The translations under genes were made by a program, and so were the position numbers. Below the pieces are notes generated by a model, which saw only the letters and a program-made list of their open reading frames with translations, was not told where the DNA came from and did not search any database. A DNA stretch of 63,897 nucleotides, the filler included, from Chlamydiia bacterium (GTDB lineage: Bacteria; Chlamydiota; Chlamydiia; Chlamydiales; FEN-1388), in the NCBI GenBank assembly GCA_903848235.1. It is 11 parts of 11 records of this genome, joined end to end, with 100 filler letters (N's around TTAATTAATTAA, not from the genome) between each part and the next. Parts side by side here need not be neighbours in the genome. Positions count along the whole stretch, not along the records: positions 58,782 to 61,516 come from CAINFV010000023.1; 10 more parts are not named here. One strand, 5' to 3'. This document shows, in pieces, positions 1-63,897 of this stretch (the stretch's first letter is position 1; the number at the start of each line of letters is the position of its first letter).

Positions 1-3000
1 GCACTTCTTACTGATATACCTATTCCCGAGTTAGTCTCTCCAGCAACATCGGCTAAAGAGTCTGAGAAAGTTGCCAAAAAACAGGGGAGTGGGCCTCATT
101 CAAAAACGATCCCTGTCGTCAAAGATAAGGGACAAAAAGGGGCAGCGGCATCGAAGTCCCAAAAAACCGTGTCAGAAGAAACAAAAAAGTTTTGTGCAGC
201 TAATAGAGCTATTTTAGAGAGCCTTGAGGATGAGAAGGCTGCCACAATTCCTGCTTTTGTTGAAAAGCCTCCAGCATTACCATCAGCGAATTTAGGGACT
301 CTTTCTATTTCCCCTGCTCTGCTGTCGCAAGCAAGGCAGTTTGCCCAACAATGCAACTTCTATCAGCTATATGGGATGACCCAGGAGCAGTTTAATGAAA
401 ATCTCAAATGGGATCGCCGTCAACTGGTAACCCTTGAAAGTGATGTTTCGACAGTTGATCCCGACATTCTTGTCGGAGTGCAGAAAGACAAAGTTGAAAA
501 GGCTGCATCTGACCTCCATGCTGCTAGGGAAGAACATGGTCGAACAGGAAGAAATGCGCTGAACGTCGATAAGGCAAATGTTCACTTCATTGCTGAACTG
601 GAGTTTTATGATAGGCTTGTTGTCAAGGCAGCATCGTTTCATCCTGACGTTGGCCCAGCGACTGGCCGTATCTATAAACAGTGGCTAGATGCAAAAACAG
701 CCCACGAAGATGCTGAAAAACGCGCTGGAAAATATGATGATCCGCACCGAGTGACCAATAAGATTGGAAAAGCGGTTAAGGGGGTGGTGAGCGAATTAGG
801 ATTTGGAAGCGACCCAAAAGCGATTGTAAAAGACGAACGCTTCAAGGCTACAGTCTTTGGCCTACAAGCAGAACGACATGAAAACCGCATTGACAGTGCC
901 TCGACGTCGAAGACTTATGTCTCGAATCCAGAAAACGTGCTTGGCTGGTCTTACGAACACATTAAAGGATCAATTGCACAGAGAAAAACGGAAATTCTAA
1001 AAGATCGAGGAGCCAGTGGAAGTGCCGATCTTGACACTCAAATTGCTCAACAAAGCCAAGTGGTGGACAAAATTGCGGCAGCCTATCAGGCTGCGGACGC
1101 TGTAGCTGTCGATCTTCCGTCAAAAACAAGACGGAATGAACTCTTGTGCCAATATATAGCAGAGGTGGACTTTTTAGGTGGTCTCGAGCTTAAAAAGGGC
1201 GAGGTAGCTTCCTCTGTAACACCCGCAAGTTCTGTTCCTGACGCAGAAGATCCAAGCGCAAGAGTTCACGAAAAAGAAACGAAAAGTCTCCCGGCGAGTG
1301 AGCAGAAAAAAGATTCTCATGACGACAAAGGCAGCCCTGCCCCTGAGAAAGCTGATGATGTAGATAAAAAGAAGCCCTCGTCTCCTAGCAAGCCAAAAAA
1401 AGATTCTCATGACCATGACAAAGACAGCTCAGCGCCTAAGAAAAAAGCAGGTGCAGATCAGAAGAAGCCCTCATCTCCTAGCAAGCCAAAAGAAGATTCT
1501 CCGGATGTCCACGAGGAAGAAAGTCCTGTTCCCCAGCACACTGGAGAAGTAGATCAAAAGGAAGGCGCTCAAGCAGCAAAAGGTCTGCAAAAAGAGGATA
1601 TTTCGAAAGATCAAGATCCATTATCAACTCTGGCGAAGATACCAGATATCCGGGTGGAGGGCTCTTCTACCGGCATCCCTTCACTGAGTTCTCTAGGCGT
1701 CGCCACGGAGCCATCTGCTGCGTATTCGTCCATAAGAACGTTCTCTTCACCCACGCCAAATCTGTTTTTCGATTCGAGCAGTGGCTTGATGAACATGCAT
1801 ACTCCTTTCCAGCCCCGTGAAGCCCGAATGTTGAATGCAGAGAGCAGAGTGTCGGAGCTGTTCGGAAGGGGCGCCGTGTTTCCAGGGAAATTTGAGTGCC
1901 AAGGGGCGGGAAAAGTCACCTTCAAATTCGACAATCCCCAAGAATCATCTTTTAACCCGCAAAGGCTCAGAGAATTCTCACGAGATCTGGCATCTCAAAG
2001 AGCTTCGCAAGGGGCAGCATCTCGCCCCCTTCCTGTCGCTGCGGCAGCAGCTGCTGCTTCGTCAGACCCAAGCGCCGCCGACCATGCGTATGAGAGCTTC
2101 CTCCACATGCCTAGAGGGGAGTCACATCCTCCAATGTTCGTGCAGAAAACGCTTTGCTATGCTTTTGCCAAAGCACAAAATGCCGTCATTGGTGCACATG
2201 ATCTTGTATGCAATAAGCAGTTTGACCATGACGAAAAGGTGAGGACGCATTTACGAAAACTCGAGGAGATTGAGAAGCAACTACCAAGAATTAACGGCCC
2301 GTTTCAGGGAAGCCCGTTATGGGTGTTGGCACATCGTACTCTGGCAGGACCAGCAAGAGAGGCCCTTCAAAGCAATCCTCACATTTTGAGTGATAGGAGC
2401 GAAGCGACAAAGAGGATTCTTGAAATCTATCATCGTGAACACGAACTACACGAAAGAGGGGAACAACAAACAGAAAAATATCGGGTTATAGTTAGAAATG
2501 TGCAAAGGGTCGGTTATAGAGGTGACATCGAACCTGATCGAACATTTACTCCAGAATTTCTCGATGAAATTGAACCGTATTTCATTACCGTTGAAAGGTG
2601 TGAAGGGGCTCGTCTTAAAGAATTAAAGGATGACGAAAGCAAGATCAAGGAAAGATTTATCAACCCAGAAATCCGCCCTCTTATTGGCACACTGCCTGTA
2701 CGGCTGCAGGCCAGCGTCGTACATCATTCGCTGTATGCTAAAGGCATCCTGGAACTTACCTCGGGCAAATATTCGCTGGCACCAGATTCTGAAGCTTTCA
2801 AAACGCTTTCGAGACTGTATATGCATGAATTCGTAGATACCATTCAAAATGGTATGCTTAAAGAGGATTTTTTACGGTCAGAAAATGGCAGACAATTTCG
2901 CGAGACCCTTTGGAAGGCATATACAGACCTTGTGGAGAAAGAAGCTCTTGTTGTCGCCGCCCAGCAAGAACATTCTCAACTGGGTTGTGGCTGGAGAGCA

Positions 3001-3399
3001 ATAGACTGGATGAGGGGAACCCCAAATGTGGCGAAAAAAATGGACGATTTGAAAAGTTCAGTCGAGATTGTCGTAAAGCATATGAAGCAGCTTCACCTGA
3101 ACATTATCGCGCAGGAGCTAGAAAAGACCCCTGAAGGGGATCCTTTAGTTGAAGCGAAAAAATCTTTATTGGCGCTATTGAAAGGAGAAAAAGTTGACGA
3201 ACAACGAAGCTTCATTGGCACGGTACTGCTGCCCGCTTTAGGACGAAGTCCGCTCTATTCTCCCCCGCAGGCTGGGGCCGGAGAACTGCCGGATGAAAGG
3301 CGGTGGCTCAGGATAGGAGTGCCCCAAACACTATTCTTCGGTGCGTGCGAAAATCCGGAATCTCTTGCCGCAAAGCTCATTGCTTTTGAAAGGCGCTAG
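1..3399 (+). CDS. Large hypothetical protein (>1130 aa, 5'-truncated at window edge) with internal repeats; candidate secreted effector
   Basis: The frame of ORF 169..3399 is open back to base 1. It has a degenerate duplicated helical unit (...HFIAELEFYDRL / ...QYIAEVDFLGGL) and K/D/S/P-rich repeats. No recognisable family. Confidence 0.7.
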   Translation, partial: ALLTDIPIPELVSPATSAKESEKVAKKQGSGPHSKTIPVVKDKGQKGAAASKSQKTVSEETKKFCAANRAILESLEDEKAATIPAFVEKPPALPSANLGTLSISPALLSQARQFAQQCNFYQLYGMTQEQFNENLKWDRRQLVTLESDVSTVDPDILVGVQKDKVEKAASDLHAAREEHGRTGRNALNVDKANVHFIAELEFYDRLVVKAASFHPDVGPATGRIYKQWLDAKTAHEDAEKRAGKYDDPHRVTNKIGKAVKGVVSELGFGSDPKAIVKDERFKATVFGLQAERHENRIDSASTSKTYVSNPENVLGWSYEHIKGSIAQRKTEILKDRGASGSADLDTQIAQQSQVVDKIAAAYQAADAVAVDLPSKTRRNELLCQYIAEVDFLGGLELKKGEVASSVTPASSVPDAEDPSARVHEKETKSLPASEQKKDSHDDKGSPAPEKADDVDKKKPSSPSKPKKDSHDHDKDSSAPKKKAGADQKKPSSPSKPKEDSPDVHEEESPVPQHTGEVDQKEGAQAAKGLQKEDISKDQDPLSTLAKIPDIRVEGSSTGIPSLSSLGVATEPSAAYSSIRTFSSPTPNLFFDSSSGLMNMHTPFQPREARMLNAESRVSELFGRGAVFPGKFECQGAGKVTFKFDNPQESSFNPQRLREFSRDLASQRASQGAASRPLPVAAAAAAASSDPSAADHAYESFLHMPRGESHPPMFVQKTLCYAFAKAQNAVIGAHDLVCNKQFDHDEKVRTHLRKLEEIEKQLPRINGPFQGSPLWVLAHRTLAGPAREALQSNPHILSDRSEATKRILEIYHREHELHERGEQQTEKYRVIVRNVQRVGYRGDIEPDRTFTPEFLDEIEPYFITVERCEGARLKELKDDESKIKERFINPEIRPLIGTLPVRLQASVVHHSLYAKGILELTSGKYSLAPDSEAFKTLSRLYMHEFVDTIQNGMLKEDFLRSENGRQFRETLWKAYTDLVEKEALVVAAQQEHSQLGCGWRAIDWMRGTPNVAKKMDDLKSSVEIVVKHMKQLHLNIIAQELEKTPEGDPLVEAKKSLLALLKGEKVDEQRSFIGTVLLPALGRSPLYSPPQAGAGELPDERRWLRIGVPQTLFFGACENPESLAAKLIAFERR
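1306..1560 (+). repeat. Intragenic tandem repeat, ~90-bp unit, about 3 copies
   Basis: AAAGATTCTCATGAC...GATxAxAAGAAGCCCTCxTCTCCTAGCAAGCCA is repeated, encoding KKDSHD...DxKKPSSPSKPK. Confidence 0.8.
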
Positions 3400-3437
3400 A
3401 AAAAAATTTTACATCTGCGCCAAACCTGTTTTTCGTA

Positions 3438-3467
3438 AGGAGTCTAGATTATTTAAACTAGACTCCT
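3438..3467. terminator. Intergenic hairpin (possible terminator)
   Basis: AGGAGTCTAG-N10-CTAGACTCCT forms a perfect 10-bp stem just after the large ORF, with no clear U-tract. Confidence 0.35.
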
Positions 3468-3630
3468 AACAGGCGAGGCGCAATGAATTCTTCAAAAAAA
3501 CTCCGCAAGAACCCTTGGGAAAAGCCCTCACAGATCTTGTTATCGCTGCGCTAGCAAGCCGGCAAAATCTATATACAGAATTCCACATCGTATCTACGAT
3601 AGAGGTTCTATACCATCTCTTTGGACATGT

Positions 3631-4272
3631 ATGACTCTTTACATATATTCTGTAGGTACCTGCATAAATACCATGGAGCAATTTGCAAGAACGCCTGAAA
3701 CATCACGCCTTGTTATGACGAAAAATCTTCAATTGATCAGTCAATGGGGACTCTTGCGAAAGATATTCTTGCGTTGTTTCATGAATAGCTACCTCAATCA
3801 ACTCGATCCATATCAATCAAAAATGCGATTTCAAGAGCAGTTGTGGACGATCATGGTGTGGGGCAAATACGATCGTCATATGCAAGAGACGTGCGTCAAG
3901 GCATGCAAAGTTTTTGACCGAATAAACCATCGAACAAATGACGAACTGCCTCCCAGCAAACGATTTTCAGAACTCGCTGTTTGCGTGAATCTATCAAACG
4001 TAGAGCAACAATATCGTCAATATGTCCTCGAGACATTTCACAATTCTCATGTTGTAGAACCGTCGCAAGACCTATCTGAAAAGGAGGATTTCAGTTCAGA
4101 CTCTGATTCTGACGCAGACGAACCGCTCTGGAAAGAGCTCCGTAGATCGCCCCCCAGTCACCAAGAAGTGTCAACTGAAAGGCACAAAAAGTATCCGAAA
4201 ACAAATTTTCGGCTTTCCAGCATGTTTCTACGTCCAAAAAGGGTTTCTACAACGTATGTAAAGAAAAAGTAA
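3631..4272 (+). CDS. Hypothetical protein
   Basis: 213-aa ORF with an acidic patch and a basic C-terminus; start uncertain. Confidence 0.55.
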   Translation: MTLYIYSVGTCINTMEQFARTPETSRLVMTKNLQLISQWGLLRKIFLRCFMNSYLNQLDPYQSKMRFQEQLWTIMVWGKYDRHMQETCVKACKVFDRINHRTNDELPPSKRFSELAVCVNLSNVEQQYRQYVLETFHNSHVVEPSQDLSEKEDFSSDSDSDADEPLWKELRRSPPSHQEVSTERHKKYPKTNFRLSSMFLRPKRVSTTYVKKK

Positions 4273-4284
4273 TAGCCCCTCTAG

Positions 4285-4878
4285 GTGTACCGTATCGAAC
4301 AATTTTTGAATCTTTATTTCCAAAACAGGGAACGCAAGCTACTACTCCATTGCTGTTGTGCTCCCTGCTCATGTTCTATTATCGACAGGCTTCTTCATGC
4401 TGAGGTACGACTGACGATTTTCTTCTACAATCCAAACATTTATCCAGAAGGGGAGTATAACCGCCGAAAACATGAGATTGTCCAGTATGCCGGAAAAAGG
4501 GGAGTCGCTTTTGTTGATGTCGACTACGACCCTGACAGATGGCTGAATTATGTTCGTGGGCATGAAATGGAGAAAGAGAGGGGAGTCAGGTGTAGCCTGT
4601 GCTTTGAATGTAGGCTTCTCAAGACAGCCGCATTTGCTGCAGAAAATGGTTTCGCAGACATCTCAAGTACTCTTGGAATCTCTCGGAGAAAAAAACTCGA
4701 GCAAGTGACAGACGCTGGAAGGCGAGCGGCCGCATGCTACCCAGGAGTCACATACCTTGACTACAACTGGCGAAAAAATGGCGGCGTTGCGCGAATGGAC
4801 GAGATCGCTAAACATGAACAATTCTACCGGCAGCAGTATTGTGGGTGTATGTTTTCGATAAAGCCTTATCCAAAATAA
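4285..4878 (+). CDS. queH: Epoxyqueuosine reductase QueH (DUF208)
   Basis: Motifs LLLHCCCAPCS, YNPNIYP, RCSLCFECRL and YRQQYCGC. Confidence 0.92.
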   Translation: MYRIEQFLNLYFQNRERKLLLHCCCAPCSCSIIDRLLHAEVRLTIFFYNPNIYPEGEYNRRKHEIVQYAGKRGVAFVDVDYDPDRWLNYVRGHEMEKERGVRCSLCFECRLLKTAAFAAENGFADISSTLGISRRKKLEQVTDAGRRAAACYPGVTYLDYNWRKNGGVARMDEIAKHEQFYRQQYCGCMFSIKPYPK

Positions 4879-4885
4879 GGAAAAA

Positions 4886-5431
4886 ATGGAATCTCCACAA
4901 GCAGTCTGCAAATCCGGCATTGAATTTTTGAGTCTCATCGAAGCATTAGATCTCAAAGCAGCAGCAGAAAGGAATGCGGTCAGCGGGCTTTTTGATGAAG
5001 CGATTGGTCTAACACAAAGAATTTCAGACGTGGCAATCAAATCGTTGTCCTATGCAAAGATTGCAGAGATAATGACCTATCCACACCTCCAGAATTTACC
5101 AAGGGCTCGAGTGGTTGTCGCTTTGGCGCATGGCATTGCTCAATCACTTGCGGATGAAGAACTAAGAGATTTGCTTCTCTCTCGCACCGCGCGGGTGATG
5201 GCCGATGCTCAGGATTTTTCGAATGCCTGCGCAGGAGCTGAAGAAATTCAGGTTGTGTTCATAAGATCCTTATGTTTAATAAGCATTGCCAATAGGCTTG
5301 TTGATATTCATAATTTTTCAGAAGCCAGAGTTGTTGCCCGTAAAGTCCATGATATCGCCGGACAGGAGAATTGCGTAGAAAATAGGGCAATACTTCTAAA
5401 AGAAGTTGATAAACTGATTGGTCGGATGTAA
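4886..5431 (+). CDS. Hypothetical alpha-helical (TPR-like) repeat protein
   Basis: Repeated A-x-x-(V/I)-A...I pattern, 181 aa. Confidence 0.55.
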   Translation: MESPQAVCKSGIEFLSLIEALDLKAAAERNAVSGLFDEAIGLTQRISDVAIKSLSYAKIAEIMTYPHLQNLPRARVVVALAHGIAQSLADEELRDLLLSRTARVMADAQDFSNACAGAEEIQVVFIRSLCLISIANRLVDIHNFSEARVVARKVHDIAGQENCVENRAILLKEVDKLIGRM

Positions 5432-5581
5432 GAAAATATTTCCTTTGTATTCAATAGTGCTCCCTCCCACATCACCTCAAAATCTTAATTTCCTGAAGTA
5501 TGAATCGTTTTATTTAAAAAAATAAGGACCATGTGTATGGTGCAGATTAGAATGGGTATTCAAAACATAGGAGACATGAGA

Positions 5582-6508
5582 ATGAAGTGGTTATGTATAT
5601 CAATTTTTGCGATGACGGCATTAATTGCGTCACCAGCGGAAGCTTTCGACTCTTCCATTCCTGGAGGAAATACCAGAAATATTGAAAAAAGTCACTGCGA
5701 ACGTGGACCCAGAGGACCTAAGGGAAAGCACGGTCATCATGGCATTCCAGGGCCGATGGGACCCCAAGGATTGCAGGGAGCGATAGGACCCCAAGGCGTG
5801 CAGGGGGGGATCGGACTCCAAGGTGTGCAAGGCGTGATAGGCCCCCAAGGAGGGCAAGGCGACCAAGGCGTGATAGGACCCCAAGGATTGCAAGGCCTGG
5901 TGGGACTCACAGGAACTGCAGGGGCGACGGGAGAAACAGGAGCGACAGGAGCTACAGGAGCTACTGGAGAGACTGGAGCTACTGGTGCGACAGGGTCAAC
6001 TGGAGTTTTGAGCTATGCTTTTGTAAGCTTAGATCAAATAGATACCTCTTTGCCAGTGGGGGCTTCAGGAGGAATCGCTTACCCAGTGCCGTTTAATACC
6101 ACAGGACCACGGTCCGATGATATCGAGTATGATGCTGATACAGGGACATTTACTGTTCAAACAGCCGGTGTGTACACATTGCAATACGACGTTCGAGCTT
6201 TCGTAAATGGTGGCCAGAACCCTTCGCCACCAATTGACGAGTTTGTCGTAACTGTCTATCAAAATGGCGGATCATTGCCAATGTCGGTAGTGAAAGGAAT
6301 GGCAACAACTGATACCCTTCGGTCTATTGTCGATGCCTCAGGCCAATTGATTGTAAACCTCAATGCAAATGATACTCTGTGCCTAATGGCAAAAGTCACC
6401 CCTGTAGGAGGTGTACCGGATGATTTCACTCCGTTCTATGGTGTTCAGCCCTCCGGTGATGACATCATCGAGATGGCAGCTTACTTCTCTATCTTGAGGA
6501 TCAACTAG
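5582..6508 (+). CDS. Secreted collagen-like protein with C-terminal beta-sandwich (BclA-CTD/C1q-like) domain, copy 1
   Basis: AGGAG RBS, signal peptide MKWLCISIFAMTALIASPAEA, Gly-X-Y run (GPQ/GAT), then VPFNTTGP...FTVQTAGVYTLQY. Confidence 0.82.
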   Translation: MKWLCISIFAMTALIASPAEAFDSSIPGGNTRNIEKSHCERGPRGPKGKHGHHGIPGPMGPQGLQGAIGPQGVQGGIGLQGVQGVIGPQGGQGDQGVIGPQGLQGLVGLTGTAGATGETGATGATGATGETGATGATGSTGVLSYAFVSLDQIDTSLPVGASGGIAYPVPFNTTGPRSDDIEYDADTGTFTVQTAGVYTLQYDVRAFVNGGQNPSPPIDEFVVTVYQNGGSLPMSVVKGMATTDTLRSIVDASGQLIVNLNANDTLCLMAKVTPVGGVPDDFTPFYGVQPSGDDIIEMAAYFSILRIN

Positions 6509-6523
6509 ATCTTTCTTTTCATT

Positions 6524-6550
6524 CATGGGAGGACAATTCGTCCTCCCATG
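6524..6550 (+). terminator. Rho-independent terminator-like hairpin
   Basis: CATGGGAGGAC-AATTC-GTCCTCCCATG after the stop codon. Confidence 0.7.
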
Positions 6551-6756
6551 TCTCTTCTAGGCACTTCTGCTTCGCAAAAAGAAGTTGATAAACTGAATTG
6601 CCAGCTGTAAGAAAAAATTCCCTTTATATTCCATTGTGCGCCCACTTCGCCTCAAAATCTCAAATTCCTTATGTAAGAATCGTTTTATTTAAAAAAATAA
6701 AGATCATGTGTATGGTGCGGATTAGAATGGGCATTCAAAACACAGGAGACACGAGA

Positions 6757-7686
<930 letters not shown>

Positions 7687-7702
7687 GATCTCTCTTTTCA
7701 TT

Positions 7703-7729
7703 CATGGGAGGACAACTCGTCCTCCCATG
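7703..7729 (+). terminator. Rho-independent terminator-like hairpin
   Basis: CATGGGAGGAC-AACTC-GTCCTCCCATG. Confidence 0.7.
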
Positions 7730-7773
7730 TTTCATTCGTCATTATCTCTATTCCTTGGCACATGGCTTTCTCA

Positions 7774-8590
7774 CTACCATCTGGCAAGGCGCATGACCTC
7801 AGCTGGTAGGCAGATTAGCGGGTTTCCGAAGAGATACAGATGTATCAGATTTGGAAGCCGACCGACTTCGGTCGGCACGGTGGCGAGCTGATTCCGGGCA
7901 AGGTAGAGATGTTTTAGTTGAGCCAGCTGCTTGATTTCTGCCGGTACAATGGTGAGATTATTCACTGTGAGGATAATTGATGTCATAGGCTGTTTGAAGA
8001 ACGGCATGAAGACTGACTGGATCATGAACGACCTTACTTAACGCTCGCGACGTTCCGATGCCCTCCAGGATATTGTATACTTGTACAGCATATGCCTCAT
8101 ACAAGGCTCTCACCTCAATGGGCGTTCGGATGGTAGAGGGACGTGTGATTCCAAAGAGAGAGAAAAGAGGCTGGGACTCCGGGCAATGAAGGGCAGTTAA
8201 GTCAAAAAGATGTTGCTGATGCGCCGCGGCATGCCAGCGGCTACACACTTGCGCTGAACGACCCATGGAAAGTGGGTCTAAAAAGCCAATGATGTGGGTC
8301 ACAATATCTTGATCTAGAGCCTCTATACCTACTCGGACTTTCTGATCGAAAACATTCTGTACGAGCTTGCACAGTTCTAAATTTTTGGATTGTACAACCC
8401 AATCTGCGATGCCTTTAAGCGCACGACGAGTCTCTTCCTCGGGTTGGCAAGTGCATATGGCAAGCTCTCGAAGCGCTACAAGCGCAACTTGCTTTTCGCT
8501 TTCGCTGGCTTCTGGGTGTGACTCAAGATACGAACGCACACCCTCTGTGAGGCTTGTAATCGCTCGCAGAACCTCAGGTTGAGAATGCAT
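7774..8590 (-). pseudogene. F-box + leucine-rich-repeat effector-like gene, frameshifted near 7960-7980
   Basis: F-box (LDQDIVTHIIGFLDPLSMGRSAQVCSRW) lies in 7958..8590. LRRs (LKHLYLARNQLATVPTEVGRLPNL) lie in the overlapping frame 7774..8025. Confidence 0.75.
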
Positions 8591-8749
8591 GAATCATTCT
8601 TCATGAAAACGTTTTCTGCAATTCGAATCTCGAAAAAAGAATTGATTTAAGGTTAAGGTCAAGTTTTCGGGCGAAATATACATAACATCAATTATCAGAC
8701 GTTGCGAGGGCGTGTTTTTTTGCTCACAAACCAGTTCGGGCAACATTCT

Positions 8750-11083
8750 CTAATGAAAGCTGCGTGAACTAGAGATAGGAGCTAATATTCTAGTAAAATC
8801 CTTCCCCCCAAATTGTCCAAGCCCAAATAACACATCATAATCAGAGCATATTTTTGCAACTGTCCATGGAATAATTGGAACGTTTTCGCCGTAAATCTTG
8901 ATGCCAAGATCGCGGCATGTAGTTACCACCTCTGTGCGTTTGGGGAACTCTCTCAACATAATCTTGCCATATCCCAGTTCTTCTGGATCCCTTGCATTCC
9001 GCCATTGTAGTGAAGGCTCATCGTCAAAAACAATAAGCGCTCGCATATGTGCATCACGCTGTTCAGCTACTGGAAGATCCCTCTCTTGTTTGATGACCCC
9101 GAAGTCTTGAACCTTTCCTACTTCCCCTAAAGCTGCCTTATAAGCCCGTTCAACACTCCTTGGGAATGAGGAAGGAATGATAAGTGCCGAAATTATCGCA
9201 GCCCCTTTCAACTCTCTTCCATCAGATGATGTTAAGACGGCTTCCCATGTAGCTGGTCCCGTTCGTTGCACATCAAGATCATTTTCAAGCACATGTGCTA
9301 AACCGATCTCAAGAATCGCTTTTTCCTGTGGAGAAAGCTTTTGTATTTGAGGATGCTTCATTATGTCTTCGAGAAGTTTCTTACGAAACAGATCTCCTTG
9401 TTGGGCTGTCTGCGCATCTGGTACAACAGCTCTATCAAATCCAAGCCAAATGTCGCCAGAATCAGCCGGAAGGGTTTGCCCCGCTCTTGCGTGATATTCA
9501 ATATCTTCACCAAACCCAAAGGCAATGGTCCCATAACTCATTAACGGATACTTTGAGACGAAGGCGCCGCTATATGATGGTGTTCCAAATGCTGCAGCAC
9601 CTCCTCCTGCTACCGCAATTTTCCCTTTCAGGATTTTCACATAATTTTTCGCATTTGTGGCATGAAAATAGCGAAGTGCTTGACCTGGATGTTCCTTCCA
9701 AGTTTTCTGGAGAGCCATTGCCTCTTGAAGTTTCTTCTTTGCTAAGGCTACCCTATCTTTAAGGTCGATATGTGTCTCTTCTTTTTCATCTTTGAGGAGA
9801 CGTGCTGCCGCCTTCGATTTCATGCCTTTCTGAACCTCATCAAGGGCCTCTGGGTGGCCCTCTAATGTCTCAAGTAATTTAAGGTCAGCTTCAATAAGCT
9901 GAATAATAGTACCGTGACGACCCTGTTCAGGGGCTTCTTCTACGTCCTTTTCCTTTATTACCGTGTATCCAGGAGCAAAAAGGTCTTTCTCAGAAATCCC
10001 AGGACAACGAGTGATCACCTCTTGCCGAAATTGCACTAGTCTTCGAGAGGGAATCGCACCGACTATGGTTTGCATCGCAGCAACAATCTGCTTTTTTTGT
10101 TCTTCGTCAGAAACCTTCTGTAGAAGAGTAAAAAGAAGTGCATAATATTCAGGTTTCCCAAGGAAGGGATGTTTGCCAATGAGCTCCAGAAGAGGAGAAA
10201 CCCCTTCTCCCTCGAAATTGGAGTTAAGATTTTTTAGCAAATCACATATTTTTTGTTCGTCGTCAATTTCTTTCTTCCATTTCACTTTTGTATCTTTGGG
10301 AGCCTCTCCCGAAGCAAGAAGAAGCGCCTTATATTCTACTTCAGTAACTCCTAGAAATTTTGCCTCATGCTGTAGTTTTTTCACCGAATCGCCTCTATCG
10401 AGATCCTTATCTCTCCGGTGACCCCACTGTCGCATCCCCTCGACCATCTTTTGAAAATTTTTTGGTACATTCTTCGGGGCCAACGAATCCCCGGTAATTC
10501 CGAATTTCTTTTTCGGTATATCAAAACTTCGCAACGGGTCTGCTGATGGTTCAACGGCACCCTCTTGCTTTACAGGCTGTTCACCCTCACGTTTTTCGAC
10601 TCTTTTCTGAAACAAACGAACTAACGCATCTAGGCCAAAAATTCTAGTGGTTTTTGGCATTGGAGCAGTTTGAGCTGATCCCTGTACCCGCGATCCAAAT
10701 ATTCGATTCCAAATTTTCGATAAAAAACCTCCTGATTGAGTCCTCTGTCCTTCATCAAACTCCAGTACTTTTGTTTCAAAAGCTTTAATTTGAAGGCTTG
10801 GTATTCCACGCTGGTTCAAATTGATCCGAATCTCTTGTAGGGAGACTACAAGCATTTGACGTTCTTCAGGCGTCATCTTAGCAAGAGAGTCTTTCTCGAT
10901 ACGCTGAGACAGGAGGAGCACCTGCATATCATTCGTGCCTAAGTCCTGCTCGTCTTTTTCAAATGTATCTAGGATCGTTTTGACAGCCTCTTGTGCTCCC
11001 AAAAAGGCTTGAGACGACGTTACTTTGCGAGGGGGGCTAAATGTGCTGCTTACACCAAGATCTGTATCACCTATAGTAGTCAT
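8750..11083 (-). CDS. Hypothetical effector-like protein with a putative ADP-ribosyltransferase-fold segment
   Basis: 777 aa; YFHAT...ILKG...YSGAFVS..P...YG segment resembles the ART core strands. Confidence 0.6.
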   Translation of the reverse strand: MTTIGDTDLGVSSTFSPPRKVTSSQAFLGAQEAVKTILDTFEKDEQDLGTNDMQVLLLSQRIEKDSLAKMTPEERQMLVVSLQEIRINLNQRGIPSLQIKAFETKVLEFDEGQRTQSGGFLSKIWNRIFGSRVQGSAQTAPMPKTTRIFGLDALVRLFQKRVEKREGEQPVKQEGAVEPSADPLRSFDIPKKKFGITGDSLAPKNVPKNFQKMVEGMRQWGHRRDKDLDRGDSVKKLQHEAKFLGVTEVEYKALLLASGEAPKDTKVKWKKEIDDEQKICDLLKNLNSNFEGEGVSPLLELIGKHPFLGKPEYYALLFTLLQKVSDEEQKKQIVAAMQTIVGAIPSRRLVQFRQEVITRCPGISEKDLFAPGYTVIKEKDVEEAPEQGRHGTIIQLIEADLKLLETLEGHPEALDEVQKGMKSKAAARLLKDEKEETHIDLKDRVALAKKKLQEAMALQKTWKEHPGQALRYFHATNAKNYVKILKGKIAVAGGGAAAFGTPSYSGAFVSKYPLMSYGTIAFGFGEDIEYHARAGQTLPADSGDIWLGFDRAVVPDAQTAQQGDLFRKKLLEDIMKHPQIQKLSPQEKAILEIGLAHVLENDLDVQRTGPATWEAVLTSSDGRELKGAAIISALIIPSSFPRSVERAYKAALGEVGKVQDFGVIKQERDLPVAEQRDAHMRALIVFDDEPSLQWRNARDPEELGYGKIMLREFPKRTEVVTTCRDLGIKIYGENVPIIPWTVAKICSDYDVLFGLGQFGGKDFTRILAPISSSRSFH

Positions 11084-11380
11084 ACACCACCTTATTTTCT
11101 AATTTACAAGACTTTGTTAGGAGGCTGCAAGATCAACATCGCCGACCAATTTATCAAGATAGATATGAGTATGAGTGATACCCCATTTCCTTAGTATCAC
11201 TCAGGCCAGAGGAAATCAATCAAAAAATTGAGAAATTGAATTTGACTATTTTAGGCGCTAGCCTGCTTAGGCGCATTATTAGCCTGAGGCCAGCCAGCTT
11301 TCGGATACAACACTCGCATCCCCTCCTCGTTAAAAGGATGGTAGGAACGTAGCGCGCGGGAGATTGGTCGTCGAAATCAA

Positions 11381-12568
11381 TTACCGATGAGGAAACGGCA
11401 TGTAGCCAGGAAACGGCGTTAGTCCCTCAATGACCCTTGTTTGCGGTGGATGCGGCACGACATACTTCAATCCCCTGCCAACGCCATACAGCTTTGACAG
11501 AGCTTCTGCCAGGGGCGCGTCGACTTCAATCTCCTGCACCCTCACTGTCAGTTGGCCTTTCACCAAGTTCGGAATAAAATATCCGTCACTTAATGATATT
11601 GAATTTAAGCACAGTACAGCCCAATCGTAAAAATCTTGCATCGTACTCAGACGGATGACCAGAGGTGCTGAGTCGGTGTACAGAATAGCTCGAAACGTTG
11701 CCGCTTCAAAGGAATAACGATTCATGAATGAAGGAAGGAGATACAAAGGCTTGATAGGACCTAGACTGATCAACTGGCCGTCATAATACCCAGGAAGATT
11801 GGTAAGTGTATGGAGGATCTTTCCCCACTCTTCGGCAGAAAAAATTTCAGGAAGCGATTGAGCATCGATACCATGGATCCGATTAAACTCGGGATTTAGT
11901 GAGGATAGCTCCTCCAAAAACACCATCCCAGATTTGCTAAACGTCTGAGATTGGAATAGTTGTCCTGGTCTTTCCCTGTAACATAAGCCAATCAACGTAC
12001 ACCGTTCTTCAACACTATCTTTTTGATGCTGAAGAGCTTCATGAATGGCAGAAAACACCTGATCGCGCAAGGAATCGTTGTGCGACATTATCGCAATCAC
12101 CCTCAAAGAAAGAAGATCCTTGATACACAATGAAGGCTCAAAACTCTCGGTATACATGTACGTGACGATTTGCTGAATCAGCTCTGAAGAGACGTTCAGT
12201 TGCAGCCTATCATGTACCCACGTGCCAATCCTCGGAAAAGTTAAATTAAAAAGAATTTTGTTCACGACACTGCAGCCTCCATTCCTATCGACCAGAACAG
12301 AGGCATTCAGTAACCCGAACGCATCAAAATGTCGTAAAACTCGGGTAAAAGCACGACATACTCTTCGATTGATTACAATGTCACGTTGAATAACCGCATC
12401 AATGAACCGGTAGGTTAACGAAGGATCGACAAGGTGGATCTCACTACGGCTGAACATTTTCGCTATTTGATACAGCTTTTGGTCCCCAAGATCCGTTCCT
12501 GATTCGAAAATCGCCTCTTCTATAAACTGTTTCGTCCATGCATCTTGGGTGTCGATTTTTATGCTCAT
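11381..12568 (-). CDS. Hypothetical protein with degenerate BTB/POZ-like domain
   Basis: LQLNVSSELIQQIVTYMYT...DLLSLRVIA...SLRDQVFSAI follows the BTB pattern. Confidence 0.6.
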   Translation of the reverse strand: MSIKIDTQDAWTKQFIEEAIFESGTDLGDQKLYQIAKMFSRSEIHLVDPSLTYRFIDAVIQRDIVINRRVCRAFTRVLRHFDAFGLLNASVLVDRNGGCSVVNKILFNLTFPRIGTWVHDRLQLNVSSELIQQIVTYMYTESFEPSLCIKDLLSLRVIAIMSHNDSLRDQVFSAIHEALQHQKDSVEERCTLIGLCYRERPGQLFQSQTFSKSGMVFLEELSSLNPEFNRIHGIDAQSLPEIFSAEEWGKILHTLTNLPGYYDGQLISLGPIKPLYLLPSFMNRYSFEAATFRAILYTDSAPLVIRLSTMQDFYDWAVLCLNSISLSDGYFIPNLVKGQLTVRVQEIEVDAPLAEALSKLYGVGRGLKYVVPHPPQTRVIEGLTPFPGYMPFPHR

Positions 12569-12804
12569 TTTTTCTACAAAAAATAGTTTTTTAGTCTGTT
12601 TAAGGGAAGGGCAGTATTCTTAGAAAGCTAAAATTCATCAACACAAATCCTAGAACCCGCTTTTATCAAAATAAAGTATATAAACCACATATATAGTCGA
12701 CATTATTCCATAGAATTTCACGAACGTATGTCGACTGAAATCCTAGACGTAGACGTTGCAATGCTGTAAAATACTAGCAATCATTAGAGTTCAAGGAGTT
12801 ACAT

Positions 12805-15800
12805 ATGAAAATCCTTCGCTGGATTGGAATCGCCTTTGTTGGCTGTATGACTGTTATGGCGGGCCTCATTGCCATCGCGCCAACTCTTCTCTCTACATCC
12901 TGGGGCCAAGGGCTATGTCTGAAAACAGCTTCCGGACTATACCCCGGGGCTATAGAAGTACAGTCTCTCTCGATGGGATGGCTCAGCGGGATTGAGGTTC
13001 GTGGACTAAACGTCAAGGATCCTGAAGGCAGGGATCTGTTTTCCTGCGCACAGTTTTCGCTCGATAAGCCACTCATCTCCCTCGTATTTTCTCAGAAAGA
13101 TTTTGGCTCCGTTCTGATTGCCTCTCCAAAGCTGTATTGCTATGCGACACATCAAAAAAACTCATCCTCACAAGAGGTGTCGAGCTCAGAAACAGGAAGT
13201 AAAAAAGAAAAAAACGAAAAGCAAATACGATCTGACACATCGTCTGAACGCTCTTCTACCACTGCAAAAGCCGTTGCAACACCGGATATCAAAGGGAACA
13301 TCACTGTTTTCGATGGACACGTCGTTGCCGTCGTCGATGATCGAGTTATAGGTTCTCTCACTCAAGGAGAGGCTGCTCTTCATCTCGACCTCCTGCATGC
13401 GTCGAATGGAAAAATCGGGGCATCACTGTCACAAAACTCTTCAAAGACAACTCCCCTTGCGTTGACATTTTCTCTTGACGGGGCTCCACAACTGTCGAAT
13501 CTAAAGGGGTCTTTTTCTTTTTCTTGTACGAAAGTGCCAACAGAATTGTTAGCGGCGTTAGCTCATTCTCTTCACCCTGACATAGCCGACTTTCTGAATG
13601 AGTCGTTTGGAAGTTCTGTCTCATACTCTCTTTCTGCAACAGCGAATGGCCCAGAAATCGTCCTTCATAGCACACTATTGAGTGATAATCTTCAATCGTC
13701 GATGAATATGAAGGTTGAAAATGATGTCATCACAGTCGACAAGGGGAATCTGTTTTCAGGGACACTCACTCCCCGCCTCTTTCAACTTATCCTCAACCAG
13801 GCAACGCAGCAGTCCCAAGCACATCCCATTACTCTCCTCTCTCCTACAACCTGCTCTCTTGAAAACAAAAGCCCGCTCTCCATTCGCTTGTCAGGATTCG
13901 ACCTCATCTCCTCATTGGATATCAAATGCTCAACACAGTCGCCACTCTCTCTTTCTACAGGAACACAGACCCCGCCTATTAGCCTCTCCGTAGACACCCT
14001 CCTCCAAGGTTCCCCTGAAAAACCAACGGCAACCATTGACATCTCGGCATCCTCCGTTGCGGACACTGGAACCTTTCACTTCACCGCCTCTGGATCAAAG
14101 AAAAATTCCGGGTATCAGCTGTCAACCGTTATGAATATCAATGGCAAGTGGCCCGCCATTGCAGAAACGCTCTCAGGATTTAGTTCTACCTCACTGTTTG
14201 GCCCAGACCTTTCGGCAGTCGTGAAAGCAGCAGGACAATTCAATAGTATCGATGACTTTTCTCTTCAAGGCACCTCGCAACTATCCTCACAAAACATCCA
14301 AAAAACAGCCGCTTTCACATGCACAAACACACTCTTCTCCGTGTCGCAAGCATCCTTCGATGCTAAGGTTCCATCTTCTTTCATTGAAACTCTAGGGGCC
14401 CCGGTCCACTTCGCATCTCCTGTAGGCGCTGTCCACGTTCAGACAACAGTTAAAAATCTCTCTGTTCCCTTAGACCATCTCTCTTTAGTACTGCCTAAGG
14501 CTACTATCGATGCTGTCGCTACACTAGATGTTCCAACAGTCGCCCTCCAGCCAAACCACGGATTGCATGCTGCTCTGAAAGCCACGGAAATCACTGTCAC
14601 CAAAAGCGAAAAGTCTCCCGCCGCCTATTTCTCAGTCCGCGCCACAGCTCCTGTCTCTTCAAAAGCACAGCCTGTCATCAACACTCTTATCGGCCCCACA
14701 GGGTTGTCCCTCGTGATGGCCGGCAAATTCGACATCGAACAATCAAAGGTCACTGTCAAGTCTGTTGAAGTCACAGGGTCGCGTCTTTCAGCTTCAATCT
14801 ATGATATGACCTGTGCGTTTGCCAAGGGCCTAGAGCTCTCTTTAGAATCCCCTGCGAATGCTCGCATTGTTGCCGACAAAGATACCATAGAAAGCCTCTC
14901 CTCAGCGTCACTCCCCTGTACTCTTGGCGGCCCTGCAGAGCTGAAGGTCACCGTCAAGCCTTTTACCATTTCCCAAAAGGACGGCGTCTGGCAAGGCTCT
15001 CCTCTCAGCGCTGAGCTACAAGGCAGTGATATTCGTATCAGTGGCACCCAGTCATTTGGCCCCTATTCCCTGTCCGCCCCTGTCATTTTTGACATGTGTC
15101 GTCATACAATTGTCTCACAAACCTCTATCACCAGTGGCACGCAACAACTTCTCAACAGTACTGCTACTATCACGCTTCCGGAGAACAGCGATCTTCCCTT
15201 CATGGAGAATGCTTCCATCGAATGGTCTGCAGAACTCTCCCGCCTACCGACATCCATCATAGAACTTCTCTCTCACAAGACACTGGCCCCCATCATCGGC
15301 GACACGTTGTCGTCGAAGCTCTCCTGCAAGTTCTATGGCCTCTCCTCAAAGGGAAACCGTTTCACGATGTCAAGCTCAGGTGCGTCATGGAAGGCTAATG
15401 TAGACTGTGCCCTCGATGCCATGTGCCTCTCAGGAGCTGGCGCCAACGTCATTGATATTGAAGCCTCGGTATCACCAACATCCTATGAAGCTTTGAAATC
15501 GTTGATTGGAATGAAGAGCGACGTGACACTTGGCAATAGCATTACCTTCAGTGTTAAGGTTCCTCAATGCTCCGCTAATCTAACTTCCCTTCTTGCAAAT
15601 GACAGCCAGCCATTTTCTCCGTGGAAACTGTTAGACACCGTTTCACTGTCTGCACAGGCTTCTGTGTCAGCACTCCAACTCCAACAAAAAAAGGGTGCTG
15701 CGATTGGCAGTTTTGCTCCCCTCGATGCTTCATGCGAACTCCAAGGGAAAAACCACTCCGTACAATTTGCTGTTAATTCATCTGGCAGCAAGGCAAGTGA

Positions 15801-16806
15801 TGCCATGATTGTCGCCATAAACGGCTCTTTCGATACTATCTGGAACAAAGATGGATTAACTCTTCCCTCGTCGCATCTTCGGTCAACAGTTGATATAGAC
15901 CGTTTTCCGACTCAGCTTCTAGAAATTGCTCTCCCTCAACAAGGAGCTCTCTTAGAAGAGGCTATTGGGAAGACAATTCGCATCGTCGGAAATCTCTCTG
16001 CTGACGAAATGAAATCAGGGGCCGTGAAAGTAGATCTTCAGGCGGACAACTGCTCGATGCATCTTGACGGCACGATCAAAGACGGGAAAATGACGCTGAA
16101 AGCCCCAGCAAAAGCATCTCTGAAAATTACAAAACAAGCTGGCGCTCTTCTGTTAAAAAACGTCAGCCCCCTCCTAGCGACAGCAGCACATTCTGAAAAG
16201 CCCATTCAGGTGACGGTAGGCTCAGAAGGAGCTGTGATTCCTATCTCCCCTTTTTCCCTGACAGGTGTCACACTCCCCAAAATAACTGCTGATATTGGGA
16301 AGATTGCAGTGAAAAACGGCGGAGCTTTAAAAATTATTTTGGCAATTCTGAACATGGGAAAAGCCGCCAACAGCGAAAACCTTGACCTCTGGCTCACGCC
16401 AATCTACATGCGTTTTGATCACGGAGTTCTTACCTGCCAGAGAGCTGATATGTTAGTGGCTGACAAGGTGCATATGATCACGTGGGGCGATGTCGATCTC
16501 GGTAACGATCGGATCAACATGGTTGTTGCCATTCCACAAGAAACGCTCTCTGCCCTACGCCTCAAGCTCATCTCCCCCACCCCAGAACGCGGGCTGCAGA
16601 TTCCGATTACTGGTGCTTCCTCAAACCCGAAAGTCGACACCACCTCTGCTACTGCACGTCTTGCCGGTGCCGCGATTGTCGACAATGTCCCTGATCCACG
16701 ACTCCAAATATTTGGAGGGCTTCTCCAAGCAGCAGCCTCTACCATGGGCGAGCCAGACAAACCAATCCCCCCTCCGACAACACAGCCTTTCCCGTGGCAA
16801 CGGTAA
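12805..16806 (+). CDS. Large AsmA/TamB-like envelope protein
   Basis: N-terminal TM anchor followed by LSMGWLSGIEVRGLNVKDPEG, a long S/T-rich beta region, and C-terminal WGDVDL...IPITG..NPKVD. Confidence 0.68.
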   Translation: MKILRWIGIAFVGCMTVMAGLIAIAPTLLSTSWGQGLCLKTASGLYPGAIEVQSLSMGWLSGIEVRGLNVKDPEGRDLFSCAQFSLDKPLISLVFSQKDFGSVLIASPKLYCYATHQKNSSSQEVSSSETGSKKEKNEKQIRSDTSSERSSTTAKAVATPDIKGNITVFDGHVVAVVDDRVIGSLTQGEAALHLDLLHASNGKIGASLSQNSSKTTPLALTFSLDGAPQLSNLKGSFSFSCTKVPTELLAALAHSLHPDIADFLNESFGSSVSYSLSATANGPEIVLHSTLLSDNLQSSMNMKVENDVITVDKGNLFSGTLTPRLFQLILNQATQQSQAHPITLLSPTTCSLENKSPLSIRLSGFDLISSLDIKCSTQSPLSLSTGTQTPPISLSVDTLLQGSPEKPTATIDISASSVADTGTFHFTASGSKKNSGYQLSTVMNINGKWPAIAETLSGFSSTSLFGPDLSAVVKAAGQFNSIDDFSLQGTSQLSSQNIQKTAAFTCTNTLFSVSQASFDAKVPSSFIETLGAPVHFASPVGAVHVQTTVKNLSVPLDHLSLVLPKATIDAVATLDVPTVALQPNHGLHAALKATEITVTKSEKSPAAYFSVRATAPVSSKAQPVINTLIGPTGLSLVMAGKFDIEQSKVTVKSVEVTGSRLSASIYDMTCAFAKGLELSLESPANARIVADKDTIESLSSASLPCTLGGPAELKVTVKPFTISQKDGVWQGSPLSAELQGSDIRISGTQSFGPYSLSAPVIFDMCRHTIVSQTSITSGTQQLLNSTATITLPENSDLPFMENASIEWSAELSRLPTSIIELLSHKTLAPIIGDTLSSKLSCKFYGLSSKGNRFTMSSSGASWKANVDCALDAMCLSGAGANVIDIEASVSPTSYEALKSLIGMKSDVTLGNSITFSVKVPQCSANLTSLLANDSQPFSPWKLLDTVSLSAQASVSALQLQQKKGAAIGSFAPLDASCELQGKNHSVQFAVNSSGSKASDAMIVAINGSFDTIWNKDGLTLPSSHLRSTVDIDRFPTQLLEIALPQQGALLEEAIGKTIRIVGNLSADEMKSGAVKVDLQADNCSMHLDGTIKDGKMTLKAPAKASLKITKQAGALLLKNVSPLLATAAHSEKPIQVTVGSEGAVIPISPFSLTGVTLPKITADIGKIAVKNGGALKIILAILNMGKAANSENLDLWLTPIYMRFDHGVLTCQRADMLVADKVHMITWGDVDLGNDRINMVVAIPQETLSALRLKLISPTPERGLQIPITGASSNPKVDTTSATARLAGAAIVDNVPDPRLQIFGGLLQAAASTMGEPDKPIPPPTTQPFPWQR

Positions 16807-16964
16807 GATCTGTCAACGACAGACCTCGATGCGTCAATAAGATCAAAGGACGAGGAGGCAACCTGACATGGTCCGGTTGGAACTGAGAGGCTGTCGAATT
16901 CAGATGTGGCTTTCGGAACTGAATTCGTTTCCTTGATCCTTTGGATATTTTCGTCGGCCGACGC

Positions 16965-17747
16965 CTAGCGTTCCTGTCGTGGTCTGATGCGCTGTGCTGA
17001 GCCCGATATCCCGAATTCAAGATCAGCCAGACCTCCCCTACTTCCTATCCTAAGCGCTTTCCCAGAGAGTTTTTTCTGAAGCTGTGAAACGACACGTTCG
17101 ATCTTTTCTGTTTCTTGCACGGCTGAGGGGTCTACGTTTACAAGAGTCGCGTGTAAGAAATTTCCAGAAACAGGCTGGCCGTATTTGTTCACAAGCTCAT
17201 TCTTTCCGCGAACCAATAGCCTGGCAATAATTGCGTTCCCGGTTTTTCCAGTTACAAACTCAACATTAGATATCTCAAATTTTAAATCCAAACTTACAAT
17301 TTTTTGATAGGCATTGGCAATTTGCTCGACAGTCGGAGGCTGGTCTCGAGGAAGAGTCCCATCAACGTTCAAAAGATGCTCATACACGTCTCGCAACGTT
17401 TCGTGGGCATCGACCGCTCTCTTGCTGGTATACAACAAGGTAGCGTGCATTTCTTCTCCGATTCCTGGCCGGCTTGTCTCTTCATAATGACGAATAACAA
17501 AGCCGCCTTGTTCTTTCTTAAGCAATGGTTTTGCGATGGGTGCGCACGTATCTGTTGTTACAGGAAAAACTTCTTTGAGAATATCCCTTGTCATTTCGTT
17601 TACTTCCACTACGCCGATACATCCAGGAGAATTGTGTTCTTCAAAATGTATCTTGCCGCCGATCTTCCATTCGAGTTCATACGTTGTATTTGCATACAGA
17701 AATCCGACGACGAACAACGGCAAGAGATATAACAATTTTTTATACAT
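16965..17747 (-). CDS. Secreted protein, putative 2H phosphoesterase
   Basis: Signal peptide and two H-x-T-hydrophobic motifs (MHATLL, LHATLV) ~98 aa apart. Confidence 0.55.
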   Translation of the reverse strand: MYKKLLYLLPLFVVGFLYANTTYELEWKIGGKIHFEEHNSPGCIGVVEVNEMTRDILKEVFPVTTDTCAPIAKPLLKKEQGGFVIRHYEETSRPGIGEEMHATLLYTSKRAVDAHETLRDVYEHLLNVDGTLPRDQPPTVEQIANAYQKIVSLDLKFEISNVEFVTGKTGNAIIARLLVRGKNELVNKYGQPVSGNFLHATLVNVDPSAVQETEKIERVVSQLQKKLSGKALRIGSRGGLADLEFGISGSAQRIRPRQER

Positions 17748-17892
17748 ATTAATTGAGCTCCAACGAAACGACGTTATTAGTGATCAATATATGATACCAG
17801 ATTGCTTATTTGTTCTTCATGTGACTGGGCATTGCCTGAAATGATTGAAATTGACTTGCTGATTGGCGACAACTATGCCTGTATACCTGTCA

Positions 17893-18051
17893 CGGGGCTT
17901 TAACATTTTTTGGCCCGATTTCGCATTCGTTCACTCTTTAGACTTTTTGCATTTATCATAGATGGCCTAACCAGGACGATCTATGATAAGCAATCGTCTA
18001 AAGAAAGAACGCTCTGCGCGAACTCGGGGCCCAAAAAATGCTAAAGTTCAG
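17893..18051. mobile_element. Palindromic MITE-like element family A, copy 1 (159 bp)
   Basis: Full-length imperfect hairpin flanked by direct repeat TGTCA (17888-17892, 18052-18056); homologous to 33558..33715 and 42517..42657. Confidence 0.85.
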
Positions 18052-18104
18052 TGTCACGCAAGCCGTCCTAGATTGAAAGTCAATCTTCCTGAGCAGCTAT
18101 CCCA

Positions 18105-18133
18105 TAGACAAAATATGTGCATTTGTACATAAT
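18105..18133 (+). promoter_or_regulatory. Putative sigma70-type promoter of the TA operon with embedded palindromic operator
   Basis: TAGACA-17 nt-CATAAT; the spacer overlaps the inverted repeat TATGTGCA-TT-TGTACATA. Confidence 0.45.
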
Positions 18134-18144
18134 ATTGATCAGAG

Positions 18145-18504
18145 GTGACCATGTTGAATCTTACCTGGATGGGATCTAGCAAAGAAGATCTGAAAGCGAT
18201 GCCTGAGAAGATCCGGAAGAGCATAGGTTACGCTCTTCGGGTGGTTCAATTGGGCGGCAGGCCTGAAGGGTCTAAACCCCTATCTGGGTTTGGAAGCGCA
18301 AGGGTCAATGAAATTAGAGAAAACGACCGAAGCGGTACCTACAGAGCTGTATATACTCTAGAAGTGCAACGGGAACTCTTTGTACTCCACGTATTTCATA
18401 AAAAATCGACGCACGGCAAAGAGACGCCTCGCAAAGACATGGAAATGATAAAAAAAAGACTGAAAGATGTTAGGGACAATCTTAAAACAGAGAGGAAGCT
18501 ATGA
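18145..18504 (+). CDS. Type II TA toxin, RelE/ParE (Gp49-like/HigB-type)
   Basis: WMGSSKEDLK..P..IR..IGYAL, EIRE..RSGTYRAVY, VLHVFHKKS..G.ETP. Confidence 0.88.
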   Translation: MTMLNLTWMGSSKEDLKAMPEKIRKSIGYALRVVQLGGRPEGSKPLSGFGSARVNEIRENDRSGTYRAVYTLEVQRELFVLHVFHKKSTHGKETPRKDMEMIKKRLKDVRDNLKTERKL

Positions 18505-18848
18505 AAGACAAGGCTAAACCAAGTTCTGGAAACATATTTGCTGATTTGGGCTTGCCAAACCCAGAAAAATGTCTTGAGAAAGCAGATATTGTTTTTCAGA
18601 TCGTCCAAATCATCAAGCAACGAAAACTTACTCAAGCCGAAGCTGCAGAATTGCTTGGAATTGATCAGCCTCAGGTATCAGCGTTAATGAGGGGAAGATT
18701 TTACCGATTTTCTCTCGAAAGGCTTATAAAATTTATGGATGCGCTCGGTAAAAGGATTAGGTATTCGTTCGAAGACAAGGACGAGCCTTCTCATGCACGA
18801 CATTCGTCATCTCGAGTTCGTTACGCTGCTTCTGGGCATGGGGCGTAA
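18501..18848 (+). CDS. XRE-family HTH antitoxin (HigA-type)
   Basis: SSGNIFADLG...LTQAEAAELLGIDQPQVSALMRG; ATGA overlap with the toxin gene. Confidence 0.88.
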   Translation: MKDKAKPSSGNIFADLGLPNPEKCLEKADIVFQIVQIIKQRKLTQAEAAELLGIDQPQVSALMRGRFYRFSLERLIKFMDALGKRIRYSFEDKDEPSHARHSSSRVRYAASGHGA

Positions 18849-18983
18849 ATGTGGATGGACAGGTTGTGAGCGGTTACGATGCGCTCGAAAAAACTCATTC
18901 GAATAACAAACGAATCGTCTTTAGAGTTCCGAGGTCAGAATAGTATTGAAGTGGAGTATGTAAATTTACATCCGTCATCCTTG

Positions 18984-19415
18984 TTAAAATTGCGGCTGCC
19001 TCACCTTCAGAAATATCAAGCATATCAATCGGTTGTATAGATTTTTAGAAGCGGCTGTGTTGCCATAATCATCTCGACAATCAAGGGGGGTTCTTTTCGC
19101 CTCAGGAGCGTCTTGTACTTGAGCCGTTAACGCTTCAATGAGTTCTGGAGTCGTTCGCAAAAGTGGTTCACCCTCATGTGTCATATCGCTATAATTTTTT
19201 GCGATCAGGAAATGAAGTGCTGTTTTTCCATTCCCATCTTGTAACGTTACGTCGCACAGGCCTGTGAGGATATGTTCATAAGCTGAAGCATACGCTCTAT
19301 TTGCAATAGCCCACGTTAAGGGGATATTCCTCCACACAGATGTATCATGGACGTTAAGGTGAGCTCCTTTTTTCACAAATAATGGAATCAATAACGCAAA
19401 GCAATCCATTTTCAT
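18984..19415 (-). pseudogene. Ankyrin-repeat protein, truncated
   Basis: NIPLTWAI, DGNGKTALHFLI and DDYGNT motifs; the last repeat breaks off into a 22-bp sequence also found at 25685..25706. Confidence 0.65.
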
Positions 19416-19432
19416 AATGCGACGATGAAATG

Positions 19433-19462
19433 CAAAACCCCGGTTTTAACGCCGGGGTTTTG
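19433..19462 (-). terminator. Rho-independent terminator
   Basis: CAAAACCCCGG-N8-CCGGGGTTTTG downstream of a minus-strand gene end (GGDERRPPRRPHYEESRDE*) cut by the contig edge. Confidence 0.65.
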
Positions 19463-19568
19463 TGTGAACTTCACAGACCTAGAACATAATCTAGGGAAGA
19501 ATCAACGACTATTCGTCGCGGGATTCTTCATAGTGAGGACGGCGTGGAGGACGGCGTTCATCGCCACC

Positions 19569-19668
19569 NNNNNNNNNNNNNNNNNNNNNNNNNNNNNNNN
19601 NNNNNNNNNNNNTTAATTAATTAANNNNNNNNNNNNNNNNNNNNNNNNNNNNNNNNNNNNNNNNNNNN
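19569..19668. other. Artificial contig spacer (also 25467-25566, 37852-37951, 42658-42757, 49798-49897, 52359-52458, 55355-55454, 57036-57135, 58682-58781, 61517-61616)
   Basis: Identical 100-nt N-run/TTAATTAATTAA/N-run with stops in all six frames. Confidence 0.98.
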
Positions 19669-21960
19669 TGAGATATTGTCGAAAATATCATAATCCCGTC
19701 TCTCCGTCGGGGTAATGACAGCTCCATTGCGATCAACAGAGCTCGGGGAGACAACAGTGCGCACACGACTGTGCTCATCATATTCATAGGTCGTCGTCTG
19801 CCCGAAATGGTCCGTCATCGAGCGCATATTGCCTAATGAGTCATAGGTATACGACGTGGAGAGGAGAAGGCCGTCGCTGTGGTGATCCGTTTTTCTGATG
19901 AGTCTGTTGGCTTTGTCGTAATGAAATTTTGTATAGACGCCAGACCCTACACATTCTTCACGCGTTGTATTGAAATTGTCATCGTGCTCGTAGAGGAATT
20001 TTCGGCCTATGGCATCTGTCTTTTGGGTCAGCAGGTTTTTGCTGTCGTACTTCGAGTGAAGTGTATATCGAAGATGCTCGCGAGAGTCATACACCTCCTC
20101 TTTCTCCACAAGGCCTGCTTTGGTGTATGAATAGTCAATACGTTTGAGTTGATGCTCTTTTCCTGTAGCTACGTCAAGGTAGCACTCCGTGATACGGGCA
20201 GGCTGGCATACGCCATGGTCACATCTGTCACTAACGGGTTTGATATAGGTGATTTTTCGCTCTGTGACATCTGAAAGATGGGATTGATGGGTGCTCGAGC
20301 CATTGTCGATGATTTTCTTTACTACAACAGCGTCGTTATCATACTCAAAAAATTCTCGGATCTTGATGCGATGGCCGTCGTAGGTAAACTTTGCAGTCAG
20401 AAGATCTGTGCCGTCTTGGTATTCGTATTCGACCTTTGGGCCGTCATCTTCTTTTTGACATGTTTTGAGATGGAATTTGTCATTGGCGTACGAATATTGT
20501 TTGCTATACTGGTCAACATGATGCTTTTCAGGATGTCCATCATCAGAGACGTCAAATCGCTTCGTGTCTTCTCCGGTCAGATTTCCATAGACAATTTCTT
20601 TTATCACGTTTCCGCGGGAGTCGTATTCATAGCGTTCACAGAAAAGGGCCTTTCTATCATCGTCGAAGAGTGTTTTTGCTAAGAGATGCCCTTCATCGCT
20701 GTCATCGCGTTCGCCTCTATGTGTCGTCTCTTTTTTCCCCCAGAGGAGTCCTTCGCCTCGATAAAGGCTGCCTTTGTTCGAGTATGTATCGACACTTGTC
20801 AGCCGGTCTCTTGAAGAATAGCGATACACTGTTTTGCGGTCTTTGGCATCAAAGACTTCTGTCTTACGATCTTTTGGATGATAGACAAAGGTAAAAATCG
20901 TCTTCTCCTCGCCATCATGACCTACAGGAGCCTTTTGTTCTGTGACACGCCCTTTCTTATCATAAGAAATCTTCAAATAGCGGCCGTCAGGATGAGAGAT
21001 TTTTGACAGGTATCTCCGCCCATGGAAGGTGTCATAGGAGTATTGTGTCTTTGGCAGATCTGAGGCATGGACCTCTTCGAGGAAGGGTGACGTGCCGAAC
21101 ATCGTGTCATGATGCTGATCATACGAGTATGTCACTTCCCTTCCAGTGCTCGATGACACGGTGATTTTCTCGCGGCTGGTTTTGTAATCAAATTTTAGCC
21201 ATCCAAAGGTATGCTGGTGGCTGTGGTTGCACGCCTTGATTTCCTTCAGAAACCCTAAAATTTTTTTGTCCGAATAGTAATCGAAAGAAAGCTTTGTCCC
21301 ATCGGGTTTTGTTTCCCCTTTGATGTTCATAGCGTATTCGATGTTATCAGTCGAAAAGTACTCGCGCTCACCGCCATTGCTCAGCTGTGCCGTCCAGCCG
21401 GCTGTAATGTAGCGGCCCCTCTCCTTCGATTCTTTCCAGTGGCCCTTCAGCTTATAGTGGATGTTTTTTAGATTCGTCCGTGCGGAGATCTCCTCAGATG
21501 CATTGGTCATCCCTTTGTGAATAGTCTCTGGATCTAGATAGAACGACATCTCCTTCGTGTGCTCCACTTCAAAATCATGGAATTTGGAGACGCAGCACAC
21601 GATAGACCCACCTTCTTCATCAGCTGTCATGTAGGCATATTTTGCGTCTTCATCGATAGGAAGCCCTCGTATCCACAGAGGGTAGTTTGAGGTCATCCCA
21701 TTTCCTGGCACCCACGTTACACGCGGCAGCTGGCTGTTGTAATAGCGGATAATGGGAAGGGAATGAGGGCCTTCCGCTGGAATATCAACGCTTGCAAAGA
21801 GAAGGTTTCCGAAGATAGCGTTGACGTGATTGACGAATGAAGAGGGGGCTCCTGTGACAGTGACGGAGATTTCTTCTTTTCCCTGTTTGTAGCTATCAGA
21901 TGAGAAAAGGGTGAGTGGAGTGCAACAGAAAAGAAAGAGAAGCCTTAACACTAAGTGCAT
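19669..21960 (-). CDS. RHS/YD-repeat protein, N-terminal part (3'-truncated by contig end)
   Basis: Signal-like N-terminus, PIIRYYNS, and many YD repeats (YDKKGRV, YEYDSRGNV, YTYDSLGNM). Confidence 0.9.
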
Positions 21961-22071
21961 AGGATTGTTTCCCTAGGATTTTTTCCTGGGAGTGTAGAAA
22001 CAAATATTTTTCTTTTCTATGAAATTCTTCACACCGATGTCAGAAACGGGTGTGATTAAAACATGTACTCT

Positions 22072-22539
22072 CTAGGCCACCCTTTCCGCCACAACCTCAT
22101 TCTGTAGTCCCCAAAAAGTTGCCCACATACCATTTTCTCTGAGCGCCCTCAGATGAACAATGTTCTCCGCGTTTTCTGGTAGCCACCACGCTCCTGGCAA
22201 CTTAATTCTTGCCTGGACAAGCGCCCTATTGGTGCTTTCAATCTTCCCAGACCCGATAGGCAACTTTTTTTCGAGAGATTCCTTATAGTTAAACTGGCCT
22301 TCCCTGTTGCGCATGTAATGTAGGCAAGACCTTATTCCATCGCAACTGCTCATAAAGTTGAGGCGGAATCTTTTTTTGAGACCCCTCAGATGGTTCCTGA
22401 GCCAGGTGAGTTCCCAAATTTTCAGGGTTTACCTCAACTTTATGAGCAGTTGCATTCCATCGTGAGTCGGATCCAGCAAATACGAAGCCCTCAAGATCTT
22501 GTATCACAGATTCGACCTCACCCGTGTCTGCTAATGTTA
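22072..22539 (-). pseudogene. ISKra4-family transposase remnant
   Basis: C-terminal motif Y.....LPIGSGKIES.....QARIKLPGAWW..ENAE.....RA...NG.W..FW; frameshifted and interrupted by a MITE. Confidence 0.75.
22342..22453. mobile_element. 112-bp MITE with 22-bp perfect TIRs and 8-bp target duplication
   Basis: TIR GCAACTGCTCATAAAGTTGAGG at 22342-22363 and its reverse complement at 22432-22453; ATTCCATC duplicated at 22334-22341 and 22454-22461. Confidence 0.88.
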
Positions 22540-22875
22540 TTACAGCCCAAGAACAATCCTGAGGGCTTCGTTTACTAAATCCATGGCCTCTTTGTCTAGG
22601 GAACAAATGCATTTTCCGACCCTAGATTTGTCCATAGCGCGAATCTGATTGAGCATAACCTTTCCTTCCTTCCCGCTGACGGAAACCTTGACGTTATAAG
22701 GATAAACCTTGCCTATCTTGCTCGTAATCGGAGCCATAATGACAATATCTGAGACCTCATTTCCTATATCGTTGGAAACGATTAAGCAGGGACGAGTCCT
22801 TTTCGTTTCGGTTCCTATTGTCGGATCAAGAGCGGTCCAGTAAACCTCGCCTCTTCTTGGAAAATTACCAGTCAT
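22540..22875 (-). CDS. mazF: MazF/PemK family endoribonuclease toxin
   Basis: RRGEVYW..LDPT.G.E..RTRPCLIVSND..N, QIRAMDKSR. Confidence 0.9.
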   Translation of the reverse strand: MTGNFPRRGEVYWTALDPTIGTETKRTRPCLIVSNDIGNEVSDIVIMAPITSKIGKVYPYNVKVSVSGKEGKVMLNQIRAMDKSRVGKCICSLDKEAMDLVNEALRIVLGL

Positions 22876-23107
22876 TGTCTTCCCCTAACCCATCGCCGAC
22901 GGCACATTCAAAATCTTTATACACAGCCTTTTCTTCAGGATCGTTGTTAGACTCTAGATATGCTTGCCTCAGCTTTTCTTTAGCCTCGGATATACCCCTG
23001 CGAACTTGTTCTGCAATGAAATGACTTATATTTCCCCTGCCGACAAACATCCTAAGATCTCTATCAACGTCTTCAGGAATCGAATAGGTTCTATTAACTG
23101 TTCTCAT
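22865..23107 (-). CDS. Cognate antitoxin (RHH-like)
   Basis: Small ORF overlapping the mazF start; RTYSIPEDV N-terminus, acidic GDGL tail, GAGGTG RBS before ATG 23107. Confidence 0.72.
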   Translation of the reverse strand: MRTVNRTYSIPEDVDRDLRMFVGRGNISHFIAEQVRRGISEAKEKLRQAYLESNNDPEEKAVYKDFECAVGDGLGEDNDW

Positions 23108-23360
23108 GAAGCACCTCTCTATACTCAACATACAGTATACGTGTTGCATATTATGTAGCCAACCCATACAGAACAATTGAATCCTCCTGAAGCCACATCA
23201 TCGCTCCTTTTCTTTCTCTAGCCCGAGGTTACAACTAACGCCCATTTTCCCTCCATAATCCCTATCCCATATTAGCAATTCTAATTGCGCATAATAAATC
23301 ATCAAAACATAATCTTCGTTGATTTGATAATAATTTCTGATTTAAAAAGGCGTAAATTGT

Positions 23361-25130
23361 ATGTCAACGTCACTAAGCGAAGCAATAGGCCCGCTACCAG
23401 CTCAGCCGCACTCTGGCGCAGAGCATCAAGGTTTCCACAAAACGCAGTTGCTTAAAGAGGTAAGGCCATGCCTTGATCTTCGCCTCGATACAAGCCGACT
23501 CCTTGATAGAGGAGCAATTGCTGCCGATACGCGGTTCAATGCCGAAAGACATTTTCGACAGCTGCTGGTTCGTTCTGGAGAACAGGTGAGTGGAGACGAG
23601 GTTTGGCTACGAGTGAGCCCATATTTTCGCGGATCTTTAATCGAATGCTTCGATCAAGCGGCCCATGACCTTGAACCGTGCGCCCACACGTTTCTACAGA
23701 TCGCCAGACTCCAGGACAAGGTTGGCTTTCTAGAAGAGCTGGCATCCCCATCTTTTTCAGGAAGAAAAGCCATGGCGCTGGTCTGGAATCTAATGGCAAT
23801 AGCAGGAATTGATGAGGCTTTCTTTATTGACGGGTCAATGATGCTGCCATCTAGCGGCCAGAGATCAGCTTGTTGCGAATATGGCGCTCCAACAGCTCTG
23901 CGTTCTTTAGGGGCATTCACAGACGGAAAAAGTTGGTATGAGAAACAAGGCGCAATCGCACAAGTGTCTCAAAGGGCCTTCAGGTCTTTAATCACCGAGT
24001 TCGAGGACGATCTGGTATTTGAAGAAAAAATCGTCGATCCGAGGATGTCGAAGGCAAAGGATTTCGACAAAATGGTGTTTGAAAGAAGCGCTCTTTACGT
24101 AAGCGAAATGCAGCCAAGTCACCGCGCCTATCGTTCAGCATGCCAGTTCCTCAATTCTCTTCCGACTGGCACCTTCAATGCCAGTCTATCTCCGCTATCA
24201 GAATGGTATTCTTCATCAGGAAAATTACTGGAAGTCATGAATCGCGCATCATCGGCAACATCGACGACAGGCTCCTTAGGAGAATTTATGTCGGCAGTCA
24301 TGGCGATGAAAGGATGTGGAGAGGCACACGCTCTTCACCACGAGGTTCGCGATAGACTCGTTGCTGGCAAGGGATCTATATTTTCTCAGTATGCCTCTGA
24401 TGCACTCATTGCTGATACGCTGCCAACGGAAATTTCATGCGCCTTAGCATGGGCCATGATTGGAAGTTTTTTGAGTCTCCTCGGAGATTTTATGAAGTAT
24501 CCTGCAGAAGATGCCGTAAGAATCTTTTTTTCTCTACTGAACGCCGACGATGAAAAACTCGAAGCTATGTCGAAAGAGATGCGTGAGCGTGTTCGCAAAG
24601 AAGAATTCCCAGATGAAGAACTGCCTGCAAAGATAGAGCCCATGATGGTACAGATACGACAAAAGGTCCTCAGGGAATTTGAGAACTCTGCTGAGATTGC
24701 CTCTGTCAAGGTCCGTGCCAACACCAACCACGTTCAAATACAACGTTTTCTTCGTTACAGCAAAGAGATGGAGATTCTTACCGAAGAGCCTCTCACATTC
24801 GTACAGCAATCATTGCACTTCCTGACACGGATGCCACTAGCGAGGCTGGCGTCTGCGTATCCTGAGCTCATAGATCGTCTTACCCCACAATTTCAGATAG
24901 GGGACGAGACAACTCTTGAAGAGTTACTACACGCTGCACGTGGTTCCGAAAGAGAATGGATCATGTTTGAGCTTTTGTTCGGGCATTACAAACACGTGTC
25001 AGCACTTTTTGTACGATATCTTGATCACAATCCTCAAGATGCAATACCCACTGAAAATGTCTACCCGCTCTTTCTGCTCTCAAAGTATATCTGTAATCAA
25101 AGACATGTCTTTACGCTGAAACTTCAATAG
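23361..25130 (+). CDS. Hypothetical protein with possible GNAT-like N-terminal domain
   Basis: 589 aa; SG..AM.LV......GI....IDGS...GKSWYEKQG pattern. Confidence 0.55.
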   Translation: MSTSLSEAIGPLPAQPHSGAEHQGFHKTQLLKEVRPCLDLRLDTSRLLDRGAIAADTRFNAERHFRQLLVRSGEQVSGDEVWLRVSPYFRGSLIECFDQAAHDLEPCAHTFLQIARLQDKVGFLEELASPSFSGRKAMALVWNLMAIAGIDEAFFIDGSMMLPSSGQRSACCEYGAPTALRSLGAFTDGKSWYEKQGAIAQVSQRAFRSLITEFEDDLVFEEKIVDPRMSKAKDFDKMVFERSALYVSEMQPSHRAYRSACQFLNSLPTGTFNASLSPLSEWYSSSGKLLEVMNRASSATSTTGSLGEFMSAVMAMKGCGEAHALHHEVRDRLVAGKGSIFSQYASDALIADTLPTEISCALAWAMIGSFLSLLGDFMKYPAEDAVRIFFSLLNADDEKLEAMSKEMRERVRKEEFPDEELPAKIEPMMVQIRQKVLREFENSAEIASVKVRANTNHVQIQRFLRYSKEMEILTEEPLTFVQQSLHFLTRMPLARLASAYPELIDRLTPQFQIGDETTLEELLHAARGSEREWIMFELLFGHYKHVSALFVRYLDHNPQDAIPTENVYPLFLLSKYICNQRHVFTLKLQ

Positions 25131-25165
25131 ACCCGGCGAGCTTAGGCTAGGATTGGAAGAAAACC

Positions 25166-25218
25166 TTATACCCGAACAAGTTGAAGAATTGGAAATTTGC
25201 CAACTTGTTTAGGTATAA
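25166..25218. repeat. Short inverted-repeat element
   Basis: TTATACCCGAACAAGTTG-N17-CAACTTGTTTAGGTATAA. Confidence 0.55.
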
Positions 25219-25763
25219 TTTTCTCTCCGTGTTCTCTGTGATCTCGGTGGTTCAAATATTCCTAACGCCGACTTTTTGTGCTCGCTATGAGCAAGACCGA
25301 GAAATCTTACCTGTTACAATGTCTACTGGACTTTGGCCATTTGGCAATCGCTCGCAATGGCTGCTAAGACGACGTTTGAGGTGAAATAAAAAATGGCAGG
25401 TGGCAATGTATTCTTTTTTTCTTGTTCAGGGAAAAAACAATGCCTACAATGCCAACACCGCCATCANNNNNNNNNNNNNNNNNNNNNNNNNNNNNNNNNN
25501 NNNNNNNNNNTTAATTAATTAANNNNNNNNNNNNNNNNNNNNNNNNNNNNNNNNNNNNNNNNNNNNCCAAAAGGGTCTTGAATCTTGTAGGTGAGATGCC
25601 TCCACGCGAATCGACAGCAGAGCTGCTAGGCTGTCGTATCTAGACAACCGTTCACAATGGCCTGAAAGGGCTATATGTCCACATTTGTATAGATTTTTAG
25701 AAGCGGTGTACTACAGCTATCTCCCAAAATCCAATGTTTTAATTCTTTTAGGGGGTAATAAAA

Positions 25764-26078
25764 ATGGACAAAAAAAAGATATCGCACAAGCGAGCAACAT
25801 CCTCAGCAAAAGAAGATATTATTGAGGGATTCGTTGGCGTAAAAAGATGGAGTCCCGAAAATCGGTTGCTGAACAAACGTTTCATCCTGGAAGCTATCAC
25901 AGAGTGTCTCCTTAACGGTGATGCAACAGGAGCTATGGAAGTCGTACAAATCTATCTCCGAGCCGTTAATCGAGCAAAACTGTCTCGTGACGCCCATGTA
26001 TCTAAATCGACAATAGAACATTGCCTGCAGCATGGAAATCCAACAGTCGAGACAATATTCAAGCTTCTGTCTGCTTAA
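25764..26078 (+). CDS. Addiction-module antidote-like HTH protein
   Basis: AI.ECL..GD...A...., NRAKLSRDAHVSKSTI.H.L..GNPTVETIFKL. Confidence 0.7.
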   Translation: MDKKKISHKRATSSAKEDIIEGFVGVKRWSPENRLLNKRFILEAITECLLNGDATGAMEVVQIYLRAVNRAKLSRDAHVSKSTIEHCLQHGNPTVETIFKLLSA

Positions 26079-26350
26079 GGTGTACACTTCGGTATGCGGT
26101 TTTCGGCTCCCCCTATGGCATTGCCATGATCCTTCTATATAACAAATGCTGAGAGTAACCTTTACGCCTGTTGGCAAGCTCCCGGTAAACATTCGCCATA
26201 TTAAATAGAAAAAATATCAACGGCATTCGAAATAATCCACTTATGGCAATAAGAAATTTATTGCTAATCTACGCCGAAGAACAGTATACTTTGCCATGAT
26301 AAATAATGAGCCTCGACCAAACACCATGTAACTGTAAATCCCCCCTCTTT

Positions 26351-27790
26351 ATGTCACATCTTCCAAAAATTGCCATTATTGGCCGCCCGAACGTAGGCAA
26401 ATCCGCTCTTTTCAACTGCATGGTAAAGAAGCGCCTTTCTATTGTTGATGAAGAAGAAGGGGTCACTCGCGATCGGCTCTACGGCATCAGCGATCTCTTT
26501 GGCCGCCCCTTTGAAGTAATCGATACCGGAGGGATGCTCTCTACTGACCCTCTCTTTGGAGAAGAGATCACCCGTCAAGCGGAGATCGCCATTGAAGAGG
26601 CAGACGGCATCATCCAAGTCGTCGACGGGATGGCAGGCCCCCTATCGCTTGACCTCGAAGTGTCGAAAATCCTTCGACGAACGAAGAAGCCAGTGGTACT
26701 TGCCGTCAACAAAATGGACAACACCTCGCAGGTCGACCGCGTCTATGCCTTTTCCTGCCTTGGCATCCAGCCGATGGTCACCACGTCAGCTACTCACCGC
26801 TATCAGATAGCCGAGCTGTTAAGCGCTCTTCTCGACAGAATCCCAGAAACGCCCAGTGAGCAGGTCGAGGACGCCCATCCGAAGGTTGCCATCATTGGCC
26901 GGCCAAACGTTGGTAAGTCCATGTTGCTCAACGCCTTTTTAGGCGTAGACCGATGCATTGTCAGCCCTGTGGCGGGGACGACCAGAGATAGCATCGACTC
27001 CCTCCTCACAAGAAACGGCACGATGTACACGATGATCGACACTGCCGGCATCAAGAGAAAGCCAAAAGAACACGCTGTCGTCGAAAAGTTCGCTGCCATT
27101 CGCACCGAAAACGCCATAGAACGAGCTGATGTATGCCTCTTGGTTGTTGACTGTGCAGATGGAGTCACCTCTGAAGAGAAGAAAATTGCCCGCTCCATAG
27201 AAGATGCTGGCAAAGGATGCGCTCTTATCCTGAACAAATGGGATCTGGTGAAAAACTGTCGCATGGAGCATGCGATGAAGGGATTAGAACATGAAGTGCC
27301 CTTCCTTGCCCATTGTCCGAAGGTATTCATCTCAGCAAAGACAGGGCGGAATGTAGAGAAGGTATTCACCCTGATTGATACTGTATTGAGCTCTCTTAAC
27401 AAGCGGATTCCTACCCATAAGCTCAACAAGTCATTGATGGGATGGATGCAGCATTATCACCCTCCGATGATTGGCGAGAAGCGTCTTCGCATCTACTACA
27501 TGGCACAGATTGATGTTCGGCCACCCCGTTTTGTACTGTTTGTCAATTCCCCTCACCTGATGGACGATGGGTACCATCGGTATCTAATCAACCAATTGCG
27601 AACCACCTTTGAATTTGAAGGGGTGCCCTTTATCCTGACACTGAGGGGTAAGAGGCAAAAGCGAAAAGGCTCACAACAGGAGAGGGTGTACACGACTCGC
27701 GACAGAGATCTATCGGGCTTAGCTTCTGCCATCGAAGAGACGGAAGAGGAAGGCCCGTGCATCGAAGAGACAGAGCAGGATGTCGATTAA
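26351..27790 (+). CDS. der: Ribosome biogenesis GTPase Der (EngA)
   Basis: Two G domains (GRPNVGKS twice; DTGG/DTAG; NKMD/NKWD) and a KH-like C-terminal domain. Confidence 0.96.
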   Translation: MSHLPKIAIIGRPNVGKSALFNCMVKKRLSIVDEEEGVTRDRLYGISDLFGRPFEVIDTGGMLSTDPLFGEEITRQAEIAIEEADGIIQVVDGMAGPLSLDLEVSKILRRTKKPVVLAVNKMDNTSQVDRVYAFSCLGIQPMVTTSATHRYQIAELLSALLDRIPETPSEQVEDAHPKVAIIGRPNVGKSMLLNAFLGVDRCIVSPVAGTTRDSIDSLLTRNGTMYTMIDTAGIKRKPKEHAVVEKFAAIRTENAIERADVCLLVVDCADGVTSEEKKIARSIEDAGKGCALILNKWDLVKNCRMEHAMKGLEHEVPFLAHCPKVFISAKTGRNVEKVFTLIDTVLSSLNKRIPTHKLNKSLMGWMQHYHPPMIGEKRLRIYYMAQIDVRPPRFVLFVNSPHLMDDGYHRYLINQLRTTFEFEGVPFILTLRGKRQKRKGSQQERVYTTRDRDLSGLASAIEETEEEGPCIEETEQDVD

Positions 27791-27805
27791 AGCTTAGGAG
27801 TCGAG

Positions 27806-30800
27806 TTATACCGATTCTAGTCCTTCGAGGAGCTCTAAAAGCTCTAAGCGATCGAGCTTTTTGACAACTTGGTGGTCATCATAGGCAATGACATCTTCGA
27901 GCAGCTTCGCCTTTTGGGCTATCATCCTGTCGATTCTCTCTTCAATCGTCTTTGCTGTCATAAGCTTATACACCATGACACCCCGATTTTGGCCGATTCG
28001 ATGAACGCGATCTGTAGCTTGGTTTTCGCGAGCGGCATTCCACCAGCGATCGTAGTGAATGACGACGGAGCCTGCTGTCAAATCAATGCCAAGGCCTGCT
28101 GCCTGAAGCGACCCTAGAAATACCTGACAGGAAGGATCTTGCTGAAAGCGGGCTATCTCTTCACCACGGTCTTTCGTGCTGCCTCGTATCTGTGCAAAGC
28201 CTATATTCCGAGATTGGAGATAGCTGCACATGATATCGAGCATAGCGAGAAACTGGGAGAAGACGACAACTTTCTGCCCGCTCTCCTGTGCCTCTTCAAG
28301 AAGCTCTATAAAAGTATCCCATTTTCCAGAGTCATACCGCGTATAGTTTTCAATATCCCGCAGATAGGTTGCAGGGTGGTTGCAGACCTGCTTTAAAGCA
28401 GAGAGAAGAGCGAAGATATGCATGTATGGAATTGGCGCTTGCTCGTCATGCAGCTGCTGAATGAGAGGCGCTGCCTGCCGTGAAGCTACCTGGCGGTAGA
28501 GCTCCCTTTGTTCGCCAACAAGTTCTGTGATATAGAGATCTTCTGTCTTTGGAGGCAATTCAGGAAGCACATCTTGCTTGCGTCGACGAAGGAGAAAGGG
28601 ACGGACATAGCGTGAGAGAAGATCTCTTCGGTCACTGGCCCCTTCACGCTCTATCGGACGCATATAGTAGTCACGAAACAGCTCTTCATGAGGAAGATAT
28701 CCTGGCAAGACAAGGTCAAAAACAGCTTTCAGCTCCCGCAGCTGATTTTCAACAGGCGTTCCTGTCAATCCAAGGCGCATCGAAGCGCGGACTAATGAGA
28801 GGGCATTCCAGATCTGGCTGACATGGTTCTTAGCAATTTGAAGTTCATCAAAGATGGCCACCTCGAAGGGTATAGCATGGAGGACTTTCGCTTCGTTTCT
28901 CCAGATGCCATAGGTCGTCAAAAAGACATCATAGTCTTTGTCAAACTCATCTAGGGCACGCGCTCCCCCAAAATAGATAAAGACACGAAGGTGTGGAAGG
29001 GATGCTGCGAGCTTATCTTTCCAATGCCAGAGCAGCGAGGTCGGGCAGATGATGAGGAAGCGGGGTTTGCGCTCACCTGTTGCAGCACTATAGACAGCGC
29101 TGAGCAGCCCCATAGCTTGATGCGTCTTTCCAACACCCATATCATCACACAAAAGACCAGACAGACCAGAGAGGTACAGATACCACAACCACTGCACACC
29201 ATGCTCTTGATAAGGCCGGAGATGCGAGCGAAGCGTTGAGAAGTCTGGTGGAATGGCAGGAACAGCCTGCAAAAGGCGCTCTATAACGACAGCCGTCGTG
29301 GGGATGACCTCTGATGAAAAAGAAAAGTCATCATGAGCTCTGATCTTGAGGAAGTCGAACGTCTTCAGATGATACCGCTTCCCTGTTCGAGGCGCTGACA
29401 CCGTCGACAGCCAGCCAAATCGTTCGTCCGTTAAGTCTAGAAGCCCTGCTGCTGTCGGCACAAAGCGATCGCCTTGGCAATAGGCCTCGAAAAGCTCATG
29501 AGGGGTGACACGCCCTTTCTCACTCTCCCAGTAGAAGCTCGCTTCCCAGAGGCTCGGAGAACGAACAGCAGCCTCAATCTCATGCGGCTCAAGCCCATGG
29601 CACACAAGCTGCAGGTTCTTAGGACATTCCAGGCGAGCGTCAACAGAGCAGGGAAACTCCTTTTGCAAGTCAGGAAGCTGTTCTAAGAAAAAGCGATCCC
29701 ACTGTTCACGCTCTTTAGCAGAATAGCTTCTTGTGAAATTATGCTGAGCTAAGAGGGTAGGGAGATGGAAAAAACCAACTTCAGGCACATACCCCATGTC
29801 ATCATAAAACACTGCTGTCTTCTCAAAGAGAGGGTCTTCCCAATGATACACAGGAACGAGATCTATTCTCTTTTTGACAAGCTTGATATCAAGGCCAACG
29901 CCCGCTATAGGAGCGCGTGACGTGAAAAACTCCGGTACGTCTTTGAGCCATTCTGACTCCTTGCGAATGAAATCTGCAATCCGATGGGGTGGAATGGGAA
30001 TATCGTACGGCACTCGGCTGTGGCCATCCTTCAGGAAAAAGCCTTCTCCTTCAACATATACCCAGTCTCCCAACTCCTTGAAGGCGGCGTCCGACTGGGC
30101 TGCGCATTCGCTATGAAACAGCAGTGCTCCGCTTCTGTCAACTTCGTATGAAATCACCTCTCGTGGCGGGCGCTCATGAACAGCGTATCCTAGCACCGAT
30201 GAGAGCCAATAGCGATGTGCGGAGAAAAACTCTGATATCTCATCGACAGAGACATAGAAGCTCGCCTCTCGAAAAAGAAGAGGCTGGATTCTTCGAAATC
30301 CAATGTCATCGCGATAGAGCCAATGACCAAAAAAATGAGCCTCAGAGAGGTCAAAGGGTTGGGTCAGATAGGGCGTGATAGTAAGGCCATGATCTTCTTC
30401 TACATCAATATGGTAGGAGAGACGGAGGATATCTTGTGGAAGCTCCTGGGCATCAAGAAAAAGTGCTGTCTTCACGGGATCTGTGATATAAAAAACTTTT
30501 CTTCCCGTCTTTTTGACAAAGGCCGTGGAGGGTAGATACCACCATCGAGAATTTTCGATCTGAAGCGCATGCGAGAGATCCGTTTCCACTCCTTCAAGGA
30601 TGACCCGACACGCCTGTTCTTGGGCATCAAATGTCAGTTCTTGTATCGACCGCCCGCCATACAGTTCAATGCGCGGCGTTGTGCGATGTGGCGGAAGGGA
30701 CTCTAAGATGTCTTTGAGGTTCCCCAGAATTGGAAATATACACGAAAGGTCTTCCCAGTCGCAGTACAGGCTCTGCGGGATTTTTTCTTCTTGGAAGTGA

Positions 30801-31501
30801 AAGCGACATGGCTGCTCCTCAAAGCGAAGGAAGAGTCTCTTTGCCAGATCCGAGTGCGCAGATAACTCAAATCGCAGATGGTCGGAGACGGTGCCCTGAC
30901 GCCATGCTGCCAGCTCATCATCGGTGAGGTCCGAAAATTTTATCGATGTCTCCTCGGTTTCTTCTTCACGGCGGGTGGCTAGCGCATACACGCTGTCCAT
31001 CCATTCCGAAGAGCCTTCCAGGTGGACATAATCGTCCCCACTTTCCCAACGAAGAGCAGTTCCATGTTGACGGCACGCTACTTGAGAAGACGCTTGACAG
31101 AGGGCCTTGAAGACATGGAAGAAAGGAGAGGCTTCAAACCGCTTATGCAGCGGGTGGGTATACCCCCGAAACACCGCAAAAAGGGCCATTGCCATGTGGA
31201 CACAAGATCCTGTGTCGGAGCAATGATCACAGTTACAGAACAGATCTTTGACTCTATCGTCATGGTCTAATTGAAGGAAAACCCATATCGGCTCTTTTTC
31301 TCCATCAGCACGAACCTGATATGTGGGTCCTGAGAAGAGGATCTCTTCTGCTTTGCCTTCGGAAACAAGTTTCTGAGCGACAGCTCGAAATGGCTCTAGA
31401 TTGTCTGGCAGTATCATGCAATCGTCCCTAGATATAACGGGTATCATTGACACTGTATGCTGTCTGGTATCAGGTTTGCAACTGCTGTTCAATCTCATCA
31501 C
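27806..31501 (-). CDS. SWIM zinc-finger SNF2-family helicase
   Basis: CNC...SCVH SWIM motif; LRPYQ, LCDDMGVGKT, DELQ, LTGTPVEN, QATDRVHRIGQ. Start may be downstream of 31501. Confidence 0.92.
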   Translation of the reverse strand: MMRLNSSCKPDTRQHTVSMIPVISRDDCMILPDNLEPFRAVAQKLVSEGKAEEILFSGPTYQVRADGEKEPIWVFLQLDHDDRVKDLFCNCDHCSDTGSCVHMAMALFAVFRGYTHPLHKRFEASPFFHVFKALCQASSQVACRQHGTALRWESGDDYVHLEGSSEWMDSVYALATRREEETEETSIKFSDLTDDELAAWRQGTVSDHLRFELSAHSDLAKRLFLRFEEQPCRFHFQEEKIPQSLYCDWEDLSCIFPILGNLKDILESLPPHRTTPRIELYGGRSIQELTFDAQEQACRVILEGVETDLSHALQIENSRWWYLPSTAFVKKTGRKVFYITDPVKTALFLDAQELPQDILRLSYHIDVEEDHGLTITPYLTQPFDLSEAHFFGHWLYRDDIGFRRIQPLLFREASFYVSVDEISEFFSAHRYWLSSVLGYAVHERPPREVISYEVDRSGALLFHSECAAQSDAAFKELGDWVYVEGEGFFLKDGHSRVPYDIPIPPHRIADFIRKESEWLKDVPEFFTSRAPIAGVGLDIKLVKKRIDLVPVYHWEDPLFEKTAVFYDDMGYVPEVGFFHLPTLLAQHNFTRSYSAKEREQWDRFFLEQLPDLQKEFPCSVDARLECPKNLQLVCHGLEPHEIEAAVRSPSLWEASFYWESEKGRVTPHELFEAYCQGDRFVPTAAGLLDLTDERFGWLSTVSAPRTGKRYHLKTFDFLKIRAHDDFSFSSEVIPTTAVVIERLLQAVPAIPPDFSTLRSHLRPYQEHGVQWLWYLYLSGLSGLLCDDMGVGKTHQAMGLLSAVYSAATGERKPRFLIICPTSLLWHWKDKLAASLPHLRVFIYFGGARALDEFDKDYDVFLTTYGIWRNEAKVLHAIPFEVAIFDELQIAKNHVSQIWNALSLVRASMRLGLTGTPVENQLRELKAVFDLVLPGYLPHEELFRDYYMRPIEREGASDRRDLLSRYVRPFLLRRRKQDVLPELPPKTEDLYITELVGEQRELYRQVASRQAAPLIQQLHDEQAPIPYMHIFALLSALKQVCNHPATYLRDIENYTRYDSGKWDTFIELLEEAQESGQKVVVFSQFLAMLDIMCSYLQSRNIGFAQIRGSTKDRGEEIARFQQDPSCQVFLGSLQAAGLGIDLTAGSVVIHYDRWWNAARENQATDRVHRIGQNRGVMVYKLMTAKTIEERIDRMIAQKAKLLEDVIAYDDHQVVKKLDRLELLELLEGLESV

Positions 31502-31581
31502 ACATCTAGGAAATTAGATAAACCAAAGGATGTAGACACAAGCTCTCTATAGAAGGCTTTTTAACAGATAGGACAACACTC

Positions 31582-32061
31582 TTAAAACGACGGAGAATCC
31601 GATCCGGCTGATGTTACAGGGGTCTTCATGGGCCGGAGTGTCACGTTAATGACCTGAGGCTGCAGTTGATATCCTCTGCCCGTGACTTCGCTAACCTTCA
31701 ACTCTTCAAACGGATTCCTCGCGTCAACTGACAGCGTTGTGTCCGTCATGCGAAGAACGCTTTTTACAGCAAGGTCTTGAGGGTTAAGCACTTTGCAAAC
31801 AGGAATAGCTTCTGGCTTATACCCTTCTTTCGTAACGACCACCATATGATCTCGATTTCGCTCTAAGACGAGAGATACAGGAGTCTCCCCTTTCGGCATC
31901 CCATCAACAACAACTTTGGCGCCAGAGGGATCCGTAAAAACAGGTACTGTCTGTGTCTCAGAAATAAGAGGGGGTGCAGGAGGCGTCGTCTGATGACAGC
32001 CGACTATTCCAAGGATAGAAAAAATCGCAAAGAAAACAGCGTTATATTTAAATTTTCCCAT
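31582..32061 (-). CDS. PEGA-domain lipoprotein
   Basis: Lipobox IVGC; TDPSGAKVVVDG...GETP...V.KEGYK. Confidence 0.8.
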   Translation of the reverse strand: MGKFKYNAVFFAIFSILGIVGCHQTTPPAPPLISETQTVPVFTDPSGAKVVVDGMPKGETPVSLVLERNRDHMVVVTKEGYKPEAIPVCKVLNPQDLAVKSVLRMTDTTLSVDARNPFEELKVSEVTGRGYQLQPQVINVTLRPMKTPVTSAGSDSPSF

Positions 32062-32455
32062 AGCACAAACATATTCCGTAATATATTAACGATATTTCAA
32101 TGGATATTGTGCCCTTCAAACCACAATAATCGCAAGGGACATAACGCGCATCCGTTGCGGCACCTTGAGTTTGAATTTTTTGTTGACATATCATGCCTTT
32201 TCATTAATAAAGACGATCAAACTCGCGTTCTGATTGAAGAATCGATTTTTATAGAGGTCAAAGGTTGCAGTTTGCGCATTGCGAGGCAGCCCATAGCGTA
32301 CTATTGGGTGTTTTTTGATGGCTCAAAGATCGAGGCTATGCACGAGCCGCCACGAGCAGAGCACGGTCGCCAGTTTTGCAAAAGCCTCTCCAGTTTACCG
32401 CGGCAAAAAACTTCGAGTTTCAATTGGAAACAGCATAAACCAAGGAGATAAAAAA

Positions 32456-33193
32456 ATGAGTCTTGAGTCGATGGAAAATAAAGGAAAGCCAGTACTTAGC
32501 TCTCTAGTAGCTAGCGATTTTTTTTCCACAGTTTCAACAGATCAAGCAAAACTCCTCGGCAGAAAAATTAAAGAAATTTTTGGCGGCAGCCCATCCACTG
32601 ATCTGCCGACGCAAACCGCTCGACAGGCTCTAGAGGAGGGTCGAGAAAATACTACCCCCCCTAACAGAAAAATCGAAAAAATCAAACAATCAGAAGAATC
32701 AGAAGAATCAAAAAAACGCGCGCAAATATCGAATGAGAAAACTGATTCTCTATTTAAACATAAATTAAACCCGGCTTTTCAGGCTCCTCAAGCTCCTGGT
32801 GATGAGAATGAAGAGGCTGAGCCGACGCTTTTTTATGGACCACTTCTACCACCTCCTCCATATCCAGCACCTCTAGCACCTACTTTAACTCCAACCCCAG
32901 CTCCCCCGTCAGAATTCTCTAGAACCACCGAATCTTATGCTAGCGACGACGCGACACCCCCCACAACCACGAATCTTGGACATCTATTTTCCTTGTTAGA
33001 ACAGGCCAATCTAAATGCTAAAGACGTCTCGCCTGATAAAGCACTGAAATTATTGGAACATATTCTCAAACTCTGTAGGACCGATACTGACAAAAAAAGA
33101 TTTTTCGAAACATTACAAGGTTTGAGAGAAAAAGGGTTAATCGAACAATCTACTGTCGATCTTTTGAAATCTTTAGCGAATTTTAGCAAGTAA
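32456..33193 (+). CDS. Hypothetical proline-rich protein
   Basis: AGGAGA RBS before ATG 32456; LLPPPPYPAP run. Confidence 0.55.
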   Translation: MSLESMENKGKPVLSSLVASDFFSTVSTDQAKLLGRKIKEIFGGSPSTDLPTQTARQALEEGRENTTPPNRKIEKIKQSEESEESKKRAQISNEKTDSLFKHKLNPAFQAPQAPGDENEEAEPTLFYGPLLPPPPYPAPLAPTLTPTPAPPSEFSRTTESYASDDATPPTTTNLGHLFSLLEQANLNAKDVSPDKALKLLEHILKLCRTDTDKKRFFETLQGLREKGLIEQSTVDLLKSLANFSK

Positions 33194-33201
33194 GAGATAA
33201 T

Positions 33202-33357
33202 CTCGACTTTGCAAGTTTTTGAACCTATATTCGAAGGAGAAGCAAACCACAGCGTAATGAATTTCGAAGGAAAGGGTATTTTCACCCTTCCTGAGAAATT
33301 CATTTAGCTGGGGGAAGCTTCTCACCGAAGATGGGTCCAAAAATTTGCAAAGTCGAG
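33202..33357. mobile_element. Palindromic MITE-like element family B (156 bp)
   Basis: CTCGACTTTGCAA...TTGCAAAGTCGAG full hairpin flanked by direct repeat ATAAT (33197-33201, 33358-33362). Confidence 0.78.
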
Positions 33358-33557
33358 ATAATGCACGCTTTAGCCTGATCACCTACTCTGTACGGTGATC
33401 AGGTGGGCAAACACGCACAACTTGGGTTGCATTTTGAGCATTGCAAAGCAGCCCATAGGTGTGCTAGGGGCGATGCAGCAAGGGACTCAAAAGCAAGCCT
33501 TGGCGAATGTAATGGCAAACTTTCAACTGTCAGCGGCTATATTATAGATCTGTATAA

Positions 33558-33715
33558 CTGGACTTTAGCATTTTTGGGGGCCGATTTCGCATTCGTTCTC
33601 TCTCAGACTTCTTGCATTTATCATAGATGGCCTAACCAGGACGATCTATGATAAATGCAATCGTCTGAGAGAGAACGCTCTGCGAACTCGGCGCCCCAAA
33701 AATGCTAAAGTCCAG
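33558..33715. mobile_element. Palindromic MITE-like element family A, copy 2 (158 bp)
   Basis: CTGGACTTTAGCATTTTTGGGG...CCCCAAAAATGCTAAAGTCCAG flanked by TATAA direct repeats. Confidence 0.87.
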
Positions 33716-33810
33716 TATAATTTTTGTTCTTCATCGCTTCTTTCAAAAAACCAATGAGCACGCAATGATCGTGAGAATATTTTTATACGCAATGGAAGGG
33801 GAGAGAGAAA

Positions 33811-33844
33811 AAGGGACAGCAGACGTAACCGCCAACTGTCCCTT
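33811..33844 (-). terminator. dnaK operon terminator
   Basis: AAGGGACAG...CTGTCCCTT stem followed by a U-rich tract on the minus strand. Confidence 0.6.
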
Positions 33845-33864
33845 GCGATGAAAAGAATTACCCT

Positions 33865-35796
33865 CTATTCAGGGTCTACTATCACCTCAGCATCTTCGAC
33901 CGTATCCGTCGGAGTCTTCTGAGACCCAGGTCCATGCGCCTGCTCACCCGGAGGAGGCGTTGGCCCTTCCCCTGGAGGTGGCTGCTGGACGCCGGCCTTC
34001 TTCGCCATGGCTTCACCAATATGCTGCATATGCTCTTCGAGCTCACGTTTTGCCGTGGCAATCTTGGTGTCGTCATTGGACTCAAGAGCCTTCTTAACAG
34101 CGTCTATTTTCTGTTGCACATCAGCGGCAACGTCGGCTGGAATCTGCTCTTTATATTCGCGAAGCGCCTTTTCAGCACGGAAGACGACAGCGTCAGCTTC
34201 ATTTCGCATTTCGACGACTTGCTTACGCTTTTTATCCTCTGCAGCATGAGCCTCCGCATCTCTTACAACGCGTTGGATCTCGCTTTCATCGAGTCCTGAT
34301 TTTGCCTGGATTTTGATTTTTTGCTCTTTTCCAGAAGCAAGATCTTTCGCATGAACGTGGAGGATGCCGTCGGCATCAACGTCAAATGCTACTTCGATCT
34401 GCGGATATCCACGAGGCGATGGCGGGATGTCAGAGAGGTCAAAGCGACCGATTTCCTTGTTATCGTTGGCCATCGGACGTTCCCCTTGAAGAACGCGAAC
34501 AGTGACAGCAGGCTGATTGTCGCTTGCCGTAGAGAAGATCTGCTTTTTCTGAACGGGGATGGTGGTATTTCGCTCAATGATTGGCGTCATGACACCGCCT
34601 AGCGTCTCTATGCCGAGAGTCAGAGGGGTGACGTCAAGGAGAAGGATGTCCTTCACCTCGCCGCCAAGAACGCCGCCTTGGATAGCAGCACCAATAGCAA
34701 CTGCTTCGTCAGGGTTTACGCTCTTGTTTGGCTCACGCCCGAAGATCTGTTTGACCATATTCTGGACAGCGGGCATACGTGTCATCCCACCAACAAGAAT
34801 CGCTTCGCCGACATCATCTTTTGACCATCCAGCATCTTTTAGAGCCTTCTCGCAAGGAGCACGCGTCCGTTCGATCAGATGCTCAACCAGACTTTCTAGT
34901 TTCGCTCGTGTCAGCGTGATGGATAGGTGTTTGGGCCCTGAGGCGTCCATGGTGATAAACGGCTGATTGATTTCCGTCGCCATCGTGCCAGAAAGCTCTA
35001 TCTTCGCCTTTTCTGCAGCATCGCGGAGACGCTGAAGAGCCATCTTGTCATTATGGAGGTCAATCCCCTGCTCTTGTTTAAAAGTGTCAATCATCCATGT
35101 GAGGATCACATTATCAAAATCATCACCGCCAAGATGGGTGTCGCCATTGGTAGATAAAACTTCAACAACACCTTCTCCAATCTCCAACATGGAGATATCA
35201 AAAGTCCCTCCTCCAAGGTCATAGACAGCGATTTTCTTCGTTGTTGTCTGCTTGTCAAGACCATAGGCAAGGGCCGCTGCTGTAGGCTCCGGGATAATCC
35301 GTCGGACGTTAAGGCCGGCAATACGTCCAGCATCTTTTGTCGACTGTCGCTGTGCATCGTTGAAATAGGCAGGCGTTGTGATGACCGCTTCCGTAACCTG
35401 CTCTCCAAGATATGCCTCTGCCGTCTCTTTCATCTTGGTAATGACGTATGAGGCGACTTCTTCAGGAGTTATTGCCTTGCCAGCAACTTGGAAAACAGCA
35501 CTTCCTCCTTGCCCCTCTATTACCTTGAAAGGCACGATCTTAATTTCGGAAGTCGCTTCATTGTACTTTCTTCCGATAAACCGTTTTGATGAGTAGACTG
35601 TATTCTCAGCATTAGTAATCGCCTGACGTTTTGCCGTCACGCCGACGAGCCGCTCCGGCCCTTTAAAGGCTACGACAGAGGGCGTAGTCCGCAATCCTTC
35701 CGCCGACGCGATAACAACCGGCTTTCCGCCTTCCATGACGGCGACGCAGGAGTTTGTGGTACCAAGATCGATACCGATAATTTTTTTTGATGCCAT
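33865..35796 (-). CDS. dnaK: Chaperone DnaK
   Basis: [30 protein letters not shown]. Confidence 0.98.
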
Positions 35797-35813
35797 ATTG
35801 ATATATACTCCTT

Positions 35814-36365
35814 TTAGTTAGAGGAAGGCTCGGTTTCTGCGGCACTAGTCTCTTCCCATGAAGGACGGGTTGCCACGCGCACTCGAGCAGGCCTAATGGT
35901 ACGACCACCAAGGCGATAACCTTTTTGAAATTCATGAACGACGGTCCCTTCAGGAACGTCGGGTCTTTCTTCTGTTTCTACAGCCTCATGCATATGAGGA
36001 TCAAAGGGAAGGCTTAACGAAGAATATGAAGAGACGCCATGATCTACAAGCACCTGTCGAAGTTGCTCCAAGATCATCTCAAACCCTTTTGCCCACGTTG
36101 TGATATCCCCTTTCGCTTCTTCTGCATGGTGAAGCGCTTGCTCAAAGTGATCGATTGGCTGCAGAAGATCGACGACAATATTTTGAACAGCATAGCTTTG
36201 GGCTTCCACCTTCTCTCGGGCAAGGCGTTTGCGAGTATTCTCTGCTTCTGCTAACGCACGAAGGTATTTGTCTTTATACTCTTGAAGCTCTGCCTGCAAG
36301 ACCTCATCGGCACTTTCAGGAGATGGAGGAAGCGATTCATGTTGAGGCTGTTCTGTCTGGCTCAT
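35814..36365 (-). CDS. grpE: Nucleotide exchange factor GrpE
   Basis: [40 protein letters not shown]. Confidence 0.96.
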
Positions 36366-37531
36366 GGGGTATGTTTAAGGGTTATTGGGTTTTTTTCAGA
36401 TGGTGAATATAAATCAAGAGCGAGTTTATGAGGCTCTTGAACGAGAAGAGCATGCGATTCTGGCATCCTATATGACATCCGATGGTGGACTAAACAGGAT
36501 GACAATATAGATGAGAGTTGCGCTGCCGCATCACGCATGAGGCGGAAGAGATCAAGGTAAAAGACTCTCATAGAACCGATGATAGTTAGCGCTCCTACTG
36601 GGTGGCCGCCAACGCTATAGGGAATCGAAACAACAGCACAGTTTGGCTCGCCGACAGCATATGGAGATAACTCCTCGCCAATCCAAAAACGAAGGCCTCC
36701 AGAGCGTATGGCATCACGAGAAAAAGCTCTCAGCGCCGCAACATTCTCAAAGAGAGAGAGAGGAGCGGAAAGGGAGTGCGCCTCTTCAAATTCTGGCCGT
36801 GTTAACAGATGAGAAAAGCCAGTACGCCAAAGATCTTCTTGCGATACGCTGGAATAGCTGACAAAGTAGCTTGCCATCGCCTCTTGATACAGCTTTCGGA
36901 CATGTTCTAGTTCAGCGCCCTCAAAGAGATCCGGCTCAAGAGACTCTCGAAAAAGCCGAGAGCGCGCAAAGCGATCCGCCTTTCTGAGAATGGTGTGGGA
37001 GAGGGGCAATGCGCTATAAAGAACGGCGGTATGGACAAGGCCAAACTCCGTGGTAATCACTGCCAGCGCACGCTGAATATCAAGGAACACGAACTTCAGC
37101 TCCGTGATGACGTCATGGTCAAAGCGTGGGGATGTTACCGCAACAGGAGCTCCAGCCTGAGCACTGAGGGTGTCGGCAGCAAGTTGAAGAAATGTGACAA
37201 CGTCGTTGGAGGTGATCGAGTCTTTTAGAGGAAGAGGCGACTGTTCTGATGGCTTTTCATGCGCTAATTCTTCAAAACAAAGCTTGGCATATTCTGCAAA
37301 AGCTTTTGGTTGAGGGACGCGACCGCCGGAGAGATGCTGCTGTTTCAGATAGCCATCGTGTTCGAGAGAAACAAAGTAATTTCTGATGGTAGCCGAGCTC
37401 ATGTCAGCGAGAGCTTCCTCCTGAAGCGACTGTGAACCAACCGGTTTTCCAGTGCGAAGGAAGTGCTCGACAAGGCTGAAAAGAATTTTTCTCTCTCGGT
37501 CTTTACGACCCGCCTTTTTTTGTGTGCTCAA
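36362..37531 (-). CDS. hrcA: Heat-inducible repressor HrcA
   Basis: RERKIL..LVE.F..TGKPVGS, SSATIRNYF..LE..GYL.Q.H.SGGRVP; immediately upstream of grpE. Confidence 0.95.
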   Translation of the reverse strand: MSTQKKAGRKDRERKILFSLVEHFLRTGKPVGSQSLQEEALADMSSATIRNYFVSLEHDGYLKQQHLSGGRVPQPKAFAEYAKLCFEELAHEKPSEQSPLPLKDSITSNDVVTFLQLAADTLSAQAGAPVAVTSPRFDHDVITELKFVFLDIQRALAVITTEFGLVHTAVLYSALPLSHTILRKADRFARSRLFRESLEPDLFEGAELEHVRKLYQEAMASYFVSYSSVSQEDLWRTGFSHLLTRPEFEEAHSLSAPLSLFENVAALRAFSRDAIRSGGLRFWIGEELSPYAVGEPNCAVVSIPYSVGGHPVGALTIIGSMRVFYLDLFRLMRDAAAQLSSILSSCLVHHRMSYRMPESHALLVQEPHKLALDLYSPSEKNPITLKHTP

Positions 37532-37577
37532 CGACTTCTCTCCTGTCTGATTTCTTCAGTATATCCAATGTGCCAAT

Positions 37578-37851
37578 TCAAGATCCAGTATTTTTAGCAC
37601 TCGGAGCGTTAGGCTGCTGATTTGAGACTTTTACAGTTCCTAACGTTAAGAGTCTTAAGGCATTCATTCCGACAATCAACGTGCTCCCCTCATGAATAGT
37701 CACCGCTACCCACAGAGGAAGAATTCCTTGGAGCGATGTTGTTGTACCAATAAGAATGGCCGCAAAAGCGATGACCAAATTTTGAATGACAATACGATGC
37801 GTCTGTACCGATTTACCAAAAAGCCACGGAATCACAGCAAGATCATTATTC
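37578..37851 (-). CDS. Heavy-metal P1B-type ATPase, C-terminal fragment
   Basis: IVIQNL...LPLWVAVTIHEGSTLIVGMNALRLL (HEG[GS]T motif); cut by contig end. Confidence 0.85.
37594..37620. promoter_or_regulatory. CIRCE operator upstream of hrcA
   Basis: TTAGCACTC-N9-GGCTGCTGA versus consensus TTAGCACTC-N9-GAGTGCTAA. Confidence 0.75.
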
Positions 37852-37952
37852 NNNNNNNNNNNNNNNNNNNNNNNNNNNNNNNNNNNNNNNNNNNNTTAAT
37901 TAATTAANNNNNNNNNNNNNNNNNNNNNNNNNNNNNNNNNNNNNNNNNNNNT

Positions 37953-39995
37953 GCCAAAGACGTCTGCTATGCGCAAGAGGGGGATGCAAGTGAAGGGCAG
38001 CGATGGAATGAGGTCTCTCTTCCGTCGTCAGATCCAGTGCTGGTAGCAGCTTGCCAAACGGAGTTCGACCGTCCTCTGCAAGACGCTGCTTCTATTCCCT
38101 ACATGAGCGTGGCTGTCTCCTCCACTCGGCTTCCAGAGGCCGCAGATCAAGATTCACAAAAGACAGCAGCTCTTTTTTGGAATGAAACGCCGGATCTTCC
38201 GAAACATAAGGGAGAAATACTCTCGAATGATATTGCAGATGAGAATTTTACCGTCGGCCTTGTAGTAGAGCCTCCTTTGACTGATGAAAAGGAAGCCGTT
38301 GACACTTCTCCTGCTGAAGAAGAAATAGAAACAGAGGTGGAGGTACCGACGGAGGCTTCCGACGAGCTTGCTCCTACGTCTGCTTTTGATATGAAAGAAG
38401 ATGGGGATGAGCCTGCTGCAGAAGCGTTAGAAAACACATCTGAGGAAGCGTGGTACAAGCCTCTCTGGGATTTCTTCAAGGCAGCTCCGAAGGAACCAGT
38501 TGGTGAAGGACAAGATGGTTTGTCGCAACCACTACAGAGCGGTGACACAAATGTTCTTCCATCTTCAGAGCCTTCTCCCCTTCATGATGTAGAGATCCAG
38601 GAGATTCCTGAGAGGGCGTCAAAGGGTATTTTGCCATCTGCTTTTGGAACGACGGAGGAAGCTGGCGATGCTGCTGAGGACGAAGAGTCGCAATCTCCTC
38701 AAAGAGAAGAGCCAAATTCTCCTGGGTTCTTTCAAGGAGTCGTCGGATGGTTTCATACAGCACCAGCACAGGCCTCAACAGATGTGGACATAGCAGCTCT
38801 GTCTGATCCCTCGACGATACCTTCTCTTCAGCCTTTGCAGGATGAAGAGGCTTCTGAATTAAAATCTCAGGCTGATGTTGCACAAGCGCCGTCGGTATCT
38901 GAGGAGACGCTTTTGGCCTCCAATTCCGCCTTAAGCTCGGAAAAACAGATTGATGCTGAGGAAGAAGCGCTTCCTAAAAAGGCTGTTTTTGCAGGTCTCT
39001 CCAATTGGCTTCATGTCCAACAGCGTGCGGTATCAACGGCAGAAGAGGTAGCGGTATCTGATACGGCAGCAACAGCAGAATGGGTAGCTCCGGTATCAGC
39101 GCAAACGAATATCGGAATTGCTAAGGGAATTGTGCCTCCTCCCGAATTGGTAGACGAAACCCAAGATGACGATGCGTTAGAAGATTCTTCAGTGGCGCCT
39201 TTATATCAAAAGGTGATGGGATGGATTCGCGTTTCGAATGAATCCTTTGTCCAGCCCTCTTCGGAGGAAAGCATTGCTCAAGAGGAGATAAATGATGAGG
39301 AGCCTCTTGATGAAGCTAAGCCATGGTATACAGGTGTGATGGGGCTGTTTCACGGCGCTTCACATGAAGGTGAGATTGCCTCTGTTTCCCCGGCAGAAGA
39401 AGGGGTCTTGTCAGCACAGCAGACAACGCCCGATGTCGCGGTAGATGCTCAGCCATCAGAAGGAGTGCAGGGCGGAATAAAATCATGGTTGTTTGTTCCT
39501 TCTCGAAGTCAGCAGCAAGGTGCAAAAACTTCAGAAATTGCTTTGGGAGAGTCGCAAGAGTCTCTTGACGTGATGCAAGATGAAGGTGGAGTTGACGAGG
39601 GAGCCTCTTGGGTGGAACGGTTTACGGACTGGGTTCGCGGCGATCATTTTGAAGACCAGGCTGTAGAGGAATCAGGAGTCAGCGAATCTACGTTTGCCAA
39701 TGCATCATCGAGAGCTGCCGCTGATGACAGCAGCTTGGTCGCTAGCAGATTAGGAGAGGTGGAGCGGCCTGACGAAACCTGGGAAGAGATCGAAGATGAG
39801 ATGCAGGACGATGATGATGCTGATGACGAGACAACAAAGCCCGGTGTCATGGCGCGCGCTTTTTCTGCTATTCATTCGATATGGCAGTCAACCATAGGAG
39901 AGTCAGCTCTTTCGGACAAAGAGAAGGACCTTGCGGAGAGCACAGCCTCAGTCGCGCCGGAGGCGAGTGGTGACGATGCAGAACAGCCCTCATGA
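37953..39995 (+). CDS. Acidic low-complexity protein with periodic amphipathic Trp/Phe motifs (5'-truncated)
   Basis: Frame open from the contig start; motifs WYKPLWDFF, FFQGVVGWF, LYQKVMGWI, WYTGVMGLF, WVERFTDWV. Confidence 0.7.
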   Translation, partial: AKDVCYAQEGDASEGQRWNEVSLPSSDPVLVAACQTEFDRPLQDAASIPYMSVAVSSTRLPEAADQDSQKTAALFWNETPDLPKHKGEILSNDIADENFTVGLVVEPPLTDEKEAVDTSPAEEEIETEVEVPTEASDELAPTSAFDMKEDGDEPAAEALENTSEEAWYKPLWDFFKAAPKEPVGEGQDGLSQPLQSGDTNVLPSSEPSPLHDVEIQEIPERASKGILPSAFGTTEEAGDAAEDEESQSPQREEPNSPGFFQGVVGWFHTAPAQASTDVDIAALSDPSTIPSLQPLQDEEASELKSQADVAQAPSVSEETLLASNSALSSEKQIDAEEEALPKKAVFAGLSNWLHVQQRAVSTAEEVAVSDTAATAEWVAPVSAQTNIGIAKGIVPPPELVDETQDDDALEDSSVAPLYQKVMGWIRVSNESFVQPSSEESIAQEEINDEEPLDEAKPWYTGVMGLFHGASHEGEIASVSPAEEGVLSAQQTTPDVAVDAQPSEGVQGGIKSWLFVPSRSQQQGAKTSEIALGESQESLDVMQDEGGVDEGASWVERFTDWVRGDHFEDQAVEESGVSESTFANASSRAAADDSSLVASRLGEVERPDETWEEIEDEMQDDDDADDETTKPGVMARAFSAIHSIWQSTIGESALSDKEKDLAESTASVAPEASGDDAEQPS

Positions 39996-40131
39996 TCGAA
40001 GGACAAGCCTTGTAAAGAGATGGTATACCTCTTCTTGAAAAAGAAAAGGTATATCTTGGCATCACCCCGCGATTCCCTAACTTCCTAAGTTGTGTGGCTG
40101 CCGCGAGGAGCAACGATGTTGAGCGAAGAGG

Positions 40132-41784
40132 ATGACGATGGGAATCGAGATCTTTGACTCACAGATTCACAACGTCGCTATTCTCTCAGAGCAGCAAGCT
40201 CTTGCCGATATAGAGGGTGAGTATATTGCTGATCCTTTTGCACATCGGCTTATCGCAAGGGCTTCTTTTCTAGGCTGGACATTCACTTGGCTGTATTACA
40301 TCTTTGAGTTTTTCGGCTGGTGCTATGCTTATCAGAACATGGTGACAGTCCTAAAGACTGCTCAGATAGGGCTGGAGATGCTGAAGAGCTATCTTATAGA
40401 TCCTCAGCCAGAGCCCTCCTTCCCTGTCTCGGCTTTTCTTTCCCTTTCTTTTGATGAACAGTGGCAGAAGCGATTACGGGGCGTTTGTCGCCTGTTTGGC
40501 CATGAGACGGCGTTTCCGTCATTTGAGAAGGCCCAGCGAGTGGCAGCTCCAATTATCCTCCAAGAGATCACACGGGCTCCTATTCCTTGGGATCTTTTTG
40601 ATGCTCTGCTTAATCAAAAGAAGCTCGATGGTCCTGCACAGAGAAGATTGAAAGAATGGATCGACGATGTGAATCTATGGGGAGCGTATATATCGCCATT
40701 TCTCCTGCTCTCTGTCTGTGAAGCCGCAGCACACCGGTATTTTCCTCGTGACACTGCAGGTCGACAGGGGGCGTATACCTTTTTTTTAGCATGGACACTC
40801 TATAAGGCAGGTCTTTCTGAACTGTCATCGCCCGAAATATATGCTACAGAAGAGAGTCGTGGGGTAATTTCATCTTCAGGAGAAGATGAGGAAGTGCAGT
40901 TTGGCGCGCCGATCCCCATTCTCTTTCCTTCTAGCCTTCCAATCTCTGCTCATGAGGTACAAGAGCATCCAGGCCTCATGGTGTTGACATCTCCGTCGCC
41001 ACTGCTGCTTGGCATGTGGATTTATAATGTCAACGAATGCCCCTCTGTGATTCCATCTGTCGCTACTGTGCACTGTGACCGACGAGGAAGATACGTGATT
41101 GTAGAGCGGCTTAGTTCAACATTGGAGGAGCCTATCTGGAATGGCGATGGATGCATAGCGTCTCATGATAGAGCTCTTTTGGACGTGATTGCCGATCTGG
41201 GCAGAACCATTCTACGTTTTTCGTGCACCTTGGACCTTGAGCTAAGCCACATCTTCCTAACTTCCGAACTTCGCATACGTACAATGGCGCCGTTACAAGA
41301 GCGATATCCGTACTTTTGTCTTCCTATCGTCGAGCAATTCCTCAGAGAGATCTGTCATGAAGATCAGGAGAGGATTCGACTTCTTTTTCACAGCATTGAG
41401 ATATGGCGTCACCCAGCATCGCAGATGTATAGATCTCTCTTAGAGAAATTTTCTTTTGATGCAACAGATCCAGATATTCATCGCGAGCTGATGGTATTCG
41501 ACATCGATGACAGAAATTTTCAATACGTTGCCGATTGGGTACGAGCGCTGCGACGTCATGTCAGTCGTATTCGTGAGCAGCTCAAGGGCCTTCTTCCTTT
41601 CGCTTCATTGTCTTTCCGAGAACAGACAGCACAGATCGTTGCGGCTGTGCTCAGATCTCAAGAGGAAATAGGATGGATCTCATCGATTCCAACGAACCTC
41701 CCAGACCTTGTAATCGCGTCGATGTATGGAGAAGGGGCGCTTAAGAGGTTAGCGGCGATCCTAGCCGAACGACAAGTGGTATAA
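40132..41784 (+). CDS. Hypothetical protein (possible degenerate kinase-like fold)
   Basis: 550 aa; GRYVIVERL...DLELSHIFL weakly recalls the kinase hinge and catalytic loop. Confidence 0.5.
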   Translation: MTMGIEIFDSQIHNVAILSEQQALADIEGEYIADPFAHRLIARASFLGWTFTWLYYIFEFFGWCYAYQNMVTVLKTAQIGLEMLKSYLIDPQPEPSFPVSAFLSLSFDEQWQKRLRGVCRLFGHETAFPSFEKAQRVAAPIILQEITRAPIPWDLFDALLNQKKLDGPAQRRLKEWIDDVNLWGAYISPFLLLSVCEAAAHRYFPRDTAGRQGAYTFFLAWTLYKAGLSELSSPEIYATEESRGVISSSGEDEEVQFGAPIPILFPSSLPISAHEVQEHPGLMVLTSPSPLLLGMWIYNVNECPSVIPSVATVHCDRRGRYVIVERLSSTLEEPIWNGDGCIASHDRALLDVIADLGRTILRFSCTLDLELSHIFLTSELRIRTMAPLQERYPYFCLPIVEQFLREICHEDQERIRLLFHSIEIWRHPASQMYRSLLEKFSFDATDPDIHRELMVFDIDDRNFQYVADWVRALRRHVSRIREQLKGLLPFASLSFREQTAQIVAAVLRSQEEIGWISSIPTNLPDLVIASMYGEGALKRLAAILAERQVV

Positions 41785-41787
41785 GAG

Positions 41788-42504
41788 TTACTCCATCAAG
41801 GCTATGCAGGTGGCGTTGCGTTCTGCGGTTCTCGTGCGTCGGTACGAAAAAAACAGGTCCGGATGGCAGTAGGTGCAGAGACCGGCAATTTCGATGTGAG
41901 AGGCAGAAAGGCCGCAGGAGAGTAATTGATGACGGCTGATCTCCCAAAAATCAAAATGGTCGTTTTCCTTGCGGAATGGTTCAAATGAGGCGGGGAGCTC
42001 TTCCTTCCAATTCGTAAACTCTGCGTGGCAGGGGCCAAGGCTTGGAGAGATGCATGCAATGAGTTCTTCGGGCCGCGTGCCCCACTTGCTCTGCAGCTGT
42101 TCGATGGTTGCTTTGTAGATGTTCTGCACGCTGCCTCTCCACCCGCTGTGGACATTGGCGATCACTTGATGTTCTGGGTCAACGAAGATGCATGCCTGAC
42201 AGTCAGCATGCACGACGAGAAGGGCGATGTTATGCAGTGATGTTACCATGGCGTCGCATGCCTCCAGGGGCGAAGACGGGGAAGAGATGCATGCTACATG
42301 CGTGCCGTGGGCCTGGTGCATGCCGATCAGAGGAATGGAAGGGCTTCCAAAGAGTGCAGCTGCCATCAGGCGGCGATCTTCTCGGTGAGAAGGGGCAAGG
42401 TTCATCGAAGAGTGGCAGGTGAGGCAGCCATGTCGAATCCATGGAAAGGGTTGAAGAAGATCAAACTCATACCAGACAGTAGTGCCGCGTTGTTTGCGAA
42501 TCAT
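41788..42504 (-). CDS. pgeF: Laccase-domain / purine nucleoside phosphorylase YfiH (PgeF)
   Basis: HQAHG, DAMVT, HADCQ, HSGWRG, CTYC...FFSYRR. Confidence 0.92.
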   Translation of the reverse strand: MIRKQRGTTVWYEFDLLQPFPWIRHGCLTCHSSMNLAPSHREDRRLMAAALFGSPSIPLIGMHQAHGTHVACISSPSSPLEACDAMVTSLHNIALLVVHADCQACIFVDPEHQVIANVHSGWRGSVQNIYKATIEQLQSKWGTRPEELIACISPSLGPCHAEFTNWKEELPASFEPFRKENDHFDFWEISRHQLLSCGLSASHIEIAGLCTYCHPDLFFSYRRTRTAERNATCIALME

Positions 42505-42516
42505 ATTTGTCCTTAT

Positions 42517-42657
42517 CTGGACTTTAGCATTTTTTGAGACCGATTTCGCATTCGTTGTCTCTCATACTTCTTGCATTTATCATAGATGGCCTGCCTAGGC
42601 CGATCTATGATAAATGCAATTGTCTGAAAGACAACGCTCTGCGAACTCGGTGCCCAA
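42517..42657. mobile_element. Palindromic MITE-like element family A, copy 3 (cut by contig end)
   Basis: CTGGACTTTAGCATTTTTT... homologous to copies 1 and 2. Confidence 0.85.
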
Positions 42658-42863
42658 NNNNNNNNNNNNNNNNNNNNNNNNNNNNNNNNNNNNNNNNNNN
42701 NTTAATTAATTAANNNNNNNNNNNNNNNNNNNNNNNNNNNNNNNNNNNNNNNNNNNNGAACTTGAATTCTCCCGGCTCGTGGTGTCTCTCAGTCTCAAAC
42801 AGGACGAGGGACAACATGCATCAGGCACAAGGTCGAGTCCAAGCCTGTATTCATTCACGCGCC

Positions 42864-42950
42864 ATAAAAAATCTGTAAGAATCTTTTTGAAAAATCTTCT
42901 GTAAAAATCTTTTAAATCTGTAAGAATCTTTTAAATCTGTAAAAATCTTT
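42864..42950. repeat. Short imperfect tandem repeat
   Basis: AAATCTGTAA(G/A)AATCTTTT unit, about 4 copies. Confidence 0.7.
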
Positions 42951-44090
42951 TCTCTTGTTCGGCACCAGGGAGTAACGCCTCCCCGGCCCTCCTCCCCGGT
43001 CGGGGCTTCCCTTAAAACTATGGGGGCATAGTTCCCGTAACTGGGGCGGTCGAAAGTCACTCCCTCCCAGATCATTCTCTACGTAAAATTTCCGTATTTC
43101 TCACAGGATCCCATCACCTTCGAGAAGAAGGTGACGACGACCTTATCGCGGCGGGGAGCTAACCCGCACTCTTGTCGCTTCTGGTGTGTGTTCCTTGTTC
43201 GTTGGGAACACCATATCGCTTACTCCGGTGAGGAGTTGCGTTTTCGTCAGCCGGGAAAGTGTCCCGCCGTTTTGTTAGATTTTGGGGAGATGTTCCCCCC
43301 TCATCTTCTCGAAGGCTGCGAGGGGTTGCCTCGCCCGCAACGTCGGCCATTTTCCCTTGGGACCGGCGTCTACCTCTGGTCACAAAGGGGTCACTGCGGC
43401 CGCAGGGTTGCCCTGGGAGCCCCGTCCCAAGCCAGGGTACTTCTTCTTTTATTTGTCGAGGGGAGGGATCTCTTAAAACAGTCCCTGCAGGAGACCACCT
43501 TGGAATCCCCCTCCCCGTCTTACCCTCTATCTCGTTTCTATCGGTCTTTCAGTCCCATCAGACACAAGGTGCTAGTCACGCTCCGTGCTGATAACGAGTT
43601 GATTTATATGCTTCATTCCGGCATCATTCCGTGCGTATATAGTACATAGCATATTTCCCCTGGGCCCCCCATCTCACTTTGACGGATGGTAGCGAGGCTC
43701 TCCAAGCGGCGACGGGCAGCGCCCGTACACCTGTTCCGTGTGGACTTCCGACAGTCACTGCCACACGCCGATTGAGCTAGGTGGTGATCGCTAGCACTTC
43801 ATGTCGCGGGACTCCATAACCGATAGATGATTGGGGTTCATAAAGAGTGTAGACCAAGATTGTCACAATTCGACAATCTGGTTTCCTAAGCGACTTAAAC
43901 TAGATTCGACTCAACTTAGGCAAGTCTAGAGCTCACACTAAGACATGAATCAACTCAGCAACTAACAACTAACACACCCCCTCATGTCTAAGAGTGAGCG
44001 CACTCCAGACGGCATATAGGTTTAAAGGGGCAAACATAAAGGAAGAACAAATCAATCAATACCCGAGTAACTGTAGACGTAAATCAGTTT

Positions 44091-47000
44091 TCAGCGAAAA
44101 GGATTTAATGAATCAAGAAGAGCAGCAACGCCTGCGTAAACATCTTCATCCGATGATTCAAGTGGCCCATCAGAAGTTTGGCCAGTAAAGGGAGCAAGAG
44201 AACTGCGAATTCCGAAACCGCGTTTGCACGCGTTGTGCTTTGAAGTAGGTAATAATTTTGTAAGGCCATCAGCAAGCATATCAGCTGTCGAAATGTAAGA
44301 CACTGAGATGTTCCTGACACGAACATTGTAACGAACAAAATGATAAATAATTTCAATATGTTTAACAGCGCCATTTGTCAAAGGGTTCTGAGTTAATAAA
44401 ATGGCTGGCTGATTATCCATGTAAATATGTAACGGGCGAGAAGAAACCTGGCAGATATCAAGCAGGGAGGAAATGTAAAGCGCATTCCTGGTTGCAAGAT
44501 TGGCTGCGATATATTCGGACATAGTAGAAGAATTGGCCATAACCGTCTGACGACTCGCTGCCCAGTCAACAATGCCATTCGCTAGAATAAAGGCAACACC
44601 GGACACAGATCGACGATCATCACGATCATTTGCAAAACTCGCATCAGACCATCCAATAGGCACAAGGGATGTGCCAGAATAAACAATGCCATCATTAATT
44701 GTAGAGGAAAGATGGCGTATAACTTCAAGGGCGACGTGCCAATGCTTTGTGGTGGGGCACGCCATATATTTTGCCAGACTGTTAACAGCAAAGGCTAAAT
44801 CCGGCCTTGTGCAGTTCGTAAGATACAGAAGGGCACCAATAAGAGACGCATATTTGTAAATCTTTGTGTCCAATAACGGGGAACCATCGTCGCGCGCCAG
44901 TGACTCCGAGGGATCAATAGGGCAGCAGCGACGGGGGTGCTTATTATCAGCAAAAGGTAAAAATCGATCAACAACTTCTTGCGCGTAAACAGCCTGTGAA
45001 AGCATCAGAGTATGGTTCAGGCGATCGCGCGTAATCTTAAATCCAACAAATTTCTCAGCTTCCCCCATGTCCTTTGATTTGAATAATTTGAGAATATCTT
45101 GAACAGTTTCCTCAAATTCAGGAGAGGCAGTGCCAACAATAAGGCCATCGTCAACATAAAAGGGAACAAGAACTAAACCAGAAGAAATGTATTTGTAGTA
45201 AAGGCTCGGCTCTGCCTCAGACGACCGAAAACCAAGTGAGAGCATGGCCTGGTGCAGTGTTTCGTTCCACGCACGAGGCGCCTGCTTTAATCCATAAAGG
45301 GCTTTATTTAATTTCCAGACCCCATCAGTTTCGGGTCCAATACCAGCAGGGGGGAGAACATAAACCTCCTCATCAAGGACTCCATTCAAAAATGCAGTCT
45401 TAAAATCGATCTGACGAATTTCATATCCACGCGCACACGCAACAGCAAAGATAACTCGAATAGAAGTAAGGCGGGAAACATGAGCAAACGTCTCATCAAA
45501 ATCAATATATTTCTTTTGTTCAAAGCCACGCACTACAAAGCGTGCTTTCAGAGCAGTAATTAAACCATCCGGAGACTCCTTATACGTGTAAACCCAGCGA
45601 CAGGTCATGGGAACTCTACCTGGGGACATCTCGGACCGGGGAATATCAATAAAAACTCCCATTTCAAACAGCGATTTGTATTCTTCTTCCATGGCTAGAA
45701 TCCATCCATCGCAAAATTCATGCTTGCGCATTTTAGCCTCCGAATCAGGAACTGGTTGACACGATGCTACCCTTCGTCCAAGCCACGGGTCAGCGGACCC
45801 AAAAGGAAGGTTAGGATCCGTTCCACCAGGAAGGGCAGAGAAGGCAGAGGGCGATGAAAACAGAGTTTCACTTCCCGATGCGATTGAGATAGGGGAAGTA
45901 GGAATATCAAAAATAGGCAAAGGTGTAACACCCCCTGAGAAGTAGCTCGAGTGTTCTCCTGAAGTCCAGTAATGTGTGCACTCAAAAATATCGTCTTTCA
46001 TTTTTGTAAGCAGCGTTGAAGTTAAAGAGGGGGTAAAATAAACCGAGTAATCAATTTTGCGTCGTTCCGTTGACCGAAGCTGGTGTCCACCAACATTCAC
46101 CCCCTGATCAGCAGGTGAGGGCAACAAGGCAGTGGGAAACACTTTGTCAACAAGTAACGGGGCACTCGGCAGCGGCATCGACCAGGGATCCATTGTCGGG
46201 TGACTCGTGTAAGGCGCATTCGCGAATTCATCAGGGGTGTCATCAATAGTATCAGGCAGCGTGGACATGCCCTGTGTGTTCTTGGGTAAATCCGGAAGTA
46301 AAGTAGAAAATTGTTCATCAGTAAGGTGCTCGCGCAGGGGTGCCGAGGCGTCAAGTAATTCAAACATTTTATTATTGTAATACGGGAATTCATTTTCAAA
46401 AAATCTGCAGTCTGCAGTCCTAATAACGCGGATACGATTGCGGCCAAGTTTGGGATCATAATAAAGAATGCGATATCCCTTGCTGTTTGGTGCATAGCCC
46501 AAAAATACTCCAGAAAAGCTTGTCGAAGGAAGACCATCACTGCTGCGCAGTTTCAAGGCAATAAGTGCAAAAATACGGCAACCAAAAACACGAAGAATAG
46601 ACCCATCAGGTTTGAAGCCAGTAAATAATTCATAGGGGGTCATCTTCGTACGAGAATGAAAAGAAAAATTCTGCACAAAGGCAGCAGTGTTGATAGCCTC
46701 TGCCCAGAGATTCATAGGCAAGCTACTCGCGTACATACCACATCGCGCCTTTTCTTTCAGGGTTCGGATCATACGCTCGGCCGTTCCATTTGCCTCAGAG
46801 TTATAGCCTCCAGTGGTCTGTCGAACAATGCCTTGCGTGATAAAAAATGCATCAAGTTCCTTGTTGAGAAATTCGCCTCCATTGTCTGACCTAAAATTCT
46901 TCACGACATGTCGCTCTCCACCCTCAGATAGCTGGGTGTTGAACAACAAAATCGTGTCCATAAGTGCCTTCGCGGCTTCACTCTTATGCACCAAAAATTT

Positions 47001-48317
47001 AACAACAACATAACCAGAATAAAAATCCGTAATAACCATAAAATAATTGCTCCCACCTATGGAGCGTGGTGTAATAGGGCCAGCCAGGTCACCGCAAATT
47101 AAAGCACCGCGTGCATTAAATTTCAGGCGATCTGCTTGGGGATGTGTGCCCGTAACCATCTTGCAACGCGCACAGGTGATGCAAGGGCACGACCCCTCGG
47201 GGTAAAGAGGGACGGCAAATCCCTTTAATAATCCACCTTTCTCCAATTTTCGCAACGAGTCAGGTGACTGATACAGGAGCCGTGCATGCCAGAGTTTGTA
47301 AAGAATATATAAATCATGATTCGTGGCATTTCGGTAGTCCTCATTCCAACCAGGCGGTAAAAGCGATTTAGGAATTCGAGCGGACACAGGGAGAGCACTA
47401 TAAGCTTGCTGGACCCTTGTCTCAAAAGTAGGGGGAATATACGTTGTTGCCTTTAGTAAATAGGGATTTTTCAGCACCAATTTAATACGGTATAAACCAT
47501 GTACAGTGTCCATGTAGGTTACTCCAATTTCTTTGTCTCCTTTTGTAAGCATGCAATAACCATCCTCGTGATCAGTGTATCGCGTGCGTAATAAATTTTG
47601 TAATTGTCGAATTGATAACAAATCTGTGCCTAGTTTCTTCAAGTACAGCACATCTTTAATAATCAAATTATTTGCCAAGTGCAGGTCCCCAGTACCATCT
47701 GCCAAAATAACTGAATGATCGGCAATGGTAACACCTGGGGCATCTTGGGGTAAGAAAATCCTAAAATTAACTAAAATATCTTTGTTATTTGTCATGCAAC
47801 ATGACGCACCGGTGTCTATAATCGGCTCCCATGTCCATTCTTTTTCAAAATCCTTTCCACCATTTTCTATCGTAATTCTATACTCAGCTGTCGCCCGGAA
47901 AATCGAATGGGCAACAGCTCGACGCGTTTGAAAATCCACCGTACATACTGCACTATATATATTTAGTAAAAATTGACGGCCATTCATATGCGGCCTTGTG
48001 GAAAACACTGGTAACAAGTTGTTAATTCTGTCCAGCAGTTCTTTCTGTAATAATTCAAAACGAGAACCAAGTAGGCCTTTGCGTGCTGCAATAGATAGCT
48101 CACAAAGTGCGTAGTGTTGTACTTGTTCAATATTAAAAACTAATTTCTCCAAGCTAGCCAGCCGAGATCTGTGCTGCACGAGATCTTCCTCGGATGGCAT
48201 AATAAACGAAAAATCAGACGACGGTAAGTCAGGGGTCGCAAAATCAACCTGACCTACAAGGGCAGAGTGAATGACGGGGAAAATCACGCCAGCAGTCTGC
48301 CATTTTAATTCATGTAG
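44091..48317 (-). CDS. Copia-type Pol polyprotein
   Basis: Protease IIDTGAS; integrase GDLAGP/SDNGGEF/NGTAER; RT KARFVVRGF, QIDFKTAFLNG, YVDD; RNase H GWSDASFA, ADGLTK. Confidence 0.95.
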   Translation of the reverse strand, partial: LHELKWQTAGVIFPVIHSALVGQVDFATPDLPSSDFSFIMPSEEDLVQHRSRLASLEKLVFNIEQVQHYALCELSIAARKGLLGSRFELLQKELLDRINNLLPVFSTRPHMNGRQFLLNIYSAVCTVDFQTRRAVAHSIFRATAEYRITIENGGKDFEKEWTWEPIIDTGASCCMTNNKDILVNFRIFLPQDAPGVTIADHSVILADGTGDLHLANNLIIKDVLYLKKLGTDLLSIRQLQNLLRTRYTDHEDGYCMLTKGDKEIGVTYMDTVHGLYRIKLVLKNPYLLKATTYIPPTFETRVQQAYSALPVSARIPKSLLPPGWNEDYRNATNHDLYILYKLWHARLLYQSPDSLRKLEKGGLLKGFAVPLYPEGSCPCITCARCKMVTGTHPQADRLKFNARGALICGDLAGPITPRSIGGSNYFMVITDFYSGYVVVKFLVHKSEAAKALMDTILLFNTQLSEGGERHVVKNFRSDNGGEFLNKELDAFFITQGIVRQTTGGYNSEANGTAERMIRTLKEKARCGMYASSLPMNLWAEAINTAAFVQNFSFHSRTKMTPYELFTGFKPDGSILRVFGCRIFALIALKLRSSDGLPSTSFSGVFLGYAPNSKGYRILYYDPKLGRNRIRVIRTADCRFFENEFPYYNNKMFELLDASAPLREHLTDEQFSTLLPDLPKNTQGMSTLPDTIDDTPDEFANAPYTSHPTMDPWSMPLPSAPLLVDKVFPTALLPSPADQGVNVGGHQLRSTERRKIDYSVYFTPSLTSTLLTKMKDDIFECTHYWTSGEHSSYFSGGVTPLPIFDIPTSPISIASGSETLFSSPSAFSALPGGTDPNLPFGSADPWLGRRVASCQPVPDSEAKMRKHEFCDGWILAMEEEYKSLFEMGVFIDIPRSEMSPGRVPMTCRWVYTYKESPDGLITALKARFVVRGFEQKKYIDFDETFAHVSRLTSIRVIFAVACARGYEIRQIDFKTAFLNGVLDEEVYVLPPAGIGPETDGVWKLNKALYGLKQAPRAWNETLHQAMLSLGFRSSEAEPSLYYKYISSGLVLVPFYVDDGLIVGTASPEFEETVQDILKLFKSKDMGEAEKFVGFKITRDRLNHTLMLSQAVYAQEVVDRFLPFADNKHPRRCCPIDPSESLARDDGSPLLDTKIYKYASLIGALLYLTNCTRPDLAFAVNSLAKYMACPTTKHWHVALEVIRHLSSTINDGIVYSGTSLVPIGWSDASFANDRDDRRSVSGVAFILANGIVDWAASRQTVMANSSTMSEYIAANLATRNALYISSLLDICQVSSRPLHIYMDNQPAILLTQNPLTNGAVKHIEIIYHFVRYNVRVRNISVSYISTADMLADGLTKLLPTSKHNACKRGFGIRSSLAPFTGQTSDGPLESSDEDVYAGVAALLDSLNPFR

Positions 48318-49796
48318 TCATGAGGCCTTGGGGGCCTTGGGACGCCACACTTGCATCGTGCGAGGGCCCCCCTTTTTCTCAACAGGGTGCGAAATCAGCG
48401 AAGGCATCACGTCATCATCATGATAATATTTAAATTTAGGTGAATTCGGTCGTGATGCCATCATTTGTGCCGCCAGTTTTGCGGAATCCAATTCCGACAT
48501 GAGCGAAGGCATTTCATTTTCATAAACATTATGTAGAAAATCATCCGTAAATTGGGCCTCACATGTCGTCCATAATTCAGAAACCGAGTTAATCATAAAC
48601 TGTGAAAGTCGGCGAGGAGCAAAAGTGTCTAGGAGATGCTTGAACGGTTTAATCCCTTCAAAACTCGGCCATGTAATAAATGTGGTAGGTGTGTTAACTT
48701 GTTTGGGGATATTCCAGACTCCAGAGATTGTCGACAACTGAAGGAGACCGGCATTTACTGCGGAGGACCCTGAGTTTAATACACAATTGTAATCTTGGGT
48801 CATCAAGGGGGTCCACAAAACTCCAAAGTCCGCACGATCGCTGCGCAGTTCATCCAATAAATGAAATTTAGTGTCATACTCCTCATCCGAGTGCCTGTAG
48901 GATAAGTAACATAAATCTGTAATATAAGGGTAATATTTGTCTTCAACCATTCCTAAAAGAATGTCCATTCCCTTGAATTCGCGTCCAATAACGTCTGTAA
49001 TAATGAGGGCATTGTCCTTGAGGCGAATTAATTGAATGGGGAAGGGTTTTTCGAGAGTTAATAAATAGGCAATAGCCCCGAGACGATTTGTGGGACCAAG
49101 ATTCGTCTCTCGAAGAGCATCCATAACAATTAATAAATCTGATATGGTTGTCACAGTTTCCATGAAGGTGTTAACATCAAAATCCTGAAACGGCTTCCAG
49201 TTTATAAGTTGTTCCTGGATTTCCAAATCAAAACCATTCACCCCCTTTCGGGGCGTTAAATAACAATTGTCGTATATTTTGTGAATTTTGTCACGCATGC
49301 TTTCAAGTTTCAGTAGCTCCAGAGACTGTTTTATTTTCATATATACCTTTCCGATAGTTATATGAACCTTTTTGGCGGACTCAGGATTTAGAATAAGTCC
49401 CCAATTCGGCCCATCACTTGTATAATCAAATTTCGGAAAATCAGTATGTATGGCTCGTTCGGAGAAAAAGAAGCTCATTCCAGGTGTCATCCAAACAGCA
49501 TGAAGAGTTGCCGAAATATACTTGGATTCTCGAATAATCAATGTGTTTGTAGGGGAATCATAAAAGGTGCCGTTGACCTGGTTCACCGTCTCAATCAAGC
49601 ATTTGCCGAAGGAAAGATGAAGGGGAACAGTCGGCTTTGTGCCCGACGTAACAACAATTTGGCCTTCCAAGTTTTCGAAAATAGTGCACGGCGTAATTAC
49701 GTCTGAAATGGCAACAAGGGCATGGTGATCCCCAGGGTTATCTAGCGTAAAATACTCAGACGTAAAGTCAGAAGCAGAAAGAGGAAGCTCGGGGAC
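48318..49796 (-). CDS. ORF1 (Gag-position protein) of the retrotransposon, 5'-truncated
   Basis: Open from the contig end to TGA 48318 and in frame with pol; ends with QVWRPK. Confidence 0.65.
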   Translation of the reverse strand, partial: VPELPLSASDFTSEYFTLDNPGDHHALVAISDVITPCTIFENLEGQIVVTSGTKPTVPLHLSFGKCLIETVNQVNGTFYDSPTNTLIIRESKYISATLHAVWMTPGMSFFFSERAIHTDFPKFDYTSDGPNWGLILNPESAKKVHITIGKVYMKIKQSLELLKLESMRDKIHKIYDNCYLTPRKGVNGFDLEIQEQLINWKPFQDFDVNTFMETVTTISDLLIVMDALRETNLGPTNRLGAIAYLLTLEKPFPIQLIRLKDNALIITDVIGREFKGMDILLGMVEDKYYPYITDLCYLSYRHSDEEYDTKFHLLDELRSDRADFGVLWTPLMTQDYNCVLNSGSSAVNAGLLQLSTISGVWNIPKQVNTPTTFITWPSFEGIKPFKHLLDTFAPRRLSQFMINSVSELWTTCEAQFTDDFLHNVYENEMPSLMSELDSAKLAAQMMASRPNSPKFKYYHDDDVMPSLISHPVEKKGGPRTMQVWRPKAPKAS

Positions 49797-49897
49797 ANNN
49801 NNNNNNNNNNNNNNNNNNNNNNNNNNNNNNNNNNNNNNNNNTTAATTAATTAANNNNNNNNNNNNNNNNNNNNNNNNNNNNNNNNNNNNNNNNNNNN

Positions 49898-50695
49898 ATG
49901 GAGGATGTTGGTGGGGCGGGTATTGAGGCCGGTATGGGATTGGGTCGAGGATTTATCCATCCACTCGATACGCTGTATGAGAATTCAGGTCGCCTCGTTG
50001 GTTTGGGCCACGATATCTATAACGGTGATTTCTCTAAGTTTTCGAATGTCTCTAGACAAGACATTGCGAACTTTGCTTGTGCGCGGGCTGGGGAAGTGGC
50101 TGGAATGGCAGCTGCTCTTATGCCACTAGGTGAAATGGCAAACGTTGGTCTCCGGTGTGGAATAGCCATAGCAAAGCAAGGGTATGCACGGATTGCGGCT
50201 AAAATAGTTCAGCAGGCGGCGAAAAAAGGAGGAACCTCTTTTGCAGCAAAAGAAACCGCGCTAATTTCTGCTGAGAGATCTGTTGGCATGTCTTTGGCTG
50301 GAAATGAAGCAAGAACAGGGATCGTTACCAATGCCAAGGCCCAAGAAGTTTTACAGAGCGCTCGATCGTCAAGTGGTGAATACGTAAATTTAGCTTCAAA
50401 GTCTAGGACGAATCATATTTTGTATGGAGAAAAATTAGGGTTAGAAAAAGGATCCTATCAAGGCGGACATCTGTATCCAGGGCTCCCTGGAAAAACACGT
50501 TTTCCAACAAACTGGAATAAAGATAAAGTAATGCATGTTGTTTCTGATATTGCCACAGACCCAAAAATTCCTTGGCAAATTGCAAAAAACAATTCCTCGA
50601 GATGCATAGCTGAGGGGGTTAGAGAAGGACAGCGCGTTAGGGTCATTATAGAGCCAAATAAAGAGGGAATCATTTCTGGATTTCCACTGCGATAG
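49898..50695 (+). CDS. Polymorphic (RHS-type) toxin C-terminus with bacterial EndoU nuclease domain
   Basis: NHILYGE...GGHLYPG.PGKT.FP.NW..DK.M..V.DIA...VRVIIEP...IISGFP; 5'-truncated. Confidence 0.85.
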   Translation: MEDVGGAGIEAGMGLGRGFIHPLDTLYENSGRLVGLGHDIYNGDFSKFSNVSRQDIANFACARAGEVAGMAAALMPLGEMANVGLRCGIAIAKQGYARIAAKIVQQAAKKGGTSFAAKETALISAERSVGMSLAGNEARTGIVTNAKAQEVLQSARSSSGEYVNLASKSRTNHILYGEKLGLEKGSYQGGHLYPGLPGKTRFPTNWNKDKVMHVVSDIATDPKIPWQIAKNNSSRCIAEGVREGQRVRVIIEPNKEGIISGFPLR

Positions 50696-50707
50696 AGGGA
50701 ATAAACC

Positions 50708-51241
50708 ATGGAATTAGAACTATTAATTTTTTCTATAAGAGAAGAGGTATGCAAAATTCTTAACAAACAGGATCTTGAGCTGATCGATGAATTTCTTGAT
50801 CGTGATGAATTACATTTAACCATTGAATTTGTCTGCGACAGACTCTTTGATCAAAACCTTGTTATTTCTGAATTTCTTGGAAAAATGCTTAAAGAAGTTT
50901 CAGAAAAATTTGAAATTTCGCCCATACGATCATGGTGTCCTCTCTTGGTAGAAGAATCCGAAAGTCATCAATTAAAGAGGTTATGGGGAGATTCCCCGGA
51001 TTTTGAAACACCAGTAATGGAGATTTTTAACAAGATAAGGCCATCAATCGATCCTGATGGGGCAGCACAAATTGATGAATTTTTTTCTGTTGGAGAACTG
51101 TCATTGGCAATCGATGACATAGTATATTGCCTAATCAATAACAAGATTCCTATATCGAAGAAGGATGTTGATCAGTTGCGCTCAATTTGGCACGATTTAA
51201 GCCATGATCCATCAGAATGGATAGGTTTTAACATTCAATAA
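50708..51241 (+). CDS. Immunity protein with two tandem MafI-like units
   Basis: Directly after the toxin; IDEFLDRDELHLTIEFVC.L / IDEFFSVGELSLAIDDIV.CL repeats. Confidence 0.75.
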   Translation: MELELLIFSIREEVCKILNKQDLELIDEFLDRDELHLTIEFVCDRLFDQNLVISEFLGKMLKEVSEKFEISPIRSWCPLLVEESESHQLKRLWGDSPDFETPVMEIFNKIRPSIDPDGAAQIDEFFSVGELSLAIDDIVYCLINNKIPISKKDVDQLRSIWHDLSHDPSEWIGFNIQ

Positions 51242-51287
51242 ATCAGTTGGCCTTAATAACAAGGTTGTATTTTTGAGGTAACATATC

Positions 51288-51524
51288 ATGCCACTCACTT
51301 ACAAGAGGCATTTTCCAGCCGACTGGCCCGAAGAAAAAATATTGGATTGTGTTACTGAAATAATCACGAATCCTAAAATTCCATGGAAGCAGATAACCGA
51401 GATGGAAGGTCTCATAAGTCGCCCCCCTAAATTTATCGCGGATGGAAAAATCGAAGATAAGGTGATTCGAGTCATCTTTGAACCCGATGATCGATGGATT
51501 TTAACGGCTTATCCATTGAATTGA
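51288..51524 (+). CDS. Small EndoU C-terminal-half-like protein
   Basis: GAGGT RBS; HFPADWPEEKILDCV..I..NP...IRVIFEP....LTAYP; lacks the upstream His motifs. Confidence 0.7.
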   Translation: MPLTYKRHFPADWPEEKILDCVTEIITNPKIPWKQITEMEGLISRPPKFIADGKIEDKVIRVIFEPDDRWILTAYPLN

Positions 51525-51562
51525 GCAGCTTTTGGAAGTACCTTGAGGGGTGATTTCAAGGA

Positions 51563-52358
51563 GTGATGGTTGACTTGGCGCAGTGCGCCCGTGAACGGTA
51601 TCGAACGCCTTGCACCACTTCCTATTGGCAGGAGACAATTCCTCCTGATGGGTATGACAAGGCTGGCAACCTTCTAGAGACAACTGTCCACGACAGTATT
51701 GGAGACGCCAGCTATCGGTATTCATATGACAACCTCTATCAGCTGATCCATGAAGAAGGGGTCTTTTCCGACGACTATTCGTTTGATTCAATTTGCAATC
51801 GGTTGAAGAAAAACGACTCCTCATATCAGGTCAGCTCTCTAAACCAGCTTCTCTCATAGAGCAGCGCGATCTATAGCTACGATAAAAACGGAAATTGTAC
51901 TGAGATTACGAATGGTGACGTTCATCTGACGTTTTTCTATGACGCCCTTGACCGCCTTGTTGAGGTAGAGCGACCGAACACAGTTCCGGTTAGAGTATGT
52001 GTATGACGCATCACATCGCAGGCTTGGCAAGAAAAGGTGTGTGTGGACAGATAATGCTTGGCAGCCTTCTGAAGAGATTTTTTTCATATACTTTGGGAAC
52101 CGAGATGTTGGGGCAGCAGATGAGCAGAATGAGAGTATAGAGTTTCGTGTGTTAGGACGGGGAAAAGGGGCAGAGCTTGGCGCATCGGTCGGAATTGAGA
52201 TCGATGGCGGCGTCTTGTGTCCTATCCATGATCACCGTGGCAACATAACAGCACTTGTAGACACTGCCACACGGCAGGTCCATGAGACATATCGATACTC
52301 AGCATTTGGCGAAGAGCAACTTTTTTGTGCAGCTGGCATAGAATGCGCTTCTGTCCGC
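51563..52358 (+). pseudogene. Frameshifted RHS core fragment
   Basis: YDKAGNL, YSYDNLYQL, YDALDRL, YDASHRRLGK and DHRGNI...YRYSAFGE spread over several frames. Confidence 0.8.
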
Positions 52359-52458
52359 NNNNNNNNNNNNNNNNNNNNNNNNNNNNNNNNNNNNNNNNNN
52401 NNTTAATTAATTAANNNNNNNNNNNNNNNNNNNNNNNNNNNNNNNNNNNNNNNNNNNN

Positions 52459-52920
52459 ACCACGGTGCCCATGGTGCTCATCAGCCGCAAGAAGGCGCCG
52501 ACGCTGGCTAAGCTGGCGCAGAAGCTCAAGATTTCCGCGGAAGGCCTCGAAGCCACAATGAAGCAGTACAACGAGATCACCGCCAAGGGCGAACCCGATC
52601 CACTGGGCAAGATGCAGAAACGCTTCGTGCCGCAGGATACGCCGCCCTTCTATGCCGTGGACTGCTCGCTTCAGGGATTGTCTTTAACCAAGTTCGGCAT
52701 CCCCACGGCTGCGATGACGCTGGGCGGACTTGTGGTGAACCAGGAAACTGGACAGGTCAAGCGGGCAGACGGCTCGTCGATAGATGGCTTGTACGCCGCG
52801 GGTCGCAATGCCATAGGTCTCTGTTCAAACGTCTATTTCGCCAGCGGCACATCCATTGCGGACTGCGTGTTCGCAGGACGTCGCGCCGGCAAGAACGCGG
52901 CCAAGCAGACGGCCAAGTAA
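52459..52920 (+). CDS. FAD-binding dehydrogenase (3-ketosteroid dehydrogenase/flavocytochrome c family), C-terminal fragment
   Basis: TLGGLVVN...IDGLYAAG....YFASGTSIADCVFAGRRAG. Confidence 0.85.
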   Translation, partial: TTVPMVLISRKKAPTLAKLAQKLKISAEGLEATMKQYNEITAKGEPDPLGKMQKRFVPQDTPPFYAVDCSLQGLSLTKFGIPTAAMTLGGLVVNQETGQVKRADGSSIDGLYAAGRNAIGLCSNVYFASGTSIADCVFAGRRAGKNAAKQTAK

Positions 52921-52943
52921 TCGCTTTCACAAAGATGGAATTG

Positions 52944-53340
52944 CGTAGGGGCAGACCTGTGTGTCTGCCCCTACTTTTTTGATCGTCATTCCGGCGAAAG
53001 CCGGAATTCATGTCAGCCATAGCTAATTTTTTGTCATTGCACGACTTGATCGGGCAATCCACGTTCCCTGTCATTCTGAGCAGAACGAAGAATCTCGCCT
53101 ACATTCTGCGATACAAACAACGAGATTGCCACGTCGCCTTCGGGCTACTCGCAATGACATCATTAATGGATCACTCGGTCAAGCCGGATGATGACAGTTG
53201 GTTACCTCTCCCTTGTGGAGAAAGGCTGGAGCCAGCCCTGAGCAAAAGCGAACGGGTGAGGGTGACGCGGCGAAGGTGTTTTTCACCTTCGCGAGCGTGA
53301 AAACCTGCTGCGGGTTTTCACCAAACTCGGGATAAGCAGC
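52944..53340. repeat. Cluster of nested REP/MITE-like palindromes
   Basis: GTAGGGGCAGAC..GTCTGCCCCTAC; GTCATTCCGGCGAAAGCCGGAAT; TGTCATT...AATGACA paired ends. Confidence 0.7.
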
Positions 53341-53915
53341 TAGTCTATAACCACATCAAGGCTACTCAGTAGAGATAACGCTTCCGGCAAAGAGAAATGT
53401 GCTTTCTTTACAGTGTTATGCCGGGCATCGATATAATAGTTTCTAGCTCCCTTGAAGTTTGCCTTTGTCAAATTGGTTTTAAGGAATACACTTCGCTCAA
53501 AATCCGTATTGGTAAAGTCACCTTCGGTTAAGTCTGTCTCCGTGAAATAAGCTTCCTTCGCCTCACAAGAAATCATCTTTATTTTAGGAAGCTTTAGTTG
53601 GCTGAAGTTGGAGTAGTTAATCTGGCAATTCTCAAAGCTTATTTCCTCCATGTGTTGGACTTTTGTCCAATCTACCCCAATTACCTTACTGTTCACAAAA
53701 GTTACTTCCGCAAAGCGACTGCCGGTAGGGATAACAGCGCTCATCATACAACCATCAAATTTACAGCTGATAAACCTGCACTTCCCAAATTTACAATCTA
53801 TGAAGCTACAATCCTTAAATTCACACTCCTCAAACTCAACTTCCGCGACTGTTTCTTTAGATAATGTGATTTTTGTAATTGTTTCCTGGTAGTAATTGCT
53901 CTTCGTAAAGCCCAT
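53340..53915 (-). CDS. Pentapeptide repeat protein
   Basis: Regular (C/A/T)xFxx repeats (ECEFKDCSFIDCKF, TNLTKANFKGA). Confidence 0.9.
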   Translation of the reverse strand: MGFTKSNYYQETITKITLSKETVAEVEFEECEFKDCSFIDCKFGKCRFISCKFDGCMMSAVIPTGSRFAEVTFVNSKVIGVDWTKVQHMEEISFENCQINYSNFSQLKLPKIKMISCEAKEAYFTETDLTEGDFTNTDFERSVFLKTNLTKANFKGARNYYIDARHNTVKKAHFSLPEALSLLSSLDVVID

Positions 53916-54423
53916 ATCAGTATTTTACCACTTCTACCGATTCAGATGCTGTGTAGGATATCATGTGACAGTCTGCGACGTAACGCTTGGATTCCGGTTT
54001 GCGCCGGAATGACGATGACGTAACCGTATGGGCATGCCTTGTGCCTGCCCGCTCGTAGGGGCTTGATTCATCAAGCCCTTTTTGTCCGTCAACCCCCTGG
54101 CCCCCCCCTGCCGAACCCCCTAAATCCCCCAAGCGTTGGGGGACTTTAAAGATTTAGGGGACACCCCTAAAACCCCGGCGAGGGAAGGCCCTCTGCACAC
54201 CCTGATAGCCGCATCTGTGCGCCCACCACCCGATTCCTCCACTCCCCCAATCCTTCAGCCCAGAGCCCACAGCTCATTACCCACAACCCAAAGCCCAATA
54301 CCCTATTCTACGATACAAACGACGGGATTGCGAACGTGACCGGAGCCTGCCCTGAGCGAAAGCGAAGGGGGTGAGGGTAACAGAGGCGAAGATGAGGAAC
54401 ACCTTCACGCGCGTGAAACAGCG

Positions 54424-55079
54424 TTATTTCACTTCCTTTAGCTCTTGTATGAGAGATGCTGGCAAACGATCCAAGATGCCGGTTGTAACTTTTATCGCAT
54501 CCTCGAAATCTGCGATCTTGCAGAAGCCTACACCATCTCGATAGGCAATAATAGTATTGCCGTAGAAATCTAAGTGAAATCGCGGTGATTTCAGAAGAAA
54601 CTCCATTGTTGCCTGGGACAATACATCGTAAGCCCATTTGAGGTCTGGGGATTTGACATGGAACTGGCTGTTGAACTCGGTGGACTCGAATTTAACATCG
54701 TCGTAATCTTTGGCGTTGAGTGAATCAGCTACTTTATCACCAAGGCCTTCATGGCGTATAGAGAGTGGCTTTAGAGAGATGTCTGTATACAAAACAACAG
54801 TTGATCCCCCCTGGGAACATCGAAGGCACATATCGTCCATTTGCCGATATCTCCTATGATGATATTTGAGCCATAGAATTTACTCACCTGTGGGAGACGC
54901 TTGAATTGTTGATATAGTTCAGCGCCACCAGTTTCTGTGAAGCTCCAGTTGTGTGAGGAAGCCCATCCTGCTAACATCTTCCTGCGTTTTTCCCTTTTTA
55001 TTATCATTAGCACATAAGGGCTAAAAACCAACGCCAAACTGCATAATACAAATATGACACTAGCTATAATAGTCCCCAA
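54424..55079 (-). pseudogene. Membrane-anchored DUF3137-like protein, frameshifted near 54800-54840
   Basis: N-terminal TM and WA....W.F in 54771..55079; LSIR.EG...DV.FES.EFN..F.V.S in 54424..54840. Confidence 0.55.
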
Positions 55080-55225
55080 TTTTTAAACCTCGAAGTTGTC
55101 GCCTTCTTAAGGCGTTTTGAATATTGGATAATATTACCCGGTGGCTATCTTGAAGTCAATATGATTATTAATGACCTGTAGTTCATCGGGATGTACACGT
55201 GGCTATCTGCCTTCCCAGTGTCCCC

Positions 55226-55354
55226 TTACCCCACCACCAGATTCCCCTCGCCCACGATCTCGACGAGCCGCTGGTGCAGCTCCGGGCAGTAGCCCGTGTT
55301 ATCGAGGCGCAGGTTCTGCGAGCCCTCGTCGCCGGTGATGCGCAGGCGCACCTC
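55226..55354 (-). CDS. C-terminal fragment, possibly DNA polymerase III alpha subunit
   Basis: EVRLRITGDEG...YCPELHQRLVEIVGEGNLVVG*, GC-rich codon usage; identity is a guess. Confidence 0.35.
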   Translation of the reverse strand, partial: EVRLRITGDEGSQNLRLDNTGYCPELHQRLVEIVGEGNLVVG

Positions 55355-55489
55355 NNNNNNNNNNNNNNNNNNNNNNNNNNNNNNNNNNNNNNNNNNNNTT
55401 AATTAATTAANNNNNNNNNNNNNNNNNNNNNNNNNNNNNNNNNNNNNNNNNNNNAATGGCCGCAAACTGTCAAAGAAAAGCTGAGTTCA

Positions 55490-55870
55490 TTGAGTGAGAA
55501 AGCAGAGGCGTTCAGAAGGCTAATTTTGCGTGCAAGGAATAAACTTCTTGCTCACATGGACAAAGAGGTATTCCTGACCGATATGATTCTCGGAGATTTC
55601 CCAGAAGGGGAAGATGAGGTATTCCTGCAAACCTTGGAAGAGGTCTGTGACATTACACACCACCTCTGTTTTGGTTCGATCTTTGGGCAGATAAACGTGG
55701 TTAAGCGTGGCGATATAATCAACTTCAAGCGAGCGCTTGGAGATGCAGTAGCCTTCCGTGAGCTATTGTCGGAAAGTAAAGGGCAAGAAAAGTCAAAGCT
55801 GTTTTCCTATTTACAAAAAATACCAATAACGCTGTATGACAACGGCACAAACGGAGGACTCAAAACCTGA
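55490..55870 (+). CDS. Hypothetical protein fragment
   Basis: ORF near the contig start. Confidence 0.45.
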   Translation: MSEKAEAFRRLILRARNKLLAHMDKEVFLTDMILGDFPEGEDEVFLQTLEEVCDITHHLCFGSIFGQINVVKRGDIINFKRALGDAVAFRELLSESKGQEKSKLFSYLQKIPITLYDNGTNGGLKT

Positions 55871-56413
55871 TGGCTTCGTCTGTTCCACAGGCATTGTATA
55901 TATTTTAATCGTAATCCTTGATATTATTTTTCCATGAAAACATTTAGTTGTAGGTGGAGTGCGTAAATTTTCAATAGAAGAAAACAATACTTAAAATCCC
56001 GCCAATTTTTTAACCCCTTCTGTGAAATTACCCTCCTAATACCAATTCGTATTCAAGAATAGAGCAAGGCCGAATAGATAACCACCCCCTACCCCCGCCA
56101 GCGGGGGACAACTCCCCCTGCTGTCCTTCCAAAGGCAAAGGGGGATAGCTTACCTGTGAATGCAAATTGTTAAAATTATAGATTTTAAAACCCCTGGTTG
56201 TACCGCACTGAATAGTCGGCCGAGGGCAAACCAAAAAGATGCAGGTTATAAGGCAAGGTATTGCAATGTAGATGGTTTCATAATTCTTCTGCATTCCCTT
56301 ATTGACTTCTTCGCGTCAATAATACTAAACTTTCAGTGTGATTTATCTGTAGCCTCTTAAAACGCATATTTGCGGGGAAGTATTTTAGAAATTTAGAACC
56401 TTTGTATTCAGCA

Positions 56414-57035
56414 ATGATGATCCGAACGATTTTCTGGGAAGACAACTCCGTGGTCATGATCGACCAGAACGCCCTGCCGTGTGAGGAGAAGTATCTCATC
56501 TGCCGGGACTACCGGGAAGTTGTCCAAGCCATCAAGGATTTGACCATCCGCGGCGCCCCGGCTATTGGGGTTGCAGCGGCCATGGGCATCGCCCTCGGCG
56601 CACTCCACATTACCCCCGCCTCTCAAAAAGAATTCAAGACCTCATTCTATGAAGTGTGCACGCAATTCTCCCAAACACGCCCTACTGCACGAAATCTGTT
56701 CTGGGGCATTGAGCGCATGAAGAAGTGTTTTGAAAACAACCTCTCTTCCGGCGATAATCGCTATGAAATGATCAAACAGTCTCTCGTAAATGAGGCCATT
56801 CGCATCTGCGAGGAAGATATTGCCATCAACCGGAAAATGGGGATCAACGGAAGATCCCTGGTCCGGGACGGCGACAATCTTCTTACCCATTGCAATGCCG
56901 GCGCCCTGGCGACTGCCGGCTGGGGAACCGCCCTGGGAGTGGTCCGGGCGGCGGTTGAAGAGGGGAAAAACCTCCATATCTTCATCGATGAGACAAGGCC
57001 GGTCCTCCAGGGTGCGCGGTTGACGGCATGGGAGA
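56414..57035 (+). CDS. mtnA: S-methyl-5-thioribose-1-phosphate isomerase (3'-truncated)
   Basis: IDQ..LP, RGAPAIG, RPTA.NL.W, LTHCNAGALAT, DETRP.LQGARLTAWE. Confidence 0.93.
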
Positions 57036-57135
57036 NNNNNNNNNNNNNNNNNNNNNNNNNNNNNNNNNNNNNNNNNNNNTTAATTAATTAANNNNNNNNN
57101 NNNNNNNNNNNNNNNNNNNNNNNNNNNNNNNNNNN

Positions 57136-57816
57136 AAACTTATATCCTTTCTGCTCCATGTACCAATCGAGATGATTGAGTGCGATGTTTGCAAGTAATG
57201 GTGAAATTACGCCGCCTTGTGGGGTGCCCCGTATAGTGGCTAGGAGCCTATTTTCTTCCATAACTCCAGACTTGAGAAACTTTTCAATCAGATTAAGGAT
57301 ATTTCCATCCGACATTTTGGCTGCTACCGACTTCATGATGAGTTCATGCGGAATATTATCAAAGAATCCTTTGATATCTGCATCAACTACATACCTGAAT
57401 TCCTGTCGAGCAAGCTCGAGCGTTCGCTCAACAGCTTGGTGGCAGTTTTTGTGTTGCCTAAAACCAAATGAGTTTTCATGAAAGACTTTTTCAAACGTTG
57501 GATTGATCAAGCGTCTTACGACTTCTTGTGCAATCCTGCATCGAACAGTAGGGATTCCTAAAGGACGAGTCTTCCCATCTCCTTTGGGGATATGAACTCG
57601 CTTTAGTGGCATTGGCTGAAACTTTCCAGTTTTCAACTCTTGCATTAGAGATTCGAGGTTTGTGACAAGATTTCTTTCATATTCTTGAATAGAAACTTTG
57701 TCAATTCCTGCTGAACCTTTGTTTCTCTTAACAGCTTTAAAGGCCTTAAGCATCAATTCAGAAGTGATTCTTCCCGTGAGGGAGTGAACTTTGAATTTGT
57801 CGTGAATTATTTTCAC
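57136..57816 (-). CDS. ltrA: Group II intron RT/maturase, partial
   Basis: GSAGID, RPLGIPT, SFGFR, VVDADIKGFFD, GTPQGGVISPLLAN. Confidence 0.92.
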
Positions 57817-58478
57817 AGAATGGTTACTCTTGGTGCCGTAACAATCGAATAACCTCTTGTAGGCTTCAGAGATGTTTTTAGGTATATGAAAACTTCATCT
57901 AAAGAGGGTGAATAAGCTTCTACAGTTATGATTTTCATGTCTAACGTTCTCCTTTACGAAGCCGTACTTCGATTATTTCTTCTATCGGTATGTCCTTTCG
58001 AGTTGCCTCTACTCCGGACATGCTGTAAACCCTTAGAGTAGAGCACTTGAGTTGGCTCTACAGCTATTCCATCATGGTTCCTTTCGAACTTCTTATAGAA
58101 CCATTTATCCACAAAGTGTGGAAGAATATGGGTTCTCACGGGTCAGTATGAACTGCCTTTTTCTCGAGGCGATGTCACCAGTCACCCACCAGGTTCCGCT
58201 CAGAGTATACGATTTATCTGAGGAGAAAACTTTCGTCCAGCGCTTCATCTAGAAATGGAGATTGGCGCACCTGGAAGGCCGTATCGTGGCACCTCCCTGA
58301 GTAGTGATATCTGGCTCCTTCGTCAGCATGAATTGCTTCATGTGCTAGCTGCTATCCTCTTTCGAGTTATGATATCACTTTCTGTACAGGACCGTACCCG
58401 CACAGGTAAGCTTCGGTGTATTATTTCATCTACATCCTCACTGTTTAAGACTTAGCTGTTCATACCTGCCGCTCGCGC
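57136..58478 (-). mobile_element. Group II intron copy 1 (5' part; cut by contig end)
   Basis: Near-identical to 59081..61051 copy over DI-DIII and the RT N-terminus; homology stops 9 nt into the 5' exon. Confidence 0.9.
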
Positions 58479-58681
58479 ATTTCTTTGTCGTCCACCAAAT
58501 TGACGTGCCACTGCAATAGCACTTTTTCCTTTGATGTACCGACTACTTCGGCCACGGATATTTTGGAGGTATTTTTATCAGCATATGCACATGATCCTGT
58601 ACCATATGTCCCTCCACAATTGTAGAGCTTCTTTGGGATGCCAATTCACGAAATACTGGTCCCAAAAATTTTCTCACATTC
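58479..58681 (-). pseudogene. tnpA: IS200/IS605 TnpA transposase fragment interrupted by the intron
   Basis: GHMVQDHVHMLIKIPPKY..AEVV.YIKGKSAIAVARQFGGRQR (HUH motif) with small frameshifts. Confidence 0.85.
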
Positions 58682-58783
58682 NNNNNNNNNNNNNNNNNNN
58701 NNNNNNNNNNNNNNNNNNNNNNNNNTTAATTAATTAANNNNNNNNNNNNNNNNNNNNNNNNNNNNNNNNNNNNNNNNNNNNAA

Positions 58784-59038
58784 GACATTCTTTTTGTTCA
58801 AGATTGGACAGAAAACTATGGACTCTTGTTCGAGCTGTCTATCTCAGCCTTCCTACTCGGTCACTATCAAGAATCCATCGATGCTTGTGACAGGCTCCTT
58901 GACTTCAACGACATTCCCAAAGCTTTACGTGATCAGACAGAAATCATCCGTCTGTATCCCATGACAAAGCTTAACGAACAAGAGCGGCAACGAGAAAAGG
59001 CGGCAGAACAAGCAGAACCTGTTTTGGCTGCTGGGTAA
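58784..59038 (+). CDS. C-terminal TPR-like fragment
   Basis: LFVQDW...YGLLFELSISAFLLGHYQESIDACDRLL; 5'-truncated. Confidence 0.55.
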   Translation, partial: DILFVQDWTENYGLLFELSISAFLLGHYQESIDACDRLLDFNDIPKALRDQTEIIRLYPMTKLNEQERQREKAAEQAEPVLAAG

Positions 59039-59080
59039 CGCAGTATGTGCCAAGACATGGGTTTTGATGTACACCATTAA

Positions 59081-61051
59081 GTGGGTAAGGGACAGAGTCG
59101 CCTCAGTCCCTCCCCGTTATCGCGATAAAGTTGATTCTTTATATTTACCGGCGAGCATCTTTCTTGCACCGGGCGATTCCAATAGAATTGTCCCTTGGAT
59201 AGGGAAATTGTTCAACACCGCATTCTTGCTCTTCCAAGGCTTACGCAGCTAAGCAATCCCAGCCGTTCAATGTGTTTGTTTCTAAATCTATAGTTGTCTG
59301 TCCTCCATTTTCGCTTGAATTTCATCGAGCGAATACGAGTTCTAATCCACTTATCGAGCTGTAAAAGTTGTTTCTTTACAGTACTAAATCCTGTGGCGAA
59401 GAAATTGACAGTACCACGTATGATCTGGTTTAGTCTCTTGATGACCTCTTGGTCTAGGTTTCGACTCCGGATAGTGTTCTTCCTAATCGTATCTTTAAAT
59501 TTCTCCATTGACTTCTCTCTTATTGTTATTCCTCTTGAGGAGATATGAAATCCTAAGAAATTGAAGCCTTCACAGAAACGACACAGTCGTGTCTTCTCTT
59601 GGCTAATTTCTAGGCTCATTTCTTCCAAAAGAGAACTGATAGAGTTCAATGCCTCTTTCGCCTGAGTTTTTGTCTTGCAGAGGATAACCAGGTCATCCGC
59701 ATAGCGGACAAACCTATATCCTTTCTGCTCCATGTGCCAATCAAGATGGTTGAGCACAATGTTTGCAAGTAATGGTGAAATAACTCCGCCCTGCGGAGTG
59801 CCCCGTATAGTAGCTAGGAGCCTATTTTCTTCCATAACTCCAGACTTGAGAAACTTTTCAATCAGATTGAGGATGTTCCCATCCGAGATTTTAGCTGCTA
59901 CCGAATCCATGATGAGTTCATGCGGAATATTATCAAAGAATCCTTTGATATCTGCATCAACTACATGTCTGAATCCCTGTTGGGCAAGCTCGAGCGTTTG
60001 TTCAACAGCTTGGTGGCAGTTTCTGTGTTGCCTAAAACCAAATGAGTTTTCATGAAAGACTTTTTCAAACGTAGGGTTGATCAAGCGTCTTACAACCTCT
60101 TGCGCAATCCTGCATCGAACAGTAGGGATTCCTAAAGGTCGAGTCTTTCCGTCTCCTTTCGGGATATTGACTCGCTTTAGTGGCATCGGCTGAAACTTTC
60201 CAGTTTTCAACTCTTGCTTCAGAGATTCGAGGTTTGAAACAAGGTCTCTTTCATATTCTTGAATCGTGACTTTGTCAATTCCAGCTGAACCTCTGTTTCT
60301 CTTAACGGCTTTAAATGCCTTGAGCATCAATTCAGAAGTGATCCTCCCTGTAAGGGAGTGAGTTTTGAATTTGTCGTGAATTATTTTCACAGAATGGTTA
60401 CTCCTGGTGCAGTAACAATCGGATAACCTCTTGTAGGCTTCAGAGATGTTTTTAGGTATATGAAAACTTCATCTAAAGAGGGTGAATAAGCTTCTGCAGT
60501 TATGATTTTCATGTCTAACGTTCTCCTTTGCGAAGCCGTGCTTCGGTTATTTCTTCTATCGGTATGTCCTTTCGAGTTGCCTCTACTCCGGACATGCTGT
60601 GAACCCCTAGAGTAGAGCATTGAAGTTTGCTCTACAGCTATTCCATCATGGTTCCTTTCGAACTTCTTATAGAACCATTTATCCACGGGTGTGGAAGAAT
60701 ATGGGTTCTCACGGGTCAGTATGAACTGCCTTTTTCTCGAGGCGATGTCACCAGTCACCCACCAGGTTCTTCCCAGAATATACGATCGATCTGAGGAGAA
60801 AACTTTCGTTCGGCGCTTCATCAAGAAATGGAGATTGGCGCACCTGGAAGGCCGTATCGTGGCACCTCCCTGAGTAGTGATATCTGGCTCCTTCGTCAGC
60901 ATGAGTTGCCTCATGTGCTAGCTGCTATCCTCTTTCGAGTTATGATATCACTTTCTGTACAGAACCGTATCCGCACAGGTAAGCTTCGGTGTATTATTTC
61001 ATCTACATCCTCACTGTTTAAGACTTAGCTGTTCATACCTGCCGCTCGCGC
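59081..61051 (-). mobile_element. Group II intron copy 2, complete (1971 nt)
   Basis: 5' GCGCG; DI closing stem GUAUGAAC/GUUCAUAC; EBS1 AUUUCU; DIV stem CCGAUAGAA/UUCUAUUGG; DV-like CGC triad; DVI GGGGAGGGAC..GUCCCUU-A-CCC-AC 3' end. Confidence 0.9.
59212..60390 (-). CDS. ltrA: Group II intron RT/maturase without endonuclease domain
   Basis: RT0-7 with YADD, FNFLGF, and X domain (LNQIIRGTVNFF); 392 aa; no HNH domain. Confidence 0.95.
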   Translation of the reverse strand: MKIIHDKFKTHSLTGRITSELMLKAFKAVKRNRGSAGIDKVTIQEYERDLVSNLESLKQELKTGKFQPMPLKRVNIPKGDGKTRPLGIPTVRCRIAQEVVRRLINPTFEKVFHENSFGFRQHRNCHQAVEQTLELAQQGFRHVVDADIKGFFDNIPHELIMDSVAAKISDGNILNLIEKFLKSGVMEENRLLATIRGTPQGGVISPLLANIVLNHLDWHMEQKGYRFVRYADDLVILCKTKTQAKEALNSISSLLEEMSLEISQEKTRLCRFCEGFNFLGFHISSRGITIREKSMEKFKDTIRKNTIRSRNLDQEVIKRLNQIIRGTVNFFATGFSTVKKQLLQLDKWIRTRIRSMKFKRKWRTDNYRFRNKHIERLGLLSCVSLGRARMRC

Positions 61052-61516
61052 ATTTCTTTGATTTCTTCAAGTTTTTGAGGATAAGCAAAAGTGAAAGTTT
61101 TTTGGAATGTCTCTGGAGAAATGCGTTTCCAAGCCTCTGCAAGAGGAGTCATTCCCTCATTTCTATTAAAATTCAAAAGTAGTTTTTTTCGTTGTTCATC
61201 AGACATGGATTCGAGAAGAATTTTTACATTATTCTCTTGTAGGGGTTTGTGCTTTTGGTCGAGAGCCTCTGAAGCAAGAGTATAAAGATCCTCCTCTCGT
61301 AACCGAGAAAGTTCTTCAATAACATATGCGGTTTCGGACCAAAGTTTTTCTTTCTGTTCTAGATAGGGATTGGATTGTTCAGGTTTTGGCGTACATTTCT
61401 GTATAATCATTTCTAACATGGTTCTCTCGCTTTCTGTGAGAGACCGTCGTAGAAAATCCTGTGCCTTTTGTTTCAATAATATCAATTGATCAAGATCTTC
61501 TTTTGAAAACGATTGT
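61052..61516 (-). CDS. Hypothetical protein (5' exon of intron copy 2; 5'-truncated)
   Basis: ORF runs into the intron. Predicted splicing gives ...EEIKEI-stop using exon 2 (TTAA at 59077-59080). Confidence 0.6.
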
Positions 61517-61616
61517 NNNNNNNNNNNNNNNNNNNNNNNNNNNNNNNNNNNNNNNNNNNNTTAATTAATTAANNNNNNNNNNNNNNNNNNNNNNNNNNNN
61601 NNNNNNNNNNNNNNNN

Positions 61617-62354
61617 ATGGGATTGGGTCGAGGATTTATCCATCCGTTCACAACGTTGGAAGATAATGCAGGTCGCCTCGTTGGTTTGCGCCGCGATATC
61701 TGTAACGGTGATTTCTCTAAGATTTCGAATGCCTCTAGACAAGACATTGCGAACTTTACCTGTGCGCGGGCTGGGGAAGTAGCAGGAATGGGTGCGGCAG
61801 GTTACTTCGCTGCAAAGGCGGCCTTCGAATTGGCCTATGGGGTAGGCACACGTATTGTCGCCAATGTGCTCAGTAGGGGTTGTTTCAAAAATACGTGTAC
61901 GGGGATGGTAGAGAGTCGAGTGGCTATCGCTGCTGAGGCGAGGTTTGCGACAGTGGGTGAATCCGTTGTTGCGTCAGAAAGAAGTATCGCAAAAGTTGGG
62001 ATCGACAATGCAACTGTAGCGACTAGGGTTGACACATGTATTGTGAAAAGAGAGTATCTGAAACGATTCGCCCCGGCCTCAAAATTAAGGGAACAACATT
62101 TTCTTGACGGCCATCAGTTCCCTGGAAAATCAGGAAAAACAGCCTTTCCCGAATCTTGGGGAAAAGATAAAATTATTGGTCACGTTAATGACGTCGCCCA
62201 GGATTCTGGGAGCGCTTGGCGCGTCGCCCCTGAAAGAAGGTGCGCATCCAGCCTTCGAAGATATTGTATTGAAGGCACGCGAGAGAACGTCAATGTGAGA
62301 GTTATTGTCGAGCCAAGAGGAGAAGGCATTATTACCTCGTATCCTCCCCGATAA
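61617..62354 (+). CDS. Polymorphic toxin C-terminus with EndoU-like domain, variant 2
   Basis: First 174 nt homologous to 49934..50107; HFLDGHQFPGKSGKTAFPESW..DKI...VRVIVEP...IITSYP. Confidence 0.83.
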   Translation: MGLGRGFIHPFTTLEDNAGRLVGLRRDICNGDFSKISNASRQDIANFTCARAGEVAGMGAAGYFAAKAAFELAYGVGTRIVANVLSRGCFKNTCTGMVESRVAIAAEARFATVGESVVASERSIAKVGIDNATVATRVDTCIVKREYLKRFAPASKLREQHFLDGHQFPGKSGKTAFPESWGKDKIIGHVNDVAQDSGSAWRVAPERRCASSLRRYCIEGTRENVNVRVIVEPRGEGIITSYPPR

Positions 62355-62367
62355 CTATGGATGAGAC

Positions 62368-62913
62368 ATGGATCTAAATAAAAAAATTTTACTAGTTGTT
62401 CAAGAGGCAGAAAAAAAACTTCTTCCATTGGACGTCATGCTAATAAAACATTTTTTACAGCACGATGAGCCAGTGCTGGCGATCGAGTTTGTTTGCGACT
62501 TATTTTTAAAAGATGATGTTGTTTTGTCAGATTCAATTATTGCGTCTCTTAAGGAAATAGTTACTGAATTAAAAATTAATCCAAAAAGAAGCTGGGGAGG
62601 ACTTATAGCTGTAGACGAAAAGAGCCAGAGGCTTTTCAGGCTTGATATTGGCAAGGATCCCATAGAGAAGCGTCGTGATATTGATAGCATTTATTTAGAG
62701 GTGTATTACAAATTTAAGCCCGAGCACGCGCAACAAATAAAAGAAGTTATAGATTGTGGTGAGTACGAGCTAGCTCTTGAGGGAATATGCACATGTCTTT
62801 ATGACGGAAAAATTTCGATATCAAGGGACCTAGTGTCGAAAATCAGAAAGGCGCTTTATGACAATGAACTTGATCCTGAAGGATGGGATGAACTTCTTGC
62901 AGAAGACAAATAG
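62368..62913 (+). CDS. Immunity protein with two tandem MafI-like units, variant 2
   Basis: IKHFLQHDEPVLAIEFVC.L / IKEVIDCGEYELALEGIC.CL; homologous to 50708..51241. Confidence 0.75.
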   Translation: MDLNKKILLVVQEAEKKLLPLDVMLIKHFLQHDEPVLAIEFVCDLFLKDDVVLSDSIIASLKEIVTELKINPKRSWGGLIAVDEKSQRLFRLDIGKDPIEKRRDIDSIYLEVYYKFKPEHAQQIKEVIDCGEYELALEGICTCLYDGKISISRDLVSKIRKALYDNELDPEGWDELLAEDK

Positions 62914-62956
62914 TTTGTGTGTAAATTGCTTTTAAATTTGTAACCCTCAGTATTTT

Positions 62957-63322
62957 ATGACTTTGCGTTATCGAAATCACTTTCCAAACGATTTTTCAGA
63001 CGAAAAGATAGAAGATTGCGTCTCAAAAATCATCAATGATCCAAACGTTCTTCACGTTGTGATCAACAGGGACAATTCGTGGAGATCTGGTAAGTATGTT
63101 TTAGATTCCGAGTGTTGTGGAATGAAAATTCGAGTGATTTTAGAGCCAAGTGACAGAGGTGTGTTGGCGGTATATCCTATCGACCAGAATGACCCTCTTG
63201 ACGCGTCCGTGCCAATGACTCAAGAGCAACTTGCGCAGATAGAACAAGAGAATACTGCCAAAGCTGTGCCCATATTGCCTTTTCGTAAACGAATGTGGTC
63301 TCAGCTTTCAGAAGGGCAATAA
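62957..63322 (+). CDS. Small EndoU C-terminal-half-like protein, variant 2
   Basis: MTLRYRNHFPNDFSDEKIEDCV..II.DP...KIRVILEP....LAVYP; homologous to 51288..51524. Confidence 0.7.
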   Translation: MTLRYRNHFPNDFSDEKIEDCVSKIINDPNVLHVVINRDNSWRSGKYVLDSECCGMKIRVILEPSDRGVLAVYPIDQNDPLDASVPMTQEQLAQIEQENTAKAVPILPFRKRMWSQLSEGQ

Positions 63323-63329
63323 TTGGTTT

Positions 63330-63534
63330 GACAAAGCTCTGATGGCAATCAAGACTCGTTATCATTTCATGAAGGGTTTTTGGCTCGGAGGCATTTCCTG
63401 GAAGGATGGCTGTTCGATGTAAAAATTTATGCTCGTTCATGACAAGACCAAGAGTTACCAAGGGGCAATCAGCACGGTTCTCTTTAGAAAAACCGTGCGC
63501 CGCCTTGAAATTTGATTCGGCCTGTCCCTCCATA
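63330..63534 (-). pseudogene. IS1634-family-like transposase fragment
   Basis: MEG......AAHGFSKENRADCPLVTLGLVM...F.....ILPGN.SEPKTL. Confidence 0.7.
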
Positions 63535-63897
63535 GATGAGTACAATCGTGTATGCACTGTTGCCTTTCCAACCGTTGTCGACGCGAAGCACAACGCCACG
63601 TTCAAAAGGTCTTTTGACGAGTATAAAAATCTTGTAGGAGAAGATCTTTTGCATGGCATCACCGTTGGCTATTCCTATGACCGTGTAGGACGGTGCACAC
63701 AGTATAGCGTCAATGGAACTCCATGTGTTGAGTATGAATACCGTAACGGCCACCTGACCGATGTCATCAGGAAAGATGCTTCTGGCAATGAGATGTATCG
63801 CCATCGGTATACAGGGATTGATTGTGAGGAGAAAGTTGTTGAAAGTGCCTTGATACACGACTTAGGAACGGCAACGGTGGCGTGGGATCGCATGGGA
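63535..63897 (+). pseudogene. RHS core fragment
   Basis: Open frame DEYNRV...YSYDRVGRC...YEYRNGHL...WDRMG running to the window end. Confidence 0.7.

Follow-up and report, generated by a model that had tools for sequence, protein, structure and literature searches.

The window, a stretch of 63,897 nucleotides made up of contigs of a Chlamydiia bacterium joined by spacers, carries a group II intron in which the catalytic domain V is interrupted by an additional hairpin arm. From the sequences compared here, it is likely that this intron belongs to a group II variant whose hallmark is a conserved three-way junction at the catalytic site, connected in the manner of the spliceosomal U2/U6 core, and which has been mobile in the recent past. 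A canonical domain V is an uninterrupted hairpin of approximately 34 nucleotides, in which the triad, AGC or CGC, is located 5 bp from a 2-nt bulge. An earlier sequence-only reading of the window had proposed that an insert has turned this hairpin into a three-way junction. That proposal is extended here by the match to helix Ib, the ISL and helix II of U2/U6, by the CU 3′ end and by the proposed targeting through EBS1 alone.

Features of the Intron

The complete intron of the window (copy 2) is carried on contig C23 (58782-61516) and its features are collected in Table 1. In relatives, tandem copies and empty sites establish the same intron ends. The intron-encoded protein scores 399 bits against TIGR04416, for which the cutoff is 300.

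Table 1. Features of the two intron copies in the window
Feature	Position	Strand	Remarks
Complete group II intron, copy 2	59080..61051	(-)	1,972 nt; 5′ end GCGCG, 3′ end ACCCACU; ends from both window copies and relatives
IBS1 AGAAAU, last six 5′ exon bases	61052..61057	(-)	6/6 pairs with EBS1
Probable epsilon-prime AAGC	60983..60986	(-)	Tentative
Delta nucleotide C (60830) and EBS1 AUUUCU (60829-60824)	60824..60830	(-)	In domain I loop
J2/3 linker AGC	60596..60598	(-)	Invariant in 17/17; gamma A, then two bases expected in triples with the triad
Domain III, stem with conserved purine-rich internal loop	60562..60595	(-)	Putative assignment from consensus fold and covariation, alignment columns 601-665
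Intron-encoded protein, 392 aa	59212..60390	(-)	RT (YADD) and maturase, no endonuclease domain; RVT_1, GIIM
Domain V basal helix, 5′ strand AUCGC	59173..59177	(-)	Contains catalytic triad CGC (59175-59173)
Domain V upper stem, ISL-like part	59148..59172	(-)	Five pairs CCGGU/GCCGG, 2-nt bulge UC (59154-59153), short stem and loop
24-nt insert	59124..59147	(-)	Linker UAAAU (59147-59143), 6-bp stem AUAAAG/CUUUAU (59142-59137 with 59130-59125), loop AAUCAA, one spacer C
Domain V basal helix, 3′ strand GCGAU	59119..59123	(-)	Watson-Crick partner of the triad; then AAC
Domain VI	59083..59115	(-)	Branch point is a bulged A (59086), seven bases from the end
Terminal dinucleotide CU instead of the usual AY	59080..59081	(-)	Invariant in 17/17; boundary from tandem copies and empty sites
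Copy 1: 5′ RNA and first 227 codons of the protein	57136..58478	(-)	Cut by contig end
5′ exon of copy 1	58479..58681	(-)	Frameshifted IS200-type transposase remnant (Y1_Tnp, E 2e-7)

Group II introns usually start with GUGYG and end in AY. Members of the present lineage start with GYGYG, a loose fit to GUGYG, and end in ACCCNCU; the terminal CU occurs in the main clade and in most of the sister clade, and the 3′ end of locus L011 is AU. A 3′ end at the adjacent AC, with the bulged A at -6, was considered and rejected, as the next U is invariant and the empty sites fit the CU end alone. The bulged A is located at -7 in 16/17 introns, and pairing in domain VI is 100%, 4 of its 10 pairs having changed on both sides.

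By analogy with other group II introns, the first base of the J2/3 linker would be the gamma A that partners the terminal U, and the next two bases would form triples with the triad. The gamma-gamma′ pair is consistent with the data; as the J2/3 A and the terminal U are both invariant in the 17 introns, the pair is one that covariation cannot test. The epsilon-prime G accompanies a C at intron position 4 in the window intron, L007 and L010, and AAUC is found opposite U4 in 13/17.

The sequence-only reading had also pointed to a second, diverged copy at another site, and had noted that this copy is without its 3′ end. Both points are borne out: copy 1 runs into the end of its contig and is 93.4% identical to copy 2, with 38 synonymous and 17 non-synonymous codon changes. 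The last nine bases of the 5′ exon are identical between the two copies. A further copy of approximately 99% identity occurs in an unrelated assembly from another sequencing run. It spans 59079-60258 with three differences, none of them in domain V, and the insert is thus not an assembly error. In run X1, from another sample, a near-identical copy breaks off at window position 61041, ten bases in from the intron's 5′ end, into foreign sequence.

A Three-Way Junction in Domain V

The minus-strand sequence that the sequence-only reading gave for domain V, its insert and the partner strand is exact. The minimum-energy fold predicted for the window domain V is a three-way junction; single-sequence folding did not differ significantly from shuffles (z = -1.0 for domain V, z = -0.45 for the insert). 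In an alignment of 17 sequences, 98.2% of the cells pair overall. Pairing is 100% in the insert stem, where 5/6 pairs have changed on both sides, and 96% in the upper stem of domain V, where 6/9 pairs have done so; in the triad helix, both-sided changes affect 3/5 pairs. These covariation values were reached by 0 of 500 shuffles, in a test that is inflated by the kinship of the sequences and that took its structure from the window sequence, and pairing fell to approximately 50% when the partners were slid. An unconstrained consensus fold yields the same three-way structure. The three-way junction and the spacing of the triad (CGC, 5 bp, 2-nt bulge), both of which had been read from the window alone, are confirmed by this covariation, and the insert is conserved in the 3′ regions of the closest homologues, where the reading had advised that it be sought.

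The G of the triad, which had been expected to pair with C in the window, does so in 26/26 distinct sequences, unlike the G-U found in canonical relatives with GUU partners. The triad and its partner switch jointly, being CGC/GCG in 24/26 and AGC/GCU in 2/26 of these sequences. The compensatory changes in the basal helix are AU/GC at its base, UA/CG, and CG/AU at the first triad base, with a further one in L011. In the main subclade, the insert is 24 nt long in 25/26 distinct sequences, the linker UAAAU is retained in 23/26, and the closing G-C pair is invariant. The pairing probability of the triad helix is 0.75-1.0 in 15/17 introns; the isolated 3′ regions of the other two (L009 and L082) favour another fold in which the triad helix is lost.

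The UC bulge is present in the window as described, but it is not a trait of the lineage, in which the bulge is AC in 21, AU in 3 and UC in 2 of 26 distinct sequences. C occupies intron position 4 (window position 61048) in both introns whose bulge is UC (window position 59154; L010), the others having U together with an AC bulge. This correlation amounts to one event in the tree and is only a hint. A single potassium ion is shared by U4 and A376 in a class C structure (PMC3964913; this and the other papers given by PMC number are cited from excerpts).

Two members depart from the common pattern at the triad. The most divergent, L011, has the triad AAC with a central A-U pair (L011:2057-2162), and a degenerate copy, L192 (G101:C3), has UGC/GCA as a compensatory change in the triad helix, with the arm partly broken.

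Distribution and Phylogeny

Two scans, each returning the best 80 of about 600 matches, led to 158 loci that encode relatives of the window protein. At a protein identity of at least 55%, the arm is present in 21/26 loci; a further 4 end at a contig edge before the arm and 1 is a partial match, the downstream domain V of which (L215, genome G105) also has the arm. The insert, which in the window is seen only once, is therefore a trait of the clade, and the reservation attached to it by the sequence-only reading is removed. Below 44% identity, domain V is canonical in 110/130 loci and gave no call in 20/130, with the arm in 0/130. Among members for which the 3′ end is sequenced, no case of arm loss was observed.

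In a sister subclade, at 44-48% identity, the arm is longer, at about 10 pairs, and occupies the same position, and the break is found one pair further up. In this long form, one pair lies below and four lie above the break, between the triad and the bulge, and 7 pairs of the arm show changes on both sides in 6 sequences. All proteins of introns with the insert group in a single clade, with an SH-aLRT of 97 in IQ-TREE and a support of 0.95 in FastTree, and in both trees this clade is separate from the class C references and from canonical sister groups. The IQ-TREE analysis was a quick search of 62 rows with a midpoint root and no bootstraps, and the FastTree analysis used 143 of 176 rows, the rows having been thinned for redundancy and length. 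The loci L005 and L091, which contain internal stops, were left out of the protein profile. It is probable, as far as these proteins and RNAs can tell, that domain V was rebuilt once as a three-way junction, in the common ancestor of a mobile lineage without an endonuclease.

The family is not small, since at least 120 database proteins are at least 64% identical to the window protein. Genomes that carry it are rare, with 2/101 relatives of the host and 3/151 genomes of one phylum sample. Members were found in PVC bacteria, Nitrospinota, Gemmatimonadota and unassigned metagenomes. Viral contigs gave no pattern match and no close protein among the 80 best loci, the best being 44% identical over a part; among 432 plasmid records, 0 reached 60% identity and the best listed were at 38-42%.

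Target Recognition and Mobility

Over 17 introns, EBS1 and IBS1 pair at 98/102 positions, compared with a permutation mean of 52 and a best value of 75 in 10,000 permutations, and in L023 and L002 the two have changed together. EBS2 was not detected, as no search window beat the permutation maximum beyond position -9. The first base of the 3′ exon varies among near-identical copies. Joined-exon junctions were found elsewhere in the collected loci only at the exact boundary, for 12/33 filled sites, with 0 at offsets of 1 or 2. A six-base EBS1 with a free 3′ exon base would represent a new target-site rule. Repeated palindromes are the site of many insertions (L181-L213, L080, L081, L094, L101); the intron sits where their 3′ arm ends, and IBS1 is part of that arm. 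Such target hairpins are common in the lineage but absent at the window intron, L009 and L010. In genome G102, L211 and L213 are head-to-tail tandem copies with the new copy at the 5′ junction of the old, and both intron ends are shown directly. A free first base in the 3′ exon is what permits tandem insertion of this kind.

There are 15 matches in genome G101, 17 in G102 and 13 in G103. The full-length copies compared in these three genomes are 98.2-100% identical, apart from one at 94%, and near-identical full-length copies lie in different flanks on long contigs. Matches to the long form number 30 in G136, 12 in G226, 4 in G413 and 4 in G269; one long-form copy in G136 (L256) is interrupted inside domain V by another element. 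By a strict test, the protein is intact in 12/13 copies in G103, 10/13 in G101 and 1/11 in G102, and by another test 5/7 matches in G102 are without internal stops. Splice joints and lariats were not found in four sequencing runs, of which a raw-read run gave 0 aligned reads and the sole RNA run had no coverage of domain V.

The earlier suggestion that the lineage has been mobile is upheld by the 13-17 matches in each of three genomes and the 30 in G136, by the covariation of EBS1 and IBS1 and by the exact empty sites. Insertion by reverse splicing requires the element's own active site. Since the near-identical copies are recent, the split domain V would have been catalytic recently and the ribozyme, to go by its copies, must have been active.

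Place Among Group II Introns

The lineage has the features of group II introns: an RT and maturase encoded within the RNA, a triad followed by five pairs and a 2-nt bulge, a bulged A, and EBS1-IBS1 pairing. It does not fit the Rfam model RF00029, which describes an uninterrupted hairpin with G-U at the triad. The Rfam search that had been suggested for the window was run and gave no match to a group II family there; the Rfam group II families likewise matched 0/8 member loci and 3/3 controls. Published surveys, which name protein varieties such as class F, g1-g6 and U1-U3, have required a recognised domain V (Miura et al. 2022, PMC8919778; PMC3552965), and because Miura et al. required the Rfam domain V model (PMC8919778), their survey would miss the lineage. 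Surveys based on this model thus miss a whole family, with up to 30 copies per genome.

The nearest solved structures are the class C (IIC) maturases 7uim and GsI-IIC 6ar1. Class C introns are characterised by the lack of EBS2, by insertion behind a stem-loop and by IBS3-EBS3 pairing. Like class C, the lineage has an RT and maturase without an En domain, mostly a CGC triad, five pairs from triad to bulge, and AGC in J2/3; no EBS2 was detected and many insertions, though not those of the window intron, L009 and L010, are at DNA hairpins. Unlike class C, it forms a protein clade of its own in both trees, at about 40% identity to three class C references that were assigned from a CGC-type sequence or an integron site. 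Its 5′ RNA of about 660 nt, six-base EBS1, arm-broken domain V, G-C pair at the triad and CU end also set it apart, as does the free first base of the 3′ exon, and its IBS1 is often inside the hairpin arm and not after it. Recognition through EBS1, EBS2 and EBS3, as in IIB introns (classes B, D, E, F and CL), was not observed, EBS1 alone being found.

A conserved extra stem-loop is also a feature of the “domain VII” introns of class B (the B.c.I4 group) and of CL1 introns with 5′ insertions. Their position is behind domain VI or close to the 5′ end, and the excerpted accounts describe none in domain V (PMC9294222, PMC4028801). The circularly permuted introns of Roth et al. 2021 (PMC8637638) are likewise a natural bacterial variant with an altered base of domain V; they keep domain V as one hairpin, whereas the present lineage has the normal domain order and a split helix.

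The G2L reverse transcriptases have a maturase domain with no recognised domain V, and a very different ribozyme was allowed for in their case (Simon and Zimmerly 2008, PMC2602772). The motif is YVDD in G2L3, YIDD in G2L4 and DN in G2L5, which in addition is extended by a long N-terminal part (PMC4244168, PMC2602772), whereas the window protein has YADD and 392 aa. Identity with G2L3-G2L5 was rejected on the basis of the YADD motif, the full intron RNA and a score that passes the group II maturase cutoff. The intron c-Ku.st.I1 (432 aa, 2,018 nt), which was compared by its description, is an unlikely member, because it groups with class F (PMC3552965) and because Kuenenia introns of like size gave a 153-nt Rfam match to domains V-VI (PMC8919778) and members of the lineage give none. 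A length of 153 nt is that of a canonical domain V and a long domain VI, as in L113.

A full-text literature search, judged mostly by titles and the start of abstracts, found no described domain V insertion of this kind. The motifs of the lineage were not found in a search of the supplements of PMC3552965, PMC4244168 and PMC8919778, which give names. Some sequences without recognised boundaries were held to be introns of new classes, then unpublished (PMC4028801). A description in subscription journals, in intron-database drawings or in supplements would be somewhat surprising, though a real chance of it exists.

Proposed Role of the Arm

All nucleotides by which known introns hold the two metals belong either to the 5′ strand, unbroken here, or to the bulge (PMC6294511). 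The spacing of these nucleotides is kept in the lineage: there is no interruption in the 5′ strand between the triad, the five pairs that follow and the 2-nt bulge, and it is the 3′ strand that is broken just above the triad. The basal and upper helices would stack across the break, allowing the triad, the bulge and J2/3 to form the usual triple helix and two-metal site, with the side arm pointing off the catalytic face. The conserved linker and loop adenines may dock on another RNA domain or on the maturase, in which case the arm would act as a strut for the split helix and the nearby domain VI. The intron would splice as a lariat and reverse-splice into DNA at targets chosen by about six EBS1 bases alone, often in the 3′ arm of repeated palindromes.

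The arm probably makes a contact of its own with RNA or maturase, as is suggested by its constant length, its linker rich in A and its conserved loop. No convincing pairing partner for the arm loop, the linker or J5/6 was found in domains I-III of 13 sequences. The best candidate, a conserved GGUU at alignment column 392, was rejected; it allows 46/52 pairings, of which 30 are Watson-Crick, and shows no covariation.

The arm could instead be a tolerated passenger, that is, an old insertion at one harmless spot that is kept paired to avoid misfolding and makes no contact. Its length and loop differ between the two subclades and no pairing partner was found for it, both of which would fit this idea, and the U2 pairing in helix Ib is dispensable in yeast (PMC6294511), so this face of the helix tolerates change. 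A passenger would not, however, be expected to hold the same length, linker and closing pair across proteins that are only 55-65% identical, nor to be lost from no member with a sequenced 3′ end, and such a role is unlikely. If the arm were a small domain in its own right, with a shortened domain V on one side and domain VI on the other, the triad would be unpaired or paired elsewhere. The triad A of circularly permuted introns is indeed without a Watson-Crick partner (PMC8637638), and L009 and L082, folded in isolation, are without the triad helix. The compensatory changes in the basal helix, seen also in L192 and L011, and the high pairing probabilities of the remaining introns make this arrangement extremely improbable. 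It is harder still to believe that the ribozyme is crippled and that its copies were moved with the help of other introns or are repeats of assembly. Splicing is predicted here from sequence and some copies encode broken proteins, but the near-identical copies sit in different flanks on long contigs, their ends are exact, the exon tracks EBS1, and reverse splicing in general needs the element's own active site.

Comparison with the Spliceosomal U2/U6 Core

In U2, the strand that partners the triad leads on into the branch helix, of which it forms the 5′ strand. The 3′ end of U6 and the 5′ end of U2 come together in helix II, and the triad pairs with U2 in helix Ib, where U6 G60 pairs with U2 C22 and C61 stacks on A62 (PMC6294511). 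The ISL is formed by U6 63-84 and helix II by 93-102 (PMC5855946), and in the active form helix I, the ISL and helix II meet in a three-helix junction (PMC7297123). A 2015 review described the strand break as a perplexing difference that separates the spliceosome from group II introns.

The lineage has a U2/U6-like three-helix junction with Watson-Crick triad pairs at the level of secondary structure. As in U2/U6, the catalytic strand is continuous, the partner strand is broken just above the triad with a side helix at the break, the triad G is in a Watson-Crick G-C pair, and the partner strand runs on to the branch helix. In connectivity the junction equals helix Ib, ISL and helix II, except that a loop closes the end of helix II that is open in U2/U6. 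The existence of a mobile lineage with a split catalytic helix shows that this helix tolerates the very break found in the spliceosome.

The two systems differ in several respects. U2/U6 consists of two RNAs in trans, whereas the lineage is one RNA in cis, with its own RT, in a bacterial retroelement. It is without helix Ia, having two further pairs and AAC instead, and without the ACAGAGA box. Its linker is 5 nt long, compared with about 8 in yeast U6 (85-92; PMC5855946), and its intron ends are GYGYG...CU as opposed to GU...AG. Prp8 was not among the best 60 of 72 structure matches of the protein profile. On the strength of these differences, the U2/U6 layout is taken here to have been reached independently, convergence being likelier than ancestry. 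Convergence would be easy, as there are few ways to interrupt the helix without touching the catalytic strand.

Shared ancestry would mean that the lineage comes from the intron stock that was cut into U6 and U2. The arm would then be the homologue and forerunner of helix II, and the opening of its loop would be the cut that separated a U6-like from a U2-like RNA. The position of the break, the Watson-Crick G-C at the triad and the strand order through to the branch helix are shared with U2/U6; the AGC/GCU combination occurs in 2/26 sequences, and the fragmentation of an intron into snRNAs is a standing hypothesis (PMC5709842). Against this stand the missing helix Ia, the shorter linker, the different ends, the mostly CGC triad and the lack of Prp8 among the matches listed, as well as the ease of convergence and the occurrence of members so far in PVC bacteria, Nitrospinota, Gemmatimonadota and unassigned metagenomes. 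Common descent is accordingly rated as very unlikely. The same low rating applies to the proposal that a cut in the loop would yield a U6-like piece (triad, ISL and helix II strand) and a U2-like piece (helix II, triad-partner and branch-helix strands) capable of trans-splicing, and that the lineage is a living relative of the ancestor of the spliceosome. For a convergent intron cut at the arm loop, there is not quite an even chance that it would still splice and so model the separation of U6 and U2. The lineage makes it testable whether an RNA-only or RT-assisted ribozyme works with the U2/U6 junction, and whether one opened loop gives functional U6-like and U2-like RNAs.

Other Elements in the Window and Host Genome

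On contig C13, window positions 44091-48287 (-) hold an ORF of 1,398 aa with RVT_2, retroviral SH3, Pol beta-barrel and integrase domains, corresponding to the pol of a Copia-type retrotransposon. A Copia-type pol in a bacterial bin suggests that contig C13 is eukaryotic; its GC content is 45%, compared with 47% for the genome. An RHS-repeat protein is encoded at 19621-21960 (-), and the protein encoded at 61617-62354 (+) carries a bacterial EndoU nuclease domain at its C terminus. Proteins of these two kinds are typical of polymorphic toxin systems that act between bacteria. Elsewhere in the host genome (G000), contigs C82, C34 and C217 carry unrelated group II introns with a canonical domain V.
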